From Heptranchias perlo (taxonomy: Eukaryota): a stretch of 64,000 nt of DNA. The first letter of the stretch is position 1; each line of letters opens with the position of its first letter. The stretch spans positions 5,146,001 through 5,210,000 of the forward strand of contig NC_090363.1 of the NCBI RefSeq assembly GCF_035084215.1. Direction: 5' to 3'. Both the position numbers and the translations under genes were made by a program. Under the pieces are notes generated by a model. The model made no database searches. It had not been told where the DNA came from and saw nothing but the letters and a program-made list of their open reading frames with translations. Below, one piece after another: positions 1-64,000 of the stretch.

Positions 1-665
1 CAGATGTGTACAGTAAGGCAGGGGGGCTCCTCCTCTCACCCAGATGTGTACAGTGAGGCTGGGGACTCCTCCCCGTCCCTTCAGATGTGTAGAGTGAGGC
101 TGGGGGCTCCTTCCCCTCCCGCAGATGTGTACATTGAGGTCGGGGGGCTCCACCCTTTCTCCCAGATGTGTACAGTGAGGCTGGGGACTCCTCCCCTTCC
201 CCCTGATGTGTACAGTGAGGCTGGGGGCTCCTTCCCCCAGATGTGTACAGTGAGGCTGGGGGCTCCTCCCTGTCCCTTCAGATGTGTACAGTGAGGCTGG
301 GGGTTCCTCCCCTTCCCCCAGATGTGTACAGTGAGGCCGGGGGCTCCTTCCCTCCCCCAGATGTGTACAGTGAGGCCGGGGGCTCCTCCCCTTCCCCCAG
401 GTGTGTACAGTGAGGCTGGGGGCTCCTCCCCTTCCCCCAGATGTGTACAGTGAGGCCGGGGGCTCCTTCCCTCCCCCAGATGTGTACAGTGAGGCCGGGG
501 GCTCCTCCCCTTCCCCCAGGTATGTACAGTGAGGCCGGGGGCTCCTCCCCCTCCCCCAGATGTGTACAGTGAGGCCGGGGGCTCCTCCCCCTCCCCCAGA
601 TGTGTACAGTGAGGCCGGGGGCTCCTCCCCCTCCCCCAGATGTGTACAGTGAGGCTGGGGGCTCC
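1..665. repeat. Minisatellite, ~39-bp unit (CAGATGTGTACAGTGAGGCYGGGGGCTCCTCCCCYTCCCC), intronic
   Basis: About 17 tandem copies visible; the array runs off the left edge. Confidence 0.95.
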
Positions 666-805
666 TTTCCCTTACAGTGGGCACAGTAAGCATGAGGTTC
701 CTCACCCGTGGCTGCATGCAATCACATCGAAACTGGGTGCTCTTGATCCCGCCCCCCCCCCTCAAACCCCATGTTGGTAAATGACCATTTGTGACAGAGA
801 CGGAC

Positions 806-907
806 CTTTCCAGAGGAGGAAATGAGGTCACTGAGGCAGCAGTTCACTTCCTGGATCTTAGCCAATAGAAGACAGGCTCGGTTCTGGTGAGGATCAGTAA
901 GGTAATC
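806..907 (-). CDS. SAPCD-family gene, coding exon 4 (DYLTDPHQNRACLLLAKIQEVNCCLSDLISSSGK); the gene continues beyond the left edge
   Basis: Acceptor cttgttccag|GAT at 907 and donor AAG|gtccgt at 806; 102 bp, phase 0-0. The peptide resembles the SAPCD2 'LLPKVQEVARCLGELL' segment. Confidence 0.85.
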
Positions 908-1237
908 CTGGAACAAGAGGAGAGCAGTGTGAGAAACGAGTGGGTGGGGAAAGTGCTGGTGGGAAACACTGCCACCTGCATCACCCCTACACCTTGGGCC
1001 TAGGGCTCCATGCGGGGGCTCCCAGCCCCTGCAGAACACCCAGCAGCAGTTCCGGCGATGAGCAAGTGGCGGGCAAGGAACCATCCCAATGGGGGACGGG
1101 CAACTTGGGACTCGAGTCGCTGGTTTCTCTGATGTATTAGGTGGAACTCTGTCTCCCAAAGGGCTGTCGATCACTGCCTCTGACACCCTTGGCACAGCCG
1201 GATGGCAGGAATACTGAGGCAGCAACTTGGTCGTTAA

Positions 1238-1479
1238 TATGACATCGTAAGGTCGTTATTACAACATCATAAGGTTGTTATGACATTATAATGTTGTTAT
1301 TATGACACCATAAGGTTGTTATTATGACATCATAAGATCATTATGACATCATATGGCTGTTATTATGACATCATAAGATCATTATGACATCATACGGCTG
1401 TTATTATGACAGCATAAGGTTGTTATTATGACAGCATAAGATTGTTAATGTGACATCATAACATCGATAATATGACATC
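1238..1479. repeat. AT-rich minisatellite, ~19-22-bp unit (GTTATTATGACATCATAAG)
   Basis: Direct tandem copies. Confidence 0.9.
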
Positions 1480-1936
1480 GTTGGTTACATGTGCTGCCCA
1501 CAATGACCGGAAATGTCGGTGTGGGGGGTGGGGAAAGAGGCGGGGCCCTGATGTGATTAGAAATTCAGGCCCAGAATCGACAACAAGATTGCTGGGTGTT
1601 TTTTTCCAAGTGGACACAGTATGAAATTCTCACTGCCCCGTGATACACTGATCTCAAATCCCAATGACGGCAATGAGTTGGTATTTTTGTATCTTCATGC
1701 TCTTCCCTTGGAGGACAGTACGATGTAGTGGCAGGATTCACAGGCTGGTTAACAGTCTGACAGGCCATGATGTGAATGCTCCTTCCTCGGCCGTAACTGT
1801 CTTTATACCATCCCATTGGGCGGTTAGTCCTATACGGCGGGAGGGATTTATGGGCTCCCACAGCCCATACAACGAGAGGAGGGAGACACACACACCGGGC
1901 ATGAGTATCCCGCTGGATGTCAGCCCAAAATTCAGA

Positions 1937-2848
1937 GCCGGAGCTCCGGTCTCCGCGACTGTCTGGAGCTCCGGTCTCCGCTCACCGGGACAGTCTAGAG
2001 CTCCGGTCTCCGCTCACCGGGACAGTCTGGAGCTCCGGTCTCCGCTCACCGGGACAGCCTGGAGCCCCGGTCTCCGCTCACCGGGACAGTCTGGAGCCCC
2101 GGTCTCCGCTCACCGGGACAGTCTGGAGCTCCGGTCTCCGGGACAGTCTGGAGCTCCGGTCTCCGCTCTCCGGGACAGTCTGGAGCTCCGGTCTCTGCTC
2201 TCTGGGACTGTCTGGAGCTCCGGTCTCCGCTCACCAGGACAGTCTGGAGCTCCGGTCTCTGCTCTCTGGAGCTCCGGTCTCCGCTCTCCGGGACAGTCTG
2301 GAGCTCCGGTCTCCGCTCTCCAGGACAGTCTGGAGCTCCGGTCTCCGCTCTCCGGGACAGTCTGGAGCTCCGGTCTCCGCTCTCCGGGACAGTCTGGAGC
2401 TCCGGTCTCTGCTCTCTGGGACTGTCTGGAGCTCCGGTCTCCGCTCACCAGGACAGTCTGGAGCTCCGGTCTCCGCTCTCCGGGACAGTCTGGAGCTCCG
2501 GTCTCTGCTCTCTGGGACTGTCTGGAGCTCCGGTCTCCGCTCACCAGGACAGTCTGGAGCTCCGGTCTCTGCTCTCTGGAGCTCCGGTCTCCGCTCTCCG
2601 GGACAGTCTGGAGCTCCGGTCTCCGCTCTCCAGGACAGTCTGGAACTCCGGTCTCCGCTCTCCGGGACAGTCTGGAGCTCCGGTCTCCGCTCTCCGGGAC
2701 AGTCTGGAGCTCCGGTCTCTGCTCTCTGGGACTGTCTGGAGCTCCGGTCTCCGCTCACCAGGACAGTCTGGAGCTCCGGTCTCCGCTCTCCGGGACAGTC
2801 TGGAGCTCCGGTCTCCGCTCTCCGGGACAGTCTGGAGCTCCGGTCTCT
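1937..2848. repeat. GC-rich minisatellite, ~32-bp unit (CTGGAGCTCCGGTCTCCGCTCWCCGGGACAGT)
   Basis: Tandem copies with deletion variants; explains the stacked ORFs at 1664-3038. It abuts a minus-strand SINE head at ~2845-2916. Confidence 0.95.
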
Positions 2849-3063
2849 GAAGTAGGGATTTGAACCCTGCACCTTCTGACTCAGAGGCACGAATGTTAAC
2901 CACTGAGCCAAAGGCTGGTTCCACTAATAGTGACTGAAGCCAAGCGACTAGGCACTGCATGAAATGGTACAGAGGCAGCTGGAGTGGGGTAGAGGGCGGA
3001 GGGGAGAGGCTTCCCTCTGTCCAGCTGTCAGGCGGCACTAGCTATGCCCATCCCATAACTCAC

Positions 3064-3210
3064 CTTGTTTCCGAAGCCCTGCCTGATGTGCTTCTGTCTC
3101 TGGTGCACGCCGTGGATCTGCTGGTGGTACCAGTCCCGTGCCCGCTCCACCATCTCCAGCCCGTGCAGGAGGGCATCGCGCTCTCTCTCCAGCTCTTTCA
3201 TCTGCTTCAA
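3064..3210 (-). CDS. SAPCD-family gene, coding exon 3 (LKQMKELERERDALLHGLEMVERARDWYHQQI...; Suppressor_APC domain)
   Basis: Acceptor ctcctcccag|TTG at 3210 and donor AAG|gtgagt at 3064; 147 bp, phase 0-0. Matches the SAPCD signature LKQMKELEQEKEVLLQGLEM..R.RDWY.QQ. Confidence 0.93.
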
Positions 3211-3544
3211 CTGGGAGGAGACAAAGGAAAAGAAAAGCACTGAATAATTCAGGCAGCTACCCCTGATGTGGAGAACGTGGGGCTGATTTATCCAGGCACG
3301 GAGCCTCGCCCACCGGGAGCACATATCAGGAGAATGAACGGGGAGTGTGCCTGCTGTCGCCTGATATACAGTCCCACCAGGAAGTCAGCCCTTATAAGCA
3401 AACATGGCATGTTATGTTGTAATTTCTTCTATTTATGAATGAAGAGGCTCCCAAGAGCTAAATGAATGATACAGAAAGAAAGAACTTGCAATTATATCAC
3501 AACCTCAGGATGTCCCAAAGTGCTTTACAGCCAATGAAGTTTAA

Positions 3545-3965
3545 ACAAGGGTTAGATTATGAGGAGAGATTACATAAACTAGGCTTGAATTCCCTGGAAT
3601 AAAGGGGTGATTTGACTGAGGTTTTTAGGATTTTTGAAAGGAATTGAGAGGGTAGATAGAGAGAAATTATTTCCTCTGGTGGGGGAGTCTAGGACAAGGG
3701 GGCATTATCTCAAAATCAGAGCCAGGCCATTGGGGAGAGACGTTAGGAAGCATTTCTTCACACAAAGGGCGGTGGAAGTGTGGAACTCACTCCCATAAAA
3801 AGCTCAATTAATAATTTTAAATCTGAGATTGATAGATTTTTGCAAGCCAAGGGTATTAAGGGATTTGGAGCCAAGGTGGGTGGATGGAGTTAGGATACAG
3901 ATCAACCATGATCCCACTGAATGGCAGAACAGGCTCGAGGGGCTGAATGGCCTACTGCCGTTCCT
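3545..3965 (+). mobile_element. CR1 LINE 3' fragment, inserted in a SINE tail
   Basis: Degenerate ORF2 C-terminus plus the terminal GGGGCTGAATGGCCTACT motif. Similar fragments lie at ~5130-5340, 5505-5970, 27800-28060 and 43700-44070. Confidence 0.8.
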
Positions 3966-4609
3966 ATGAAGTATTTTTTGAAATGTCGTCACGGGGGCAA
4001 GCCGCCAGTCCGGATTCGAAGCGGGTACTGAGCTTTTAATGATCAGCGGGCGCTAAGGGTAGAAAACTGGGAATGGCACTAAAGTCGTCGGGGGAATTGC
4101 AATGACCGGTTTACTGACCCATTTAACGCCAGCATCCAGGGGCCTTCACAGTGGAACATAAACTGCATGGGGGTCTTACACGAAGACGCTGCCAGGCAAG
4201 GATATGCCTCTTTTCGGAGATCACCTGCAATTGTCTCTGTAACTGCACTATAACCTTAGCCACCTGAGGGCGACAGTCCCGTACAGTGGAAGAAAGCTGG
4301 CACATCTGCAGCAGATGTGACGATCACCAATTGAGGGAAAAGGTGCGGGTTTCAATATAATTCACTACTTATCCAGTTCCCAACGTCGTTCTTGCCTCCG
4401 TAAGTGTTAAGGTTCAGCCGCTGGATGTCAAAACTGCTGAATGAGGCAGAGTTTCCCCCTCAGTGCCTAGCTGGAGGAACTCAGTGACAACACTTCAAAA
4501 GTACTTCATTGGCCATAAAGCGCTTTGGGACATCCTGAGGTTGTGAAAGGCGCTATATAAATGCAAGTTCTTACTTTCTTTTCCACGTCTCTCCTTGCTC
4601 ACTCTGTGG

Positions 4610-5070
4610 TGTCAGCCACGGCTCAGTGGGTAGCGCCCTCGGCTCTGAGTCAGAAGGTCTTGGTTGTAGTCCCACTCCAGAGACTCGAGCACGTAATCCA
4701 GGCTGACACACTCCCTGAGGGAGCGCTGCACTGTCGGAGGCGTCGTCTTTCAGATGAGATGTTAAACTGAGGCCCCCCGTCTACCCTCCCAGGTAAATGG
4801 AAAAGAACCCATAGAATTATTCGAAGAAGAGCAGGGGGAGTTCCCCCTGGTGTCCTGGTCAACATTTATCCCTCAACCAAAAATCACTAAAACAGATCAT
4901 TTGGTCATTATCACGTTGCTGTTTGTGGGATCTTGCTGTGCGCAAATTGGCTGCCACGATTCCTACATTACAACAGTGACTACGCTTCAAAAAGTACTTC
5001 ATTGGCTGTAAAGCAGCCTGAGGTCATGAAACCGCTATATAAATTCAGGTTCGTTCATTCGTTCTTTCTT
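4610..5070 (+). mobile_element. Near full-length Deu-domain tRNA-derived SINE (SacSINE1-like)
   Basis: A-box TGGCTCAGTGG-like head, central GATGAGAYGTTAAAC...GGCCCC...AAAGATCCC domain, and L2-like tail GCTATATAAAT. Confidence 0.8.
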
Positions 5071-6669
5071 AGTGATCAGGAGTAGGAACCCCGGCTGATT
5101 TTCTCCCTCCCATGTCTGGGTGTGAGGGGAATGGAAATCTGGAACTCTCTCCTCCAAAAAGGCTGCGAATGCGGAATGATTTGAAATTTCAATACTGAGG
5201 TCGATAGATTTTTGTTAGGCAAGGTTATTAAGGGTTACGGAACCAAGGTGGGAAGACGGAGTTAAGATACAGATAGCCATGATCTAGTAGAATGGTGGAA
5301 CGGGCTCGAGGGGCTGAATGGCCTGAACCTGTTCCTGTCTTCATATCTTTGTTTCACACTGACCACAGATTGAACCAGGAGCCTTCCTGGTCTTTATAGC
5401 TCAGTCCCACTGGGTAAGACCCAGGTGTATTCTGGCCCCCTCACCTGGGCTGAGTGTTGGTCCGTTCAGTCCATCGTTCCAAGTCCATCATTTCAGAATG
5501 ATATCGGGGCTTAGAGGGTTGGATTATGAGGACGGGTTGCGTAAACTTGGCTTTGAATTCCCTTGAGTTTAGAAGATTGAGGGGGTGACCTGATCAAGGT
5601 GTTTAAAATGTCAAAAGGATTCGATAAGGTAAATAGAGAGAAACTATTTCCTCTGGTGGGGAAATCATGAACGAGGGGGACACAATCTTAAAATTAGAGC
5701 TGAGCCATTTAGGACAGATGTCAGGAAGCACTTTTTCACAGAAAGGGTAGTAGAAATCTGGAACTCTTCCCCCCCCCCCCTGCCAAAAGGCTGTGGATGC
5801 TGGGGGTCCACTGCAGTTTTCAAGACTGAGATTGATAGTTCTTTGTTATGTAGGGATATCAAGGGATATGGAGATAAGGTGGGTAAATGGTCACAGGTGC
5901 AGATCAGCCATGATCTAATTGAATGGCGGAACAGGCTCGAGGGGCTGAATGGCCTCCTCCTGTTCTTATGTCCCCAAGCCCCAACACACACACACACAAA
6001 AAAATCAGGGCCAAGTGCCAGTCAACCAATTGCCAGCTCTGGAAGCTTTTAAACAAACTTAAATATTAATTGCAATGCTTTGGGGTTCTGACATACTGAG
6101 CATGGCTCTCGTCTCCATGGCAACCTTCATCCTAATGATCTCTGTAAATCTGAGGCCTCCCAAATCCCACAGGCCGAGCTTGTGTCGGTGACAAATTGCT
6201 GTTGCTCTTTTATCTTTGAATCAGTTCCTTGCTTTGTTTGGGAATCGTTCGGTTCTGTTGAGATTCTGATAATGTCCTTGCGTTGCACCTGTCACCGAGT
6301 CTCTGGCCCTGCTCCCACCGGACTCAATTAGACTCGGCATGACGAACTGGAATGAATGGTCCTGCTCACGGGACGCCCCGTCCAGAATTCCCTTCTGGCA
6401 TCGCATGCAGACACCGCGCCCCGTTTACGAGTGGGCTCCAGAGGCCTGGAGGGATTTGGTGGGCTGTCACCGCAGGGAGGTCCTGTTGTCACTGGAGTTC
6501 TCTGCCTTGGGCCGTTTCCAATCCGTGTTCACACTGTTCAATGATTTCATTAACCCTTCACTGGCACAGGCCTGCTACAGTGTGAGGAACATGGTCTCAG
6601 GGTTCCAGGTGGGGGTTCAGGAGATGGAGGAAAGCTCAAGAGAGATGGGGGGGGGGCCTTAGGATAACA

Positions 6670-7225
6670 GGGGGAAAGCAGGGTGACACGGGGAGAGCAG
6701 GGTGACACGGGGAGAGCAGGGTGACACGGGGAGAGCAGGGTGACACGGGGAGAGCAGGGTGACGGGGGGAGAGCAGGGTGACGGGGGGAGAGCAGGGCGA
6801 CGGGGGGAGAGCTGGGCGACGCGGGGAAGAGCAGGGCGACGGGGGGAGAGCAGGGCGACGGGGGGAGAGCAGGGCGACGGGGGCAGAGCAGGGCGACGGG
6901 GGCAGAGCAGGGCGACGGGGGGAGAGCAGGGCGACGGGGGGAGAGCAGGGCGACGGGGGGAGAGCAGGGCGACGGGGGGAGAGCAGGGCGACGGGGGGAG
7001 AGCTGGGCGACGGGGGGAGAGCAGGGCGACGGGGGGAGAGCAGGGCGACGGGGGGAGAGCAGGGCGACGCGGGGAGAGCAGGGCGACGCGGGGAGAGCAG
7101 GGCGACGCGGGGAGAGCAGGGCGACGCAGGGAGAGCAGGGCAATGGGGGGACAGCGAGTTAACGTGGGAAGAGCAGAGTAACGGGGGAGAGCAGGGGGGA
7201 GCAGGGTGGCGGGGGGAGAGCAGGG
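6670..7225. repeat. G-rich minisatellite, 17-18-bp unit (GGGGGAGAGCAGGGCGAC)
   Basis: About 28 tandem copies starting ~80 bp downstream of the exon 2 donor (minus strand). Confidence 0.95.
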
Positions 7226-7301
7226 TCCCGATTTGCTCTCCGTTAATCCGGTACAGTCGACCCCTCCCCCCCACCCAGGGATCTGGCTCAGTCGGACTTA
7301 C

Positions 7302-7435
7302 CGCGTCGTAATCGATGCCGTTGGTTATCGTGTGGCGTCTGGGTTCATTGCGTCCCCGGCTGCTCCTGTGCTGGGCCGCCCGGGCGATGGAAGTGGTGAT
7401 GCTCTGGGAGCGGCCAATTCCCGTCACCTCCCGGT
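7302..7435 (-). CDS. SAPCD-family gene, coding exon 2 (...GIGRSQSITTSIARAAQHRSSRGRNEPRRHTITNGIDYDA)
   Basis: Acceptor ttttcccttccgaggcag|AC at 7435 (phase 1, matching exon 1) and donor GCG|gtaagt at 7302 (phase 0). Contains the conserved EPRRHTITNG.D motif. Confidence 0.88.
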
Positions 7436-7554
7436 CTGCCTCGGAAGGGAAAAGCGGTGGTTAAAGGGGAGAAGGGAACGGCTGTGACTGAAATCACTGG
7501 GTGAGCCGCCAGCTTCTTACAAACACCAAGAAATGGCTAAGAGAGGCCACAGCA

Positions 7555-7850
7555 AGATCTCTGCGCTCCTCCAATTCTGGCCTCTTGCGCATCCTCAGTT
7601 TTCATCGCTGCACCATTGGCGGCCGTGCCTTCAGCTGCCTGGGCCCTAAGCTCTGGAACTCCCTCCCTAAACCTCTCCACCTCTCTCTCCTCCTTTAAGA
7701 CACTCCTTAAAACCTACTTCTTTGACCAAGCTTTTGGTCACCTGCCCTAATATCTCATGTGGCTCGGTGTCAAACTGTGTCTGATAATCGTTCCTGTGCA
7801 GCACCTTGGGGACGTTTTACTATGCTAAAGCAACTATATAAATGCAAGTT
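7555..7850 (+). mobile_element. L2-clade LINE 3' fragment
   Basis: Encodes RSLRSSNSGLL...GGRAFSCLGPKLWNSLP and ends in CTATATAAATGCAAGT. Related copies: 13950-14290(-), 14530-14990(+), 16095-16410(+), 24975-25195(-), 28135-28620(-), 35845-36210(-). Confidence 0.85.
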
Positions 7851-7880
7851 AGTGTTATCTCAATCCATATGTGGCTCAGT

Positions 7881-7916
<36 letters not shown>

Positions 7917-8906
7917 GTCAAAATCTAAAAGGACACTCCCAGTGCAGCGCTGAGGGAGCCTATCCCTAACACCACCAATCCCATTCCTGATATCTATCCA
8001 TCTGTTCACTCATTAGGTTTCTTGTGTGAGTTTTGTGCTCAAACTGATGACCGATGTTATTCCCGAGAAAGATTAGGTACAAAGTAAAGCTCCATCATCT
8101 GCACTGTCCCCTCAAACGCTCGCAGGTCAGGTACTGCATGGGTTAGATACAGAGTAAAGCTCCCTCTTCAGTGTGTCCCATCAAACACTCCCAGGACTGA
8201 TACCAGTAGAGACAGTTCTGTTCTGAGTCCGTGCCCACTGCCCATTGTGTTGAGATGGCCTTAAACTCATGACATATTGAACCACTACAGCCAGCAGAAA
8301 GAGAGAGGGGCCTTTTATTCCATCAGACTGACCATCTGACCCTCCATCCAGCTCCCCTTTGAACAGATTAATTGATTCAACTGCTTTTGAGGCATCGTTA
8401 CCTCTACCCATTAGGAGACTTGATATCTGTCCTGATCGCAATTCTTATTAAAGCGTGTGTCAATTTTCAGTTCACCGTACTTTTTTCAGCCAGATATGAT
8501 CAGTGACGCAAATCGTGTGACAGGCGATGTCATTCGCTTACTCTGAAATGATCTGCAGTGAGGGGCAGTGCCCCTTTATTTGCTTCTTTTCCTCCCGTTC
8601 AACGAGAGCAACTATTAAAATGTGGGATGGTGCCACTTTAAATGTGACGAGGCGGCCAGCTGATTGGCAGCTGCACATTTCCTTTCCTAATCCCACTGAT
8701 GGAAGAGTTCGGCCTCGTCTGCTCCCTGGGGACAGATCCACAGCTGATGGGCACAAGTGACAGCACTCTGCTCGACCCCAGATCCTGCCTCAATCAAAAA
8801 GCCCTGTCAGCGTGGCAGTCTCTGTAAACGGGATGGGAGGTGGTGATGGTGCTCAGTCACAAACCCTTGTCAATCTTTTCAACTTTACTGTGATGAAGAA
8901 AATCGT

Positions 8907-9745
8907 TCTGGGACTGGATGGTGCAGTGGGTCAGACACTGTCCTCTTCCCCTCTGGGACTGGGTGGTGCAGTGGGTCAGACACTGTCCTTTCCCCCTCTG
9001 GGACTGGGTGGTGCAGTGGGTCAGACACTGTCCTTTTCCCCTCTGGGACTGGGTGGTGCAGTGGGTCAGACACTGTCCTTTCCCCCTCTGGGACTGGGTG
9101 GTACAGTGGGTCACACACTGTCCTTTCCCCCTCTGGGACTGGGTGGTACAGTGGGTCAGGCACTGTCCTTTCCCCCTCTGGGACTGGGTGGTACAGTGGG
9201 TCAGACACTGTCCTCTCCCCCTCTGGGACTGGGTGGTGCAGTGGGTCAGACACTGTCCTTTCCCCCTCTGGCACTGGGTGGTGCAGTGGGTCAGACACTG
9301 TCCTTTCCCCCTCTGGCACTGGGTGGTACAGTGGGTCAGACACTGTCCTTTCCCCCTCTGGGACTGGGTGGTGCAGTGGGTCAGACACTGTCCTTTTCCC
9401 CTCTGGGACTGGGTGGTGCAGTGGGTCAGACACTGTCCTTTCCCCCTCTGGGACTGGGTGGTACAGTGGGTCACACACTGTCCTTTCCCCCTCTGGGACT
9501 GGGTGGTACAGTGGGTCAGGCACTGTCCTTTCCCCCTCTGGGACTGGGTGGTACAGTGGGTCAGACACTGTCCTCTCCCCCTCTGGGACTGGGTGGTGCA
9601 GTGGGTCAGACACTGTCCTTTCCCCCTCTGGCACTGGGTGGTGCAGTGGGTCAGACACTGTCCTTTCCCCCTCTGGCACTGGGTGGTACAGTGGGTCAGA
9701 CACTGTCCTTTCCCCCTCTGGCACTGGGTGGTGCAGTGGGTCAGA
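8907..9745 (+). repeat. 45-bp tandem array 1 (CTGGGACTGGGTGGTRCAGTGGGTCAGACACTGTCCTTTCCCCCT) with a 360-bp higher-order duplication
   Basis: About 18 units; 9001-9360 is repeated exactly at 9361-9720. Confidence 0.97.
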
Positions 9746-10189
9746 CTCTGTATTTCAGCCTGGACTGGGTTTGAATCCTGTCTAGATACGAACAATGTGC
9801 CAAGGTGCGGAGGTAGTTAAATTTCTCCATCTGTCGCTTGTGTTCTTTCCGTGTGCAATGGGAGGTTGTGGATCAGGCTGCCTCAATCAAAACTCACTCC
9901 GATTAAACATTTGGAAAAACCACAAGTCGAGGATAACAAATAACAGACAGATGTGAAATGTGATTGAGGGACGGAAAGCAGCCATGGGCAGCTGGGACTG
10001 GCTGCAGCTGATTAAACATGGGCTGAAATGAGAGCCTGCAGACCGTGGGTTGTCCCATCAGAAAGCCCTCGACCCCTGGCCCCTCAGCATCTGGGACACG
10101 GGGCAGAAACTTGGTGAAAAATAAAATGTTGATGATTGCAACAAAAAGTGAAAAATACAATTCAGTCACATGGCAAAGATCCGCTCCCC

Positions 10190-10885
10190 ACCCTGTCCCT
10201 GAGCGATTAACACTCCGAAAACCCCAACCCAGTCCCTGAATGATTAACCCTCCGATTACCCCCAACCCAGTCTCTTAATGATTAACCCTCCGATTATCCC
10301 CCACCCTGTCCCTGAGCGATTAACACTCCGAAAACCTCAACCCAGTCTCTTAACGATTAACCCTCCGATTACCCCAACCCAGTCCCTGAGCGATTAACCC
10401 TCGGATTACCCCCAACCCAGTCCCTGAATGATTAACCCTCCGATTATCCCCAACCCAGTCCCTGAGCGATTAACCCTCGGATTACCCCCAACCCAGTCCC
10501 TGAATGATTAACCCTCCGATTACCCCCAACCCTGTCCCTGAGTGATTAACCCTCCGATTACCTCCAACCCAGTCTCTTAACAATTAACCCTCCGATTATC
10601 CCCAACCCAGTCCCTGAGCGATTAACCCTTCGATTACCCCAACCCAGTCTCTTAACAATTAACCCTCGGATTACCCCCAACCCAGTCCCTGAATGATTAA
10701 CCCTCCGATTACCCTCAACCCTGTCCCTGAGCGATTAACCCTTCGATTACCCCAACCCAGTCTCTTAACAATTAACCCTCCGATTACCCCCAACCCATCT
10801 ACTGAATGATTAACCCTCCGATTACCCCAACCCCATCTCTGAGCGATTAACCCTCCGATTACCTCCACCCACAAGGATTAACCCT
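10190..10885. repeat. Minisatellite, ~37-38-bp unit (GATTAACCCTCCGATTACCCCCAACCCAGTCCCTGAGC)
   Basis: Tandem copies. Confidence 0.93.
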
Positions 10886-12379
10886 TGAGCCACCTGCACC
10901 AATGAGAATAATTAATCCTGTCAGCCACCTATCCCCTCCAGGTAGCATTGACTCTTTACGATATTATTGAAAAGAATTCCTGTGATTGAGCGTTGCGATC
11001 GCTAACGATATTGATATCCTGTATGAAAATAACGGTGTCCCTTACAAGATGTGTTATTTCAACCATCACACCTGTACGTGCCTGAAATGTGGAGGTTTTT
11101 TTTTAACTGTTTTAGTTTTATGAAATCAAATTAACAATCTCAAAAAGAGGTAGATGGGAGATAGATATAAATTATTTTATATGTGTGTGTGTGTGGGTAT
11201 ATTCCATCTCATGGAATACACACACACAAGATGATTCAGCCAAGAGAAGTAGAAATGTTTCACTAACAGCTCCGTCTTCCGGGACCCGGAAAGACTGGAA
11301 GAAAATTGCACAGGGGAAAATCACAGACACTCTCTGGCATGTTTCAGCGAGCTTGGGTCAATCTGCCTTTGATCATATTTACAAACACACACACACACAC
11401 ACACACACATGCAGACGGCCCCTCTGGTGAGCGGCTGGGAGAATGCTGAGGATTCGGGCCAGCCCCGACCATCCTTGTATCACGGGCAACGGATGCAACA
11501 GGGGAACGCGGAAGGTCGGTGTGAGTCTAATAAAACCTGTGCTGGCTTCTGCGTAAGTACGTTGTGCACAAACCCTCTGAACCGGACAACAACAACTTGC
11601 ATTCATACAGTGCCTTTAACATAGTAAAATGTCCCCAAGGCTCTTCACGGGAGCGATTATCAGACAAAATTTGACACCGAGACACATAAGGATTTATTCA
11701 GCCCTCCCTCACCTTGGCTAAATGGTCTTTCTTCACATGCGAACCTGGACAGCGAACGTCAACAGGGATAATTGACCATGGCAGGATGCTCAACAGAACC
11801 TCATCTCAAATCCATGAATGGGAGTTTCCGGAAACGACACTCAACCAGGAGTGGCAGCCCGAGCTCATGTCATCCTTCTGTAGCCCAAGGTCACTAAGGG
11901 CAACTGGGCCCCATCCATCGCCTCAATTGAGAGCAGCGAACTCGGCAAAGGTCGGGGGTGGGGGGGTCAACCCTGGGAGCGTCCGGCTCTGTGAGGCCGC
12001 AGCATCACGTCGAGCCGCGAGTTTACCAACCGAACCTCCGAGAAAGCTGGAGCAGGTTTTATTATACGGCCTGTCCCGAGGGAGTGCCAATTTAAGCCAG
12101 GGCCAGGATTTGATGACAGCCCAGGAAAAGACCCGACAACAGTCAATTATATTCAATCATTGCTGCTCTCACAAGGCTCCCTGACCCATCGGGCGGATCA
12201 ATCACTTTTCAATCAATAACTGTCATCACTCATCGATTCAGCAGAGAACAGAAAAGTTTCCCTTGGTCGTCGGGATTTCACCAGGACAAATACTCACCCG
12301 AACCGTTCTCCCCAGCTCTGCTCGCCAATCACCCGCTTCCCCAATGCAGGGTAATTAAAAAAAAGATAGAAAGACTTCA

Positions 12380-12620
12380 TGGAATGATACATCGCAGAAG
12401 GAGGCCATTCGGCCCATCCTGCCTGTGCCGGCTCTTTGAAAGAGCTATCCAATTAGTCCCACCCCCCTGCATTTTTCCCCCATAGCCCTGCACATTTCTC
12501 CTTTTCAAGTATTTACCCAGTTCCCTTTTGAAAGTTATTATTGAATGTGTTTCCACCACCCTTTCAGGCAGCGCATTCCAGATCATAACAACTCCCTGCG
12601 CAAAAAAAGTTCTCCTCATC
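12380..12620 (-). mobile_element. CR1 LINE 3' fragment
   Basis: Peptide FF.Q.VVMIWNALPERVVE..SIITFK.EL.KYLK. Related copies: 13370-13655(-), 42885-43160(-), 45360-45660(+), 45950-46345(+), 63180-63350(-). Confidence 0.85.
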
Positions 12621-12649
12621 TTTTCTCCTCCCCATTTATATAATGCCTT

Positions 12650-13055
12650 TCACGGCCTCAGGACATCCCCTTTTGAAGTGTGGTCACTGTTGTAATGTAG
12701 GAAACGCAGCAGCCAATTTGCGCACAGCAGGATCCCACAAACAACAACGAGCAGATAATCTGTTTCAGTGACGTTGGTTGAGGGAGAAATATTGGTCAGG
12801 ACACTGGGGAGAACTCCCCTGCTGTTTTTCGAAAGAGTGGCCGTGGGATCTTTTACCTCCACCATGAGAGGACAGACGGGGCCTCGGCTTAACGTCTCAT
12901 CCGCAAGACAGCACCTCCGACAGTGCAGCACTCCCCTCAGTACCGCACTGGGAGCGTCAGCCTGGATTATGCGTTCATGCCTCTGGAGCGGGGACTTGGA
13001 CCCACAACCTTCTGACTGAGAGGTGAGAGCACTACCCACCGAGCCAAAGCTGACA
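12650..13055 (-). mobile_element. Deu-domain SINE (SacSINE1-like)
   Basis: Reverse complement of the 4610-5070 element. Confidence 0.8.
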
Positions 13056-16000
13056 CTGAGTGCCTTTAAATTGTATATGTAAGGGTTCAAACAAACTCCA
13101 TTAAGACACATCGCTGTTACTGTTCTGAGTTTGTTGTTTATCTAGTGCTCTGTTAGCTGCTGTTTTTTGGTTGCTTGTCTGGGCTTGACTGATATGGAGA
13201 GCAGTGCTCACATGATGAGGTGACCTTCGGTCACTCTCCTCTGCAACTCATCAAACCAGCTCGCGCTTCATGGATTCTGCCTGAGCCACATTACAAAGCA
13301 GGGATTTCACAGCTAAAGCTGACAGAGCTCAAAGACCACTCAAAAACCACTTCACTAATGACTGTTACGTAGAATTACACGGAATGTACAGCACAGAAAC
13401 AGGCCATTCAGCCCAACTGGTCCATGCCGGTGTTTATGCTCCACACGAGCCTCCTCCCTCCCTACTTCATCTCACCTCATCAGCATAACCTTCTATTCCT
13501 TTCTCCCTCATGTGTTTATCTAGCATCCCCTTAAATGCATCTATGCTATTCGCCTCAACTACTCCTTGTGGTAGTGAGTTCCACATTCTCACCGCTCTCT
13601 GGGTAAAGAAGTTTCTCCTGAATTCCCGATTGGATTTATTGGTGGCTATCTTATATCTGTTCCATAATTGTGTCTAAAATTGCTATTTTTTTCTCCCCTC
13701 TCTCCTTTAGGTGCTGGGAATCAGATCCGAGTGGGAACCAATTGCTCTGTTCATGTATAAGGCTAGACATTGAGTGCCAGAAGGCTATTCTACCATGGGG
13801 TGGGGATGTGACATCAGAGACGAGCCTGTTCTTGCCCGTACCTGACACCCAACCTTACTGGATAGTGACTGAAGGTGGGGTGGCTTTGGCTGATGTACCC
13901 CCTCCCTAACACAGGAACTCTGAGGCCAACAGTTGTGAATTTACCACTACAACAGCAACTTGCATTTATACAGCACCTTTAATGTAGTAAAACATCCCAA
14001 GGCACTTCACAGGAGGGTTACCAGACAAAATTTGACACTGAGCCACGTAAGGAGATATTAGGACAGGTGATCAAAAGCTTGGTCAAAGAGATAGTTTTTA
14101 AGGAGCGTCTTAAAGGTGGAGGGAGAGGTAGAGAGGTTTAGGGAGGGAATTCCAGAGCTCAGGGCCTAGGCGGCTGAAGGCACGGCCACCAATGGCAGAG
14201 CAATTAAAATCTAGGGATGCGCAAGAGGCAAGAATTAGAGGAGCGCAGGGATGCGGAGGGTTATAGGGCTGGAGGAGTTACAAAGATAGGGACTTTCCCA
14301 GTCTATGGCTTTGCACTACACTGAATGGTCCATTTAATCAACTATCTAATGGGGGGTTGTCGAGGGGAAGAATTATTCTCTTATGAAATCTGTCGTTGGC
14401 TGCGTGTTTGGGACACCGTTTTAGAGGGTTGGTGCTACCTTGATGAAATTTGCAAGAACCAGGCTTTGCGGGGAGGGGATTACAATGACCTGCTCGTTGA
14501 TGGTGTTTGCTACTATATTTAGGAACATCCATAAACTTAAGCTCATCCAAAATTCTGCTGCCTGTACCCTAACTCGCACCAAGCCCCATTCACCCATCAC
14601 CCCTGGGTTTGCTGACCTACATTGGCTCCCGGTCTGGCAACGCCTCGAATTTTAAATTTTCATCCTTGTGTTCAAATTCTTCATGGCCTCACCCTTCCCT
14701 ATCTCTGTAACCTCCTCCAGCCCTACAACCCTCCGAGATCTCTTCACTCCTCCAATTCTGGCCTCTTGTGCATCCCCGATTTTCATCGCCCCACCATTGG
14801 CGGCCATGCCTTCAGCTGCCTAGGCTCTGGAATTCCCTCCCTAAACCCCTCTGCCCCTCTCTCTCCTCCTTTCAGACCCTCCTTAAAACTTACCTCTTTG
14901 ACCAAGCTTTCCGTCACCTATCTTAACGTCTCCTTCTTTGGCTCGGTGTCAATATTTTCTTTGCCTGATTATGCTCCTGTGAAGCGCCTTGCTATAGGAC
15001 GGATTAAACACAAGATCACAGAAATAAAGCTGCCCTGATAGTTGAGTAAATGTGGCATTGATTCAGACAGCGCTGTTTCCAGTGAAGTCAGCTGTACTCA
15101 GCCATGCCTCAGAACCAGTAAGCTAAAGTGGGGTAGGGGGGGGGGGTTTGGAGGGGTGAAAAGTCAAGCCAGAGATCCCACTCCCAACTGCTATCCAAGA
15201 AAGCAGAGGCACAACCTAGTGGGGACAACTGGGCCTATTACAAGATGTGGAGTTTGGGCGAGGGGGTGACATAACACATGCCCTAACAAACATTCGGGGA
15301 TAATCCTCATTCCAACCCCCCTCCTCCCCAACACCATCACTATCCCGAGTGGTGCCAATTCTAAACAGTGCGTATCCCTGAACAGGATCGGGCCTGGCTA
15401 CGATGCTCCCCGTGGTCGAATATCCTGCCGACACACACTGTCTAGACTCGCACGTGAAAGCTTTTGAATTATACTCTGTGTGTTTGAAGTGAACCCTGCG
15501 TAAGTTAACAACCCAGCAGAGGGGAGGGGGGTTTAATTAAAAGAAATAAAATCCCAATCCAAAGAATAAGCAAAACTTGATTTTCCAGATTTTGACATTT
15601 ACCACACGCAGATCCACAGGCAACTGGCATCTGAGGCACTTATCCATTCAGGGGTATAATCCCACTGTGTTAAATATGCTTTTGTTGAGTGTTTTCTGAT
15701 TTATTCATTGCATTCAATGGGTGAATAAATAATTCAACGCACCGTGGGGGGCGTGGAGGGCGGAGTGGGGGGTGGTGAAGATTTGCAAACTGGCCATTCT
15801 TTCCCTCCCTAATCTGATTTTACAGGAATCCTGACCCAGCTCAAACGTTTCTTGGCCAAGTGACTTCACCTATCAGGGATCCAACTCTACCACAAAGAAA
15901 CATTTTGTTTGGTGCCAGTTTTGTCTCCCGCAGGTGCTGACTCCCCGCTGGGACTCGGTGACGGGCGTACAGTCACCTCCTGCACCCAATCCAACTTACC

Positions 16001-16629
16001 ATTCTTCCTGTGTCAGCCCGGCTCGTGATTATCTGCAAGTTATTCTCCCACCCCCTCCACACACACACACACGCCCACCCACCCTTCAGTCCTCTCCCTA
16101 TCTCTGTGAACACCTCCAGCCCTACCGCCCTCCGAGATCTCTGCGCTCCTCCAATTCCGGCCTCTTGCGCATCCCCGATTTCCATCGCCCCCACCGTTGG
16201 CGGCCGTGCCTTCAGCCAGCTGGGCCCTATGCTCTGGAATCCCCTCCCTAAACCTCTCCGCCTCTCCACCTCTCTCCCCTCCTTTAAATCGCTCCCTAAA
16301 ACCTACCTCTTTGACCAAGCTCTTTGGTCACCCATCCCAATATCTCCTTACGTGGTTCGGTGTTAAATTTTGTCTGATAACCCTCCTGTGAAATGCCTCG
16401 GGACATTTACTTATTGAGGGGGAGGGGGATAGAAGAGGTAAAAATGGCAAATTCAGCTGTATGAGTTGCACAGCTGTACAAACAGCAAACACCTTCTGCA
16501 CAGATGCTCTCATGTATACTCTGTTCTACACACACCAGTGTTACCAGGCCAAAGAATGGTAAGGCAGAGGATCAGGACTCAGCTCAACAACTGGATGGTA
16601 GTGAGTCAGCCAAACTCCCCTCCTCCAAG

Positions 16630-17070
16630 GTTTCAGCAGTGGCTCAGTGGGTAGCCACACTTACCTCTGAGGTCAGAAGGTCATGGGTTCAAGTCCCACT
16701 CCAGACATTTTGAGCATGATGCTCCCAGTGCCAGTACTGAGGGAGTGCTGCACTGTCAGAGGTGCTGTCTTTCAGATAAGATGTTAAACTGCGACCCTGT
16801 CTGCCCCTCTCAGGTGAATGTAAAAGATTCCCATGGTACTATTTTGAAGAGCAACAGGGGAGTTACATAGAAATTAGGATTTTCTATAGCCCTTCGAGCC
16901 TGCTCCGCCATTCAATATGATCATGGCTCCCAAGTTTGTGGGAGCTTGCTGTGCGCAAATTGGCTGTGGCATTTCCCCACATTACAATGGTGACTACACC
17001 TCAAAAGTACTTCATTGGTTATAAAGCTCTTTGGGGCATCGTGAAAGGCGCTATATAAATGCACTTTCTT
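16630..17070 (+). mobile_element. Deu-domain SINE with a short internal CR1-tail fragment
   Basis: Same head, Deu core and tail. Other copies: 17985-18270, 19702-20060, 20650-20815(-), 26710-27000. Confidence 0.75.
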
Positions 17071-17336
17071 CCCCCTCCATGTTAAACCTCCACTTTCTCT
17101 GTGCCGAGTTGGTTGATCTCACCTGGGGCAGAAATAGAGGCAACTGCGACTTTCCTCAGCTACGGAGAGGGCGAGGGAGGGAAGTAAATCAGCTGGAGTT
17201 GCTGCTCCCCATCTTTTGCTGATGGCTCCGACTCCGTAGTGGGCAAATGCAGGGGAGGCCGGGTTGGGGCTCGGCTGTAATTTCACCCCCACCCCCGCTC
17301 TACCTCCCACGGTCAAATAGCTTTCTGACACTCAGA

Positions 17337-17499
17337 GGGGGGAGTTTTAACCTAACCCGTCCATTGGGAAACTGCTGGGATCGGGTCCCCGCCCCGATTT
17401 TATTCTCCATTAAAGTCAATGGATGTTCGGCAGGGTGTAAAGCCAGTGTTCCATCTAATCCCATAAGGACTCTCACCGGGCGAGGTTAAAATTGAGCCC
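17337..17499. mobile_element. Short MITE with terminal inverted repeats (GGG..TTTTAACCT...AGGTTAAAATT..CCC)
   Basis: Imperfectly palindromic element of ~160 bp. Family members lie at ~18630-18780, 24715-24896, 28672-28822, 30865-31044, 41551-41920 and 60004-60170. Confidence 0.75.
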
Positions 17500-20400
17500 T
17501 GGGGGAGTTCTTAGGCCTCGGGCCTTGCCAGGCTTCGAGAAGTGGAGGAGAGAGTGTGTCCTCCACATCGGGCAGACAGAAACCCTACGTGTATGGATTT
17601 CTCGGTGGCTTGGGTTGGGGACGGGTGTCCGATCAGGTCAAACAGTCACCTGATAAGAAAAAGAAGCATTAGCACACTTAAATTTACATTTAAGCAGAAT
17701 TTTTCAGGCCTAAAATGGATCCACGTATCTTTACTGGATATTCCTGTTTGACACCTACAGATTACATTGACAGCAATATCCTTCAGCTATAATACCTGAA
17801 TCTCTGGGCCAGGAAACACATGGTCCTAGGCAGGAGAGGATTATCTTTCTGTTGTGTTAGGCCTGCTAAGCAGCTAAGCAGATTCTCAGGGAGTTGCACA
17901 GGATGTTACGCACCAACTCTGTGACCCATTTAAAAAAGCGCTTTCACTGATAGTTTACGGGATACTCCCTTGATGTGTTTACGGTGTCAGCCCTGGCTCA
18001 GGTGGACGTCAAAGATCCCACGGCCATTATTTCGAAGACGAGCGGGGGAGTTCTCCCCGGTGTCCTGGCCAATATTTATCCCTCAGCCAACATCACTAAA
18101 ACAGGTTATCTGATCATTATCACATTGCTGTTTGTGGGAGCTTGCTGTGCGCAAATTGGCTGCCATGTTACCTACATTACAACAGTGACTACACTTCAAA
18201 AGCACTTCATTGACTGTAAAGCGCTTTGGGACGTCCTGAGTTTGTGATATATAAATGCAAGTTCTTTCTTGCTTTTATAGAATTACATAAAACAAACAGC
18301 ACAGAAACAGGCCATTCGGCCCAACAGATCTATGCCAGTGTTTATGCTCCACATGAGCCTCCTCCCTCCCTACTTCATCTAACCCTATCAGCATAAGTAA
18401 TCGCAAACCAAAGTTACCAGTCTCTGCATTGAGGAGTTCTGCTGCCTCGTACACACTGACTGGGAATGGAGCCTGTGTACCAACACTGAGCTGGCTAGAC
18501 ACAGCGGAGTGGGTCAGAGGGGAGGGAAACAGGCAGTTCTAGGAAAACGACAGGGTGCAATTGCAAGTGAAGGAAACGGAGAGTCAATTCGAACTTGAGG
18601 GGTCGGACGCAGCTCCACACCGAGATCATGGGGTCATTTGAACCTAACTCTCCAGGCGGGAATCCCACGGGATCAAGCGGAACGCCGGTTTTAAATCCCG
18701 CCCGATATTACTGGAGAGTAAAATCGGGGCACTCAATCCCCTCTGTTTCCCGACTGGCGGGTTAGGTTAAAATTGGCCCCTTTAACTCTTTGTCAAAAAA
18801 AAACCTGTTGACTCTTTCTTGCGGGGGTTTGTGTTTAGTCGAAAGGGGAGGGTAGCTCCCTAGGCAAGTAGCATCGATGATGAGTGTCAATGTGAGCATT
18901 GCAGAGAGAGACACGGCACCATTGAGACATAACGCGGAGTGCCAGAGGCTCACAGCACTGAAGCGAAATTACAGAGAAATCAGGAAAAGTCCATTCGGCC
19001 CGACTGGTCTATGCCGGTGTTTATGCTCCACACGAGCCTCCTCCCACTCAATGAAAGGATCACACACAGAGACAGCAGTCAGAGCCGAAAACAATCACAG
19101 GCAGCCAAAGGCCTTGCAATGTGCACGTGATTCTCCCCGGTTGACTGTAACCCTTTCATTTATTAAAGAAAAGGTTGTGCCCTGCTTCTTTCTTTACAGG
19201 AGTAGAAGTGCAGCAGGCCTCCAGTTTGCCTGTGAGCAGGTCCCGTCGCAACTGAAGCTACAGGTTGACACGGGAAACCTCTCCGGGCTGTCGATGCCGT
19301 CCCTTGAAGCTGCCGTCGCCTCCCAGCCGGAGATGGGAGCAGCAGCCGCGGGCCGTGCCACCCCGCCACGTGCCTCGGCTCCCGGCCAGCCAGACTACAG
19401 AGCCTTCTGTCTGTCCGGCTCTGCATCTGCGAGGGCCAACAGCGACTCTAAAGACGATCGATGTCCGCAGCTGTGTGAAAGGGGACCTCGCCTCTGTGAA
19501 TTTTTGGCTTGCAAGTCAAAAGATCATGAGCCGAGCCTCATCAGTACCCAACATGGTGTTCAACCACGGAAGCCGCAGCACAGAAATAGATCCGTTCCGT
19601 CGCACCCCGAGCTCATCCACTGAAGCGGCCTCCTCCAATCCCTTTGCCCTGCCCGTTCCCTGGTATCCGTTTATATTGTTCTTTTTCAAACATTTATCCA
19701 AGTGTCAGCCTTGGCTCAGTGTGTAGCACTGTCTCTCGCCTCTTGAGGTCGGGTGGTTCGAGCCCCACTCCAGAGACTTAAGCCCATAATCTAGGCTGAC
19801 ACTCCCAGTGCTGCACTGTCAGAGGTGCCGCCTTTCGGAGGAGACGTTAAACGGAGGCACTGTCTGCCCCTCTCAGGTGGATGTAAAAGATCCCGTGGCC
19901 ACTATTTCAAAGAAGAGCAGGGGAGTTCTCCTCAATGTCTGGGACAACATTTATCCCTCAACCAACATCATTAAAACAGATTATCTAGTCATTAACACAT
20001 TGCTGTTTGTGGGACCTTGCTGTGTACAAATTGGCTCTTATGTTTCCTAAATTACAACAGTGAGTACAGAGAGAGGGAGTGAAAAGACAGTGAGAAGATG
20101 AAAAGACAGAGAGGGGGAGGGATAGAGAGAATGAGAAGATATGAAAGAGAGAGAAGGGAGGGATGGAAAGAGAGAGGGGGAGGAGGAGACAGAGAGAGGG
20201 GAAGACAGAGAGAAGAAGGGAGGTTTGAGATCTGAGTGAGAGAATGATCACATTGGAGGTGAACATCAAACCTTCGATCCCAATCCAGTGAAATGCTGCC
20301 TTTTGCCCCCTGTACTAGCTGTTGAGATGTGTCATGGACAAGTGTTGGGGAGGGGGCCAAGGTCACCACCACCCAGGGTGAAGAACTTGAGTGAAACAGC

Positions 20401-21494
20401 CTCCAGGCCCCGTCACTACACACAGAGGACGCAGTGTAGCGGCCTGGCGAGATCCCTCTGTCACTGGAGGCATTTGGTCAGATGGTGGGAGTGGCATCAA
20501 TGTCGTACATCGGGAGAACTGTGAGCTTCGAGAGCCGAGTGCCAGGACCGGCCTTACGCACAGAGGGCTGTCTGTGACAGACTGACAGCAGGACTGCAGG
20601 CAAACTGCTACAGGCCCTGTGGGGAATCTTAACCCTTCGCTTGCATCATTAGAAAGAAAGATCTTGCATTTCCATTGGGCCTTTCACAACCTCAACACGT
20701 CCCAAAGCGCTTTTACAGCCAATGAAGTACTTTCGAAATATAGTAATGTAGGAAACGCGGCAGCCAGATTGTGCACAGCAAGCTCCCACAAACAGAAAAG
20801 TGACAATGACCATTAATGACTGATTCCATTTCACTTCTTGCTATTTACCGCCATTGGGGATCTGGTCAGAACATTGCTTTTTTTTAAACCGAAGCATTCG
20901 GAGGTCCGTAGCAAAAATTTATATACATTTCGCAGTGAGGAGGAGGAGGTACTGAGATTAAAAGAGACACATGCAAACTTTCAGAGTGACAGCCCCCTAT
21001 AATCGGCCTTTGTTCTCCTCTCATGGACCATTAACTCTGTCTTCTCCTCTGCTCTCAGTAACAGCTGAACCAGCAGGCAGTAGGAGTAAGAAAGGGAGCC
21101 AGTCAGTCGACCAGTGACCAAGTGCTGTGTGTGGGACTGCCTCATCCATTCTCGTAATGAGCTGAGACTTTAGAAGCAAATTTATTAAAACATGAAAGGG
21201 GCACTGGTCTTCTTTAAGAAGTGGTTGGGGAAAAAAATCATATATTTGTTATTATTATTATTGGCGCTGGGCCCACGCATGTTGTGCACAGAAGCTGTTC
21301 TGCTGTGAATCCATTCGTTGCAACAGAAATTATACCTTAAAAGGATATCATTCCTATTTTGGGATGGGCAGAGCAGATAAGAGCCACACCACACAATGAC
21401 ATCACCTGGAATATCTTTGCAATCTGAAATTATCTCCTAACAATGCCAGTTACTGTATTGTATGGTACATTAATCCAGAGATGAACAAAAGCTT

Positions 21495-22718
21495 GGGACT
21501 GGGTGGTAGACTGGGTCAGACACTGTCCTTTCCCCCTCTGGGACTGGGTGGTGCAGTGGGTCAGACACTGTCCTTTCCCCCTCTGGGACTGGGTGGTACA
21601 GTGGGTCAGACACTGTCCTTTCCCCCTCTGGGACTGGGTGGTACAGTGGGTCAGACACTGTCCTTTCCCCCTCTGGGACTGGGTGGTGCAGTGGGTCAGA
21701 CACTGTCCTTTCCCCCTCTGGGACTGGGTGGTACAGTGGGTCAGACACTGTCCTTTCCCCCTCTGGGACTGGGTGGTACAGTGGGTCAGACACTGTCCTT
21801 TCCCCCTCTGGGACTGGGTGGTGCAGTGGGTCAGACTCTGTCCTTTCACCCTCTGGGACTGGGTGGTGCAGTGGGTCAGACGCTGTCCTTTCACCCTCTG
21901 GGACTGGGTGGTACAGTGGGTCAGACGCTGTCCTTTCACCCTCTGGGACTGGGTGGTACAGTGGGTCAGACACTGTCCTTTCCCCCTCTGGGACTGGGTG
22001 GTACAGTGGGTCAGACACTGACCTTTCACCCTCTCGGACTGGGTGGTACAGTGGGTCAGACACTGTCCTTTCCCCCTCTGGGACTGGGTGGTACAGTGGG
22101 TCAGACACTGTCCTTTCCCCCTCTGGGACTGGGTGGTACAGTCGGTCAGACACTGTCCTTTCACCCTCTGGGACTGGGTGGTACAGTGGGTCAGACACTG
22201 TCCTTTCCCCCTCTGGGACTGGGTGGTACAGTCGGTCAGACACTGTCCTTTCACCCTCTGGGACTGGGTGGTACAGTGGGTCAGACACTGTCCTTTCCCC
22301 CTCTGGGACTGGGTGGTACAGTGGGTCAGACACTGTCCTTTCACCCTCTGGGACTGGGTGGTACAGTGGGTCAGACACTGTCCTTTCCCCCTCTGGGACT
22401 GGGTGGTACAGTGGGTCAGACACTGTCCTTTCACCCTCTGGGACTGGGTGGTACAGTGGGTCAGACACTGTTCTTTCCCCCTCTGGGACTGGGTGGTACA
22501 GTGGGTCAGACACTGTCCTTTCCCCCTCTGGGACTGGGTGGTACAGTGGGTCAGACACTGTCCTTTCCCCCTCTGGGACTGGGTGGTACAGTGGGTCAGA
22601 CACTGTCCTTTCACCCTCTGGGACTGGGTGGTACAGTGGGTCAGACACTGTCCTTTCACCCTCTCGGACTGGGTGGTACAGTGGGTCAAACACTGTCCTT
22701 TCACCTCTGGGACTGGGT
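21495..22718 (+). repeat. 45-bp tandem array 2 (same unit as array 1)
   Basis: About 27 units; ends in CCTTTCACCTCTGGGACTGGGTTGAAAC. Confidence 0.97.
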
Positions 22719-23297
22719 TGAAACGATGATGCTGTCTGTAAGGATCTTCCACAAAAGGCGTTTGGGCAGTTTCAATCCGGTTTCCAGTGGGCGTGGAACC
22801 ACAATAGAAAACTGATCCCATTTGGCACCAATTCAGCGCTAAATTGGCAGTTTCACTCAATGAGTTCTCGGGGTGACTGGGAAAGGGAAGTATTTCACAC
22901 TCGTGCACTGTTGAGGTTGGGGGAGCTGAGGTACATTGTTTGGGCAGTGCAGAAGGATCTTTACCCTGTACCTAACAGCATTCAAACTGATCTGGGAGTG
23001 TTAGGACAGTATTCAACTTCCCGGCACTAACACCTCCCCCTTTATAAGCACCGAAAGTTAAAAAAAATGGTCTTGAAAGGTGTCAGAACAATAATCACTG
23101 CTCATTTGGCCATTAAAAACAAAACACTCACTTAATGGATTTTCAACTGCTAAGCGCAATGGTTAATGATTTTAGAAGTGGAGAGGTTGCTGATGGCAGA
23201 CCTTGCCGAAGGGACAGCAATTAAACAGCCAAACAGAGATGGGAAAACAGCAGGGGAGTGGGACTAATTAGGTGACCTATTGGTGACTTCATCGGAT

Positions 23298-23730
23298 GCA
23301 CTCTCGCCTCTGAGTCAGAAGGTTCAAGTCCCACTTCAGAGACTTGAGCACATAATCCAAGCCAGCACTCCCAGTGCAGGACTGAGGGAGCGTGCACTGT
23401 CGGAAGAGCCATCTTTCGGATGAGACGTTAAATCGAGGCCCCGTCGGGTCCTCTGAGGCGGATGTAAAAGACCCCACGGCCACTATTTCAAAGAAGAGCA
23501 GGGGAGTTCTCCCCGGTGTCCTGGCCAATATTTATCCCTCAACCAACATCATTAAAAACAGATGATCTGGTCATTATCACATCGCTGCTTATGGGATCTT
23601 GCTGTGCGCAAATTGGCTGCCGCGATTCCTATATTACAACAGTGACTACACTTCAAAAGTACTTCATTGGCTGTAAAGCGCTTTGGGATGTCCTGAGGTC
23701 GTGAAAGGCGCTATATAAATGCAAGTTCTT
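23298..23730 (+). mobile_element. Deu-domain SINE nested in a CR1 3' end
   Basis: SINE body flanked by the split CR1 tail (GGGGAGTGGGACTAATT ... TTCAAAGAGCCAGCACAGGCAC). Confidence 0.75.
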
Positions 23731-23927
23731 CAAAGAGCCAGCACAGGCACCAAGGGCCTCGTTCTGTGCTGTATGATTCTATGATTTGATGTGACAGTTA
23801 GAAAATTCTTGCATGCTTCCCGTCCCTGTGCTTTCAATGTGACCTCTTTTATCATGACAAGATTACAGATGCAAATCTCTCTTCCTCCCCACCCCCCACC
23901 ATCTCATGTAATGCCCTGCTGGATATC

Positions 23928-24148
23928 CATGATGTGGAGATGCCGGTGATGGACTGGGGTTGACAATTGTAAACAATTTTACAACACCGAGTTATAGTCC
24001 AACAATTTTATTTGAAATTCACAAGCTTTCGGAGGCTTCCTCCTTCCTCAGGTGCACATTCACCTGAGGAAGGAGGAAGCCTCCGAAAGCTTGTGAATTT
24101 CAAATAAAATTGTTGGACTATAACTTGGTGTTGTAAAATTGTTTACAG
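23928..24148. mobile_element. Penelope-like fold-back insertion with a 12-bp TSD
   Basis: 87-bp inverted arms (23968-24054 and 24061-24147, one mismatch); CTGCTGGATATC duplicated at 23916-23927 and 24149-24160. Confidence 0.8.
24058..24098 (+). ncRNA. Minimal type-I hammerhead-ribozyme-like motif (Penelope type)
   Basis: ATTCAC-CTGAGGA-A-GGAGG-AAG-CCTCC-GAAA-GCTT-GTGAAT: stem I ATTCAC/GTGAAT, CUGANGA and GAAA core, stem II, palindromic AGCT stem III. Confidence 0.65.
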
Positions 24149-37014: not shown

Positions 37015-37910
37015 TCATCTGATATTTACTCACCCTGCCCTAATCCCCTGCTCTCTATTGCAGGCAGTTTATTATTAAGTATATTTATTATTAATAATGT
37101 AATAGTTACTCACTCTGCGCCGTCCCTGCTCCCTAGTGCAGGACTGTTTATTAATTAAAAGTATATTATTAATAATCTGATATTTACTCACCCTGTGCTA
37201 AGTTCTAACTGTCTGTAGCAGTACTGTTTATTAATTAAAAGTGTTTTATATTATTAATAATCTGATATTTACTCACCCTGCCTTGATTCCCTGATCTCTA
37301 TTGCAGAACTGTTTATTAATTAAAAGTATTATTAATAATGATATTCACTCACTCTGTGCCAAGTCCCTGCTCTCTGTAGCAGGAATGGTTCTTAATTAAA
37401 AGTATATTATTAATAATATGATATTCACTCACTCTGTGCCAAGTTCCTGCTCTCTGTAGCAGGAATGGTTCTTAATTAAAAGTATATTATTAATAATATG
37501 ATATTCACTCACTCTGTGCCAAGTCCCTGCTCTCTATTGCAGGACTGTTTATTAATTAAAAGTATATTATTAATAATGATATTCACTCACTCTGTGCCAA
37601 GTCCCTGCTCTCTGTAGCAGGAATGGTTCTTAATTAAAAGTATATTAATAATTTGATATTCACTCACCCCGTTCCAAGTTCCTTCTGTCTGTCACAGGAC
37701 CATTTATTAATTAATAATCTGTCCCGATTTCCTGCTCTCTATTGCATGACTGTTTTATTGTTAAATATATTAATAATCTGACACTCATTCACTCTGTGCC
37801 AAGTTCTTGCTCCTTGATGCAGGACTGTTTGTTAATTAAAAGTATTTATATTATTAATAATCTGATAGTCACTCACCCTGTGCCCAGATCCTGCTGTCTG
37901 TTGCCGGGTT
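37015..37910. repeat. ~80-bp AT-rich tandem repeat derived from the SAPCD exon 1/intron 1 junction
   Basis: ACTCAC(C/T)CTG recurs at ~37028, 37108, 37186, 37271, 37347, 37427, 37507, 37585 and (variant) 37662; the last copy, at 37871, is the real donor. Confidence 0.85.
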
Positions 37911-38363
37911 GACCGTCCCCTTTCCCCCCGGGTCCCGGTGCTCGCCGCCGCCCGGAGGTGAGCGGTCGGGGCGGCGCTGCTCCTGCCCGGGTCCCGACCG
38001 CAGGCTCTGGGTCTCGGGCTCTTCGTGCAGCGCCGTCCTGATGCCGTCCAGCAGGCGGGGGAAGGTGAGCTGGCCGGAGGGCGCCGCTACTCGGCGGAGG
38101 CACGGCATCAGCCCGGCGGGTAACGCCGGCTCCCGGCTGCCCTCCTCCCGCCAGCGGCTCTCGATCTCCTGGACGTGAACCGAGCCCCGACCCTCCTGGT
38201 CGAGGATGTCGAAGAGGGTCCGCAGGCTGAGCTGGAAAGCGCGGGGGAGGCAGCGCCCCTCCTCCCGGGGCTGAGGCTGGAGCTCGGGGGGCTGGGGCTG
38301 GGGCTGGGGCTGGTGCTCGGGCTGTGCCGCCCGGCTCACGGTGCTCAGCCCCGGCGCTGCCAT
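37877..38363 (-). CDS. SAPCD-family gene (SAPCD2-like or full-length SAPCD1), coding exon 1
   Basis: ATG at 38363; LPRAFQLSLRTLFDILD..GRG.VH..EIESRW and LRRVAAPSGQLTFPRLL match the SAPCD2 N-terminal domain. Donor CAGG|gtgagt at 37877, phase 1; lies in a CpG island. The paralogue cannot be resolved by eye. Confidence 0.9.
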
Positions 38364-38520
38364 CAGCCGGTGAGCGAGTGACTGAGCCGCAGCGGAGCCG
38401 AGGGGAGAGGAGCCGAGCCCCGGCTCATTGGACGACAGTCCCCCCGGGGCAGCTTCCTGAGCGCAGGCGGGGAGTCACTGAGCCTATCGGAGCGGCAGGG
38501 AAAGAGGGTCAGCGGCGTGT
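37900..38520. promoter_or_regulatory. CpG island over SAPCD exon 1 and its promoter
   Basis: High GC and CpG density relative to the AT-rich flanks. Confidence 0.7.
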
Positions 38521-39086
38521 GTGCCTGTGTGGAGCTACAGGGCTAAATGAGAGAGAAACAAGTAAACAAAGAAAGTGAGATGGAAAGAAATAGAAACAAA
38601 CACAACTACAGACCGAGATATAAACACAGACACAGAAATAGAAACTCAGAAATAGATATGAACAGGCGGATCAATAAACACAGAGATAGAATACAAGATA
38701 AATATAGACACAAAAACATATATAAAGATGGAAAAAACGTACAAATACCGATATAAACACAAATAAATACACAGATACTAGGATAGGGTCATTGGAGATA
38801 CATAGAAATAAATATATATGTAGCTGGAGATAGATGGATAAATAGGCAAGCATAGAGGAGTGGGTAAAGAAACATAGCCAGATGGAAAAATAAAACACAC
38901 AAATATACAGAAACGGATAGATAGACACAAAGATGCAGTTACTGGTACAGACATACATAATACACAGAAATAGACAACTACACGGAAACGGATGAAAAAT
39001 AGACTTATGTGCATATCTATCCCTGTTCTTCTGCATTTGTGTCCATCTACCCTATTCCTTCCTTCCCTCCCTCCTTCCTTCCTTCT

Positions 39087-40224
39087 CACTGTACCACCCA
39101 GTACCAGATTGTGAAAGGACAGTGTCTGACCCACTGCACCACCCAGTCCTAGAGGGGGAAAGGACAGTGCCTGACCCACTGCACCACCCAGTCCCAGAGG
39201 GGGAAAGGACAGTGTCTGACCCATTGTACCACCCAGTCCCAGAGGGGGAAAGGACAGTGTCTGACCCACTGTACCACCCAGTCCCAGAGGGGAAATGGAC
39301 AGTGTCTGACCCACTGTACCACCCAGTCCCAGAGGGGGAAAGGACAGTATCTGACCCACTGCACCACCCAGTCCCAGAGGGGGAAAGGACAGTGTCTGAC
39401 CCACTGTACCACCCAGTCCCAGAGGGGGAAAGGACAGTGTCTGACCCACTGTACCACCCAGTCCCAGAGGGGAAATGGACAGTGTCTGACCCACTGTACC
39501 ACCCAGTCCCAAAGGGGGAAAGGACAGTATCTGACCCACCGCACTACCCAGTCCCAGAGGGGGAAAGGACAGTGTCTGACCCACTGTACCACCCAGTCCC
39601 AGAAGGGGAAAGGACAGTGTCTGACCCACTGTACCACCCAGTCCCAGAGGGGGAAAGGTCAGTATCTGACCCACCGCACTACCCAGTCCCAGAGGGGGAA
39701 AGGACAGTGCCTGACCCACTGTATCACCCAGTCCCAGAAGGGGAAAGGACAGTGTCTGACCCACTGTACCACCCAGTCCCAGAGGGGGAAAGGTCAGTAT
39801 CTGACCCACCGCACTACCCAGTCCCAGAGGGGGAAAGGACAGTGCCTGACCCACTGTATCACCCAGTCCCAGAGGGGAAAAGGACAGTGTCTGACCCACT
39901 GTACCACCCAGTCCCAGAGGGGGAAAGGACAGTGTCTGACCCACTGTACCACCCAGTCCCAGAAGGGGAAAGGACAGTGTCTGACCCACTGTACCACCCA
40001 GTCCCAGAGGGGGAAAGGACAGTATCTGACCCACCGCACTACCCAGTCCCAGAGGGGGAAAGGACAGTGCCTGACCCACTGTATCACCCAGTCCCAGAGG
40101 GGAAAAGGACAGTGTCTGACCCACTGTACCACCCAGTCCCAGAGGGGGAAAGGACAGTGTCTGACCCACTGTACCACCCAGTACCAGAGGGGGAAAGGAC
40201 AGTGTCTGACCCACTGCATCACCC
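39087..40224 (-). repeat. 45-bp tandem array 3 (same unit, inverted), upstream of SAPCD
   Basis: About 25 units, reverse complement of arrays 1 and 2. Confidence 0.97.
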
Positions 40225-41659
40225 AATTTCCCTTCTAGTTTAGGTGTTCTAAAATAGTTATGTGTACTTTGCAGTGTGATGACAGAGCCCGATCGATTTA
40301 TTTAGTATTTACTCATGAAGTTCGAGGAATACGGGGATAGGGCTGGATTGCTCTTGCAAAGAGCCGGCATGGACTCCATGGGCCGAATGGCCTCGTTCCG
40401 TGCTGTAACCTTCCTTTGATTCTATGAATTTGTCAACCAATTCCAAAATCAATGGTTCAGAATTTGTCAATAGGAAATGTGCATGTAGATTATTAACAAG
40501 ACCGGGAAACCAATCTTGAAACAAATTGGCAGATTTGTTTTGTGTCTAATGTTAATTCTTTACGTTTTTCCTTGATTATTTTTTACCCCAGAGAGGAAAA
40601 TGTCACAACTACTCTAATTTTGAGATGTCAACAAAACCGTTACATATCAGCAGCTTGAATATTTGGTGACTAGATTTAATCTGATAAACTAAGAATCCGA
40701 ATTATTGACTTGATAAGGAGAGAACTTGTGACTACAATTAAAACTTAGTTATGTTTTGCACATAATACAAGGCGTTTTCCATAGAAAATGGGTCAAGATG
40801 GTAATGGGACGCTGCGGTTACCTCACTAAATTGGGAAAGGGAATAAAAACAGCTCCTGATTGATATCTGGTGATTCCCCGCTGGAATGTACCACGTGAGG
40901 ACGTGATCAAGCTCAGCCGCGAAAGCCTCCACAGTCGAATAGCCCACCGATACTCACTGTCCAGGCTCTCACACACGAAGAATGAGCATTTCGGTGCAGT
41001 ACTGGAGAATTGCTGCCTGTGGAATTGTCACCTCAAAAAGAGTCAAAAGAAATAACTAAACAAAAAAAAAGACTGCGGATGCTGGAAATCTGAAACAAGA
41101 CCCGATGGGCGGCCCTGCCAGGTGAAGCTCTACGGCGGCAAGGTGAAGCCAAAAAATTTTGGACGTTGATAAAAAAATACAAAATCGCCATGTAGCTTTA
41201 TGTTAAAGTGAAGGGGGAATTTTGTCCCAAAGGAATCATGAACAGAATACCTTGCCTTTTAAAAAATACATGAAATTGCTGTTGCAGATGCAGTTGCCTA
41301 AAGCGTCTGGGGGTCCATCCGTCATTGTAACCTTTGTTTTAAACAGTTTAATCTGTTCACGAGCAGAGAAATGGCAATAAAGCGCATCAAAACATCTGAA
41401 CCCTGGCTATCACTGACAGTGATGCCTAGATTCGTAATTCTTTTCATTAGGAGCACGATAGCACCGCCTCTTGGCAAGTACCTGTCAATACAGGGACTAA
41501 AAAAACACAAACTCCCTGTGCAACTTATCGTATAGGCCTGGTGTCACTTTGGGCGTAATTTTAACCTAACTTGCCAGTTGGGTATCCTACAGGAGCGGGT
41601 GGAACGCTGGTTTTACACCCCGTCCGATTTTACTCTCCCTTGAACCCAACAGAGAGTAA

Positions 41660-41892
41660 GGGGGGTGATTTTAAACCCCAAGAACGGGTGGGTTGGGGGC
41701 GGGTGGGAGTTGAAAATAGTTTTTTTTTTGGGTCGCAACCGCAAAACTTTTGGACTTTGCATTCCCAGTGGGAAGCTTGTGCTTTTACGCCTGGAAATAA
41801 AGCCGGGTTGCGGTCCCGACCCAAAAGAACAACTATTTTCAACTCCCACCCGCCCCCAACCCACCCGTTCCTGGGGGTTTAAAATTACCCCC
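41660..41892. mobile_element. Harbinger-type MITE with long TIRs, nested in an older MITE
   Basis: ~60-bp TIRs (GGGGGTGATTTTAAACCCC...); TAA on both sides (41657-41659, 41893-41895). Confidence 0.85.
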
Positions 41893-44800
41893 TAATATTG
41901 GGGTTTCCTGCCCAGCGAGATAGGGCCCATGTCATGTTGTCATCAGCTGCTGGCAGCTGTAAAGGTTGTTAGCCTTGATTAAAAATGTTTTATCTCTACT
42001 CCCCAGTGGCTTAATAGGTATGTGCCTGCCTGAGGTGATACCCCCGCGGGCCCTACAGAGCAGGATTGACTCCTGCTATGCGCTGGGGTAGCTGACCTTA
42101 CCCGGGGCAGCAGTGTCCCCTTTGTGATAGAGATGAGAAAAGTCAGCCAGGGTTCCTGCTCCCAATTGCTATCCCATTATTCCTGCTGGAAAGTCCGTCC
42201 GTGCATGCGTGTGAAGAACGGGCCAGTATAGGATGGATCTTGGCCGTGGTGCTCACCACACTCTGCAGACATCCACCAGGCTGACACATGGCAGAATGGT
42301 ACTGGAGGGCGTGGAAATCTATCCCAGCAGGAGTCAGGAAAGAAATAGATAAACCAAAAGGGAGTCACTGATTCCAGCAGAGATGGGAGAAAATGCCCTC
42401 ACCGCTGTTGGCTTCTATATTTTATGTACCAGGGCCTGTTATTTCTTAATAATCAAACATAAGGCATAGCTGGGTCGCAACTTTCTGCCACTCAGTGCCA
42501 CCAGTGGGGCTTTGCACAAAGTAGGCGGCTTATCGCGGGCGCACTGTCGTGGGCCTGTGATTTTCTGATGAGCCCCAGGCTGTGTGAGTGGGAGTCTCGG
42601 AAAATTCAGCCCAGGGTCTCCACCCTAAATGGGAAACTATCTTTTCTCTTTTCAGATCCCCATTGATCTGCTGGGTATTTTCAGCCTCTCCCGTTGCTAA
42701 TTCAGAGGATTCTTTGCAGTTTGTTATACTTTCTGATTATTGTTACATTTCATCATCAACGGTCCCCTATCATCCTGCACCTTTTTGTCATAACCTGCTG
42801 TGCAGAGGAGGGATGTAGCCTGCAGAATAACTCCGTTTGAAATCATCTTTTTTTTGTTCTGCAATATCGCTCTCTTTTAATTCATAGAATCGTTTAGCAC
42901 GGAAGGAGGCCATTCAGCCCTTCGTGCCAGTGTCGGCTCTTTGAAACAGCTATCCAATCAGTCCCACTCCCCTGTGCTCTTTCCCCCCTAGCCCTGCATT
43001 TTTTTTTCCTTTTTAAGTATTTATCCAATTCCCTTTTGAAAGTTACGATTGAATCTGCTTCCAACGCCCTTTCAGGCAGCGCATTCCAGATCATAACAAC
43101 TCACCGAGTGAAAAAAAATTCTGCCTTTTTTGCCAATTATCTTAAATCTGTGTCTTCTGTTTAAATAGAATTACATAGAATGTGCAGCACAGAAACAGGC
43201 CATTCGGCCCAACAGGTCCATGCCGGTGTTAATGCTCCACACGAGCCTCCTCCCTCCCTACTTCATCTTACCTTTGTTAGATATATATCTTGCCATCATC
43301 TTGAGATTATGGACATAGGCTAATGGGCTCATGCAGGAGCATAATTTCGGGTATAACTTCCCGATTACACCCAGAAACATGTGCAATACAAAGGATGTAA
43401 AGCAGACACCCTGTAAAAAAAATCAAGGAAACTCGGGCACAATTGTGTTACACACGTAATTACACTACACCCGAATTGCCTTGCTCTTTTACACTTGTCT
43501 TTAGATCCCTTGGTAGAATACCAAAAATAGATCACAGCTTTTGCAGGCAAAGTACGTAAAAATATTTATTTATGGTTAAATGTAAAAAAAAAGTGCATAA
43601 CAGAATTCAAAATGAAGCATAACAGAATAAAAACACAACGCAACACAGAAATCAGAATAGCAAAATCTGGAAGGGGTTAATTTCCCCTTTCTAATCATTT
43701 CTAAGGAGTTTAAAATAATGAAAGGATTCAAAATGTAGATAAAAAAGAAACTATTTCCTCCTGTAGGGGAAACCCAGAACAAAGAAGGCATCATCTTAAA
43801 ATTAGAGCCAGGCCTTTCAGGAGTGAAATCAGGAAGCATTTCTTCACAAAAAGGGTAGTAGAAATCTAGAACTCTCTCCCCCTAAAAGGCTGTGGGTACT
43901 GGGGAATAATTGAAGCTTTCGAGACTGAGATTGACAGATTTTTTGTTAGGTAAGGGTATCAAGGGACATGGAGCTAAGGCGGGTAAATGGGTTTGAGGTA
44001 CAGATTAGCCGTGATCTAGTTGAATGACAGAACAGACTCAAGGGGCTGAAAGGCGTACTCCCATTCCTACGCTCTCTTGAAGTCCTGTATAAATCTTTTT
44101 GGTTTCAAGCAACATAGCTCAGGTGCTCTGCATTATTGGAATTGGGTTGCATCATCGGTATAGCAGCACCACCAAGATTGACCCCTGACTCCAGTCGATC
44201 CCCTGGCCTTGGGGGAAGGGGGAGTATTGGGTGGTGGGGGGGGGGGGGTTGAGACTGTGGTCACTTTAATATTTTTGGTCAGCTCTCGGCCTCTACCCCA
44301 GAAGTCAGCCTAGAGTGGGGGTGAATCTTGGCTTTGGTCATGATGCTCCGGCTATCATGGTGTGTGGGTTGGCGAGCTTGATGGGCCAGCTGGTCTTTTC
44401 TTGCCCGTCAATTTTTTATGTCCGTATGTAACCTTCGAAACAGCAGCACACGGTCTGATCGTTCGCTGATAGAGACACGAATTGAGACACAGACGGTGAT
44501 AAATGGTCCATTCCCCGTTCGCAGTAAACATTACTTGTTCTCAGGCCCACTGTCCTTAGCCGGTGATCCGACAGAGGCTTCCCACCTCTGTTCAGGTCAG
44601 GAATAAAAGAAAAAAGGAAGTTACAACATCGTCTATATTACATATGACAAAGCTGTTTCCTTTTTTTTACAAAAAGGAGTGGCACAGTCAGCAAATGCAC
44701 CATCTGGTGTGACATGGAGTTGTGTAAACTGTATAGATCTACAGTTCATTTAGGGTTGGAGACTTCATTACATGACCTCCTGCCTTCAATCGCTCTCCCC

Positions 44801-47800
44801 CAACCATGCTCCCCGACATTGTTCGCCAGATACGCCCATCCTCGTGACCCACCGCCTTCCCACGGCCAATTGGAAAGTGAACAGATTCTTCGTTACATGA
44901 TTGGATGATTCTTGACTGTTGGTCAACCAGCCTTTTTTTGACCATCTCCAATATTTTTATAACTAATAAACAAAAGTGTTCACAGCATAATGAAAAAAAG
45001 AACGCACAATATTTTTAATGCCCCTATCATTTTTGTCTTGGTTTTGTTTGCAGCAGCATCCTAGAGATTAACCTATAATGGAGACTCCTGGAGGGTTGGC
45101 AACCCTAGATCCGATGCCCTTGTCTGTGATGAGTTAGCTGAACTCAGTTAGGGCAGCAGTCGGGATGTTAGAATTTGTTTCATCACTCTATAAGGGCCCT
45201 ACTTGAAATGAGTTCTGGGCATTTGTGGGCTAGGATTAGTAAAATAAGCATGAAAGCTTCAGAAATTGTTGTAAACAGCCAACAGATATCTGGTCTGGCC
45301 TACATGTGACTCCAGTCCCACGTGGTTGACTCTTAATGCCCTCTGAAGGTTAGTATCAAGAGGACACAGGTTTAAGATAATTGGCTAAAGAACAAGAGGG
45401 GAGATGAGGAGAATTTTTTTTTTTTTGCCCAGCAAGTTGTTCTGATCAGGAATGCACTGCCTGAAAGGGCGGTGGAAGCAGATTCAGTAGTAACTTTCAA
45501 AATGGAATTGGAGATATACTTAAAAAGGAAAACATTATGCAGGGCTATGGGGAAAGAACATAGAAATGGGGAGTGGGACTAATTGGATCGCTCTTTCAAA
45601 GAGCTGGTACAGGCACGATGGGCCGAATGGCCGCCTTCCGTGTTGTAAGATTCTATGATTCTAAGTGGCCTAACAGTTGTGGACCATCAGAAATTCCATA
45701 ATAAGGTGCACCATCACCACAAGGGACCAAGGCAACCAGGGATGGGCAATAAATGTGGCCTTGCCAGCGTCACCGACATCCTGAGAACCAATGTAAAAAA
45801 AACATATGACTGAGGAGACTTCTATCCCATCAACCTGGTTTGGACTGAAACCCAGGTCTATGCACTACTGCACTACTCAGTTCCAATAGTTATTTTATAA
45901 TATCAATTACACTCACAGATGATGCTTCACCCTCCACTCTTGTCTCCGAAGGCTGAGGGGTGACCTGAAAGAGGTCTTTAAGATAATGAAAGAGTTTGAT
46001 AGGGTAGATGTAGAGAAAATATTTCCACTTGTGGGGGAGTCCAAAACTAGAGGTCATAAATATAAGATAATCACTAATAAATCCATTAAGGGAATTCAGG
46101 AGAAACTTCTTTACCCAGAGAGTGGTTAGAACGTGGAACTTGCTACCAGCAGGAGTAGTTGAGCCAAATAGCATAGATGAATTTAAGGGGAAGCTCGATA
46201 AACACATGAGGGAGAAAGAAATAGAAGGATATATTGATGGGGTTAGATGAAGTATGGAGGGAGGAGGCTCTTGTGGAGCAGAAATGGCAGCATAGACCAG
46301 TTGGGCCGAATGGCCTGTTTCTGTGCTGTAGACTCGCTGTAACTCGATTATCTGAAATTTACATTATTAATGTCACATTAATTTGTTTTGAACATTTCTA
46401 GGTTTGTAAAAGCAAAATCGGTAAGTACCTGGTTCCTCTGTCGACATGTCACTTCCTGACAAAGTAAGCCACAAGTCCAAGAAGAAACAAGAGTTTTGCA
46501 CAAGTAAGTGACGCCATTGTCAGTACAATGTGTACTGGAATTATCTTTGTTGTCGTCTCATTGGAGCCAAGAGTATCTCCTGTAATATTATCTTCGAAGC
46601 CTGAGCCTACCTCAGAAACATCGATGGGTAATCGCGAATCAGAAACTTCAAGTGGCAAAGCCCAACCGCAGATTCCTACAAGGTAAGATTTTTTTTGAAA
46701 AAAAGAGATTAGAAGTTCCTCAAAGTGTTTCAGTCTAAAATCACACGGGCCAGGATTTTCCACTTCAGAATTCCAGAGCAGATTAGACGAGCATATGGAG
46801 AAATTCTGCATCCTCCCCACCCCCCCAACCTGTGATTTTCCAACCACCAAAAAAAAAATCATGGGCTGGAGGTCTGGAATTTCCCCAGTTGCGCTCCTAG
46901 TGTACACCAGGACTTCTGAAAGCGGAAAAATCCATCCACAAAAGTTCAGCAATGGCCCATTCCTATGAGTATCACTTCAGTGTAATCTCTTCCACTACAA
47001 TGGCGATTAATCTATGGCCTTTCAGCACCTCCCCTTCATTCTGGACATGCGAAATGATGCAAGAAAAGGCTTGTCATTTTGCCTCCAGCCTTCAGATTCC
47101 TTTCCCTACATTACAACAATGACTACACTTCAAAAGCACTTCATTGGCTGTAAAGCGCTTTGGGACGTCCTGAGGTCATGAAAGACGCTATGTAAATACA
47201 AATTGTTTCCTTTTTTTCCGTCTCCTTTCTCTCTTACCATTGTAATCGTTCATGTCTGTCTATTTTATCGATTCTCCAATGGTCTCTGCCTCTCCTGAAC
47301 TTTTCTATGTTGTTCCTCCTAAGTACCAAACATGATGCCCGACTCGATCGTCCTCCACTCGCGTCCTCACAGTGTTGAAGTTGAGACCCAGCACATTGCC
47401 TTCTAGTCCAGCTCATTCTTCCCCAAACCTCAAAGCCGTGGTAACCCCCTCAACCTCCTTCCCCTCCTACAAGCTTCAGGCTTTTAAGCCCCAAACTTGG
47501 CACCGCTTAGTCGCTACCCCTCAATTTACTTCTGTCTTCTCTTTTGCTCTTCTCAGCCTCTGTAGGTGCCCCGCACTTGTCCCCTTCACCTTGGTTTCTC
47601 AATGAAAAAAACAAAGCCTTGACCCATTTCTGTAGCCGGTAAGACCTCATACTGTGAGCCCTTCTCCCAAGATGTTGGGCCACGGGCAATCGGGGTGAAG
47701 TAGCTGTATTCTGAACTAAGTTTACAACCAACGGGGGCAGACTAGGTTTTGCGTCGTAGCACAAAACAGGCGGTAGCGAATCGGACGTCTGTTTTACAAC

Positions 47801-48779
47801 CCGGCCGATTATCTTCCCCTTTGGCTGAAGACCAATGTCCCCCTCCCCAACCCCCGCAATACCTTTAATTCAATTGTTTACGTTGACTTACCAGAAATGG
47901 GCAGAAACAGAACAAACGTTAAATGGATGCTACCTTTACCAGCCATTTTTGCTGAGCACTGTTTTTTTTGTCTGAGTTAGTTCCTTTCCTTCAAAAGGAA
48001 AAAAGGTTTGAATTTCCTCTTTTTGTTTCATTTGAACCCAGACGATTTTAGCCAAAGGAAGCAGTTGTTTGCACACAGGAATTGCACGGTATGACTAAAT
48101 GGTCATTGTGGTTAGAACGACCAACTGTACTGTTGGTGACAAGAAAGGAAATGGGTGAGCTTTTCTGCGACAATAGTCTCCGAACGCTTACCCTGTTGCT
48201 GACACCCTGGTGTCACTTTATTTTATCGATACTGCTACCGTCAGCTTTCCCACTCTAACAGATTCTTTTCCAGAAACCTCGGAACTGTGGAACTCCTTGC
48301 GATGAGAAGCAGGAATTTATACGTTTATTTCATCTGATTTTTAAATTATGGAGGCTGTGTTTTCCCTTCGAATGTGGACGCTGCTGCTCTCTCTCTCGCT
48401 TCACTAATTTTCTAAATGGACGATAGGAGGCAGTCTGCAAGTAAGAGCCAAATGGGGTAGGTTTTGGGTGATAGTGTAAAATAGGTGATAGCAAATCCGC
48501 AACCCGTTTTACATCTTTCCCCGTTTTTATTTCCACTGGCTTACAACTATCGCACAAAGTCAAAATCTACCCCAATGTCTTTTGCTCAAATGGCCATCAA
48601 ACAGGCTTAAAATGCTTGAGGGAGGAGTGTAGGGGGCAGATTTCCTTGTCTATGTACCTGAGGGTCTTGGATTGCCAGGGCTCAGTGAATACAGGAAATT
48701 CGGGTGAGTAGAAGCGAACAGGTGTATGGGAGCCCGTCCGATTTATGGTCCGTTTACGTGAGCAGGCATGAGAAAATAA

Positions 48780-49750
48780 AAAGAAAGAAAGATAGAACTT
48801 GCATTTCTACAGCACTTTTCACGGTCCCAGAAGGTCCCACAGCACTTTACAACCAATGAAGTATTTTGAAGTGTAGTCACTGTTGTAATGCAGGGAAACG
48901 TGGTGGCAGCCAATTTGCACACAGCAAGATCCCAGAAACAGCAATGTAATAATGACCACTTCATCGGTTTTAATAATGTTGGTTGAGGGATAAATATTGG
49001 CCAGGGCACGAGAGAGAACGCCCTTCAAAATAGTGGCCATGGGATCTTTCACGTCCTCCTGAGAGGGCAGATTCGGTTTAACTTCTCATCCAAAAGATGG
49101 AACCTCCGACAGTGCAGCACTCTCTCAGTACTGCACTGAGGTGTCATGGAATCGTAGACTCATTGAATGATACAGCACAGAAGGAAGCCATTCGGCCCAC
49201 TGTGCCTGTGCCAGCTCTTTAAAAGAGCTATCCAATTAGTCCCACTCCCCCTGCTCTTTCTTCATAACCCTGCAAATTTTTCCCCTTCAAATGTTTATCC
49301 AATTCCATTTTGAAAGTTATTATTGAATCTGCTTCCACCACTCTTTCAGGCAGTGCATTCCAGATCATAACAACTTGCAGCGTATAAAAAATTTCTCCTC
49401 TGGTTCTTTTGCCAATTACCTTAAATCTGTATCCTCTAGTTACCGCCCCTTCTGCCACAGGAAACAGTTTCTCCTTATTTACTCTATCAAAGCCCTGCAT
49501 GATTTTGAACACCTCTATCAAATCTCCCCTCAACCTTCTCTGCTCTAAGGAGAACAACCCAGCTTCTCTAATCTCTCCACTTAACTGAAGTCCCACATCC
49601 CTTGCACCATTCTAGCAAATCTCTTCTACACCCTCTCTAAGGCCTTGATATCCTTCCTAAAGTCTGGATTTTGGCTAAAGTCTCTGTAGTGGGGCTTAAA
49701 ACCACAGCCTTCTGGCTCAGAGGTGAGACGGTTACCCACTGAGCCACTGC
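48780..49750 (-). mobile_element. Deu-domain SINE interrupted by a CR1 3' fragment (~49150-49660)
   Basis: SINE tail and core at 48780-49145, head at 49665-49750; the CR1 peptide LGLFSLEQRRLRGDLIEVFKI-like lies between them. Confidence 0.8.
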
Positions 49751-51081
49751 TCTACATTGGATTTTCTGGTCTTGGCTGTGCCCAGGTGATACAAAATTCC
49801 TGGGTAAAGGAAACAGAAAATCTGCCCCATTATCTTCAAGGAATGTGTTTGGACTTCAGAGAAAACTACCTGATAATCCAAGAGTTCTCTCTTGGATTTT
49901 AGATTTTTCTATTTGCTGCAACAAAGCAATGTTGTAACAAATTGTCTAACATATTTACCATCAAAATCTGCGGGCAGAACTTTCCAGGAGCACATGTCCC
50001 CAGTGGGTCTTGTACACAATGGGCGTCTGATTGGAAAATTGTGAGTTTCGCTGCCTGTGATTTGCAGTCGGTGGACATTAAATGATGGAAAGTCGCTGGT
50101 AGGCTCCCCCCCAATTTCTCGGTATGCCACCATTACATGCGTAGCTCCACCAGTGGTGTGGGGTCTTGTAAAGTTCCACTCTGTGTTTCTGAGGAACATA
50201 GGAACACAGGAATAGACCATTTGGCCCCTCGAACCTGTTTCATAATTAGAAAAGAAACAAAAAAAGAACTTGCATTTCTACAGTGCCTTTCATGACTGCA
50301 GGACATTCCTTAGTGCTTTACAGCCAATTAAGTACCTTTTTTTGAAGTGTAGTCGCTGTTGTAATTCCATTAGATCACAGCTGATCTGTACCTCAACCCC
50401 ATTTACCTGCCTTTGCTCCATATCCCTTGATACCCTTACCCAACAAAAATATATCGATCTCAGTCTTGGGAATTTCAATTGACCTCCAGCATCTGCAGGC
50501 TTTTGGGGGATGAGAGTCCCAGATTTCCACTACCCTTTGTGTGAAAAAAATGCTTCCTGTTTTCACTTGAAGTTGCCGAGGGGACATTTGTTCAGGCAGT
50601 CAATGCAGTTTATTATGTATAAGGATAGATGTACTTGCAGCAGATTTTGAAATTCAAATTTCCTGTCACCTTATGCGAAACAAATCCAGCTACTAACGTT
50701 GGGAGCTTGCTAAAGATGGCCCAGAGTTTAGCATCCTTTTCACATCCTTTTTATATCAGATATTCGAGAATGTGCAGCAGTCAATTCTGATTGGTGTGGT
50801 TTTCAGTGCCACTCAGTTTAAGATTTTATATCTAAGACTTTTATACCTTTACTATAACAAACCTACTTGTACAATTTCTTTGTCTGCAGCTGTCACTCAT
50901 ACTGACCGCTGCTGTGGTCACATGATTAGTTTTGACACAAAACCATGGGAACTAAGGGCCCCGCTTCTCATCTGTACTGATCTTTAAAGTTGCTAAATCC
51001 TGCATTTCTCACAGTGTCTCGCTGAGCTCAAATTTAATTATATTAGTTTGTTTTAACTATGCTTTATTAACTTAAATGAAA

Positions 51082-51510
51082 GTGTCAGCCGTGGCTCAGG
51101 GCTACACTCTCACCTCTGAGTCAGGAGGTTGTGGGTTTGAGTCCCAGAGAGTTGAGCACATGATCTAAGCCGACGCTTCCAGTGCAGTACTCGGGGAGCG
51201 CTGCACTGTCGGAGGTGCCGTCTTTCGGAAGAGGTGCCCTCTCAGTTGGACATAAAAGATCCCACGGCATTATTTCGAAGAAGAGCAGGGGAGTCCTCCC
51301 CGGTGCCCTGGCCAATATTTATCCCTCAATCAACACCTAAAACAATTGATCTGGTCATTATCACATGGCTGTTTGTGGGACCTTGCTGTGTACAAATTGG
51401 CTGCTGCATTTCCTACAGTAACTACACTTCAAAAGTACTTGCTTGGCTGTAAAGTGCTTCGGGACTTCCTGAGGTCGTGAAAGGTGCTATAGAAATGCAA
51501 GTTCTTTCTT
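51082..51510 (+). mobile_element. Full-length Deu-domain SINE
   Basis: Same structure as 28993-29460. Confidence 0.82.
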
Positions 51511-51712
51511 AATGATGATTCTAATGGTGATTGGCAAAAGAACCAAAGGTGGCTATTCGGCCACAGGGTGTTACATAGCTACCCTCGTCAACATTAGGGG
51601 CTCGGTCACCTACAATCTATAAAACCAAAGGCTCTTTTCAGATTCCCACTATGTCAACGTGAACGTGCTGTTAGAAAATCTTGTGCTTAGCCCGTCTTGG
51701 ATATTGGCGAGT

Positions 51713-51728
51713 GGCTCTGAAAAGAGCC
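51713..51728 (-). terminator. Histone 3' stem-loop of H2B (GGCTCTTTTCAGAGCC)
   Basis: Canonical 16-mer with a CCAAA flank, 36 nt after the stop, followed by a purine-rich HDE-like AAGACGGGCT. Confidence 0.95.
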
Positions 51729-51764
51729 TTTGGGTTGAATTTTAAAGCGGAATATCAAGATGTT

Positions 51765-52157
51765 TTATTTGCAGCTGGTGTATTTGGTAACCGCCTTAGT
51801 CCCTTCCGAGACGGCGTGTTTGGCCAGTTCTCCCGGCAGCAGGAGGCGAACGGAGGTCTGGATCTCCCTGGAGGAGATGGTGTGCCGCTTACTGTAATGG
51901 ATCAGGCGGGAAGCCTCGGAAGCGATGCGCTCGAAGATGTCGTTGACGAACGAGTTCATGACACTCATGGCCGAGAAAGAGATGCTGGTGTCGGGGTGCA
52001 CCTGCTTCAGCACTTTATAGATGTAGATGCTGTAAGTCCGCTTCCTGGCCTTTCTGCGCTTCTTCTCACCTTTCACCCGTTTCTTGGAGATCACTTTCTT
52101 TGTCCCCTTTTTTGGCCCTTTTTTTGGCGCTATGCCCTTTGACACTGGCTCCGGCAT
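51765..52157 (-). CDS. H2B: Histone H2B, divergent variant (130 aa)
   Basis: Intact histone fold ([13 protein letters not shown]...[23 protein letters not shown]), intronless, with stem-loop and octamer promoter. Confidence 0.97.
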
Positions 52158-52204
52158 CGCAGATGGACAATAAGACCTGTTTGGGCGAAAGTCTCCTCGA
52201 CGCG

Positions 52205-52310
52205 TTCTTTAATAGTGAGTCATATGCAAATGAGGAATCAGAAACTGACGCATTCCTATTGGTGAAGTGGTGAAGCAGTCATTGTGATTTCGAAACAATG
52301 GCCAATCAGG
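52205..52310. promoter_or_regulatory. H2B promoter: TATA-like element, octamer ATTTGCAT (52224-52231), TGACG, and two opposed CCAAT boxes (52258-52262, 52302-52306)
   Basis: Matches the layout of the vertebrate bidirectional H2A/H2B promoter. Confidence 0.85.
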
Positions 52311-52324
52311 ATTGCGAGCGGTAT

Positions 52325-53030
52325 TTTTTGTATGTTTCGGCCCCCTTCTATCAGAAGGGCGGGTTAGGGTGTAACTTTATTTTTAAAAGCAAATCAAAAC
52401 CAAATAATAAATGGAGTTAAATAATAATTTTATTGTTCTGGTCAAGGAAGCGTTCCAGTCCCCGCGGCACCCACCGGTCGCGGAAAACCTCAAGCGTACC
52501 CGGCAGACACCGCGTGCTCCTTCTCCAGGGCCACCCGGGAGCGGAGAATGCCGCGGAAGAGAGGCAGACAGTCGGAGCGACCGCCCCCACGGGCTGAGTC
52601 TAGCCTGGACCTGTAGATGGCCACTTTAAACAGGCCCAGGAGCAGATCCACAAAGACGTCCTCCGACTTGTCCGTCCCCCCCTCCTCACCGGGTGGCTAA
52701 AGATCAGGAGCTTGGGACTGAAATGCAGCCAGAACCTGAGGAGCAGCCCCTTTAAATAGTGGAACAGGGGCTGCAACTTCTCACACCCTGTGTAGATATG
52801 GAACACCATCTCATCCAGGCCACAGTAATTGCAGGCGGTCTGGGAGTCCGTGAAATGGCTCAAGAGTCTGTTTGTGGGGACTGCTCCATGCAACACTCTC
52901 CACCCCAGATCCCCAATGGCACAGGGGAGGACTCCCTCATAGAGAGCGCTCCACTGGGGACCCCCGACTCCGCCAGACGGCAAGATGGTATTGTTGCAGT
53001 TTCCAGGCAAGTTGCAAGCATGTGCGATGA
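52325..53030 (-). mobile_element. Tx1/L1-clade LINE 3' fragment (degraded ORF2 C-terminus plus 3' UTR)
   Basis: GDLGWRVLHGAVPTNRLL...CNYCG..E...HI...C zinc-knuckle (zf-RVT-like), frameshifted; the boundaries are approximate. Confidence 0.75.
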
Positions 53031-53176
53031 TCACCTGCTTTAACTGTCGGAGTGGATCATCCGCTAAGTTTCAGTAACAGTGCACACTGAGGAAAGGCTT
53101 CCAGAGGGGTGCAGCTTGAAAACAAAACTGTACAACAATTGCTCTGTTGCATGCTTGGTCAGTGCTGTAATACGTC

Positions 53177-53298
53177 TGACGAAGGGGATAATCTCCGAAA
53201 GCTTGTGATTTTAAAATAAATTTGTTGGACTATAACCTGGTGTTGTAAGATTCCTTACATTTGTCCACCCCAGTCCATCACCGGCATCTCCACATCAC
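53177..53298 (+). mobile_element. Penelope-like terminal fragment with a 10-bp TSD and hammerhead core
   Basis: GTAATACGTC at 53167-53176 and 53299-53308; core CTGACGA-AGGGGA-TAA-TCTCC-GAAA-GCTT; homologous to 23928-24148. Confidence 0.78.
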
Positions 53299-53379
53299 GT
53301 AATACGTCCAGTATCTATATGCTGATCCGGGGGGTGGGGATCAGTAAGGTGGACCAAGCAGCTTGATCTGGAAAGTGAT

Positions 53380-53865
53380 AGGGTGCAGAAAAGATTAAAA
53401 GATTTACTAGAATGGTTCCAGGGTTGGGGGACTTCATTTATGTGGATAGACTGGAGAAGCTGGGGTGGTTCTCCTTAGAGCAGAGAAGGTTGAGAGGAGA
53501 TTTGTTAGAGGTGTTCAAAATCATGACAGGTTTAGATAAAGTAAATAAAGAGAAACTGTCGAGAACCAGAGGGCACAAATTTAAGGTGATTGGCAAAAGA
53601 CCCAAAGACGACGTGAGAAAAAACTTTTTTACGCAGCGAGTAGTTATGATCTGGAATGTGCTGCCTGAAAGGGTGGAGGATGCAGATTCAATCGTGGCTT
53701 TCAAAAAGGAATTGGATGAATATTTGAAAAGAAAAAAATTGCAGGGCTACGGGGAAAGAGTGGGGGAATGGGACTAACTGGATTGCTCTTACAAAAATCC
53801 AGCATGGGTTCGATGGGTCGAATGACCTCCTTCTGTGCTGTATCAATTCTATGATTCTATGATTG
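53380..53865 (+). mobile_element. CR1 LINE 3' fragment
   Basis: RLEKLGWFSLEQRRLRGDL...FFTQRVVMIWN peptide and an (ATTCTATG)n tail. Confidence 0.9.
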
Positions 53866-54134
53866 ACAGTATGTTGAATTTATAGGGCATGCGACCTGCA
53901 TGCCCCAACACAGAGATTCAGAACAGTGTGAATGTATGAGCGTAAAGCATTGCCTGGGCACAGCACGGAGTTCGCATGACTGTTAAGAAGCTCGCCGATT
54001 TTGGGTTCAGTTAATTGTACAAGTTGCATATTAAAGCTGCACCATATCATTCAGTTGGATGTCAGGTACCCTGAAAGCTGTCACAGCTCATTTTTCCTAT
54101 GGCAATTGACAGTGCCACCATTATTTAATGGAAT

Positions 54135-54656
54135 TTAATTTACATCCAAGTACTTTTTAAATGAGTTGAGGGTTTCTGCCTCTACCACCCCTTCAGGCAG
54201 TGAGTTCCAGACTCCCGCCACCCTCTGGGTGAAAGAAAATCTCCTCAGCTCCCCTCTAATCCTTCTACAAATTACTTTGAATCTATGCCCCCTGGTCACT
54301 GGTTCCTCTGCTAAGGGAAATAGGTCCTCCCTATCCACTCTATCTAGTCCCGTCATAATTTTAAGTACCTCAATTAAATCTCCCCTCAGTCTTCTTTGTT
54401 CTAAAGAAAACAACCCCAGCCTTTCCAATCTTTTCTCATAGCTAAAATTCTCCAGTCCTGGCAACATCCTCGTAAATCTCCTCTGTACCCTCTCTAGTGC
54501 AATCACATCTTTCATGTAATATGGTGACCAGAACTGTACGCAGAACTCAAGCTGTGGCCTAACCAATGTTTTATACAGTTCCAGCATAACCTCCCTGCTG
54601 TTATATTCTATGCCTTGGCTAATAAAGGAAAGTATCCCGTATGCCTTTTTAACCAC
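54135..54656 (-). mobile_element. CR1 LINE ORF2 fragment
   Basis: LYKTLVRPQLEFCVQFWSP...LERVQRRFTRMLPGL peptide. Confidence 0.92.
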
Positions 54657-55287
54657 CTACTGTTTAATAATAATATAACAGAATAAAGTTAAATGTCAGG
54701 GATGACAGCATGGTTTTAGTGAGTTTATGCTCAAAATCTATATTAAGTGTATCCATGATAGGCCTTTAGTATTAATGCCCGTGTAATGATGATGGGGGCA
54801 TTCATCAGTGATACTCTGGAGTCACTTTTGAGACAAGCCAACGATGATTAGTTGTCACTATCGGTTGGTCTTCTTTCTTCTTAACTTAGCTAAACTTAAC
54901 ACATACTGTAACTTTCTCTGGGGAATGATGTACTGTACTTGGTGCTTAGAAATGTATGTTATTAACACATTCTATGTTATTATGACATTCTTAACCTATT
55001 GCTTAATGTTTATAATTATTTTTCCTAACCTTCCCCGAATGAAGATTCTCCGTGATTTTCAATTTTTGGTTAATGAAGCCTTACCTTAACCCCCATAAAG
55101 TGAATCCCACTTGGTGATTCAACCAAAGTCCAATTTAGTTATAAAGACCATTTTCTAAGGTGTCACCCAAGTAACCTGACATATCTTAGAAAGTTGCAAG
55201 TCAGTCCGTGTGAACCTCAACAGGATAATTTCATATTTTGATGAGTCAACTCATCACGCAATACTCTGGGTCAGAATATTGACCCAT

Positions 55288-57324
55288 GGGGCTCGATTTT
55301 AGGAGCGTGTTTCCGGCGGGTTCCCAGCGGGGTGGCCCCGAAAATCCCGATCTCCGGTCACGTGACCGGATCGCGACGAAATCCCGGCCACTTCCGGGTA
55401 CCGCGCTGACGTGCGGGGCTGCGCGCGCAAGCCCCGCTGGTGGGAATCCCGCAGGCAATTAAAGCCAGCGGGGTTCCACTTGAGAGTACTTAACTTGCTC
55501 GTTGTGGTCAGTTAATGAGCTGAAGCAGCTGTCAAAAGAGGAAGTGTGGGATTTTAGGTTCAAGGCAGTGAGTTTCCCACACTGGGGGAAACAGTCTCCC
55601 TCCAACCAGGCGTGTTGCAGCCAGCAGCCTGTAGCAGGTGCCAAGGTGCGCTCCACGGGGGAGAGCCCTCACCCACGCAGGAGGCCACCGCGTCACATAG
55701 GGCAACCCCTGCCCTCCACCACCCCCCGCCAAGCCAGAGGACAGACCGACACGAAACCGCAGCCCCAGTCCGAGGAACCACACACCTACCCTGCACAACC
55801 CCTCAGACCAACACCTGCCAGTTGGGTGGTGTGTGGACACCCTCGGAGGACGAAGAGCATGACCAGCACCAGCAGCCTTGCAGTCCACGCCGTCCGCCTC
55901 AGAGATGTGGATCCCCCCAACACGGTGTTGTTGCACGCCCACCTGCACAGCAGGAGGGAGGGCTACCGCAGAGAGAGACGCGTCGCAGAGGGCACTACCC
56001 TCGCCACAGGGTCCACAGACCGAGGCGCAGCTCCCCGGACCTCTCCGAGCAGCAGTGCACAGGGAGGCGCAGATTCGCTCGACATGTAGTCGTGGAGATC
56101 TGCAGCCTCTTTCATGCCGAGCTGCTCCTGGCTGGCCCCAGCACCAACTGCTTACCTGTCGCTGGCAAAGTCACCACTGCCCACCACACCTTCTCCTCCG
56201 CATCCGTCCAGGGTGCAGCCGGCTACACCGCCGATGTCTCTCAGTCGTCTGCGCGGACGAGCCCTGCAAATACACCTGCACCTACTCTGCAGTAACACGA
56301 TGGGTGGCATCAGTGGTGGGTCCTCATAGTGATACCCAGGAGCGGGCATTATTGGACACAACGGACAGGATTCGCGGAGACATGGCAGTGGTGGTGTCAA
56401 TATAATGTGTGCTGTTTGTTGCTCTGAAATTCAATATGGGTAACACCCATGACAAACCCTCAGACACCCTTGTGCACCCCCTTCATGCTGACGAGACGTT
56501 TGCCTTACGCTGCCTACTGCACATATGTGATGCATGCCCTGTGGCTGCAGCACAGGTGGTGGCAGGTTGAGTGAGGCTGGCCGTGAGGGAGATGCACGAG
56601 AGGGTGAGTATGGGATGGAGCCATGAGATTGTATGAGGATTGGGTTGCGTGTTAGTGGCAGGATGAGTACTGGTGAGGTGAGTAGGTGGAGGTAAGATGA
56701 GGATGGGGTGTGAGTGGGTATGAAGGGTGATGTGACATAATAGTGTTGGCGGTGCCGAAGGAGATGTGGGGTGGGGGCAGTGTTGTGGCAGACGGAGTGT
56801 AGGGGAAAGACTTCGTGTTCTCACTGTGGCGGACCTACTGCGGTCATTGCAGCGCCTCCTGCACTGTATGCAGGTGGGCCATATGTTGGTGGCGCAGGTG
56901 ACCCCCTCTGCCACCTCGAGCCAGGCCTTCTTGGTGGCAGAGGCAGGCCGCTTCCTCCCGCCCGCCGGGGGGAAGAACTGTGTCCTCCCCCTCCTCCTCA
57001 CCCCATCTGATGATACCTGGGGTGAGGCATCATTAAACTGGGAGCAGCCTTCCCCCTGGGCTGCTCCATGCTGCAATTTGTCCCATTGGTTGCAGCATCT
57101 GTCAGTGGAGGACTGCCCCTTTAACTAGAGAGCTTCCAGCTGACAGATCGTACTGCGCACGCGCAGGCCAGCGCCGTGGACCCCGGAGGAGCAGGTAATT
57201 GGATCCGATTAGTGGATTGCCTGCTACGATCGCGCGGGAAACCCACTAATTTCGCCGTCCGCGTTTTCGACGCTCCCGGAGGACCACCCGCTGGGAACCC
57301 GCAGGCCTGCTAAATTCGAGCCCC
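55288..57324. mobile_element. Internally deleted PIF/Harbinger DNA transposon
   Basis: TIRs GGGGCTCGATTTTAG / CTAAATTCGAGCCCC with a subterminal GCGGGTTCCCAGCGGG repeat. A degenerate transposase N-terminus is on + (~55980-56270) and a Myb/SANT-like ORF on - (~56820-57076, KKAWLEVAE...CIQCRRRCND). Confidence 0.82.
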
Positions 57325-57709
57325 ATGGTTCCTAATTCTTATCCAAGATACAAAGCCACTTGACCCAGAGTAAGAGTCCTTTGGTCAATACCATTTTTTG
57401 TATGTGGTGAACTGTCATAACGCACAGAATCCTTCTCCCGCTACCAGTAGTCATTTGGACCCGGTGCCGATTTGGAAAACCGTATTCCCGATTTCCTTGT
57501 CAATTTTCTCCCAATTCTCGCCGGCAGAATCCTTGGATAATTTCTCGGTTTACGAATTTCAGTTAGAACCCCATCCTCCGAAATAGTTACGGAATTTTCC
57601 AATGCGCGCGTTAATTTTAGCACAATAACTTATTTCCCTTGTTCAGCCTGTCGAATAGATATGCGACAATGTGCATTGTACTGACAGCCCTCTTGTTGAT
57701 TGAATGGGT

Positions 57710-57725
57710 GGCTCTTAAAAGAGCC
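57710..57725 (-). terminator. Histone 3' stem-loop of H4 (GGCTCTTTTAAGAGCC)
   Basis: Canonical 16-mer with an ACCCA flank and an HDE-like CAAGAGGGCTG downstream. Confidence 0.95.
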
Positions 57726-57756
57726 TTTTTTGTTCAGATTGTACTAATTTTTATTT

Positions 57757-58134
<378 letters not shown>

Positions 58135-58138
58135 CTAG

Positions 58139-58170
58139 TTTTATACAGTGCTTGCGGACCTGGTTGAGAA
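58139..58170 (-). promoter_or_regulatory. H4 promoter: site II-like TTCTCAACCAGGTCCGC plus TATAAAA
   Basis: The minus strand reads TTCTCAACCAGGTCCGCAAGCACTGTATAAAA, matching the H4 subtype-specific element. Confidence 0.85.
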
Positions 58171-58729
58171 CGAATAAATGGGCGGAGTCCGGAAGAAAAT
58201 GACAATTTCTGACTTTTCCCCAAGTAGCCGATATTGGACAGTACCCATGGGTGCAATTATAAAAAAAATGGTCTATCGATTTAGTCTGCGACTTCCTTGT
58301 TTTCGATACAGCTTTGTCTCTTTGAGCTGTGTTTTAATGAAGGCCTTCAAGTTTTTGTGTCTCAATATATGTTTCCTTAATTCCAGTAGACTGGTTTTCC
58401 CACTGGAACACTATTGCCTTTGTGAGGTGCTTTCACTTATCTGGGTTTTCACAAGTTACAGGGATGGGGGAGAATGCCTTCAGTCTGGATGAATGCAGTC
58501 CAGACACCTCTTTCATAGGCCCAGCTGAGTGTTGTGATTAGGCAGAAAGGCTTAATGTAATAATGACTGATAGATGGCTGCTCTCTGTGTTGTCCTGGCT
58601 CTCATATTTGAGCACCAGTGAAACCACTACTTCAGGAAGTAGCTGCAGGGGCTTCAGAATGCAAGGGACGCTGTATGTGCATTGTCCACCAGCAATTTTA
58701 CCATCACAATACTTAATCAGACGGGCAAA

Positions 58730-59465
58730 TAGCAACAACAACTTGCATTTATATAGCGCCTTTAACATAGTAAAACGTCCCAAGGCGCTTCACAGGAGCA
58801 ATTATCAAACAAAATTTCACACCGAGCCACATAAGGAGATATTAGGACAGGTGACCAAAAGCTTGATTAAAGAGGTAGGTTTTAAGGAGGGTCTTAAAGG
58901 AGGAGAGAGAGGTGGAGAGGTGAATAGGTTTAGGGAGGGAATTCCAGAGCTTAGAGCCTAGGCAGCTGAAGGCACGGCCATCAATGGTGGAGCGATTAAA
59001 ATTGGGGATGCGCAAGAGGCCAGAGTTGGAGGAGTGCAGAGATCTCGGAGGGTTGTAAGGCTGGAGGAGGTTACAGAGATAGGGAGGGGGTGAGGCCACG
59101 GAGGGATTTGAAAACAAGGATGGGAATTTTAAAATCGAAGCGATGTAGGTCAGCGAGCACAGGGGTGATGGGATTAGAGTAGACAGGGCTGATGGCCGGC
59201 GCGGACACGATGGGCCGAAGGGCCTCTATCCGTGCTGTATAACTCTATGACTCTATGACTCCATGACTCTAACAGGACTTGTTGCAAGTTAGGATAGGGG
59301 CAGCAGAGTTTTGGATGAGCTCAAGTTTATGGAGGGTAGAAGATGGGAGGCTGGCCAGGAGAGCATTGGAATAGTCAAGTTTAGATGTAACAAATACATG
59401 GATGAAGGTTTCAGCAGCGGATGAACTGAGGCAGGGGTGGAGTCGGGTGAGGTTACGGAGGTGAA
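58730..59465 (-). mobile_element. L2-clade LINE fragment with a short nested CR1 tail (59175-59270)
   Basis: FIHVFVTSKLDYSNALL..LP.....KLELIQNSAA peptide; a second fragment lies at 59705-59990. Confidence 0.85.
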
Positions 59466-60589
59466 AGCCACAATAAAAAGCCACAAAGCCAATATACAAA
59501 CAATACTAAGAATCACTCCTAATAGGAATGTTGCTCCATATTTCCAGTTGCCTGTGATTACATTATGGTTTATGATACTAATCTACCTTTGCTGGATAGG
59601 AAGTTTCATGGATGCAACATTAATATTTTCCTATCGATTTCTCTGTAATTATTTTTCATTGAGCCTCTTAGGTTAATAAACAGCATATTTATTATTTTCC
59701 TTTTAAATTGAAGGTATTAGAGAACCAGAAGCCAATGTAAGTCAGCAAGGGCAGGGGCGATTTGTGAGTGGGAGCTGGTGTTGGATAGGAAACGGGCAGC
59801 AGAGTTTTGGATGAGCTGAAGTTTACCAAGGGTGAAGGATGGGAGACCGGCCAGGAGAGCATTGGAATAGCTGTGTCTGAAGGTGACAAAGGCATGGATG
59901 AGGGTTTCAGCAGCAAATGGTCTGAGGCAGGGGCGGAGGCAGGCGATGTTATAGAGGTGGAAGTAGGTGGTATTCGTGATGGAGAGTAAGGGAAGAAAAC
60001 CAGGGGTTCATTTTCACCTTATTGCCCAGGTGTAAAACTGGCATTGTGGATCGGCCACCCATTAAAGAAACCACCCGATTTTCGTTCCGTTGAACTTAAT
60101 GTTACGAAAATCGGATGGTTTCTATAACGGGCAGCCATGCCAGTTTTACGACCAGGCAGTAAGTTGAAAATTAATATTTATGAAGTGGCAAAGTATGAAA
60201 TTTCTTCCAAGTCCATGGAGGATCATGAATTCTTTTCCTAATCAGTTTTTTTTTTAACTTGTCACAAGCCTCATTAGGTTTGTTACACTGAGCGTTCGAC
60301 CATTCTGTCTGGGGAGATCAAGACTGCCCAGATTTCATTCTTCAGTGCTCAGGAGTAGAGCTTGGCAGGGTGGAAGCTCTATTGGCGGAAATTGGAATGA
60401 AAGCTTTTTCTTTCATTAATATCCAAAGATCTGTACTGGAGACCGGTTTGTGACCAAATTTTAACCTGGTCTTATGTAGTCCTGAAAGTCTATGATAAAT
60501 CTAAAATTGCATTAGCTGTGGAATTTCTCCAGTCTCCTATATCTTCTGAACATTGGTGATTTTGACAAAATGGCTACAAAACAGAAAAT

Positions 60590-61545
60590 ATAGGGTAGGA
60601 ATTAAGGGACATTTCTTAGACTGGCAGAAAATGGGAAATGGTGTCCTACAGGGATCTGTGCCATATAATATATATATATGTAAAATATTTGGACTCAGAA
60701 ATTGAAGGTATAGTGTCAAAATTTGCAAATGATACCAAACTGGGTGTATGGCTAATAATGTGAGGAACTGCACCAAAATACAAGAAGATAAAACCAGGCT
60801 TGCAGAGTGGGCAGATAGATGGCAAATGAAATTCAATATGGCAGTGTGAGGTGGTTCATTTTGGTAGGAGGAATAAGGAGACCACTTATTCCTGGGAATA
60901 CAGATGCAGTACACAAATCGCTACCAGTATTAGCACACCTTGAGAAGGCCATGGAAAATGCAAATTACTGGCATTCATCTCTAGAGAAATAGAATAAAAA
61001 AAACAGAGAGGTCATGTTAAATGTATATAGAATCTTGGTTGGACCATAGGTGGACAGGTCTGGTCTCTATATTACAAGAAGCTTATTGAAGCAGTGGAAA
61101 AACTGCAGAAAAGCTTTACATGCATGTTTCCAGAATTGAGAGGATGGAACTCTGAGAAAAGATTGCGTGGGCTGGGGCTCTTTTCTCTGGAAAAGAGACT
61201 AAGAGGAGACCTGATAGAGGTTTTTAAAAATTATGTAGGTGCTCGATAGGGTGAATGTGGAGAAATGGTTTCCACTTGCGAGTGAGTCCAGAACAAGGGG
61301 GCATACATATAAAAATGATCAAATAAGGAATTTAGGAGTAATAATTTTTACATAGAGTGGTGAGAATGTTGAAGCAGATAGTATTGATGCATTTAAGGAG
61401 AGGCTTGATCCATACATGAGGGAGATGGGAATGGAGGGGTAGGATAGGAAGGGGCAATAAAGTGGGAGGAGAGTTGTGTGGACTAGAAACATCGACATAG
61501 ACCAGTTGGGACGAATAGTCTGTTTCTGTGATGTGGATTCTATGT
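60590..61545 (+). mobile_element. Old degraded CR1 LINE fragment
   Basis: Remnants of GV.QGSV, KFA(D)DTKLG, WQMKFN and LGLFSLEK plus a CR1 3' UTR. Confidence 0.8.
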
Positions 61546-61990
61546 TGACCAAGTCTCGCTCTCCGAGTTTTGTGTTACCGTGGCCTTGGTTATTAAGCTA
61601 TATAAAAGTCCTTTGCATTAATAATCAATCGATTTGCTGCTGAAACGTTGAACATTGCTCACCCGTTGCGAATAAAAGTGTCAATCTCACTCAAAGCCTT
61701 TCGCTCTGGGAATAGTTTGGACGAAGAAATAAATAAACCCTGAGCGAGGTGTGATTACCCCCCCCCCCGCCCCCAATGTGACCCTTTGGTTCAATCGGTG
61801 TAAAGACAGAAGTGAAAGTTTGCACGGTGCGTGTCACCGATGCACCCTCCTGGGAGGGTTGAAGGTTTCGGAGATCTTGCAACCAAATTGGATGCTTTTG
61901 ACAGACAGAGAAAGGCAAATAATAAACCCCTGGGGCCGCGCGCCGCTCGGCCACGCGCCGGGTCCCCGGGGGAGGAGTTGACTCTGAAAC

Positions 61991-62011
61991 GTCCGCCTTG
62001 AGATTTTAAAT
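61991..62011 (+). promoter_or_regulatory. Putative H1-variant core promoter: GTCCGC (H4-box-like) + 8 nt + TTTAAAT
   Basis: Same motif and spacing as the neighbouring H4 promoter (GTCCGC-8 nt-TATAAAA). Confidence 0.5.
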
Positions 62012-62112
62012 GGCGCCGCCGCCGCCGCCCCCTTCGGAGAATCGGTCACCGCGGCGTGGAGCGCGGACGAGCCGGAGGGAAAAGGTGCTGAACGTCGCGC
62101 CGTCACAACCAA

Positions 62113-62802
62113 ATGGGCTGGGGCGATCCGGCCGGAGACCCCTCCCGAGGCAAGAAGGCGAGGAAGAGGAGGAGCCCGCCCCGGGCGCGGCAGGCGGGCG
62201 GGCGCGCCTCCGCCACCCTGGCCGGTCAGATCATGGAGGCGGTGGCGTCTTCCAAGGAGCGCCGCGGCCTGTCGCTGGTCGCCGTCAAGAAGGTGCTGTC
62301 GGCCGCCGGCTTCGACGTGTCCAAGAACAACTCGCGGGTGAACCAGACGGTGAGGAGCCTGGTGACCAGCGGCTCGCTGCTGCAAACGGCGGGCACCGGG
62401 GCCAACGGCTCCTTCAAAGTCAACCGGCGGCGGTACGTGAAGACCAAGAGCCGCCTGGCGGCCGGCAGGAGACGGGCCGCCTCCCGGGGCCGCTACCAGA
62501 GGAAGGCGGCGGCCGCCAAGAGGAGCAGGAGGAAAAGGAGTCCCGCCAGGAAGAGCAAGCCGAGGATTCAGAGGAAGAACGGGAGAGCCGGCGGCGGTCC
62601 TGGCCAGAGAAGGGTCAGGATCAAGGGTGGCGGTGGTGTCCGGAAGGCGGTGAGGAGGGGAGTCGGGCGGCCCAGGAGAGCGGCCAAGGAGCTGCCGCCA
62701 GCGGACGGTCAACTCCGCAAGCAAGAAGCCCAGCAATACCCAAGTGATGAAACGGCCAAGGCGGATAACCGCGAGGGCGGAATCCGAGCGGAAACAATCT
62801 GA
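62113..62802 (+). CDS. H1: Linker histone H1 variant with an arginine-rich (protamine-like) tail, 229 aa
   Basis: Winged-helix domain (IMEAVASSKERRGLSLVAVKKVL...FDVSKNNSRV...LLQTAGTGANGSFKVN); in-frame stop upstream at 62089; intronless; stem-loop 28 nt after the stop. Confidence 0.93.
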   Translation: MGWGDPAGDPSRGKKARKRRSPPRARQAGGRASATLAGQIMEAVASSKERRGLSLVAVKKVLSAAGFDVSKNNSRVNQTVRSLVTSGSLLQTAGTGANGSFKVNRRRYVKTKSRLAAGRRRAASRGRYQRKAAAAKRSRRKRSPARKSKPRIQRKNGRAGGGPGQRRVRIKGGGGVRKAVRRGVGRPRRAAKELPPADGQLRKQEAQQYPSDETAKADNREGGIRAETI

Positions 62803-62830
62803 GCAAAAATATTGTGGGAACAAAAAAAAA

Positions 62831-62846
62831 GGCTCTTTTCAGAGCC
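62831..62846 (+). terminator. Histone 3' stem-loop of H1 (GGCTCTTTTCAGAGCC)
   Basis: Canonical 16-mer, ACCA flank, and purine-rich AGAAAAAGA downstream. Confidence 0.95.
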
Positions 62847-63777
62847 ACCAAAGTCCTTCAGAAAAAGATTGTTCCAAAAAGATACAATAGATATCCATTT
62901 TAAAATAAAGCTGCGGACGTGGTTTCTATTCAACGTTCTCGACGTTTTGAAGAAAAACCTGAGAATCTTGACTTGTCCTCCAGCAACTTACGAACACAAA
63001 ACACTCGAGAGCCTTTCGAACAGAAGTGGCTGCGGTCATCGTGAAACATCTTACAGACTGAAATGAGTTAGGCAAAAATATTATCAATAGAAATTATTAG
63101 TGAATAATGAAACGGTTAAGAGTTGGAATTTTGCTCCCACCTCAGATACATTGCAATGAGAAGTCACTAATCTTCCAGCACAGGAGGAGGCCATTCGGCC
63201 CATCGTGCTTGTGCCGGCTCTTTGAAAGAGCTATCCAATTAGTCCCACTCCCCCTGCTCTTTCCCCCATAGCCCTGCAAATTTGTCCTTTTCAGGTATAT
63301 ATCCAATTCCCCTTTTGAAAGTTATTATTGAATCTGCTTCCACCACCCTCAGGGAGTGCAGTATGTTTAAGGAAAGCAAGAAGTTCTGAGAACAAATTCA
63401 GCGCCCGTAGGATGGGGAGTCACGCGGTCCTCACCATTTTTCAGCATCACTCGTTAAGTCAAGTATTGTAAGCTAATCTTTTTTGGCCATCCTGTTATCA
63501 CTTCCCTTTGATCTCATTTCATAAGGCGATTTAGTTGCAATTTTATTCATTGTTTTTTTCTCCCTCAAAATTTGAATAACGCTGGAATTAACGCAACTGT
63601 TTGAAGTCTGGCAGCTTGTTTCCTTCTCTCTCTGGCGCGTCCCCTCTAAGCTCACCTCAGCTAGGTCTGCACAAAATGTATAACAACAAGATGTGAAAAT
63701 TAGCATTTTTCATTGACTGAGGTTTGATTTTGGGTGCTGATAATGAGTGGTAGAGGGAAAGGTGGTAAGGGACTGGG

Positions 63778-64000
63778 AAAAAAGCAGGACAAATCCAATC
63801 CGGCCAATTACCGCCCCATCAATCCACTCTCAATCATCAGCAAAGTGATGGAAGGTGTCGTCGACAGTGCTATCAAGCGGCACTTACTCACCAATAACCT
63901 GCTCACCGATGCTCAGTTTAGGTTCTGCCAGAACCACTCAGCTCCAGACCTCATTACAGCCTTGGTCCAAACATGGACAAAAGAGATGAATTCCAGAGGT
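63778..64000 (+). mobile_element. RT fragment of the same LINE family as 31980-34565
   Basis: Reverse complement of ~33165-33385; runs off the right edge. Confidence 0.9.

Follow-up and report, generated by a model that had tools for sequence, protein, structure and literature searches.

Divergent H2B, H4 and H1 genes of the shark Heptranchias perlo form the edge of a conserved histone variant cluster in MHC class III with a plausible germline role

Introduction

Do divergent but intact histone genes lying close together in a shark genome form a chromatin set of their own, and might the germ line be where such a set is used? The question was raised by one H2B, one H4 and one H1 gene found within 11 kb of the genome of Heptranchias perlo, in a stretch of 64,000 nucleotides of contig NC_090363.1 (hereafter the window, with C42 denoting the contig), and the original prediction regarded this trio as a candidate germline module. 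Excerpts of two studies (PMC8015243, PMC9526256) portray H4 variants as uncommon and the human one as doubtful in status. A targeted literature search found no publication on this shark histone cluster; histones were not mentioned in PMC3466250, and they appeared once in the available part of PMC13052469, which describes the catshark testis as zoned by germ-cell stage.

Three intact variant histone genes in the window

The trio comprised intact intronless ORFs for a variant H2B of 130 aa (51765-52157, minus strand), a variant H4 of 103 aa (57757-58068, minus strand) and an arginine-rich H1 of 229 aa (62113-62802, plus strand). All three were followed, 28-36 nt 3′ of the stop, by a consensus stem-loop of 6 bp and 4 nt. 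These were located at 51713-51728 for H2B (minus strand, 36 nt from the stop, with a purine-rich stretch downstream; folding z of -4.45), at 57710-57725 for H4 (minus strand; Rfam RF00032, 39.4 bits; z of -3.25) and at 62831-62846 for H1 (plus strand; RF00032, 40.6 bits; z of -3.10). The gathering score of the Rfam Histone3 family was reached by two of the three (H4 and H1), while the H2B loop was unlisted despite matching the consensus. A half stem-loop at 51630 showed no folding (z of +1.1) and was discarded. The features of the replication-dependent class, namely an intronless ORF, a conserved 3′ stem-loop and a purine-rich downstream element, were thereby found, and the ORFs, perfect stem-loops and folding z-scores bore out the earlier claim of three intact genes with a stem-loop each.

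Subtype-specific promoter elements, also noted earlier for H2B and H4, were confirmed by boxes in the sequence. The H2B promoter (52208-52262, minus strand) held a TATA-like box (52208-52214), an octamer (52224-52231) and a CCAAT box (52258-52262), and that of H4 (58139-58185, minus strand) a TATA box (58139-58145), the H4 subtype element TCA-N4-GGTCC (58156-58167) and a GC box (58180-58185). Upstream of H1 (61978-62011, plus strand), a TTG-N-TC-N6-CGTCC element and a TATA-like box (62004-62011) were found, the former being common to most H1 genes of the larger cluster described below (CGTCC core in 13 of 14), and neither an AAACACA box nor a CCAAT box occurred within 220 nt of the window H1. 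An alternative ORF of 245 aa from 62010 was rejected, as it had no Pfam match and its start fell inside the TATA-like box.

As originally proposed, each protein departs from the canonical one, since all three differ from the main-array histones of this shark. In human numbering, the window H2B carries G53S, S56F, K57S, A81I, N84S, A97S and S124C, with K120 kept; it has 24 of 124 aligned codons changed relative to the majority protein of the main array, and belongs to an elasmobranch H2B clade with an S-C-K ending. The comparison with its paralogue gave a dS of 0.54 and a dN of 0.061. N84S was present in four of the five cluster H2Bs and in 7 of the best 120 H2B matches, all 7 being elasmobranch variants; genome-wide, four of five matches to the Ser84 pattern lay in the cluster, the fifth being a broken fragment on contig C18. 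No H2A partner was found upstream of the window H2B. In lamnid sharks, mutated H2B copies were seen scattered over many chromosomes.

The window H4 differs from the canonical protein by S1T, V65I, A69S, K79R and M84L. The ordinary H4 of the species is canonical, as 148 of 150 scored matches shared one common lower score and all 28 translated ones were canonical, and the four genome-wide matches to the Ser69 pattern all fell inside the cluster. These results largely refute the alternative that the variants are simply the ordinary somatic histones of the species. Thr1 was also found in ordinary fly H4, and Ser69 and Leu84 presumably occur in ordinary yeast H4, so these residues of the window H4 may be merely tolerated; H2B N84S and H4 A69S are, moreover, single small changes.

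The window H1 consists of a globular domain (about residues 34-104), a basic tail of 88 residues with 27 Arg and 11 Lys, and a conserved acidic end (8 Asp/Glu in the last 37 residues), with few SP motifs. Arginine accounts for 17.9% of the protein and lysine for 9.2%. All 14 cluster H1s are enriched in arginine (7-18%) compared to the main array (2.5-3.6% in all 11 full-length genes and 2.8% in one truncated copy). The gene lies in a duplicated segment (61827-62868, plus strand) with an inverted twin at C42:5013068-5014123 (98.2% over 1,056 bp), from which its coding sequence differs by four synonymous and no replacement changes, and counterparts of it exist in four further species of shark. 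The ORF was covered without differences, including a site distinguishing it from the twin, by contigs from three runs of one sample of unknown tissue, which are only presumed to be RNA. These contigs extend beyond the stem-loop and leave positions 61900-62070 uncovered, and an AATAAA signal lies about 100 nt past the stop. If the runs prove somatic, strict germline expression would be wrong.

A two-lobed variant cluster in MHC class III

The trio turned out to be one edge of a two-lobed cluster of 267 kb (C42:5,010,535-5,277,074), so that the predicted mini-cluster of three was an artefact of the window edge. A total of 31 stem-loops were found in the cluster, 27 of them behind intact ORFs (14 H1, 5 H2B, 3 H4, 3 H2A and 2 H3). 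All five histone classes are represented and none is canonical, with no canonical protein among the 13 core-histone ORFs. Four relics lie inside the cluster, with relics of H4, H2A and H1 near the trio. The stem-loop at C42:5,269,175 is preceded by a short basic ORF of protamine-like appearance, which proved to be the tail of a frameshifted H1 relic. The cluster H2A, encoded outside the window, shares His38 and Gly99 with H2A.X and lacks the C-terminal SQ(E/D)Y motif, and all four genome-wide matches to the His125 H3 were on C42 (two in the cluster and two in a satellite). At least five H1 subtypes persist separately, some paralogue pairs showing dN/dS values of 0.6-0.9. By their globular domains, the cluster H1s grouped nearer to bony-vertebrate somatic H1 than the main-array H1 of the shark did. 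Furthermore, in several cluster genes the stem-loop is followed by a poly(A) signal.

The cluster sits in MHC class III, between LSM2 and ABHD16A, a placement based on HSP70, LSM2, VARS1, SAPCD and published tables. The order of the locus is HSP70-LSM2-[histones]-VARS1-SAPCD-[histones], with four flanking HSP70 ORFs, and VARS1 and SAPCD separate the two lobes. The SAPCD gene, judged to be SAPCD1 by its position, spans 3076-38363 (minus strand), with the first coding exon near 37869-38363 and an APC-binding-domain exon at 3076-3216, and extends left beyond the window. All 43 MHC class I matches were on other small contigs, no class II match was found, and none of the 49 bromodomain matches was on C42.

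Conservation and selection

On sawfish chromosome 34, gene order and strand were as in this cluster, and on white shark chromosome 19 the 12 short genes between smx5 and vars1 had the strands of the first 12 of the 13 left-lobe ORFs. The synteny with SAPCD and the orthologues that the germline proposal called for were thus found, the latter as identical proteins: for the variant H4, H3 and H2A, exactly the same protein sequences occur in other sharks, with H4 I65/S69 on 12 contigs, H4 V54/S69 on 23 (including a skate), H3 H125 on 16 and H2A on 13. The window H4 protein has identical copies on 6 public contigs. A bird entry carries the same His125 H3 sequence.

Between the three cluster H4 variants, synonymous sites differ at 51-60%. 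For the window H4, a dS of 0.81 and a dN of 0.025 were computed from the DNA of this shark; the resulting dN/dS of about 0.03 indicates purifying selection rather than a value near 1. The cluster therefore holds conserved variants, distinct from the canonical proteins and kept in orthologues under purifying selection.

The proposal that the trio is a co-evolved set was not supported, because the H1 of the window was copied only recently from a left-lobe gene; in addition, sawshark alone gave a match to the H2B subtype (89% identical), which was not found at the corresponding sawfish position, and among the trio only H4 had positional counterparts in sawfish and white shark. The unit is the whole cluster and not the trio.

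Comparison with known variant histones

The male-specific clusters of the tunicate Oikopleura dioica resemble the shark cluster: variants of all five classes are grouped together, at least some bear stem-loops, and one H4 carries A69S, one of three changes in the testis histone H4t (excerpt of PMC3156773). According to the same excerpt, testis expression and sperm peptides were demonstrated in Oikopleura, and divergent Oikopleura histones are also expressed outside the testis. The H4t changes V21I and L22M are absent from shark H4. In contrast to that system, the shark set comprises three H4 variants and has been kept throughout an old vertebrate lineage.

The mammalian H2B.1/TSH2B (H2BC1), H2A.1, H1.6/H1t and H3.4 are, like the shark genes, stem-loop-bearing variants encoded in clusters, and the shark H2B shares Asn84Ser and Ile at position 41 with TSH2B, the former corresponding to human Ser85 (PMC3976059, in part). 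However, each mammalian variant is a single gene with canonical ones around it, while the shark cluster has no canonical gene, and H2B.1/TH2B is divergently paired with H2A.1 in the HIST1 locus, while the window H2B has no H2A partner upstream and is in MHC class III. Four H2B variants, including H2B.1, reportedly arose in mammals, and H3.4 is given as eutherian, in the parts consulted of PMC8857922, PMC8015243 and PMC13396413. No histone-sized gene was found in the lungfish ABHD16A-LSM2 interval, and none was named there in reedfish. Convergence between shark H2B and mammalian H2B.1 seems more likely than orthology.

Human H4.7/H4G (H4C7) is likewise a vertebrate H4 variant gene within a histone cluster. 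According to excerpts of PMC8015243 and PMC9526256, it is truncated, 85% identical and restricted to hominids, and its status in normal cells is doubtful. The shark proteins, by contrast, have full length, with 95-98% identity and no variation between species. H1-derived protamine-like sperm proteins combine a winged-helix H1 core with an arginine-enriched tail, as the window H1 does, but are typically more basic than this protein (18% Arg, acidic end, few SP motifs).

Possible roles of the cluster

The reading that we modestly favour places the trio in a conserved shark and ray cluster of variants of all classes in MHC class III, which would probably be expressed in dividing male germ cells and yield nucleosomes easier to dismantle. 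The enrichment in arginine of all 14 cluster H1s points to use in the sperm line, as do the two residues shared with testis variants, and a germline role is plausible by analogy (human TSH2B shares H2B Asn84Ser, Oikopleura H4t shares H4 Ala69Ser, and the H1s are rich in arginine). Established histone biology would lead one to expect processing at the stem-loop and deposition coupled to replication, as for mammalian H3.4, H2B.1 and H1.6. By analogy with the human TSH2B structure, H2B Asn84Ser would remove a water-bridged contact to H4 Arg78, and H4 K79R, M84L and A69S together with H2B A81I may retune the same H2B-H4 contact region. The arginine-rich H1s with acidic ends might change linker binding, and the variant nucleosomes could be easier to take apart before the repackaging of sperm DNA. 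For nucleosomes with TSH2B, nevertheless, a stability close to that of the canonical form has been reported, with instability confined to the octamer (PMC3976059, in part).

Another role, which we hold possible though unlikely, is that of a functional stage-specific set for oocytes or early embryos, or for a somatic lineage (blood, immune or non-dividing cells), the MHC site reflecting shared regulation or chance. All the conservation evidence fits it equally well, the cluster H2A is closest to H2A.X, H2B.1 itself is present in oocytes too (excerpt of PMC8857922), and the poly(A) signals and the contigs running past the H1 stem-loop would be expected for polyadenylated forms in non-dividing cells (excerpt of PMC8015243). 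The arginine enrichment of the H1s and the H2B and H4 matches to testis variants argue against it, as do the Oikopleura isoforms with multiple changes, which are commonly male-specific (PMC3156773, in part). It is improbable that an isolated old locus escaped homogenisation with the main arrays and is expressed at a low S-phase level in all tissues, with tolerated, nearly equivalent substitutions. The standard replication-type promoters and stem-loops, the conservative core changes (one residue in H3, two to five in H4) and the somatic affinity of the H1 globular domains agree with this, but drift would not keep three distinct H4 proteins fixed, each letter-for-letter across species despite their synonymous divergence, and the separate persistence of at least five H1 subtypes also speaks against it. 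Decay of the trio as orphan copies, to which the nearby relics, the recent H1 duplication and the missing sawfish H2B lend some colour, is very improbable and appears largely refuted by the H4 identity in another shark lineage, its dN/dS, the sawfish and white shark synteny, the sawshark H2B, and the counterparts and presumed-RNA coverage of H1.

Going beyond the favoured male germline reading, a broader one is advanced tentatively. A second, dedicated histone system in MHC class III may predate the split between sharks and rays, which took place roughly 250-300 million years ago, and its H1s may have roots in chimaeras. It would supply a complete variant nucleosome for the germ line (its own H4, H3, H2A.X-like H2A, H2B and several arginine-rich H1s) and include the first deeply conserved vertebrate H4 variants, with H2B and H4 changes that are co-adapted at the contact site and converge on those of mammalian TH2B and tunicate H4t. 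If expression were ubiquitous, the cluster would only be an unusual conserved locus. Three H4 variants invariant across sharks and rays would be an exception unexpected by specialists, and the repeated occurrence of H2B Asn84Ser and H4 Ala69Ser would suggest that nucleosome disassembly in germ cells is tuned by a few residues. With an all-variant cluster, it can be tested whether specialisation may concern whole nucleosomes rather than single histones.

Results

The three histone ORFs of the window (H2B, 51765-52157, minus strand; H4, 57757-58068, minus strand; H1, 62113-62802, plus strand) were found where the original prediction had placed them, as were the stem-loop of each and the promoter boxes of H2B and H4. 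The ordinary histones of this 3.25-Gb genome lie in large arrays on contigs other than C42 (NC_090363.1), which holds the window at 5,146,001-5,210,000. One score was common to 148 of the 150 scored H4 matches in the genome, and all 28 main-score matches that were translated were canonical; main-array H2B matches reached 78-82% identity with the window H2B, and main-array H1s were lysine-rich in composition. Since the ordinary H4, H2B and H1 differ from them, the window genes are true variants in this genome, and their predicted divergence from the species' own histones was borne out.

A total of 31 stem-loops were found within the 454 kb surrounding the window, arranged in two lobes at C42:5.010-5.063 Mb (lobe 1, 15 stem-loops) and C42:5.198-5.277 Mb (lobe 2, 16 stem-loops). 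Intact ORFs stood ahead of 27 of them (14 H1, 5 H2B, 3 H4, 3 H2A and 2 H3) and relics ahead of the other four (H2A, H4, H1 and a bare loop), while an additional H1-like frame near C42:5,221,100 was without a matching loop. None of the 13 core-histone ORFs encoded a canonical protein. In particular, the H4s carried S1T/V65I/A69S/K79R/M84L (the window gene), V65I/A69S and T54V/A69S, and both H3s carried Q125H. Exact-pattern searches of the whole genome, which overlook copies with further changes, placed all four Ser69-H4 matches in the cluster (one being the H4 relic), all four His125-H3 matches on C42 (two of them in a satellite at 6.75 Mb) and Ser84-H2B in four genes of the cluster and, outside it, in a single broken fragment, a Ser84-bearing satellite H2B having escaped in this way. 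This satellite is a triplet with stem-loops, H3(+), H2B(+) and H3(-), at C42:6,748,790-6,756,130, with Q125H in both H3s and Ser84 in the H2B; the sawfish has H3, H2B and H3 at a similar offset, the H2B on the opposite strand. The H4 relic just right of the window (C42:5,210,560-5,210,790) contains stops, has its 5' end replaced by LINE-like sequence, and shares I65, S69, L84 and 85% DNA identity with the window H4.

The cluster H2As (C42:5,044,418; 5,230,957; 5,239,243) were nearest to H2A.X in their fold, with its signatures His38 and Gly99 and the penultimate Tyr kept, and were without the SQ motif. All 14 cluster H1s were arginine-enriched, and an acidic end was retained by the window H1 as well as by all five of its counterparts. 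A further H1 subtype (C42:5,048,893; 5,062,507; 5,229,882; 5,261,251) had a strongly altered globular domain, followed by an acidic run in three of the four, and a long tree branch. The element TTG-N-TC-N6-CGTCC was common to cluster H1 promoters (e.g. window 61978-61999; core in 13 of 14) but is not cluster-specific, because CGTCCGC also occurs within main-array H1 promoters.

Judged by their sequence motifs, four HSP70 ORFs and LSM2 exons were found ahead of lobe 1, and VARS1 exons and a SAPCD gene between the lobes. Order and strand agreed with the sawfish MHC chromosome, which has fewer H1s and reads HSP70s, smx5 (LSM2), H2B(-), H1(-), H4(-), H2B(+), H3(+), H2A(-), H2B(-), H1(-), vars1(+), SAPCD(-), H4(-), H2B(+) and more (Verissimo et al. 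2023, PMC10751288); histones occur nowhere in the main text of that paper. On white shark chr19, smx5 and vars1 enclosed 12 genes without names, 351-1,138 bp long, whose strands were those of left-lobe ORFs 1-12 of 13; the size of one of these white shark genes (675 bp) fits the 224-aa P0004, the white shark counterpart of the window H1. Short unnamed genes also lay at the corresponding place on catshark NC_052158.1, and the catshark proteins matching the H3, H2A, H2B and H1 variants had near-consecutive accessions. No histone-sized genes were found between ABHD16A and LSM2 in lungfish, nor any histone gene by name in the corresponding ABHD16A-LSM2 interval of reedfish.

The window H4 sequence recurred on 6 contigs in public data, the two further H4 variants of the cluster were identical on 12 and 23, and the cluster H3 on 16, as well as under one bird accession. 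One of two H2As queried for identical public sequences had no entry; one cluster H2A was identical on 13 contigs and has a skate counterpart. The species sharing the two further H4s, the H3 or this H2A were catsharks, bamboo shark, whale shark and, for one H4, a skate. The white shark counterparts of the window H1 and H2B (P0004 and P0152) lay on one contig. Nei-Gojobori estimates gave dN 0.025 and dS 0.81 for H4 (against 32 main-array copies) and dN 0.164 and dS 0.80 for H2B (against five), so that dN/dS was not near 1, although some of this dS may be older than the variant itself. Even so, comparing the three variant H4s with one another gave differences at 51-60% of their synonymous sites but no more than 3-6 replacements.

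Trees were built from sequences hand-picked among the top matches, with uneven sampling. In a tree of 35 sequences, 17 H2Bs from sharks, sawfish and skate were united with the window gene in one clade (98/92; 95/92 in the fold-only tree, with the bootstrap not settled). Among 60 H1 globular domains, the window H1 grouped with counterparts of four galeomorph sharks (SH-aLRT 87.6, bootstrap 94); 12 of the 14 cluster H1s fell in a single clade (94.4/99) that also took in ray H1s and two from chimaeras, and the remaining two grouped with bony-vertebrate H1s. In lamniform sharks the variant H2B (P0139-P0157, white and basking shark) was scattered over many chromosomes, many copies having private substitutions. 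A further H2B subtype, conserved among sharks and set apart by its N-terminus (P0121, P0160, P0094; Heterodontus, Heptranchias and Cetorhinus; 99/96), lay outside C42. Membership of the window H2B in H2B.1 failed on locus and gene pairing.

The three window genes had also been proposed as a unit of their own, which was not supported. In both sawfish and white shark, a 312-bp minus-strand gene to the right of SAPCD corresponds in position to the window H4, in agreement with the SAPCD synteny put forward for testing. The window H1 is an inverted copy, of recent origin, of a left-lobe H1 (98.2% over 1,056 bp; four synonymous and no replacement changes, one in-frame 6-nt indel), and the sole close match of the window H2B subtype was from sawshark (89%). 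The three genes thus differ in age at the site, and their grouping is therefore an effect of the window edge. Between H2B and H4 lay a likely DNA transposon of ~2 kb (55286-57326; 16-bp terminal inverted repeats, one mismatch) and LINE fragments (53412-53777 and 54135-54587). A half-decayed histone-type stem-loop (51630-51645, plus strand) faces the H2B 3' end; it fails to fold and has no ORF behind it. A marginal CPEB3-ribozyme Rfam match (35.7 bits, cut-off 35) lies in a SAPCD intron (1730-1804, minus strand).

Contigs from a single sample (three runs, by guess RNA) covered the window H1 over 62071-62808 with no differences and extended beyond its stem-loop, which suggests transcription in some tissue.

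Discussion

Three features, by analogy, would point to the male germ line: H2B Asn84Ser, H4 Ala69Ser and the arginine-enriched H1s. Asn84Ser, present in four of the five cluster H2Bs but in no more than seven of the best 120 H2B matches (all elasmobranch variants), is described as the sole TSH2B change altering the crystal structure (PMC3976059), with loss of a water-bridged contact to H4 Arg78; the window H4 K79R is the neighbouring residue. Ala69Ser, fixed across all cluster H4s, is among the three changes of the Oikopleura testis H4t (PMC3156773). The stem-loops and subtype promoters would provide replication-coupled synthesis, as described for H3.4 (PMC13396413). The variants would be loaded in dividing spermatogonia or pre-meiotic cells, and the resulting nucleosomes may be easier to strip ahead of protamine-type packaging. 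Shark sperm is packaged by protamines. Against such a mechanism, the changes are few and small, and some of these residues sit in the ordinary H4 of other eukaryotes. Moreover, the stability of TSH2B nucleosomes is reported to be close to that of canonical ones (PMC3976059). On balance, the germline mechanism is slightly favoured. In its way of working, the cluster may resemble the Oikopleura histone clusters that are male-specific, and likewise the mammalian stem-loop variants.

NCBI names the genes merely 'histone-like', and no description was found in a search on shark histone variants and clusters outside subscription journals and the earlier literature on sperm proteins of dogfish. Further queries brought up general papers only; the part of the Squalomix preprint covered mentions large canonical-type histone clusters only. 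Apparently not previously described as a system, the cluster is real and conserved.

Follow-up and report, generated by a model that had tools for sequence, protein, structure and literature searches.

The gene at positions 62113..62802 (+) of the window, a 64,000-nt stretch of Heptranchias perlo contig NC_090363.1, encodes a linker histone with an arginine-rich tail. The question it raises is whether such a protein stands between H1 and the protamine-like (PL) proteins of sperm, as a sequence-only reading had supposed, or represents a different kind of specialised H1.

Structure of the gene and its product

The coding sequence is intronless and specifies 229 amino acids, as indicated by the open reading frame, Pfam and RNA contigs in four of four runs. 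The product begins with an N-terminal arm (residues 1-32; 62113..62208, +), which contains seven Arg, three Lys and one SPPR motif and is similar in the orthologues described below. The arm is followed by a winged-helix globular domain of the replication-dependent type (residues 33-104; 62209..62424, +), recognised by Pfam (Linker_histone, PF00538, residues 40-104, E=1.1e-16), AlphaFold2 and Foldseek. The AlphaFold2 model, based on a 28-sequence alignment, places helices at residues 36-46, 55-64 and 73-86 and strands at 89-93 and 100-103; pLDDT is mostly above 90 in the globular domain, and the tails are of low confidence, with low pLDDT from residue 118 onward. The best Foldseek match to the globular domain was 9j8o_N (listed as H1.1), with an rmsd of 0.7 A. 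By these three methods, a winged helix flanked by basic disordered tails assigns the protein to the linker histone H1/H5 family.

The 125-aa tail that follows GSFKVN contains 30 Arg, 13 Lys and 16 Gly, and its Arg codons comprise 14 AGG, 4 AGA and 12 CGN. The approximate hand counts of the sequence-only reading (about 30 Arg against 13 Lys, about 18 AGG/AGA) are exact at 30, 13 and 18. Within the tail, a basic segment (residues 105-192; 62425..62688, +) holds 27 Arg and 11 Lys, one SPAR motif and a GRPRR motif at its end, and runs for 88 residues without Asp or Glu; the acidic C-terminal end of 37 residues (193-229; 62689..62799, +) carries all eight Asp/Glu of the tail. In three of the five orthologues checked, the motif corresponding to GRPRR is RPRGRPRK, which we take to be AT-hook-like; an AT-hook was not called by Pfam in any of the nine proteins scanned. 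The tails of the C-type H1 paralogues L005, L006 and L007 end in GRPRK or GRPRT, like the motif preceding the acidic end here. A 245-aa acidic frame without a Pfam match overlaps the gene (62010-62747, +) and was treated as a shadow of its GC-rich sequence; the ATG of this frame falls within a TATA-like box.

Second copy, histone cluster and flanking elements

A second copy lies about 195 kb away (C42:5013134-5013829, -). The two copies differ by three synonymous substitutions (four under another gap placement), no non-synonymous ones and a 6-nt in-frame indel, and they share a 1.05-kb tract, 98% identical, that extends from the promoter to just past the downstream element and is set in different flanks. 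The gene is intact, duplicated and transcribed; a pseudogene or an assembly artefact was ruled out by the differing flanks of the two copies, the synonymous-only substitutions, the orthologues and the RNA contigs.

The 400 kb around the locus were read for gene content in the 3.2-Gb assembly. Both copies belong to a cluster of 270 kb (G000:C42:5011093-5277663, ~5.01-5.28 Mb). Divergent H1 frames there number 14, 12 of them besides the gene and its copy; they are accompanied by divergent H2B, H2A, H3 and H4 genes, and stem-loops are present at nearly all of these loci. Window members include a divergent H4 gene with a stem-loop called by Rfam (57757..58068, -) and a divergent H2B gene with a stem-loop (51765..52157, -). 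This variant cluster is separate from the canonical Lys-rich H1 genes, which give at least 150 matches in the genome and lie in large arrays on other contigs. Four H2B types are present in the cluster, together with H1 subtypes that have poly-Gln N-arms, internal acidic runs or a degenerate wing. One H4 gene is interrupted by a LINE fragment, so that its start is fused to a reverse-transcriptase piece (window 63743-64000), and a decayed H4 3' part with a stem-loop is found just past the window (G000:C42:5210150-5210830).

Downstream of the gene, a histone 3' stem-loop with a purine-rich downstream element was identified (62826..62872, +; Rfam RF00032, 40.6 bits), the stem-loop beginning 28 nt past the stop codon. 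An AATAAA sequence follows at 62904-62909, past the stem-loop, within a stretch that is transcribed by read-through (62873..63205, +, the strand not being resolved by the RNA contigs that define it). Upstream, a CpG-rich promoter region (61827..62112, +), common to the second copy, contains a TATA-like TTTAAAT at 62005. The motif that we took as the H1 box for the promoter scan is absent from the 350 bases upstream of both copies; four of four canonical genes have one at -151. In its intronless structure, 3' stem-loop and position in a histone cluster the gene is like a canonical replication-dependent H1; it lacks the Lys/Ala/Pro-rich tail, the conserved K69 and K85 and the promoter H1 box. 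The stem-loop, the acidic end, the near-identical second copy and the K69/K85 loss were all absent from the sequence-only reading.

Orthologues and relationships

Orthologues were found in seven shark genera, namely Heterodontus, Carcharodon (two), Cetorhinus, Scyliorhinus (two species), Hemiscyllium, Chiloscyllium and Stegostoma (rows P0002-P0006 and P0165-P0168), and are 47-54% identical to the Heptranchias protein, which is a fast evolutionary rate of the kind that germline variants typically show. Their tail R/(R+K) is 0.48-0.65, which gives a range of 0.48-0.70 across all ten aligned sequences, and each of the ten has 6-8 Asp/Glu within its last 35 residues, the basic-then-acidic layout being kept. 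Lys-rich or pseudogenised orthologues had been named beforehand as evidence against the earlier reading; those found are Arg-rich and unbroken.

Trees of the globular domain (71 columns) were built from chosen subsets of a 176-row tree plus later matches, without HILS1, H1T2 or experimentally characterised PL-I. The subtype, including a Mobula protein, forms a clade with support of 96/92 (59 rows), 96/91 (31 rows) and 97/91 (54 rows). A wider variant clade, supported at 99/94 in the 59-row tree and 98/89 in the 54-row tree and not recovered in the 31-row LG+G4 tree, contains other cluster subtypes and, with chimaera, skate and ray members among them, sequences of Callorhinchus, Leucoraja, Rhinoraja, Hemitrygon and Pristiophorus, with Hypanus in the 59-row tree only; the D-type cluster genes are placed outside it. 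In each of Carcharodon, Heterodontus, Hypanus and Callorhinchus, several subtypes apparently lie on one contig, a sign that the cluster may be conserved; sharks and chimaeras separated about 400 million years ago.

A clade of the subtype with the two H1.0 genes of the genome was rejected (AU p=0.003), as was one with mammalian H1t (AU p=0.006, with a single H1t row, P0016), and a clade with canonical shark H1 is compatible with the data (AU p=0.25). The phylogeny that the earlier reading had proposed rejects a clade with H1.0 or with H1t, and it gives no support to PL-I ancestry by way of H1.0. The somatic-type, replication-dependent character of the globular domain, claimed from the start, is borne out by phmmer against PDB sequences, in which GH1, H1.1 and H1.4 match at about 1e-19 to 1e-18 (GH1 at 4e-19), far better than H1.0 (6e-6) and H5 (1e-4). 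Judged from these comparisons, the subtype descends from the replication-dependent H1 lineage, and the Arg-rich H1 is a distinct subtype common to sharks and at least one ray, whose Arg-rich state is not recent.

The genome's two H1.0 genes, both Lys-rich (L074 and L075, G000:C43), are separated by about 80 kb, and C18 carries a shorter version (L077). A single-exon gene, L076 (G000:C20), has a very divergent H1 globular domain and is possibly the oocyte H1. The subtype itself is apparently undescribed and annotated only as 'histone H1-like'. No description of it or of the cluster was found in a literature search whose scope left aside most subscription journals and older shark sperm-protein papers, and the available parts of PMC12216123, PMC3156773, PMC11851421 and PMC13052469 contain nothing directly on the subtype.

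The DNA-binding surface and the proposed role

Two basic positions of the globular domain are altered, numbered here by anchoring on the genome's own H1.0. Asn77 (62341..62343, +) occupies the place of H5/H1.0 K69 in DNA-binding site I, and Asn is found there in eight of eight subtype rows of the alignment. Ala93 (62389..62391, +) occupies the place of K85 in the wing, where Lys is missing in all 37 variant-clade rows, and present in four of four canonical shark rows; in 115 of 130 other rows the residue is Lys or Arg. K69 and K85 have been described as DNA-binding residues (PMC2685081, in part), and K85V shifted the docking of H5 off-dyad in simulations (PMC6129471, in part). The mean net charge of the globular domain is +5.5 in the subtype versus +9.2 in canonical shark H1; other members of the variant clade without K85 still reach +8.5. 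From the loss of both residues we infer weak nucleosome binding.

The reading that we prefer, with a probability of about 0.5, is that of a specialist linker histone with weak binding, its most probable place of action being male germ cells before protamines appear. That the protein is an old specialist H1 subtype and not a PL-I is held to be very probable; a male-germline role of the subtype is put at even odds. It is proposed that the loss of K69 and K85, together with the acidic end, would lower nucleosome affinity, that the Arg-rich segment would bind linker DNA, and that chromatin would become looser or be reorganised once the subtype protein had taken the place of somatic H1, as with mammalian H1t and HILS1. 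These two mammalian proteins bind weakly and are poor condensers (PMC6069787, in part). A germline loosener of the H1t/HILS1 kind is more likely than a sperm condenser.

Transcription and a possible red-cell function

Contigs cover the gene with 0-2 differences in four of four RNA libraries of one sample. Their depths (10, 14.5, 16.5 and 20) are low and similar, as read from libraries that were chosen for containing the gene and whose tissues are not on record, depth being a poor measure. The contigs at 62107-63205 (X1), 62031-63202 (X2) and 62235-63205 (X4) bridge the stem-loop and extend about 350 nt past it, up to a repeat; X3 covers both sides in two pieces, and at 62283 one contig matches the second copy. 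No run that contains the sequence is recorded as RNA. X1-X3 are RNA, because GT..AG splice joints with empty introns were seen at a control locus; X4, from the same sample and with the same cover pattern, showed no splice joint. DNA contamination of the runs is made unlikely by the joints in X1-X3 and by unique flanks with little or no cover. Neither the neighbouring H4 gene nor, in X4, the SYCP3-like exons have cover, and this absence is not read as silence.

A spliced SYCP3-like transcript (labelled from Pfam Cor1) has depths of 42, 24 and 4 in three of the four libraries; the SYCP3-like transcripts at L072:3500-7637 (G000:C30) adjoin a more deeply covered neighbouring transcript. The even, low presence of the H1 in all four libraries, set against this uneven depth, suggests a pattern other than that of a strictly testis gene. 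H1 is unmentioned in the main text of a catshark testis proteome paper, and tongue-sole H1-like genes are expressed in all tissues with a peak in the gonad (PMC11851421, in part).

Database names were considered as a further lead. ESM Atlas neighbours at 0.90-0.93 belong to clusters named protamine-like protein (the top one), spermatid-specific linker histone H1 and testis-specific H1, names that are automatic and serve as a lead only. The name 'protamine-like protein' is the RefSeq name of a Lys-rich teleost H1 clade with the UniRef label si:ch211-103n10.5. In zebrafish this gene is among the erythrocyte genes, with a logFC of 6.8 (PMC5725498, in part), and in a testis atlas it is a marker of the red-cell cluster (PMC8961980, in part). 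Since the top Atlas name belongs to a clade with a red-cell marker, such names lend no support to a sperm role, and the teleost database name is no evidence of one. One member of the teleost variant clade, a flounder H1 (P0017), has 21 S/T-P-X-K/R motifs. It recalls the sperm H1-related proteins of winter flounder.

The erythroid character of the teleost clade raises a serious rival, albeit one that we consider unlikely: the protein may serve as linker histone in nucleated red cells or in other somatic cells that are terminally differentiated, as an H5 analogue that arose from the replication-dependent lineage and is produced from a read-through transcript outside S phase. Avian H5 is Arg-enriched, and the two H1.0 genes of this genome are Lys-rich, with 3-4% Arg. 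Low, even presence in four of four libraries with read-through of the stem-loop is what blood in every tissue would give, and a promoter without an H1 box, against four of four canonical genes with one, points the same way. The teleost gene provides a precedent, and its clade is sister to the chondrichthyan variants in the 59-row tree (82/86); however, this relation is gone in the 54-row tree, and members of the teleost clade have Lys-rich tails (R/(R+K) 0.14-0.26) and retain K85. H5 is moreover a strong condenser with both K69 and K85, whereas the shark protein has lost both. Coverage is lower than an erythrocyte marker would lead one to expect, and the gene is accompanied by an entire set of divergent core histones.

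Origin of the arginine-rich tail

Tail R/(R+K) is 0.70 in this gene compared with 0.02-0.04 in four canonical H1 genes of the same genome and 0.07-0.10 in its two H1.0 genes, a contrast greater than chance would give, and all 12 other cluster H1 variants are Arg-enriched (0.19-0.53). AGR makes up 60% of the tail Arg codons, a share that is high when set against the 21% of 11 core-histone genes in the cluster (p=6e-5); in the tails of the other cluster variants it is 52% (p=0.55). A share that is high relative to core histones and equal to that of other variants fits Lys ancestry of the whole family, not a gene-specific change. The Lys-to-Arg switch formerly ascribed to this gene finds no support in its orthologues: at 12 (alignment A1) or 14 (A3) of the 30 tail Arg positions the majority of them have Arg too, and only 2-5 align to orthologue Lys. 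Tail Arg in Lys or mixed Lys/Arg columns number five on A1 and four on A3, all of them AGR, and the association of AGR with such columns varies between alignments (Fisher p=0.03 on A1, p=0.22 on A3). On A3, ten tail Arg stand opposite residues of other kinds, among them Ala, Pro and Gln, and six of the 13 tail Lys are also new. Arg and Lys together make up 27.1% of the protein, against 21-24% in the Arg-rich orthologues, and this lineage therefore gained basicity from an already Arg-rich ancestor.

In tunicates, Lewis and co-workers are said to have attributed the Lys-to-Arg switch to a frameshift in 2004, and reading canonical H1 tails in the +1 frame does yield 31-36% Arg. A recent origin of this kind was rejected here, the other two frames of the tail holding 4% and 2% Lys and the tail being collinear with the orthologues; on this point the sequence-only reading, which had favoured no frameshift, was right. 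Elsewhere in the cluster, a 144-aa basic frame (G000:C42:5268706-5269140, +) has a TATA-like box and a stem-loop and no winged helix, with a remnant of an H1 globular domain in another frame. It is an H1 pseudogene with a frameshift or else a basic protein made up of a tail only, and comes nearest here to the tunicate route. In the subtype, point substitutions at an early stage of the variant family, probably aided by GC-biased change, would have produced the Arg-rich state without a frameshift.

GC pressure plausibly helped the gain of Arg. GC at fourfold sites is 0.88 in this gene versus 0.67-0.71 in canonical H1, Gly, Ala, Arg and Pro make up 57% of the tail, and its Lys codons are 12 AAG to 1 AAA. 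A less likely rival than the red-cell one builds on these values: the gene may encode a minor, broadly and weakly expressed H1 whose tail results from GC-biased substitution and relaxed constraint and has no special chromatin role. The 98% tract shared by the two copies is such as gene conversion would leave, and the enrichment in all 12 other cluster variants also speaks for this reading. Yet one H1.0 gene with a GC4 of 0.83 keeps a Lys-rich tail, and the basic-then-acidic layout recurs in ten of ten sequences, the Heptranchias protein having 88 basic-part residues free of acidic ones. Another point against such neutrality is that seven shark genera and a ray have kept the subtype and that its globular domain is both conserved and distinctive.

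The protamine-like question

In the literature, PL proteins figure as winged-helix proteins that derive from H5 and are frequently cleaved (PMC13148410 and PMC11607694, each in part), with a protamine-like Arg/Lys-rich stretch of 30-50 residues (PMC13148410, in part); typical protamines have 60-80% Arg (PMC3073880, in part). The shark protein has the winged helix, according to Pfam, AlphaFold2 and Foldseek. Its ancestry is not that of the H5/H1.0 lineage, given the GH1-type domain, the rejected H1.0 clade and the stem-loop gene, and its basicity, with that of its orthologues, is below the 30.6-32.1% Arg+Lys of the four canonical shark H1 genes. PL-I proteins have an overall Arg+Lys of 35-50 mol%; their expression is confined to the testis, and they take the place of histones in sperm, in some cases with the tail removed by cleavage. 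The fold agrees, but the shark protein is not filed as PL-I because its ancestry and overall charge differ, and the PL identity considered in the sequence-only reading falls on the same two points.

Two improbable readings nevertheless keep a link with protamines. According to the first, which we rate below both the red-cell and the neutral one, a germline histone-variant cluster of cartilaginous fishes predates the shark-chimaera split, a replication-dependent H1 diversified within it into at least five Arg-enriched subtypes, all without K85, and the present subtype is a spermatid transition or PL protein with a removable acidic pro-segment. If true, this would be a second, point-mutation route from somatic H1 to protamine in vertebrates, independent of the H5 route. 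The second and least probable reading is that of a true protamine-like sperm or spermatid protein that replaces histones, with its Arg-rich segment perhaps cut out, reached from somatic H1 by an independent, point-mutational path. It can draw on the winged helix joined to a 50-aa window with 34% Arg and 48% Arg+Lys, on the higher basicity of the Heptranchias lineage compared with the orthologues, on the possibility that the acidic end is a removable pro-segment, and on the statement that sharks use PLs (PMC13148410, in part, citing Bloch 1976). However, that window is no more basic than those of canonical tails, which reach 44-48% Arg+Lys; the longest Arg run is RRR, Cys is absent, and total basicity is lower than in canonical H1. 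PLs being H5-derived, the rejection of a clade with H1.0 counts against it as well, and orthologues at 21-24% show no general drift towards protamine. Dogfish sperm, finally, uses small true protamines together with small transition proteins.

Comparison with known systems

The subtype is like replication-dependent somatic H1 (H1.1-H1.5, chicken H1, the shark arrays) in domain type, intronless structure, stem-loop and clustering with core histones, and the globular domain of mammalian H1.1/H1.4 is ~55-60% identical to its own. It differs in a tail that is Arg-rich and not Lys/Ala/Pro-rich, in the acidic end, in the lost K69 and K85 and in the missing H1 box. In contrast to canonical shark H1, with its 150 or more matches, it is present in two copies, and its transcripts read through the stem-loop. 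H5 and H1.0 resemble it in the Arg enrichment of H5 and in an expression that is probably not tied to S phase, but their globular domain is distant (E 1e-4 to 6e-6), and H1.0 is separately represented in this genome by two genes located elsewhere. The teleost si:ch211-103n10.5 clade is likewise a fish H1 variant of replication-dependent type, weakly placed as sister to the chondrichthyan variants in one of the two trees that included it; it has a Lys-rich tail, keeps K85, lacks an acidic end and is a red-cell marker in two zebrafish single-cell sets. With the PL-I proteins of bivalves, tunicates, fish and insects, the subtype shares a winged helix followed by a disordered Arg/Lys-rich segment, whereas its replication-dependent ancestry, basicity below that of somatic H1, acidic end and lack of a frameshift set it apart.

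A further parallel is offered by mammalian H1t (H1.6), H1T2 (H1.7) and HILS1 (H1.9), which are divergent and fast-evolving H1 as well, the binding of the shark subtype being predicted to be weak; language-model features of the mammalian testis variants are also similar to those of the subtype. H1t is a stem-loop gene within a histone cluster, and the likeness does not extend to orthology, which the AU test with its one H1t row rejects. The shark testis is zoned by stage (PMC13052469, in part), so the choice between a meiotic, a spermatid and a blood histone is directly testable. Should these prove to be spermatid proteins, they would bear on the long-standing idea that protamines originated from H1. 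Most of what is known about the evolution of vertebrate H1 variants comes from mammals, birds and frogs; divergent H1 subtypes that radiated and were conserved in sharks, rays and chimaeras would be an independent example.
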